NCBI GenBank assembly: GCA_044356215.1 | Contig: JBIKWQ010000092.1 | Location: 1 to 10,992 of the forward strand | DNA length: 10,992 nt | Direction of reading: 5' to 3' | Source: Bdellovibrionota bacterium | GTDB taxonomy: Bacteria; Bdellovibrionota_C; UBA2361; OMII01 | In this document: positions 1 through 10,992 of the stretch, piece by piece | Numbering within the stretch: position 1 is the stretch's first letter | Layout of the letters: every line of letters begins with the position of its first letter | Program-made: the position numbers and the translations under genes | Notes under the pieces: model-generated | Seen by the model: the letters and a program-made list of their open reading frames with translations, nothing else | Database searches by the model: none | Told to the model about the DNA's origin: nothing

Positions 1-12
1 AGTTAAGGAGGA

Positions 13-139
13 CCAAAATGGTGCAGCTGGTTAAAAGCACAAGAGATTTTGAAATTTTCGGCGCGCAACCCTGGCACCGTCAGGGTGAGCACCGAAAATT
101 CAAAAGCCGCAGTGATTTTAGCCAGATGCGCCGTTTTGG
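13..139. repeat. Long imperfect nested palindrome (RPE/MITE-like element or structured RNA)
   Basis: 13-40 pairs with 112-139 (23 Watson-Crick, 3 G-U, 2 mismatches). TTTTGAAATTTTCGG (47-61) pairs with CCGAAAATTCAAAA (92-105) with one bulge. ACCCTG (68-73) pairs with CAGGGT (81-86) around a 7-nt loop. Confidence 0.8.
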
Positions 140-186
140 GACCCGCAACTGCCGTTTTTAGGTTTATACAGAGTGGAGAATGTTAT

Positions 187-1650
187 ATGGCAAGCGAAAC
201 TAACGAACTAACTTTTGTGAGGTGTCCTACCTGCCGTAGCTTGGTTCCTGCCAGTGCCTCTAGGTGTCGGATCTGTAACGCGACTCTTGAGGCAGGAGCT
301 AAACCAGCGGCTTCTGAGCCACCTGCGCCGCAGGGGCGTGCTAGGCAGAAAACTGTGTCAGCGGCGGCCGAAGAGGTTCGCGGAATTGTCGGCGCTGCAG
401 CGCCGATTGAGCCACCCGTAAAGCCGGTGTCGGTCGCTCCGGTGGCACCTGCAGAGAGCGGCAGGCCAGCTGATGTGAATGATTCAACTGAGGATGACAC
501 TTTTGATCCCCTAGGCGCGTTTCTGCAAGATCTCGACGCTGAAGAGGATAAGCCAACGCCAAGCGCGCCACCGACTCCTCAAAAAACAGAATCTCCGTTA
601 GCCGATCTCTTTGATGACAGCGACGATGATGATGACGATGACGATTTTGATCTGGATATCTTTAATGATCCAGTTTTTGAGGAGTTGTTGTCAGATAAAG
701 CCTCTAAGCAGAGCGCAGGACCGTCTGATTCGGAGGTATCTGAGACTTCGGATCTTGTGGACGATCTATTAGATCCTTTGGATGATATTGAGGAGCCTGA
801 GCCGCAGGTTGAGGTGAAACCAGAGCCGCCACCAGTGGTTCAACGTGAGCCGCGGAGGCCAGAATCGCGGAGACAGGAGCCTAGTAGGGGTGAGGGTGCG
901 CCTCAGAGGCCTAGTGAATTTGTTAATCGTGAGGAGCCGAGGTCCGCGAAGCCGGTCGAGAGACAACCAGCACCCCGTCCAAAGGTCGATTCTCCACCAT
1001 CTCCAGTTTCTCCTCGTCCAAGGATCGGAGGGGTGGGGCCACGACAGGAAGTTAACCCCAGAGTGAGCTCGGATTCGTCCTCAAAAGATCAAGCTAGCGC
1101 ACGGCCTCAGAGGCCAACGCAGCCAGAGACACGCGGAGCTGCGCGTCGAGAGGAACCGAGGCGGCCAGAAGGTAGGCCGCTGATTCATCCAGCGCGAACG
1201 GCTGCGGGATCGAATCGCGCGAATCTCGAGGACGAGCGTGAGAGAGTTCAGCCGAGCGAACCGGCACGAGAGGAGAGATCTCCGGTCGCTCCAAGTGGCC
1301 CACGTACCAACAAGATGAAACCAGGACGGTTGTTTGGTTGGTTGGTTAGTTACGAGAATCCGGATGGCCGCGCGATAGAGTTGCGAGTTGGAAGGTTCTT
1401 TATCACAGGGAACAGTATCCGAGGTAGTGATCTGATCCTTGAGGACCAGAGTATATCGACACCACACGCATTGGTGGCGATCACTGAGAATGGATTCCAA
1501 CTTCAGGATCTGATGAGTGAGCGGGGTACATTCGTGCGTCAGCAGGGCGAGGCTCAGTATTCACGTGAGGATGGAGTGATGGAGATTCGTCACGGAGATT
1601 GGATCAGGTTTGGCGATGTGGAGTTCCTGGTAACGATAGTGCCGTCTTAA
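187..1650 (+). CDS. Zinc-ribbon + long low-complexity linker + C-terminal FHA-fold protein (487 aa)
   Basis: ATG at 187 follows GGAGA (175-179) and is preferred over the TTG at 49. N-terminal CPTC-x10-CRIC zinc ribbon, then an Asp/Glu-rich and a Pro/Arg/Glu-rich linker. C-terminal FHA-like motifs: DLILEDQSISTPHA, LQDLMSERGTFV, GDWIRFG. Confidence 0.88.
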   Translation: MASETNELTFVRCPTCRSLVPASASRCRICNATLEAGAKPAASEPPAPQGRARQKTVSAAAEEVRGIVGAAAPIEPPVKPVSVAPVAPAESGRPADVNDSTEDDTFDPLGAFLQDLDAEEDKPTPSAPPTPQKTESPLADLFDDSDDDDDDDDFDLDIFNDPVFEELLSDKASKQSAGPSDSEVSETSDLVDDLLDPLDDIEEPEPQVEVKPEPPPVVQREPRRPESRRQEPSRGEGAPQRPSEFVNREEPRSAKPVERQPAPRPKVDSPPSPVSPRPRIGGVGPRQEVNPRVSSDSSSKDQASARPQRPTQPETRGAARREEPRRPEGRPLIHPARTAAGSNRANLEDERERVQPSEPAREERSPVAPSGPRTNKMKPGRLFGWLVSYENPDGRAIELRVGRFFITGNSIRGSDLILEDQSISTPHALVAITENGFQLQDLMSERGTFVRQQGEAQYSREDGVMEIRHGDWIRFGDVEFLVTIVPS

Positions 1651-1679
1651 GGTTATTTAGATATGGTTAAGGCATAGAG

Positions 1680-2537
1680 ATGAGATCATTGCGGGCGTTC
1701 ATAGCGTGTTGCTGCGCATCACTTTTAGTTGGCGGCTGTAGCTCCTCTCCGGTAGCGGATGATGTCTCTCAGCGTGAGGCTAATGAGATAGTTTCGGCGC
1801 TGGACAGGCATAGGATCGCGGCGTGGCTGGTGAAGGGGCGTGGTTCAAAAGGGCGCTACTCAGTTGAGGTGTCGTCGAGTGATTTCGCTGGGGCAGCGGG
1901 TGTACTGAGCTCTCTGGATCTTCCAGCCGAGAAGAAGCCATCGTTTCAGGAGCTCACCGGGGGAGGTGGAATTATCCCTCCAAGCCGCGAGGTAGAGGCG
2001 CTACGTTTAGATCGCGCCACAGCCCAGGAGCTAGAGGACCTCTTTAAATCAAGAAGTGATATAGCCTCTGTAAATGTGATCGTTAGGGCGCACTCGCGGA
2101 CGCGTGATGAGAAACCAACAGCTACTGTGGTTGCTCGCCGGTCTACTAAGGCTGTTCCGGATCTCAGCGAGCTAAGGGAGATAGTTAGGCGCGCGGTTCC
2201 GGGGATTCAAATAGAGGATGTTTTTATATCGGTATCTGAGCCCTTGCCGGATGAGCTTTCCGCGGGAACGCGTACATCCGGCTTGGTTTCCTTCCTCGGA
2301 TTTTGGAGGGTTCCGGAGGAATCGCACGGCGGATTGGTAGGTTTATTCGCTGGGCTGATCGCTTTGACAGGGGTGATCGCGGGGTTAGCGGGCTACCTGC
2401 TCGGTCAATTTAATTGGCTTAATAAATTAAGTGCTCCCAGCTTCAGTAAAGCTAGTCGCGTCGGGTCAATGAGTAGCGGTGGTGGTAGAGCTAGCGAAAC
2501 ATCTGAGGATGGCTCTGAGAGTGGGGACCTGGTATGA
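1680..2537 (+). CDS. sctJ: T3SS inner-membrane ring lipoprotein, YscJ/PrgK/HrcJ family
   Basis: Lipoprotein signal ending LLVGG-C20. YscJ-like motifs SQREANEIVSAL, LDLP, FQELTGGGGIIPPSREVEALRLDRATAQELE and PTATVV. C-terminal TM helix GLVGLFAGLIALTGVIAGLAGYLL. At 285 aa it fits SctJ rather than FliF. Confidence 0.88.
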   Translation: MRSLRAFIACCCASLLVGGCSSSPVADDVSQREANEIVSALDRHRIAAWLVKGRGSKGRYSVEVSSSDFAGAAGVLSSLDLPAEKKPSFQELTGGGGIIPPSREVEALRLDRATAQELEDLFKSRSDIASVNVIVRAHSRTRDEKPTATVVARRSTKAVPDLSELREIVRRAVPGIQIEDVFISVSEPLPDELSAGTRTSGLVSFLGFWRVPEESHGGLVGLFAGLIALTGVIAGLAGYLLGQFNWLNKLSAPSFSKASRVGSMSSGGGRASETSEDGSESGDLV

Positions 2538-2758
2538 GAGGAGCTAACGCTTTTATGCGTCTTCAGCCTTACGATCGCGCGCGTGTGGCGATCGCTGTGT
2601 TGCTTGATGGAGGCGAGGCGCCCATATACTTACTCAATGACGCGGAAATTGGAAAGGAGCTTAGAGAAGCCGCCGAGGAGCTGTTGTCAATGGAGTTAGA
2701 TATAAGGTTCCCGTTTGTGGGAACTATGTTGCGCTTGGCTCTAGAGGAGGCTGGCTGA
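2534..2758 (+). CDS. Small helical hypothetical protein in the SctK position (weak FliG N-terminal resemblance)
   Basis: ATGA overlap with the sctJ stop, implying translational coupling. 74 aa with amphipathic helical composition. Confidence 0.7.
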   Translation: MRGANAFMRLQPYDRARVAIAVLLDGGEAPIYLLNDAEIGKELREAAEELLSMELDIRFPFVGTMLRLALEEAG

Positions 2759-2759
2759 T

Positions 2760-3092
2760 GTGGTTGGTGATAATGAGTTAGAGTTAAAGCTTTATAGAGA
2801 TAAAGTAGTCCAGGAATTAAAGCGAAGAACTGAGGCGTTAATGGGGCTAGAGGGGCGATTGATAGACGCGCAGTTTGAATTGGATAGAGCGACGCGAGCG
2901 AGTCGAACTATCAGTGGGACAACAGCGCGAATCCAGATTGAGAACGCCCACCGGGTTAAATTGAGGTCCGCTCTGAGAGTTTTGGAAAGTGAGAGAGATG
3001 AGGCGAAGGCAGACCTGGAGCGCGCCGAACAGAGATTGCGAGAGGTTGATCAAAGACTTGATGAGCTTTTGAAAGAGGGCCAAGAGGTTTAA
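2760..3092 (+). CDS. Coiled-coil protein, putative SctO/FliJ-like stalk
   Basis: GTG start 1 nt after the previous stop, with GAGGAGG upstream. E/R/L-rich heptad pattern throughout, and it lies directly before sctQ. The SctO assignment is positional only. Confidence 0.6.
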   Translation: MVGDNELELKLYRDKVVQELKRRTEALMGLEGRLIDAQFELDRATRASRTISGTTARIQIENAHRVKLRSALRVLESERDEAKADLERAEQRLREVDQRLDELLKEGQEV

Positions 3093-3109
3093 GTGAGACG
3101 GGGTAATAA

Positions 3110-4150
3110 GTGAGTAGCGGAGAGCAGATATCAGCGGAATCAGAGGGGCAAGTTGAGCCTTGGGAGCCGCGTGGCTTTTTAAGGGCGATCGATTATCGCG
3201 AGGCGCGCCTGGCTAATGGATTCCTGCGTTGTCATCCGGAACGTTGGTTCCCGGGATTCGCTGAGCGCTGGGCGCCATTGGTCTCGACCCTTGGATGTGA
3301 GCTTAGGATGGGGGAGATAAAACCCACCATAGTTATTCCTGATGATTGCTGGATCTGTTTTCGTGGAACCTTAGAGAATGAGGCGGTCGTGGTGGCGATT
3401 GATCGACAGACCGCAGAGCTTGTAATCCAGGAAGTAGTTCCAAATATAAGCGGCGGGCTCCAGACAGACCTGGTGATTGAGTACCTGATCCAGCGCTTTA
3501 TGGCGATCTTGGGTATGACTCAAACCGCATCCGAGACCGCTGGGGCATTTATATTTAATGGCCGATGCTCCCCTAGCGAGGTCTCTTTAATGGCAGCGGT
3601 GAAGTTGTCGTTCTCCTTAAATTCCGCACCGTGCTCGGTTGTGGTCGCCTTAGGACAAGAGGCGGTCGAACGTATGGATAGGCTGTGGCGCAGGCAGGTT
3701 CACTCATCTATTCGCATAGCGCAGGAAGCCGGATTACTTAGGTTTGAGATAGCGCAATTGGGTGTGCCGCCACAGCTTCTCTCAGAATACGTCACCAAAG
3801 GCACAATAGTAGATTTAGAGGTTGCCGCGTCTGACACTCTTACGCTGAGGGTCGGCTCGAAATTATTTATGCCGGCTCGAATGATTCAGATAGATGGCAA
3901 ATTGGGGTGTCAGGTCGTGTCGGGATCGGCCACGAATCTCCCTGTGGCAGAGGGGACATCACGGCTTAGTGTCGAGATCGCGTCGATGTCAGTGGAGCCA
4001 AGTGTGCTCGCGGAGCTCGGACAGGTAGGAGCGGTGCTCAACACGGGTCGACAGCTAGATAATCGAGTCACGCTGAATATTAACCAGGAAAAGGTCGCGG
4101 ACGCCCGACTCTGCGTCTATCAGGGGCGGTATGCCATAGAGGTAGGCTAG
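3110..4150 (+). CDS. sctQ: Sorting-platform/C-ring protein, SctQ (YscQ/SpaO; FliM/FliN-related)
   Basis: Two tandem C-terminal SPOA-like repeats: LRFEIAQLGV...KGTIVDL...LTLRVG...ARMIQIDGKLGCQV and LSVEIASMSV...GAVLNT...VTLNIN...ARLCVYQGRYAIEV. Located immediately before sctR. Confidence 0.8.
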   Translation: MSSGEQISAESEGQVEPWEPRGFLRAIDYREARLANGFLRCHPERWFPGFAERWAPLVSTLGCELRMGEIKPTIVIPDDCWICFRGTLENEAVVVAIDRQTAELVIQEVVPNISGGLQTDLVIEYLIQRFMAILGMTQTASETAGAFIFNGRCSPSEVSLMAAVKLSFSLNSAPCSVVVALGQEAVERMDRLWRRQVHSSIRIAQEAGLLRFEIAQLGVPPQLLSEYVTKGTIVDLEVAASDTLTLRVGSKLFMPARMIQIDGKLGCQVVSGSATNLPVAEGTSRLSVEIASMSVEPSVLAELGQVGAVLNTGRQLDNRVTLNINQEKVADARLCVYQGRYAIEVG

Positions 4151-4196
4151 CAAAAATCCTCTGTCCAGAACGGCATCCCGTGGTTAATATGCCGAC

Positions 4197-4802
4197 ATGG
4201 ATGGATCGTTATCAATAGTCTCGGTGATCCTGGGGCTTTTACTCTTTACGACTTTTGTCAAAACAGCGACGGTTTTGTCGATAGCTCGCTATGGCTTGGG
4301 TTTGGTCGGTTTTGAGTTTGGAGCTGTATGTTTTTTTGTAGCTCTCGGTATGGCGTGGTTAGCGGTGCCGCCAGAGTTAGCCAGTCTGGGGTTTCCAGAT
4401 GCTCTATTTTCTAAGACTCAATCGATTCAGCCGCAGGTTATAACTCAGTCGTTGGTTCCATATATGGAAAGGCGGATAGATCCGGAGATCGCGGCGCATT
4501 TTAAAGGGTCAACCAAAGATGGTGTGGCTAATGATCAAGGTGTCAAAGTCCACGAGAAAGACAGTCCAATAAGCTCAGTAGCTCCAGCGTATCTGCTCTC
4601 TCAATTGAAAGAGGCTTTTCAGTTGGGGTGCATGATACTAATACCGTTAGTAACTGTAGATCTTCTGGTTGCTCACGTGCTCGCATTGATCGGCACTCAG
4701 AATATCGCGGCAGCGGCGGTGGCTTTGCCGCTAAAGATACTGCTCTTTATAGCCGCGGGAGGCTGGGGTCTTCTGGGGAAAAAATTGCTCGGCTTGGAAT
4801 AG
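4197..4802 (+). CDS. sctR: Export gate protein SctR/FliP family, divergent
   Basis: TTFVKTATVLSIARYGLG resembles TSFxKxxxVxSxLRxALG. PAYLLSQLKEAFQLG...DLLVAHVL...LPLKILLFIAAGGW resembles PAFxxSELxxAFxIG...DLVxxxxL...LPFKLLLFVxxDGW. It lacks the N-terminal signal-peptide extension typical of FliP. Confidence 0.9.
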   Translation: MDGSLSIVSVILGLLLFTTFVKTATVLSIARYGLGLVGFEFGAVCFFVALGMAWLAVPPELASLGFPDALFSKTQSIQPQVITQSLVPYMERRIDPEIAAHFKGSTKDGVANDQGVKVHEKDSPISSVAPAYLLSQLKEAFQLGCMILIPLVTVDLLVAHVLALIGTQNIAAAAVALPLKILLFIAAGGWGLLGKKLLGLE

Positions 4803-4818
4803 TATAGTATAGGGGACC

Positions 4819-5067
4819 ATGATGCGCGAAGAGCAGTTGTATGATCTTATTCAACAAGCGTGGCGCGTGGTGTTTACGCTTGTTATTCCCACATTAGCGA
4901 TACCGCTGGTGAGTTTTATTTTCTCTTTTGTTTTTGGCTTAATCGGTGTCAGAGATGAAGGGGTGGGGTACGCGTTACGTGTCCTTGCTCTTATAGCGGT
5001 TGCCTTGCTCTGCGCTCCGATTTTCGCCAGTGGATTGACTGGCCTTATGTCAGATGCTTTGAGGTAA
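4819..5067 (+). CDS. sctS: Export gate protein SctS/FliQ family, divergent
   Basis: 82 aa with two hydrophobic segments. QQAWRVVFTLVIP resembles YscS QALWLVLVLSMP, and RDEGVGYALR aligns with QEQTLGFxxK. Follows sctR, with AGGGG upstream of the start. Confidence 0.8.
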   Translation: MMREEQLYDLIQQAWRVVFTLVIPTLAIPLVSFIFSFVFGLIGVRDEGVGYALRVLALIAVALLCAPIFASGLTGLMSDALR

Positions 5068-5080
5068 AAGGCATACTATT

Positions 5081-5656
5081 ATGTGGCTGCTTTTGTGCGC
5101 TATCGCCTTTGGTGGCCCGTTGATGGTGGTCGGAGCCTCCGTCCTGCTACTCATTCCTGCTGGTTTCATGTCGCCTAGTTCGGCTCAAGCCGTCTCTGCG
5201 GTCACTTTTTGTCTCGTCAGTGTAATGATTACAGCGGCGGCTGGAACGAGTGCGGTATTTCGCTGGTGCTTTGATCGTGCTCCAGCTCGAGGGGGATCTC
5301 TCTTATCTGGATTAGTAATGGCGCTGTTTTTTTTGAGTCATGAGATTACCCTTCGCTTTATTGGCCAACTTTTTACCGGGGGTGTTCTCGCGATAAGCGC
5401 AGGAGGTTTGCTTTTTGAGCTCCTAGCAGAGTTAGGTACTTTGGTCGGGTTGGCGGTAGCGATCTCCTGTCTTGTGTTGTTGCTATTAGAATTGCCACTA
5501 AGGTGGTGTGAAGCTGGGTCAAAGTTGATTCCGGATGGTTGTTTTAGGACGCTTCGGTGGGTTGGTATAGTTATTTTTATGTTTTTAACAGCGTCTGTCC
5601 TGCGTAATGAGGGCGCTGTAAGGCTAGCGCACGCTTTTCGCGGTGCGTTGAATTAA
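5081..5656 (+). CDS. Polytopic membrane protein, putative shortened SctT/FliR
   Basis: About 5-6 hydrophobic segments, in the slot after sctRS. The C-terminal LVGLAVAISCLVLLLLELPL...FRTLRWVGIV loosely follows the FliR C-terminal pattern. The call is mainly positional. Confidence 0.6.
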   Translation: MWLLLCAIAFGGPLMVVGASVLLLIPAGFMSPSSAQAVSAVTFCLVSVMITAAAGTSAVFRWCFDRAPARGGSLLSGLVMALFFLSHEITLRFIGQLFTGGVLAISAGGLLFELLAELGTLVGLAVAISCLVLLLLELPLRWCEAGSKLIPDGCFRTLRWVGIVIFMFLTASVLRNEGAVRLAHAFRGALN

Positions 5657-5671
5657 AAAGGGGAATCTATT

Positions 5672-6256
5672 GTGGATCGCCTGACTGAAAAACAAGACAA
5701 CCTCAGAGACCTTCCGCCTACGGCCTTTTTTCCGCTCTCTGGACTGGCAACACGACTATTTGTCGTGGCGGCAATTAGTGGGGTGCTCTTTTTTATGGGC
5801 GAGAGAGCTTTAGAAAAGCTGCTTAAGCCATTTGACTCGTGGGCAAGGCTCACTGAGTCCCCTTTGGAGTCGGTTGGCGCGACACTTATTCTGTTGGCTA
5901 TCCTTGCCGTGGCGGCTTTAGTTGTTGGTGTTGTGAGCTCAGTGGCTCAGATGGGTTCGGCCTCATTTAGCGTGAGGCTCCGCTTATCAAAGGAGTTAAA
6001 TCATAGACGATTACCCCTGATGGTTGTGCTAACGACGTTGGTTTCTGGCTTTTTGGCTGTACTCGCGGTCCGATATACTTGCGGAGATCTACTGGAGATT
6101 CTCCATGTCCAAAGAAGTGACCTAGGGCCGGGCCTATTAAAGCGGCTTTTAACTCACATGAGTAAACTGGTGGTTGTCGCTTCGTCCGTTTTAGCTATAC
6201 TGGTTGTGTTTGGTTATCGTTTCGGCCTTTTGATTAAACCACAGAGTCGGGGCTAG
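5672..6256 (+). CDS. Membrane protein, putative SctU/FlhB transmembrane domain only
   Basis: GTG start with AAGGGG upstream. Four hydrophobic segments and N-terminal LTEK. LVVGVVSSVAQMG...LSKELN resembles the FlhB xxQxGxxF...SKLNP segment. The ORF ends shortly after TM4. Confidence 0.6.
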   Translation: MDRLTEKQDNLRDLPPTAFFPLSGLATRLFVVAAISGVLFFMGERALEKLLKPFDSWARLTESPLESVGATLILLAILAVAALVVGVVSSVAQMGSASFSVRLRLSKELNHRRLPLMVVLTTLVSGFLAVLAVRYTCGDLLEILHVQRSDLGPGLLKRLLTHMSKLVVVASSVLAILVVFGYRFGLLIKPQSRG

Positions 6257-6335
6257 AGTCAGACTATTTTTCAGATGGGCGAGATCTGGCCACGGTGTGA
6301 GTATTTACCGAACGAGATCTACAGGGTGTATTTTT

Positions 6336-6581
6336 ATGTCAGCATCTCCTGATCCATTCTCACTTTCGCCTCTTTTGGCGGTTCTTCCTAGGCTTGGGAA
6401 TGTATCGAGACTAGAGACGTTAGTATCTTCTCTCTTCGCCCGCTTTGAATCGCTCGACGCTCTGCGCGAAAATGTTGATGGAGCTGAGGCAAGAGCGCGC
6501 TTGGCCCATGAGGCGGCGATGCTAAGGCAGATTCTCGACTGGCTATCTGTTAATCCCGATGAGGAGAGCCACAATGAGTAA
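6336..6581 (+). CDS. Small helical hypothetical protein (81 aa; alternative GTG start at 6297)
   Basis: Co-oriented with the cluster and overlaps the TPR gene start by 8 nt. Amphipathic C-terminal helix LAHEAAMLRQILDWL. Confidence 0.65.
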   Translation: MSASPDPFSLSPLLAVLPRLGNVSRLETLVSSLFARFESLDALRENVDGAEARARLAHEAAMLRQILDWLSVNPDEESHNE

Positions 6582-7008
6582 CGAATCTTCAGCGGTAGAG
6601 TCACACAGATCAAACTACTCAAAAGAGGAGCAGCTGGATATCTACGCGTTAGCGAGGATGTGTCTTGAGTCAGGTCAGGTCAAGCGAGCGCAGGTAATTC
6701 TGCGTGGGCTTACAACAGTCGCCCCTGAGTTTGTTCCAGGTTGGCTGGCTACCGCTGTGACGCAAGCTACTCTAGGGAATATAGAGCAATCTTTAGATGC
6801 GGCTAGACAGGCGCTAAAACTGCAGCCTGATTCACCGATAGCTATGATAATTCTGGTAACAACCTCTCTAACGCTAGGTGACCAGAGCACTGCTGGTACA
6901 TATCTGGGCGAGTTAAATGAGATGATCGAGCAGGGAATGGTTAGTGATCCGAATCTTATTAGGCTCTTTAAGATGCAGATGGTTCGGTATAATTCGCCGA
7001 ACTCGTAA
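6574..7008 (+). CDS. TPR chaperone, SycD/LcrH/CesD-like (or YscY-like)
   Basis: ATG at 6574 follows GAGGAG (6561-6566). EEQLDIYALARMCLESGQVKRAQVILRGL resembles SycD LEQLYSLAFNQYQSGKYEDAHKVFQAL, followed by further TPR motifs (WLATA...LGNIEQSLDAARQALKLQPDSP). Confidence 0.78.
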   Translation: MSNESSAVESHRSNYSKEEQLDIYALARMCLESGQVKRAQVILRGLTTVAPEFVPGWLATAVTQATLGNIEQSLDAARQALKLQPDSPIAMIILVTTSLTLGDQSTAGTYLGELNEMIEQGMVSDPNLIRLFKMQMVRYNSPNS

Positions 7009-10000
7009 GAAAGGAGCGAAAAGAGGAGAGCAGCGAATCGTTGTCTTTAAGCAGATCGCTTGGACTCCCGAAATCAATCAGGCGCCCATTCTTTAGGCCA
7101 AGGATCAGATCGGCGTCCATCACAGTTGGCAATCTGTGGGCCACTATGAGAACTGTGGCGCCACGAAGTTCATTCCGCAGAACGTTTTGAATCTGATAGT
7201 CAGCCTCGGAGTCTATTGACGCGGTAGCCTCATCAAGAATTATCACTTTGCTCTTTCTCAGAAGAGCGCGCGCAAGAGAGATTAATTGACGTTGGCCAGC
7301 GCTAAAATTAGCACCGCCTTCACGGACATCCGTGTTTAGTTGATCTGGGAGAGACACTACCAGTTTTTTTAGACCAACCCGTTCCAGGGCATCCCAGATC
7401 TCCTGGTCTGAGCAAGCCTTAAAGGGATCGAGGCTCTCGCGAAGCTGTCCTGAAAATAAGATCGGTTCTTGCGGAACAACGGATAAGGCGCCGCGCAATT
7501 CGGACAGCGCGAGTGTTGAGAGGTCGATTCCATCGATCTCGATAGAACCAGAGGATGGTTCAACAAGGCGCAGCAAGCTCAATATAAGTGTACTCTTACC
7601 CGAGCCGGTACGACCGATTATTCCGACGCGACTGCCAGGGGGGATCACGCATGAGATTCTGTCAAGGGCCAAGGGTAGCTCTGGCTTATAGCGAGCGCTA
7701 AAATTCTCTAAGGTTATCGATCCGCGTGATGGCCAGCCAGAAGGGGGAGTGTTTCCGTGCGGCGATTCCGAAGGTGTATGCGCGTAGCGCTCAATCCGCT
7801 CATAAGAGGTTAAATTATTCTCGACCATCGATATACTGCGGATAGCCCAGACCATCGTGGATGTCATCATAATAGCGTAGGCCAGAGCCAGACCCGATAG
7901 AGCCACACCGGATGAAATTCCTAGATTAAGAGAGACACTTAACCCGATTCCTAAGATTATCGCGACCCCAACCGACTCAAGGCGAAGACCGAGCCACCTG
8001 TTAGTTGCAGTTTGTGTGTAGGTTATTCGGTTGTGGGCGTCTAAGGCTTTGGTGTATCTCGCGGTAAATATGTCGGCTAGCTTCGATGCTCTAAGTGCCT
8101 CTACACCGGCGAGGCACTCCGAGAGTATCGCGAAGATAGGGGATAGCGAGAGTGCGCTAAGACGCTGTAAATCCCTTGAGGCGGGCCTGAAGAATCGCGC
8201 CGCCAGATAATAGATGGCGGCGGCCGGACCGATAATCATAAACACCGCCGGAGCGACAAAGGTGACTATTAGGCATACAGTGAGTGTTTCTATCAGGCAG
8301 TGACCAGTATCAATAAGCGCCCGTGGAAGAGCGAGCTCGACGTTCTCAAGATCGCGACTAAACCTGTTTAGTACGCGGCCCACCGGATGAGACTCAAAGA
8401 AGTTAAGTGGCGCGTGAAGAATCCCATGAAGTAAGTCTTTGTGAGCCGATATCCCCGCTTTCATTCCAGCGCTAAAGACGCTCATCGTGCGAAGGTATCC
8501 AATAACTCCCAATAGAGTCACACATCCCAAATATCCGGAGAGGAATGTAGTCAGATCAACTTGCTTAACCCCTGACCAACTAGTCAGCCAGAGATCGGTG
8601 GCAAGCGCCGCACCTTGGCGACCTACAAAGAGTAGCGCTATACCGAACAAAGCGAAGCCGGGGGCCAATTTACGGAAATAAGATGTGACAGTGGCGTTGG
8701 ATACGGCGCCCGTCCGTCGCTCCTCAGTCTGAATGAGTGGTTCAGGTGACGCGGGAAACTCATCATCTCTGTCTACCTCCTCTTCCTGGGAGATCTGAAA
8801 ATTAGCTGACCTATGTTCGCTTGTTGTGAAAGAAGCCTCGTCACTTATTTTTTGGTGGAAGTGAAGGAGCTGTTTGAAGCGGTCGGAATGAGCTATCAGA
8901 TGCCGTGGTTCTCCCTGTTCAATAATCTCACCGTTATCAATTACTAAAACTCGATCCGCTTCCATGGCGAATTCGAGTCTGTGACTAACAACAATCCTGG
9001 TCTTATCTCGTAGCTCACCGCGGATAAGATTATTGAATACGTGTCGGGCAACTTGAGGATCGAGAGCGCTTAAGGGATCGTCTAGTAAATAGATCTCGGC
9101 GTTTTGGTAGACAGCTCGCGCTAGGGCCACGCGGTGGCGCTGGCCACCCGATAGGTTTATTCCGCGTTCACCAATTCGTGTCGCGTCACCGGCTGGTAGG
9201 TTTTGCAAATCAGGACGTAATCCCGACGCAAAGAGCGCCCGTTGATAACGTGAATTATCAAAATCTCCCCCAAAAGTTATATTATCACGAACTGAATCAC
9301 TTATAATCCAGGGGTGCTGAGGTACATAGGACACGGGACCTCCGAGAGACACGCTCCCCGAGTCGCTCGGTAGTTCTCCAAGGATACTTAAGAGTAACGC
9401 AGTCTTTCCGGATCCAACTGATCCTACTACTACGACTAATTCGCCACGAGAGATTGAGATGCCATCTTTTACGCGAGTAGCCTTCGCACCGCCCGAGGAC
9501 CATGTAGTCTTGAGATCTTGTATTATGATCGCCTCAGCCTGCTCTTTAATAACCTTAGTTGGAACGAATTCAGACGAGGTGAGAAAGGTATGAATTCGCT
9601 TCGCCGCTACGCTCGCTTCGACCACGCTGTGGACCGTCTCAGGGAGCATGTTCAGCGAGAAGCGTAGTTGCATAAATAGGGTTAAGACAGGGAAGAGTGT
9701 GGCGGCTTCTAAGGTCGCACCAGACCTTACTAATAAGATCGAAGTGGTAGCCATCGCCGCGGCTGGCGCTATGCCAGATGAGATGGCGAATAACGCCGAT
9801 AATCTGGCTAATTTAGCCGCTATCGCCGCTTCCTCTTTACGTAGGGAGTTAATCTTATTTTCTAGGTTGGCTTCCCATCCCTGGGATTTGGCGGCCTTTA
9901 TGTGAAGAAGAGTCTCTCTTGTAAGCCCAACTCTGCTGTCCGCGATGCGAGAGAGCCTAGAGCGCAGTCTTCCCTGCTCGCGCGCGATAAGAATCGAGAA

Positions 10001-10744
10001 GGATAGAAGTAGAGCTAATGTGCATCCTCCAGCTAGAGCGGGAGTACCAACGAGTCTGTATAGCAAAAAGATTATCGCTATAAGTGTTAGTGGGTGATAC
10101 CAGATGGAGTTTAAGAAGACGAATAAGTTTTGAATTTTTAAGGAATCAGTCGCCACCAAATTTACGATTAGTCCGGCGGACATTCGGTGCTGCTCTGATC
10201 TTTGCTGTCTAAGTGCTTTTTGAAAGATGAGGGCGTTAAGGGCAGCACGTAACCTAATAGCCATATTAGGCTGAAAGAAAAATAAGTAGTGTGAGCCAAA
10301 GATACCGATGAGCGATGAAGTGGCGAGTGTTATGGCGCATAGGATCGGATACGGAATATTCAACGCTGAATGTATCGCCGCGAATGGATCCCTTTCGATC
10401 CACTCTGGCGAAGAGGATCTATCGCTGAGGGCTTTTAGTAGCTCCCTTAATATGAGCGGGTTAGCTAACGCGACAGCTAAACAAACGAAGGAAAAGGCCA
10501 TGACAATCGCTATCGTTCCGATATAGCAGGAAGCCGCGGCGGCAAATAAAGAGAGGTAGCCGAAAGATTTAAATTGAGCCGCGGCGAGACCTAATCTTTC
10601 AGAGTCACCGGTAACTTCCATATGCTTCGGCAGCTTAGGAAGGTCTGACGGATTAAGTGGGGCTTTGTTAGCACTTCGTATGACCGGAGTGGCCCAGCTA
10701 AAGAGCAGCTTAGATAATAGAGATGGAGAGGACCTGGGCTGCAT
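6968..10744 (-). CDS. Full-length ABC exporter, ABCC/MRP subfamily (TMD-NBD-TMD-NBD, 1258 aa)
   Basis: N-terminal lasso-like SLLSKLLFSWATPVI...PLNPSDL. NBD1: GSVGSGKT, IGERGINLSGGQ, IYLLDDPLSALD. Linker EERRTGAV. TMD2: FFESHPVGRVLNRFSRD. NBD2: GRTGSGKS, VPQEPILFSG, NFSAGQRQL, IILDEATASID. Confidence 0.95.
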   Translation of the reverse strand: MQPRSSPSLLSKLLFSWATPVIRSANKAPLNPSDLPKLPKHMEVTGDSERLGLAAAQFKSFGYLSLFAAAASCYIGTIAIVMAFSFVCLAVALANPLILRELLKALSDRSSSPEWIERDPFAAIHSALNIPYPILCAITLATSSLIGIFGSHYLFFFQPNMAIRLRAALNALIFQKALRQQRSEQHRMSAGLIVNLVATDSLKIQNLFVFLNSIWYHPLTLIAIIFLLYRLVGTPALAGGCTLALLLSFSILIAREQGRLRSRLSRIADSRVGLTRETLLHIKAAKSQGWEANLENKINSLRKEEAAIAAKLARLSALFAISSGIAPAAAMATTSILLVRSGATLEAATLFPVLTLFMQLRFSLNMLPETVHSVVEASVAAKRIHTFLTSSEFVPTKVIKEQAEAIIIQDLKTTWSSGGAKATRVKDGISISRGELVVVVGSVGSGKTALLLSILGELPSDSGSVSLGGPVSYVPQHPWIISDSVRDNITFGGDFDNSRYQRALFASGLRPDLQNLPAGDATRIGERGINLSGGQRHRVALARAVYQNAEIYLLDDPLSALDPQVARHVFNNLIRGELRDKTRIVVSHRLEFAMEADRVLVIDNGEIIEQGEPRHLIAHSDRFKQLLHFHQKISDEASFTTSEHRSANFQISQEEEVDRDDEFPASPEPLIQTEERRTGAVSNATVTSYFRKLAPGFALFGIALLFVGRQGAALATDLWLTSWSGVKQVDLTTFLSGYLGCVTLLGVIGYLRTMSVFSAGMKAGISAHKDLLHGILHAPLNFFESHPVGRVLNRFSRDLENVELALPRALIDTGHCLIETLTVCLIVTFVAPAVFMIIGPAAAIYYLAARFFRPASRDLQRLSALSLSPIFAILSECLAGVEALRASKLADIFTARYTKALDAHNRITYTQTATNRWLGLRLESVGVAIILGIGLSVSLNLGISSGVALSGLALAYAIMMTSTMVWAIRSISMVENNLTSYERIERYAHTPSESPHGNTPPSGWPSRGSITLENFSARYKPELPLALDRISCVIPPGSRVGIIGRTGSGKSTLILSLLRLVEPSSGSIEIDGIDLSTLALSELRGALSVVPQEPILFSGQLRESLDPFKACSDQEIWDALERVGLKKLVVSLPDQLNTDVREGGANFSAGQRQLISLARALLRKSKVIILDEATASIDSEADYQIQNVLRNELRGATVLIVAHRLPTVMDADLILGLKNGRLIDFGSPSDLLKDNDSLLSSFRSFLTSSANYTEPSAS

Positions 10745-10752
10745 GAAGGATG

Positions 10753-10761
10753 ATATTAGCA
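10753..10761 (-). promoter_or_regulatory. Possible extended -10 element (TGcTAATAT) for the ABCC gene
   Basis: On the - strand TGCTAATAT lies 8 nt before the ATG at 10744, and no Shine-Dalgarno motif is visible. Confidence 0.3.
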
Positions 10762-10897
10762 GATACGGTGTGGTTTGGAATGGAGGGAATACGGGGGAGT
10801 AGGAGAGAGATGAAGGGGTATGGGCGGAGGTTGATTCCTCAAATAATCCGGATCTCTCCCCGTGAACGTAAAGCGTTGCCCGAGGTCAATTTTTATC

Positions 10898-10984
10898 ACC
10901 ACAGAGGACGCAGAGGACACAGAGAATAGGCCATTTTATGGGCAATTATGGAGTTTTCTCTGTGTCCTCTGCGTCCTCTGTGGT
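10898..10984. repeat. Perfect 29-bp inverted repeat with 29-nt spacer (REP/MITE-like)
   Basis: ACCACAGAGGACGCAGAGGACACAGAGAA (10898-10926) is the exact reverse complement of 10956-10984. Each arm has internal 9-nt periodicity (CAGAGGACG/CAGAGGACA/CAGAG). Confidence 0.9.
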
Positions 10985-10992
10985 AAAAGTAT

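Follow-up and report, generated by a model that had tools for sequence, protein, structure and literature searches.

The window (the whole 10,992-nt stretch of DNA analysed here) does encode an inner-membrane machine that derives, with strong divergence, from T3SS and has neither needle nor secretin; positions 187-7008 constitute the larger part of its structural operon. We propose, with a probability of roughly 0.6, that it is a needle-less, secretin-less export gate that cooperates with a Tad pilus, in analogy to the Kil and T3SS* systems of Myxococcus; an analogy with the needle-less Myxococcus T3SS had been drawn in the earlier note, and it is strengthened by the genetic link to a Tad (Kil-like) operon. 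For this lineage we infer predation, export and physical coupling of the modules. The system represents a stripped-down, divergent T3SS relative that has been kept across a lineage of uncultured Bdellovibrio-like bacteria and is encoded with a Tad pilus.

The operon comprises eleven ORFs, all on the + strand and tightly packed (intergenic spacing of -23 to +46 nt, or at most +79 nt if y starts at its conserved internal Met), followed by a convergent gene, as the earlier note had described. Their order is:

187..1650, + strand: soluble FHA protein, 487 aa (Pfam FHA, PF00498, 4e-8; Yop-YscD_cpl 2e-7; residues 394-481)
1680..2537, + strand: SctJ-like inner-membrane ring lipoprotein, 285 aa (PF01514 29 bits, over the cut-off; TIGR02544 5.5e-19, under the cut-off)
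2534..2758, + strand: x74, conserved 74-aa protein of a family that was not recognised (4-nt overlap with the sctJ stop)
2760..3092, + strand: 110-aa coiled-coil helical hairpin in the SctO/FliJ position (assigned by position only)
3110..4150, + strand: SctQ-like cytoplasmic protein, 346 aa (PF01052 5e-13, two stretches; TIGR02551 5e-6)
4197..4802, + strand: SctR/FliP export-gate subunit, 201 aa (PF00813 9.5e-28; yscR 89 bits versus fliP 76 bits)
4819..5067, + strand: SctS/FliQ-like 2-TM subunit, 82 aa (weak matches: EscS 0.0013, Bac_export_3 0.018)
5081..5656, + strand: 191-aa polytopic membrane protein in the SctT position (5-6 hydrophobic segments; assigned by position only)
5672..6256, + strand: SctU/FlhB N-terminal membrane domain alone, 194 aa (E 0.046 for the window sequence)
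6336..6581, + strand: y, conserved protein of ~81 aa (ORF from 6297; conserved start at the internal Met, 6336)
6559..7008, + strand: TPR protein of the T3SS class-II / SctY chaperone type, 149 aa (23-nt overlap with the y gene)
6968..10744, - strand: convergent gene for a 1258-aa ABCC/MRP-type transporter (41-nt overlap with the end of the TPR gene)

The window is an entire contig, and its initial ~138 bases are shared with the end of contig C78, onto which the operon extends upstream with a multi-FHA gene, whose product is tail-anchored by a C-terminal TM helix and has no periplasmic domain. SctV, SctN, SctL, SctC and SctF are indeed absent from the window, but since the window is the whole contig, the description of the cluster as "minimal" has to be abandoned: the multi-FHA gene on C78 and an SctV gene on C131 belong to it from outside. 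Pieces at least 99% identical to the operon, spanning the FHA-J, Q-R and y-TPR junctions, are present in two metatranscriptome assemblies (weak evidence, as DNA carry-over is possible); the same two assemblies contain no such pieces of the neighbouring ABCC gene.

The soluble FHA protein combines an N-terminal zinc ribbon (DZR-type, residues 11-36), a long acidic/Pro-rich disordered linker and a C-terminal FHA domain, and no TM segments were found in it. Both its ends are conserved among orthologs, and the start at 187 is consistent with close relatives. SctJ possesses a C-terminal TM helix followed by a 43-aa cytoplasmic tail; its orthologs have a lipobox-like Cys (26/29), a C-terminal TM helix (28/29) and tails of 25-51 aa, which we take to be reminiscent of the FliF C-terminus. 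Orthologs of x74 (39-57% identity) occur in the loci of 28/29 relatives, and the protein has no match in Pfam or NCBIfam. SctQ is composed of a family-specific Trp-rich N-domain and two C-terminal stretches of the SPOA/FliN type; in the Atlas it falls into a cluster of its own (Bdellovibrionota), the next nearest being SepQ and the Myxococcota YscQ-like clusters. The 110-aa hairpin has two invariant residues, E19 and R23, in alignment A3 (19 sequences). Its tentative naming as SctO is positional only, for every sequence and fold test was negative, including the profile search for a specific PDB match and hhalign against FliJ of this genome (E 0.11).

Among the export-gate proteins, SctR is the most divergent of the three FliP paralogs of this genome, and the ortholog of the weakly matching SctS in genome G048 hits Bac_export_3 at 3e-11. 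An ortholog of SctU aligns at 1e-18 to model positions 3-219 of 335, and the family profile (A2) retrieves from the PDB only the N-terminal part of FlhB (3.6e-12) and SpaS (6e-6). The 14 SctU orthologs are 192-242 aa long, apart from a 62-aa fragment cut by the end of its locus; the autocleavage motif NPTH/NPEH occurs in 0/14, and no separate gene for the C-domain was found in the genome. Judging from these sequences, SctU is without the autocleaving C-terminal switch domain. The identification of the 191-aa protein as SctT, suggested previously, is likewise positional, as all sequence and fold tests failed: hhalign against SctT and FliR of this genome gave E 0.6-0.7, the PDB profile search was empty, Bac_export_1 was matched by 0/13 orthologs, and the AF2 model (pLDDT 72) had no Foldseek match at E<=0.001. 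Because SctT was recognised by none of them, a complete gate of the R5S4T1 type is not demonstrated. Window-type SctR, SctS and SctU-N are retained by most genomes. In three species of one genus (G029, G030 and G032; 91-99% complete), J, Q, y, TPR and SctV are kept, Q abuts y, and window-type SctR was not found; hence some lineages can do without these gate genes or substitute others for them.

The small protein y consists of an extended segment (PDxFSLSPLLxLLP) followed by a helical hairpin (AF2 pLDDT 72), with P25, P31, R49, E72, M75, L76 and W82 invariant in alignment A4; no PDB or fold relatives were found. The TPR protein resembles SctY (NCBIfam 2.9e-8) and LcrH/SycD (1.4e-7), both under the cut-off, and its profile matches only generic TPR structures in the PDB. 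The y-TPR complex model scored 0.86 (best control: 0.01), with a contact agreement of at least 84% between runs and a partner pLDDT of at least 75; the mark applied to this score is attained by 116/157 solved complexes versus 2/215 mismatched pairs. This modelling predicts that y is the ligand of the TPR protein.

Contig C131 carries the SctV that matches the window set. Its gene closes the core of a Tad (Kil-like) pilus operon, whose order is PP2C, FHA, Ser/Thr kinase, TadZ, Flp, RcpC, CpaF, TadB, TadC, SctV and a kinase-like HEAT protein, so the cluster cannot be said to lack SctV, as the earlier note had it. SctV lies immediately 3' of tadC in G000 and in 18/18 fetched same-order relatives; it has tadC on one side and the kinase-like HEAT gene on the other in 19/19 genomes of the order and in 4/5 from other orders, namely the four whose fetched DNA extends far enough. 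The Tad and window-type operons are contiguous and co-oriented in G036, from the same order, and in 5/5 fetched genomes from other orders, i.e. they form a single uninterrupted cluster in six genomes from five families. Among 80 named SctV loci of other genomes, Tad genes adjoin SctV only in the three that belong to this lineage. Such adjacency indicates co-inheritance and probably co-regulation of the Tad and T3SS-like genes, and is not proof of a shared structure. In the SctV tree, the window lineage falls outside all 36 sampled non-flagellar SctVs (SH-aLRT 93); it does not fall within the Myxococcota clade, a sister position to which is not rejected (p-AU 0.07). All parts score below the NCBIfam equivalog cut-offs, and together with the tree this bears out the view that the system is highly divergent and outside described T3SS families. 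The proposed ancestry from injectisomes rather than flagella is no more than a candidate: non-flagellar models only slightly outscore flagellar ones, and the backbone of the SctV tree lacks resolution.

Three homologs each of FliP, FHIPEP and YscJ/FliF are encoded in the genome, and they fall into three sets: a flagellar one (complete-looking and separate, on C29, C71 and C123), one on C70/C99, and the window with C131. Neither the window-type nor the Tad operon encodes SctK or SctL. The absence of an ATPase gene stands for the window; the genome does have an SctN/SctL pair on C9, which is the sole non-flagellar one for two non-flagellar systems and is not assignable to the window system. A third FliI/SctN ATPase was found in 0/61 same-order genomes, and G055 (97% complete) has both non-flagellar systems, yet no FliI/SctN above the cut-off. 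The lack of a needle and of a T3SS secretin holds genome-wide: searches for SctF gave nothing better than E 0.7, and GspD, in a T2SS locus, and a PilQ-type protein are the sole secretins. Neither the window-type nor the Tad module contains a secretin gene, and no Tad secretin was found.

Low scores against all curated models and the lack of several canonical genes could suggest a remnant of an injectisome or a second flagellum that decays and is kept by chance, a reading we regard as very improbable. Full-length, stop-free SctQ orthologs (24-67% identity) are present in 60/61 same-order genomes, none of these matches showing frameshifts or stops, and SctQ matches occur in 115/124 genomes of the phylum (71/73 of the high-quality ones), which argues against decay; in addition, gene order is conserved across orders and the small proteins have invariant residues. 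Sequence conservation thus tells us that the operon is under selection, and the neutral decay envisaged in the earlier note was not observed. It is improbable, too, that the window and C70/C99 genes make up a single second T3SS with a shared SctN/SctL pair. Just one non-flagellar pair is available for both sets, and species without window-type RSTU retain RSTU of the C99 type; against this, each set owns its J, Q, R, S, U and V paralogs, the two types of SctV form separate, fully supported clades, and the sets are never adjacent in the examined loci.

The system might also be an autonomous needle-less exporter from the inner membrane to the periplasm or surface, linked to Tad by shared regulation or history only. 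The two operons do occupy separate loci in most families of the window's order, and Abby and Rocha (PMC3459982) argue that Myxo systems, having no secretin, may do no more than translocate proteins or assemble a structure in the periplasm. We find this unlikely, for an obligatory gate subunit, SctV, sits in the Tad operon, the uninterrupted cluster described above exists, and localisation of the Myxococcus T3SS* requires Kil (PMC12075869). Somewhat less probable still is a non-secretory T3SS core without protein substrates of its own, acting as a platform for the Tad pilus or nanotube-like structures; in one variant it would scaffold or energise the pilus, with SctV as an ion-conducting subunit. 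A dedicated ATPase, SctL, SctK, the needle and the SctU switch domain are all missing, some species have lost RSTU while retaining J, Q and V, and reports of T3SS family members in membrane nanotubes are mentioned in the abstract of PMC9380563. However, the channel formers SctR, SctS and SctU-N persist in most genomes, and a chaperone-type TPR protein with a tightly bound small partner, as predicted here, is typical of export substrates.

In the preferred reading, an export gate that works with the Tad pilus, the machine would comprise a ring of the lipoprotein SctJ, SctQ (SPOA) as the cytoplasmic platform, a gate of SctR and SctS and a membrane-domain-only SctU, all supported by sequence, together with the 191-aa protein in the place of SctT, the TPR chaperone with its small partner, and two FHA proteins. 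The T3SS-like and Tad modules might build one envelope complex or two closely cooperating ones, and a contact or envelope signal could trigger assembly via the kinase, phosphatase and FHA proteins. The gate would then move unfolded substrates across the inner membrane, candidates being y with its chaperone and hydrolytic effectors, with energy probably from the proton-motive force via SctV; the orphan SctN/SctL pair may or may not take part. The Tad pilus could lead to the target cell or make contact with it.

The window cluster shares homologous gate and SPOA proteins with the flagellar export apparatus (FliPQR-FlhBA, FliF, FliMN), and differs from it by the lack of FliG, FliE, rod, hook and Mot genes. 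With canonical injectisomes (Ysc, Inv-Mxi-Spa and similar ones) it has in common an SctJ that is a lipoprotein and has a C-terminal TM helix, an SPOA-containing SctQ, homologs of SctR/S/U/V, and a TPR chaperone, class-II or SctY-like, that has a small partner. In contrast to them, the window and Tad operons are without SctC, SctF, SctI, the periplasmic ring of SctD, SctK, SctL, SctN, SctP, SctW and translocators, SctU is truncated, and scores remain below equivalog cut-offs. In Pseudomonas aeruginosa, PpkA, PppA and Fha1 are the proteins by which threonine phosphorylation controls the T6SS. This control through FHA proteins is cited in PMC8460266; there, too, a Ser/Thr kinase, PP2C and FHA proteins accompany a contact-dependent envelope machine, although the machine is a different one and such control is putative here, as read from the genes.

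The early-branching "Myxo" non-flagellar T3SS of predatory former "Deltaproteobacteria" is likewise without secretin and SctF, and was interpreted as a translocation device rather than a relic, in a paper that makes no mention of Bdellovibrio (Abby and Rocha 2012, PMC3459982). Compared with that group, the window family has a smaller gene set and branches outside the sampled non-flagellar SctVs. The closest counterpart is the T3SS* of M. xanthus (mxan_2434-2464) with Kil (PMC12075869, PMC8460266 and PMC10849154), which also lacks secretin, needle and translocon and shares the T3SS-type inner-membrane/cytoplasmic core, a co-occurring Kil-like Tad, many FHA proteins and TPR chaperones. Kil and T3SS* co-localise in prey killing and lysis, Kil recruiting T3SS*, and a single complex was proposed (PMC12075869); for the FHA-rich Kil clusters, an analogy was drawn with the Pseudomonas T6SS, where contact sets off the FHA phosphorylation cascade (PMC8460266). 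In a locus of the myxobacterium Archangium, SctV adjoins the gene for a 2xFHA protein that has a hydrophobic anchor at its C-terminus, an architecture shared by the tail-anchored multi-FHA protein on C78. Unlike in Myxococcus, the cluster of the window lineage, from a different phylum, is without SctN/SctL, its SctU has no C-domain, its SctT is unrecognisable and no Tad secretin was found for it; it has an operon-encoded Ser/Thr kinase and PP2C phosphatase, and its SctV lies within the Tad operon, with all these genes in one cluster in several orders, whereas Kil and T3SS* are described as separate clusters in those papers.

Contig C111, which the window covers completely (10,992 bases), belongs to a genome of 3.24 Mb in 131 contigs with an estimated completeness of 96%. 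The eleven-gene, co-oriented cluster described in the earlier note was recovered in our analysis, with eleven ORFs at a tight spacing of -23 to +46 nt and a convergent transporter gene, which overlaps the end of the TPR gene by 41 nt and closes the cluster. The features of the window are:

18-161: 47-aa ORF inside a repeat, with a strong Shine-Dalgarno site
187-7008, forward strand: operon of eleven ORFs (FHA protein, SctJ, x74, coiled-coil protein in the SctO position, SctQ, SctR, SctS, 191-aa membrane protein in the SctT position, N-terminal half of SctU, y, TPR protein)
6968-10744, reverse strand: full-length, two-half ABC transporter of the ABCC/MRP type, 1258 aa (TIGR00957, 813 bits, below the cut-off)

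The transporter gene adjoins the cluster also in one related genome (G006). The full-length two-half ABCC/MRP architecture is typical of eukaryotes.

Searches with Pfam and NCBIfam models identified the first product of the operon as a 487-aa protein with an N-terminal zinc ribbon, a long acidic proline-rich linker and a C-terminal FHA domain. They also recognised a SctJ-type lipoprotein, a SctQ-type protein in which FliN/SPOA occurs in two stretches, SctR (with 1e-27 the strongest family match of the window), SctS (a weak match), SctU (a weak N-terminal match), and a TPR protein for which the T3SS chaperones SctY and LcrH/SycD are the best specific matches. All matches in the window score under the NCBI equivalog cut-offs, and the non-flagellar models outscore the flagellar ones only slightly (e.g. 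yscR 89 bits vs fliP 76 bits). Flagellum-specific genes (FliG, FliE, rod, hook, Mot) are absent from the window ORFs and from the operon on contig C131 discussed below; the flagellar set of this genome is encoded on contigs C29, C71 and C123.

The doubtful ORFs were tested by means of orthologs, for which we gathered the cluster from 29 relatives. The SctJ orthologs possess a lipobox-like cysteine in 26 of 29 cases, according to a pattern search, and a C-terminal TM helix in 28 of 29, followed by a cytoplasmic tail of 25–51 aa. The short ORF after sctJ (74–75 codons) is conserved. The identity of SctS and SctU is clearer in the orthologs from G048, which match at 3e-11 and 1e-18, respectively, the latter over positions 3–219 only of the 335-position FlhB/YscU model. 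When a profile was built from 13 SctU-like orthologs and run against the PDB, it retrieved FlhB (3.6e-12) and SpaS (6e-6), in both cases by the membrane domain only. None of 14 SctU orthologs, which are 192–242 aa long except for one 62-aa fragment cut by the end of the locus, possesses the NPTH/NPEH motif or an autocleaving C-terminal domain, and the genome contains no spare gene for this domain besides an 88-aa one paired with another system (on contig C99). The autocleaving switch domain is lost from the window-type SctU.

The 191-aa ORF and the coiled-coil ORF had been named SctT and SctO in the earlier note. For the former, hhalign comparison with the genome's own SctT and FliR yielded E-values of 0.6–0.7 only, the PDB profile search returned no match, the Pfam family Bac_export_1 was matched by none of 13 orthologs even at E<=10, and Foldseek returned nothing at E<=0.001 for the AF2 model (pLDDT 72). 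The latter encodes a conserved helical hairpin, for which neither the PDB profile search nor hhalign comparison with the genome's FliJ and with a 131-aa ORF from contig C70 supported a relationship to SctO. As all these homology tests were negative, in terms of sequence as well as fold, we suggest that both names be retained in a positional sense only.

The y gene has an internal Met at 6336 as its probable start. The resulting product, of approximately 81 aa, has a helical hairpin and, at the N-terminus, an invariant segment that contains proline. No relatives of y were found among solved structures by PDB profile or Foldseek searches; these returned only generic helical hairpins, and SctF, SctI and SctX were rejected as candidate identities. 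The model of the complex between y and the TPR protein obtained a score of 0.86 (116 of the 157 solved complexes reached this value, against 2 of the 215 mismatched pairs), and the best control scored 0.01. At least 84% of the contacts agree between runs, the partner pLDDT is at least 75, and the TPR groove is occupied by the proline-rich segment and both helices of y. The modeling supports, without proving, the prediction that y and the TPR protein form a chaperone-ligand pair.

In the relatives, the FHA gene is preceded by a gene for a protein of approximately 450 aa with 2–3 FHA/Yop-YscD_cpl (YscD-cytoplasmic-type) domains. In the genome studied here this multi-FHA gene is found at the extreme end of contig C78, whose final ~138 bases coincide, but for one mismatch, with the beginning of the window. 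The protein is tail-anchored, with a TM helix at the extreme C-terminus in 23 of 24 orthologs and 0–2 residues beyond it; it resembles the cytoplasmic half of SctD and lacks the periplasmic ring domain of that protein. Positions 1–175 of the window, together with the end of C78, form a MITE-like palindromic repeat of ~180 bp with 16-bp inverted ends, an insertion that separates the multi-FHA gene from the FHA gene. The genome contains at least 30 copies of it, often located at contig ends, and we attribute the break in the assembly at this point to the repeat. The 47-aa ORF at 18–161 lies inside this multi-copy element and is missing from close relatives, and was therefore rejected as a gene of the system.

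The description of the cluster as "minimal" and devoid of SctV was misled by the extent of the contig, since the multi-FHA gene lies upstream on C78 and SctV is encoded within a Tad operon on C131. The genome possesses three FliP, three FHIPEP and three YscJ/FliF homologs, and the third SctV (701 aa) is located directly 3' of tadC. The order of genes in the C131 operon is PP2C phosphatase, FHA protein, Ser/Thr kinase, TadZ-like ATPase, Flp, RcpC, CpaF, TadB, TadC, SctV, a 776-aa protein and a thioredoxin-like protein; it thereby holds a Tad/Flp set comprising the CpaF/TadA ATPase, TadB, TadC, the Flp pilin, RcpC/CpaB and a TadZ/CpaE-like ATPase. The Tad secretin RcpA/CpaC was found neither in this operon nor in the merged clusters described below, and the whole genome contains only two secretins. 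Loci outside the window that are referred to in the following are:

C131 (L009:7866-10196): 776-aa protein encoded after sctV, with a weakly Ser/Thr-kinase-like N-terminal region, a TM segment and C-terminal HEAT repeats
C70 (L010:9012-14623) and C99 (L011:4414-11560): second non-flagellar T3SS-like set that has J, Q, V, R, S and T genes of its own
C9 (L024:8378-11702): SctN (444 aa) and FliH/SctL (196 aa) as an orphan pair, in divergent orientation to a FlgE-like hook gene

Contig C79 (L088:8410-11351) carries a second Tad-like locus, more divergent than the first, with CpaF, TadB and TadC beside genes for a response regulator and a histidine kinase.

The position of sctV directly after the genes for CpaF, TadB and TadC is shared by the genome studied here and all 18 relatives of the same order from which the locus was extracted. 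In G036 the Tad operon continues on the same strand into the series 2xFHA-FHA-J-x74-Q-R-S-U-y-TPR, and in all five genomes extracted from other orders (G065, G071, G078, G083 and G084, from four families) the two operons form one contiguous, co-oriented cluster, which includes SctV, the kinase-like HEAT gene, the 2xFHA and FHA genes and the genes for J, Q and R. The Tad genes immediately precede sctV in the four of these five genomes where the DNA reaches far enough (the G083 contig stops within SctV), and in G065 and G071 the run is complete from the kinase and TadZ through y. The gene for the 776-aa kinase-like HEAT protein is itself conserved and in the merged clusters always lies between sctV and the multi-FHA gene. 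Outside the order, an E-value threshold failed to separate the C131-type SctV from its paralogs, and we used synteny instead. Among the best 80 named SctV loci of a collection of 185,579 species, only three have Tad genes in synteny with SctV, two of them labelled Bdellovibrionota or Bdellovibrionales and one unclassified; in none of the other 77 (Myxococcota, Chlamydiales, Proteobacteria, Acidobacteriota, PVC and others) are Tad genes found beside SctV. From the Tad-linked synteny, and from the presence of three gates and three SctVs in the genome, we conclude that the C131 SctV belongs to the system of the window. In the genome studied here the system is distributed over two operons, with J, Q, R, S and the N-terminal half of U in the window and V in the Tad operon.

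The two remaining sets of export genes are the flagellar one and a separate non-flagellar one, with J, Q, V and TPR on C70, and R, S, T and a U divided between two genes on C99. The C99 SctU is split at about the autocleavage site into a 260-aa N part and an 88-aa C part, with a gene for a 1042-aa PAS/GAF histidine kinase between them, an arrangement that is conserved in G001 and G048. ATPases are fewer than gates: the genome contains only two FliI/SctN ATPases and two FliH/SctL proteins, one pair being flagellar and the other being the orphan on C9, away from all three gate clusters. The orphan pair has the same neighbourhood, with the FlgE-like gene, in G044; in G047 it shares the strand of the C70-type cluster, at a distance of ~8.5 kb, and in G053 it stands alone. 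These locations do not link the pair consistently with either of the two non-flagellar systems. The count of FliI/SctN among 61 genomes of the order is two in 53, one in seven and none in one, and never three. G053, which lacks the flagellar set (no FlhA, no FliI), keeps the orphan-type ATPase together with both non-flagellar gates. G055 (97% complete) possesses both non-flagellar SctVs and both non-flagellar FliP paralogs, has no flagellar FlhA, and nothing in it exceeds the FliI/SctN cut-off. SctN, SctL and SctK are absent from the window, from the Tad operon and from the merged clusters, where CpaF is the only ATPase. The best match to the needle protein SctF (PF09392) in the whole genome has an E-value of 0.7. 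The only two PF00263 secretins are a GspD in a T2SS locus and one of the AMIN/PilQ type, and no SctC for the window system was found in the genome. What the system keeps is the inner-membrane export apparatus, without secretin, needle and translocon.

Neutral decay of an old T3SS locus would offer another explanation for such a reduced gene set. Of the 61 genomes sampled from the order, 60 have the SctQ-like protein at full length and free of stops, with 24–67% identity (65–67% in the closest relatives), and it is present in 45/45 of the high-quality genomes and 24/24 of the genera of the order. At the level of the phylum, the SctQ profile matches 115 of 124 genomes (71/73 high-quality ones), 110 of them at E below 1e-34, the misses being mostly incomplete genomes and one family (f28). 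The C131-type SctV is present in 61/61 genomes of the order, and the order of genes (2xFHA, FHA, J, x74, coiled coil, Q, R, S, T-position, U-N, y, TPR) is retained in different families, with R downstream of Q within the extracted locus in 22 of the 29 relatives. The wide presence of intact SctQ and of SctV and the kept gene order therefore rule out neutral decay, as the reading in the earlier note required. Three genomes of one genus (G029, G030 and G032; 91–99% complete) depart from this pattern: their FliP proteins are only of the flagellar and C99 types, and in G030 and G032, for which the DNA of the cluster was extracted (L042 and L044), SctQ abuts y-TPR. The window-type sctR-S-T-U genes seem to have been lost in these three species, as judged from the gene content, and what they keep is J, Q, y and TPR, together with the FHA genes and the Tad-linked SctV; hence the gate genes are either dispensable there or replaced by the second non-flagellar system. 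Short contigs at least 99% identical to the window were found in two metatranscriptome assemblies (lake water and river), where they span the FHA-J, J-x74, Q-R and y-TPR junctions; as contigs from RNA libraries, in which DNA carry-over is possible, they lend weak support to transcription of the operon. The two assemblies yielded no contigs on the ABCC gene, and stretches of the window without such contigs were not counted as silent.

The phylogenetic position of the system was studied with SctV. From 113 extracted sequences we drew 65 rows (15 of the window lineage, 8 C70-type, 6 flagellar and 36 external, the last after removal of fragments under 560 aa and near-duplicates at >=62% identity) and calculated a tree with a quick IQ-TREE search under LG+C20. 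Four groups were obtained, and a branch sets each of them apart from the rest. Support is 100 for the window lineage, for the C70-type and for FlhA; all 36 external non-flagellar SctVs, Myxococcota and Chlamydiales included, are united at 93, with the window lineage outside. The C70-type SctV is likewise a deep clade of its own. How FlhA, the window lineage and the external clade are connected along the backbone is not settled by this tree, and the flagellar rows come from one phylum only, which limits statements about ancestry. A 30-row subset (LG+G4) exhibits a split supported at 97, with the window lineage, the C70-type and the FlhA of this phylum on one side and all 16 external non-flagellar SctVs on the other; in the AU test on this subset, a tree constrained to unite the window lineage with the Myxococcota-like group is worse by 19.5 log-likelihood units, with p-AU 0.072 (not significant). 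The family of the window appears to nest in no sampled described family and may be sister to the 'Myxo' group of non-flagellar T3SSs.

Sequence and synteny are the basis of the structural identity of the system; a role in contact-dependent attack, an export activity and a physical fusion with the Tad machine are inferred. In the boldest form of this reading, to which we assign a probability of roughly one in three, the Tad module and the T3SS-derived gate would be two halves of one hard-wired composite nanomachine, ancestral to the whole phylum-level lineage. SctV would act as the bridge, and the gate, without T3SS ATPase, switch domain, needle or secretin, would load y and lytic effectors onto or through the Tad pilus. 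If true, this machine would add to the flagellum and the injectisomes a third deep branch of the T3SS superfamily. The gene order, with sctV in the Tad operon and a single cluster in several orders, turns the idea of one complex into a testable hypothesis at the level of subunits, with SctV and TadB/TadC, and the tail-anchored FHA protein and SctQ, as candidate contacts. A natural T3SS core without ATPase, SctU switch and recognisable SctT may also reveal what a working type III gate needs, and the family adds a deep branch relevant to the origin of non-flagellar T3SSs.

Compared with the injectisome, as defined for the non-flagellar T3SS by Abby and Rocha in 2012, the window system has no SctC of its own and no SctF, its SctT is unrecognisable, and SctN is in neither operon. 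Secretin-less 'Myxo' systems were placed at the base of the non-flagellar T3SSs by the same authors (PMC3459982). In Myxococcus xanthus, the Tad-like pilus Kil is described as killing prey on contact, with lysis requiring the needle-less T3SS*; Kil recruits T3SS*, with which it co-localises, and both have been hypothesised to form a joint complex (PMC12075869), of which the composite nanomachine, if true, would be direct genomic proof. Kil clusters are stated to be rich in FHA proteins, which suggests a cascade of phosphorylation set off by contact, as in the T6SS of Pseudomonas (PMC8460266). We found that an SctV locus of Archangium gephyra encodes TPR proteins and a 373-aa 2xFHA protein with a terminal hydrophobic anchor, i.e. 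of the same architecture as the product of the multi-FHA gene upstream of the window operon. The absence of secretin, needle and translocon, the inner-membrane export apparatus and a Kil-like Tad partner are common to T3SS* and the window system, and because of these shared features we suggest that the latter works like the Myxococcus pair, to which it may be distantly related. The interpretation in the earlier note, of a T3SS-derived machine analogous to the needle-less one of Myxococcus, holds in essence, and fails where it pictured that machine as minimal and SctV-less. The differences are as follows: T3SS* has a complete sorting platform with SctN, whereas the operons described here lack the ATPase, SctL and SctK; SctU is truncated and SctT unrecognisable; a kinase and a phosphatase are encoded in the operon and no Tad secretin was found; and sctV is itself a gene of the Tad operon. 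Our search of the full-text literature found no description of a Tad-linked needle-less T3SS of Bdellovibrionota. The window system is best filed as a deeply divergent new variant of the pairing of a needle-less T3SS with Tad. This pairing, the co-occurrence of Kil and T3SS* that is given as restricted to Cystobacterineae in two reviews (PMC12428579, PMC10849154), occurs here also in another phylum-level lineage, which NCBI records and the Atlas label as Bdellovibrionota, and where it is written into the gene order.

Follow-up and report, generated by a model that had tools for sequence, protein, structure and literature searches.

A membrane-only SctU/FlhB homologue in a Tad-linked, needle-less type III secretion gene set of Bdellovibrionota

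SctU/FlhB is regarded as essential, and its cleaved domain as central to substrate switching. In structural work on FlhB (PMC7064499), the membrane hairpins are part of the export gate and the cleaved domain switches substrates. The protein studied here, U1, shares with the SctU/FlhB/YscU/SpaS family (PF01312; 6S3L, PMC7064499) the four-helix membrane domain, the N-terminal motif, the Gln that opens the gating loop and the gene position behind sctRST, but lacks the CN helix, the NPTH motif and the CC domain, and in its genus the loop is about 12 residues shorter and devoid of the conserved loop motif. Stand-alone FlhB C-terminal domains, named FlhX or HP1575, have also been reported; they accompany a full-length FlhB, which they replace only partly.

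Myxococcus harbors two non-flagellar sets, the needle-less T3SS* (mxan_2434-2464), to which contact-dependent prey lysis is ascribed, and T3SS(2), together with the Kil/Tad system, and, as in the organism studied here, neither a needle nor a T3SS secretin. The likeness extends to an SctI-like protein, a sigma factor, TPR chaperones, a stand-alone C-domain gene and the co-occurrence of Tad. According to two reviews (PMC10849154, PMC12428579), the combination of Tad and T3SS* is confined to the Cystobacterineae, and the proposal that Tad and a needle-less T3SS form one machine is left open in the Discussion of PMC12075869. A literature survey whose scope took in few subscription papers brought up neither a naturally membrane-only SctU nor one divided at the cleavage site, and outside myxobacteria it showed no Tad-T3SS* operon.

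We reached the locus of Myxococcus eversor via a published sctN primer. Its needle-less locus encodes a 359-aa SctU with an NPDH motif and a FliK/SctP-like protein (PF02120, 1e-6), and its short locus a SctU of 349 aa. Directly behind the full SctU of the T3SS* lies a 93-aa stand-alone FlhB-C gene (L180:17921-18202). The needle-less state alone thus does not remove the switch or the ruler, since this locus keeps SctU, a C-domain gene and a FliK-like gene; the preliminary description of the present DNA had held the lack of length control and hierarchy to be consistent with a needle-less machine, and M. eversor does not support the view that one follows from the other. Sampling 41 genomes of the order of Myxococcus with PF01312 gave matches in 27, comprising 40 full-span rows, some of which may be flagellar, and 14 C-domain rows; short stand-alone C-domain rows occurred in 12 of the 41. 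No membrane-only SctU row was found in these 41 genomes, in a search that would miss a divergence like that of U1 (E 1.09 in the same kind of search of its own genome).

The window analyzed here (10,992 nucleotides) is one whole contig (JBIKWQ010000092.1, hereafter C111) of a 3.24-Mb, 96% complete genome of an uncultured Bdellovibrionota bacterium (GCA_044356215.1, here G000). Bases 175-7008 form a single run of genes on the plus strand. The run opens with a protein (175-1650) made of a Zn ribbon, a long disordered region and a C-terminal FHA domain resembling the cytoplasmic part of SctD or Kil-type FHA proteins (PF00498, 4e-8; PF16697, 2e-7), with orthologues in the same slot. The Zn ribbon is N-terminal and the disordered region is acidic and Pro-rich. 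The inner-membrane ring lipoprotein SctJ (1680-2537; TIGR02544, 5.5e-19) is followed by a conserved 74-aa protein (2534-2758) without family match, presumably SctK from its position and with an orthologue in another order (E 3e-12 in G101), and by a 110-aa coiled coil (2760-3092), probably SctO/FliJ-like, which matches coiled-coil families only and has an orthologue in G025. Next come the C-ring protein SctQ (3110-4150; PF01052, 5e-13), the fast-evolving SctR (R1, 4197-4802; PF00813, 9.5e-28), whose branch length of 2.45 compares with 1.21 for the second SctR of the genome (R2) and 0.22 for FliP, and SctS (S1, 4819-5067; NF011877, 1e-3). The shortened SctT (T1, 5081-5656) has 191 aa vs. 242 for its counterpart T2 and gives no match alone; PF01311 is matched by 6 of 47 proteins of this slot (best 4e-13), and a T1 profile retrieved neither FliR nor T2 from the genome and only a weak FliQ match from the PDB. 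Within the order, T1 has about 190 aa; most T1 proteins of other orders have 240-310.

Downstream of U1, a conserved 81-aa protein, X (6336-6581), occupies the slot before SctY. Its start is most likely the ATG at 6336 and not 6297, as shown by the orthologues. Within the order, 79 of 91 genomes have a match to X, and within the phylum 103 of 124. X has no Pfam match and no convincing PDB match, and reaches a probability of 0.7% when compared with the protein of the Myxococcus slot, so that the name SctX is positional only. The run ends with a SctY/LcrH-like TPR chaperone (6574-7008; NF052415, 2.9e-8; TIGR02552, 1.4e-7, both under the curated cut-off). A single-chain ABC transporter of 1258 aa, with two membrane and two ATPase domains in an ABCC/MRP-like layout, lies on the minus strand (6968-10744), converges on the cluster and overlaps the TPR gene at its end. 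The contig ends in short repeats, direct and inverted (10900-10990), which resemble those next to other repeat-rich stretches and could account for the break in the assembly. In relatives, an FHA gene stands ahead of the cluster; its orthologue here lies at the end of contig C78 (G000:C78:46467-47819), a contig that may border on the window, and no exact overlap between the two was found.

U1 (5672-6256, plus strand, GTG start) encodes 194 aa directly 3' of sctR-S-T. Its hydropathy profile displays four peaks, its structural model (mean pLDDT 73) features long predicted helices at residues 24-51, 64-96, 111-145 and 153-188, and the chain ends 11 residues past the conserved Arg183 of helix 4, in agreement with the initial account of a four-TM protein with a short tail in the sctU slot. 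That account had noted no NPTH in U1 or the following ORFs, and indeed none of the six frames of the window contains the motif. The gating loop is about 12 aa short (Q-to-R span of 90 in the window vs. 102 in FlhB); across the genus the span is 88-98 and the conserved loop motif is lost, the loop being nearer normal in other families. U1 is hence a SctU/FlhB homologue without the cleaved cytoplasmic domain, and we class it as a homologue, not as a switch protein, because the domain that undergoes NPTH autocleavage is absent.

Taken alone, U1 matches PF01312 marginally (E 0.046), and its E of 1.09 in the PF01312 search of the genome indicates that divergent membrane-only forms escape this profile. 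With its model as query, Foldseek retrieved the membrane part of FlhB (6s3l_K) weakly (TM 0.45, E 4.8, rank 6), a wide fold search with VIA-align listed generic helical bundles only (best Z 8.2) and no FlhB, and the ESM Atlas held no match of at least 0.9 for U1 or X. A complex prediction with two R1, T1 and U1 scored 0.00 against a mark of 0.32 and is evidence neither way.

Homology was established at the level of the family. Using X as anchor, we examined 70 loci, which gave 45 complete family-matching slot proteins, 3 proteins cut by contig ends and 22 loci without match at E<1e-3; among the latter, 8 have sctQ near X without sctR, 7 have sctR with a weak or unmatched slot gene and 7 show another context. 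PF01312 was matched by 24 of 33 family members (best E 1e-15). A profile built from the 45 slot proteins, with no FlhB included, retrieved residues 10-234 of the FlhB of this genome among 14,061 genome frames (E 2.8e-21), thereby bearing out the claimed FlhB homology, and in the PDB it retrieved FlhB (5e-19) and SpaS (9e-9). All 45 proteins are 181-225 aa long and free of NP[TSE]; the beginning of the FlhB linker (M[ST][RK]x[ED]) is retained in 24. In other orders of the class, the U1 gene was present in 18 of 20 fetched loci, and in none does the protein reach the strand preceding NPTH. Past the helix-4 Arg, seven proteins from other orders have a tail of 27-42 aa, 29 proteins of the order one of 11-29 aa and 16 of the genus one of 11-20 aa, compared with 58-65 for the second SctU of these genomes (U2) and 147-151 for full proteins. 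Longer forms, of 393-2000 aa, were searched for without success, a weak piece of evidence, the range of 341-392 aa lying outside the index searches; a HMMER search of the whole library with no length limit returned 29 matches, 27 of which have 135-211 aa, the two others being long proteins matched over 35 residues only. The U tree is poorly resolved and does not unite all U1 in one clade, U1 orthology resting on gene order. Since truncation prevails throughout the other orders, the order and the genus, the switch domain was most likely lost in the class ancestor.

The genome encodes three FlhB-family membrane proteins and one stand-alone C-domain. The first of the three belongs to a flagellar fliPQR-flhB-flhA set on contig C71, whose FlhB has NPTH. 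A flagellar origin of U1 was considered and rejected, given this complete set and the position of R1 and both SctV outside FliP and FlhA in trees. Trees of SctV and SctR place both non-flagellar sets apart from FlhA/FliP and group them with neither Myxococcus locus, on long branches. G008, G009, G010 and G049 (>90% complete) have no full-length FlhB row and possess the cut SctU forms, which suggests that the T3SS sets persist there without a flagellum.

A second export set (G000:C99:10413-17559) comprises an SctI-like protein (PF17001, 7e-4), a 321-aa coil protein, R2, S2, T2, U2, a kinase and a C-half gene. U2 has 260 aa and ends where NPTH would be; a 1042-aa hybrid histidine kinase follows, and then the C-half gene, whose 88-aa product covers PF01312 positions 262-333, as a protein of the FlhX/HP1575 type would. 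The two halves are about 3 kb apart in this genome and 75 bases apart in G036. Of the 150 matches listed out of 341, 65 stop close to profile position 256 and were taken as U2, and 84 FlhB and 1 partial sequence were dropped. Among the matches listed, 50 of these 65 have the C-half downstream, on the contig and strand of U2, at a distance of 75-6,807 bases; for 12 it lies on another contig and for 3 it is not listed. The split U2 also occurs in other orders and is class-wide. In contrast to known FlhX, the C-half thus stands behind a SctU that ends exactly at the cleavage site, and has no link to U1: it tracks U2 and persists in genomes that have lost U1. Because U2 stops exactly at this site, the C-half looks like its obligate other half, judging by the gene sequences. 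The preliminary description had named a stand-alone FlhB-C gene as a finding that would speak against it; such a gene is present, but is cognate to U2, not to U1. A CRISPR array and a cas operon, presumably of type I-F-like layout, directly adjoin this set upstream (G000:C99:17749-30650). The split U2 set is arguably as novel as the U1 finding itself.

The 321-aa protein of this set (G000:C99:16335-17300) combines an SctO-like coiled coil and an SctP/FliK-like C-terminal domain, which are two adjacent genes in M. eversor. It was found in 18 of 91 genomes of the order, all in this genus. PF02120 is matched by 9 of the 18 members (best 9e-4), 5cuk is reached with E 0.15 by sequence and 0.036 by fold, and the comparison with Myxococcus SctP gives a probability of 4%; these lines are individually weak but agree in suggesting an SctP-like domain. 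The absence of SctP/FliK noted at the outset is therefore true of the window, and probably not of the genome.

A further set (G000:C70:26011-32319) contains a FliA-like sigma factor, a second sctJ, a gene in the sctK slot, sctQ, a 131-aa gene, a second sctV and a TPR lipoprotein. It resembles part of the long Myxococcus locus, where the 131-aa gene has a counterpart, and its SctV and SctJ/Q are assigned to the second gate by elimination, the genome having two non-flagellar SctV genes, on C131 and C70. Besides FliI, one ATPase was found for both non-flagellar sets, SctN on contig C9. As in the Myxococcus-type T3SS*, SctJ, Q, R, S, T, U, V and N were all found. Compared with M. eversor, whose SctU is full-length in both loci, both SctU are cut here.

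The link of the U1 set to Tad was apparent on contig C131 (G000:C131:7866-20256), where sctV lies directly behind cpaB-tadA-tadB-tadC. The run there consists of a Ser/Thr kinase, a ParA-like gene, cpaB, tadA, tadB, tadC, sctV and a kinase-like gene. In G101, from another order, a single run on one strand (G101:C2:308900-333200) holds the cpaB/tad genes, sctV, a kinase-like gene, two FHA genes and J-K-O-Q-R1-S1-T1-U1-X-Y. Three of 14 further upstream stretches (G095, G097, G108) display the same contiguity of Tad, sctV and cluster, making four distant relatives in all, and it is absent from the other 11, one of which spans only 4.3 kb; in the present genome, Tad-sctV falls on C131, a different contig from the window (C111). 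Given the sctV adjoining tad genes on C131 and the contiguous run in these four relatives, U1 belongs to the Tad-linked set, whose genes adjoin one another in some lineages and are dispersed in others, as they are in this assembly. The sharing of one gene run by Tad and T3SS genes in four relatives sets this lineage apart from Myxococcus and amounts, on gene order, to a predicted Tad-T3SS operon outside myxobacteria.

One way to read these data is that of a working needle-less exporter, which dropped both switch and ruler because no filament is built, and has no secretion hierarchy at all. The needle-less character claimed beforehand stands: in this 96% complete genome we found no SctF needle (PF09392, best E 0.7) and no SctC-type secretin, the two secretins present being GspD- and PilQ-like by sequence and neighbors. 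U1 is switchless class-wide under purifying selection and U2 is also devoid of NPTH, so that autocleavage is impossible in either non-flagellar set. This reading is nevertheless unlikely, as the needle-less loci of Myxococcus retain a full SctU and an SctP-like gene, a conserved C-half gene accompanies U2, an SctP-like domain exists in the genome and gate 1 (R1-S1-T1-U1) was lost in at least two lineages. The earlier idea of a system without length control or hierarchy is accordingly to be narrowed: the absence of a switch holds for gate 1 only and is not supported for the T3SS of the organism, the C-half gene and the SctP-like domain lying in the second set.

The losses and the evolutionary rates of gate 1 bear on another reading, namely that U1 and its gate are a vestige, perhaps expressed, whose export function is gone and of which only the ring, C-ring and X/Y genes still matter. 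The tail and loop of U1 have eroded stepwise, R1 has long branches and T1 is shortened. According to Kuhlen et al. (PMC7064499), deletion of at least 6 residues of the FlhB loop abolishes motility. U1 is the fastest evolving of six genes, and variants among strains alter a residue in 4 of 7 cases, vs. 3 of 20 in its neighbors. The dN/dS ratio of U1 is 0.21-0.30 in four pairs within the genus and 0.45-0.59 in the two pairs involving this genome, values which, with dS near saturation, also fit drift in the case of the latter two. R-S-T-U was deleted cleanly in five genomes, where sctQ ends 30-78 bases before X. In nine genus members picked as seemingly lacking U1 (84-99% complete), each has only two FliP-family genes, and the tree of X and Y places the loss on two separate branches, one beside the clade of this genome; both SctV genes were retained in the five loss genomes checked (5/5). 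Loss of sctR1-S1-T1-U1 with retention of sctQ, X and Y was seen in G046, G047, G050, G053, G055, G058, G069 and G075. Gate 1, judging from gene content and the tree, has been lost at least twice in the genus and is dispensable, and the U1 copy of the window looks like the most eroded, dispensable form. Yet the frames are intact in 45 of 70 loci from many families, dN/dS is well below 1 in all six pairs and the gate has been retained since the class ancestor, and we rate a mere vestige as slightly less probable than the switchless exporter.

It could also be envisioned that U1 is half of a split SctU, with the stand-alone C-domain gene supplying both gates in trans. C-domains do act in trans in HrcU (PMC3040844) and in H. 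pylori FlhB (bioRxiv 2021.08.29.457346), and many genomes of other orders carry two stand-alone C-domain genes. However, HrcU and H. pylori FlhB keep CN up to the cleavage site in those same accounts, whereas U1 ends about 45 residues earlier; the C-half gene follows U2 and stays in place where U1 is lost, and the second C-domain copy of other orders is often on the flagellar contig. Lacking the CN helix and the first strand, and ending about 45 residues before the cleavage position, U1 would be unable to take up a free C-half, and we consider the in-trans arrangement improbable.

Near-identical DNA was detected in lake and river metagenomes, with at least half of the words of the window in 16 runs (2 of them possibly the source); four RNA runs contained 5-9% of its words, and no reading rests on them. 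The U1 stop codon is unchanged in the contigs of four out of four independent runs, none marked as a possible source, and the region 6230-6340, suggested beforehand as the place to look for a frameshift, is bridged in three of them. The only indel, an additional T in all three bridging runs (at 6330, in the intergenic T-run 6331-6335 on the plus strand), lies just before the ATG of X and leaves U1 unaffected. Despite this one-base difference from other assemblies, an assembly error or frameshift hiding a C-domain, or a strain-specific pseudogene, is rejected with near certainty, as the stop is kept in all runs, the indel falls 74 bases past it and homologues at 99, 73, 51 and 40% identity share the same end point; the truncation is genuine.

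With moderate confidence, we favor the reading in which U1 fills the SctU slot of an accessory second gate that has no switch, in a class that would possess two needle-less export gates besides the flagellum, this gate being an accessory channel or a scaffold for the Tad-linked ring and fading in the genus. The two helical hairpins of U1 would still pack on the R1-S1-T1 gate, as those of FlhB do, completing and sealing a gate that is incapable of substrate switching. Ordered or length-controlled export, if any, would proceed via gate 2, with its split U2 and SctP-like protein. Gate 1 would then act as an accessory single-mode channel, or as a scaffold coupling the ring, SctV and the C-ring to the Tad machine, and its shorter loop, missing linker, shortened SctT and repeated loss suggest that it is decaying in this genus. 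More tentatively, and with less confidence than the favored reading itself, one may imagine a joint Tad-T3SS machine in one operon in a second bacterial phylum, whose switchless gate might hand one substrate class over to the periplasm, from where the Tad pilus would deliver it. The second gate would possess a genetically pre-cleaved SctU, with a C-half gene of its own that in most cases lies beyond a hybrid sensor kinase, and switching could thus be governed by gene expression or signaling instead of autocleavage.

U1 is a real, class-wide and apparently undescribed SctU variant within a two-gate, Tad-linked, needle-less T3SS. The class offers two long-kept natural dissections of SctU, one reduced to its membrane part and one cut precisely at the cleavage site, with which it can be tested directly whether the membrane half by itself gates export, and whether cleavage, or only its product, is needed. 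That Tad and needle-less T3SS genes share a single run outside Myxococcales lends genetic support to the one-machine proposal of PMC12075869, and would make a common freshwater lineage a candidate for contact predation.
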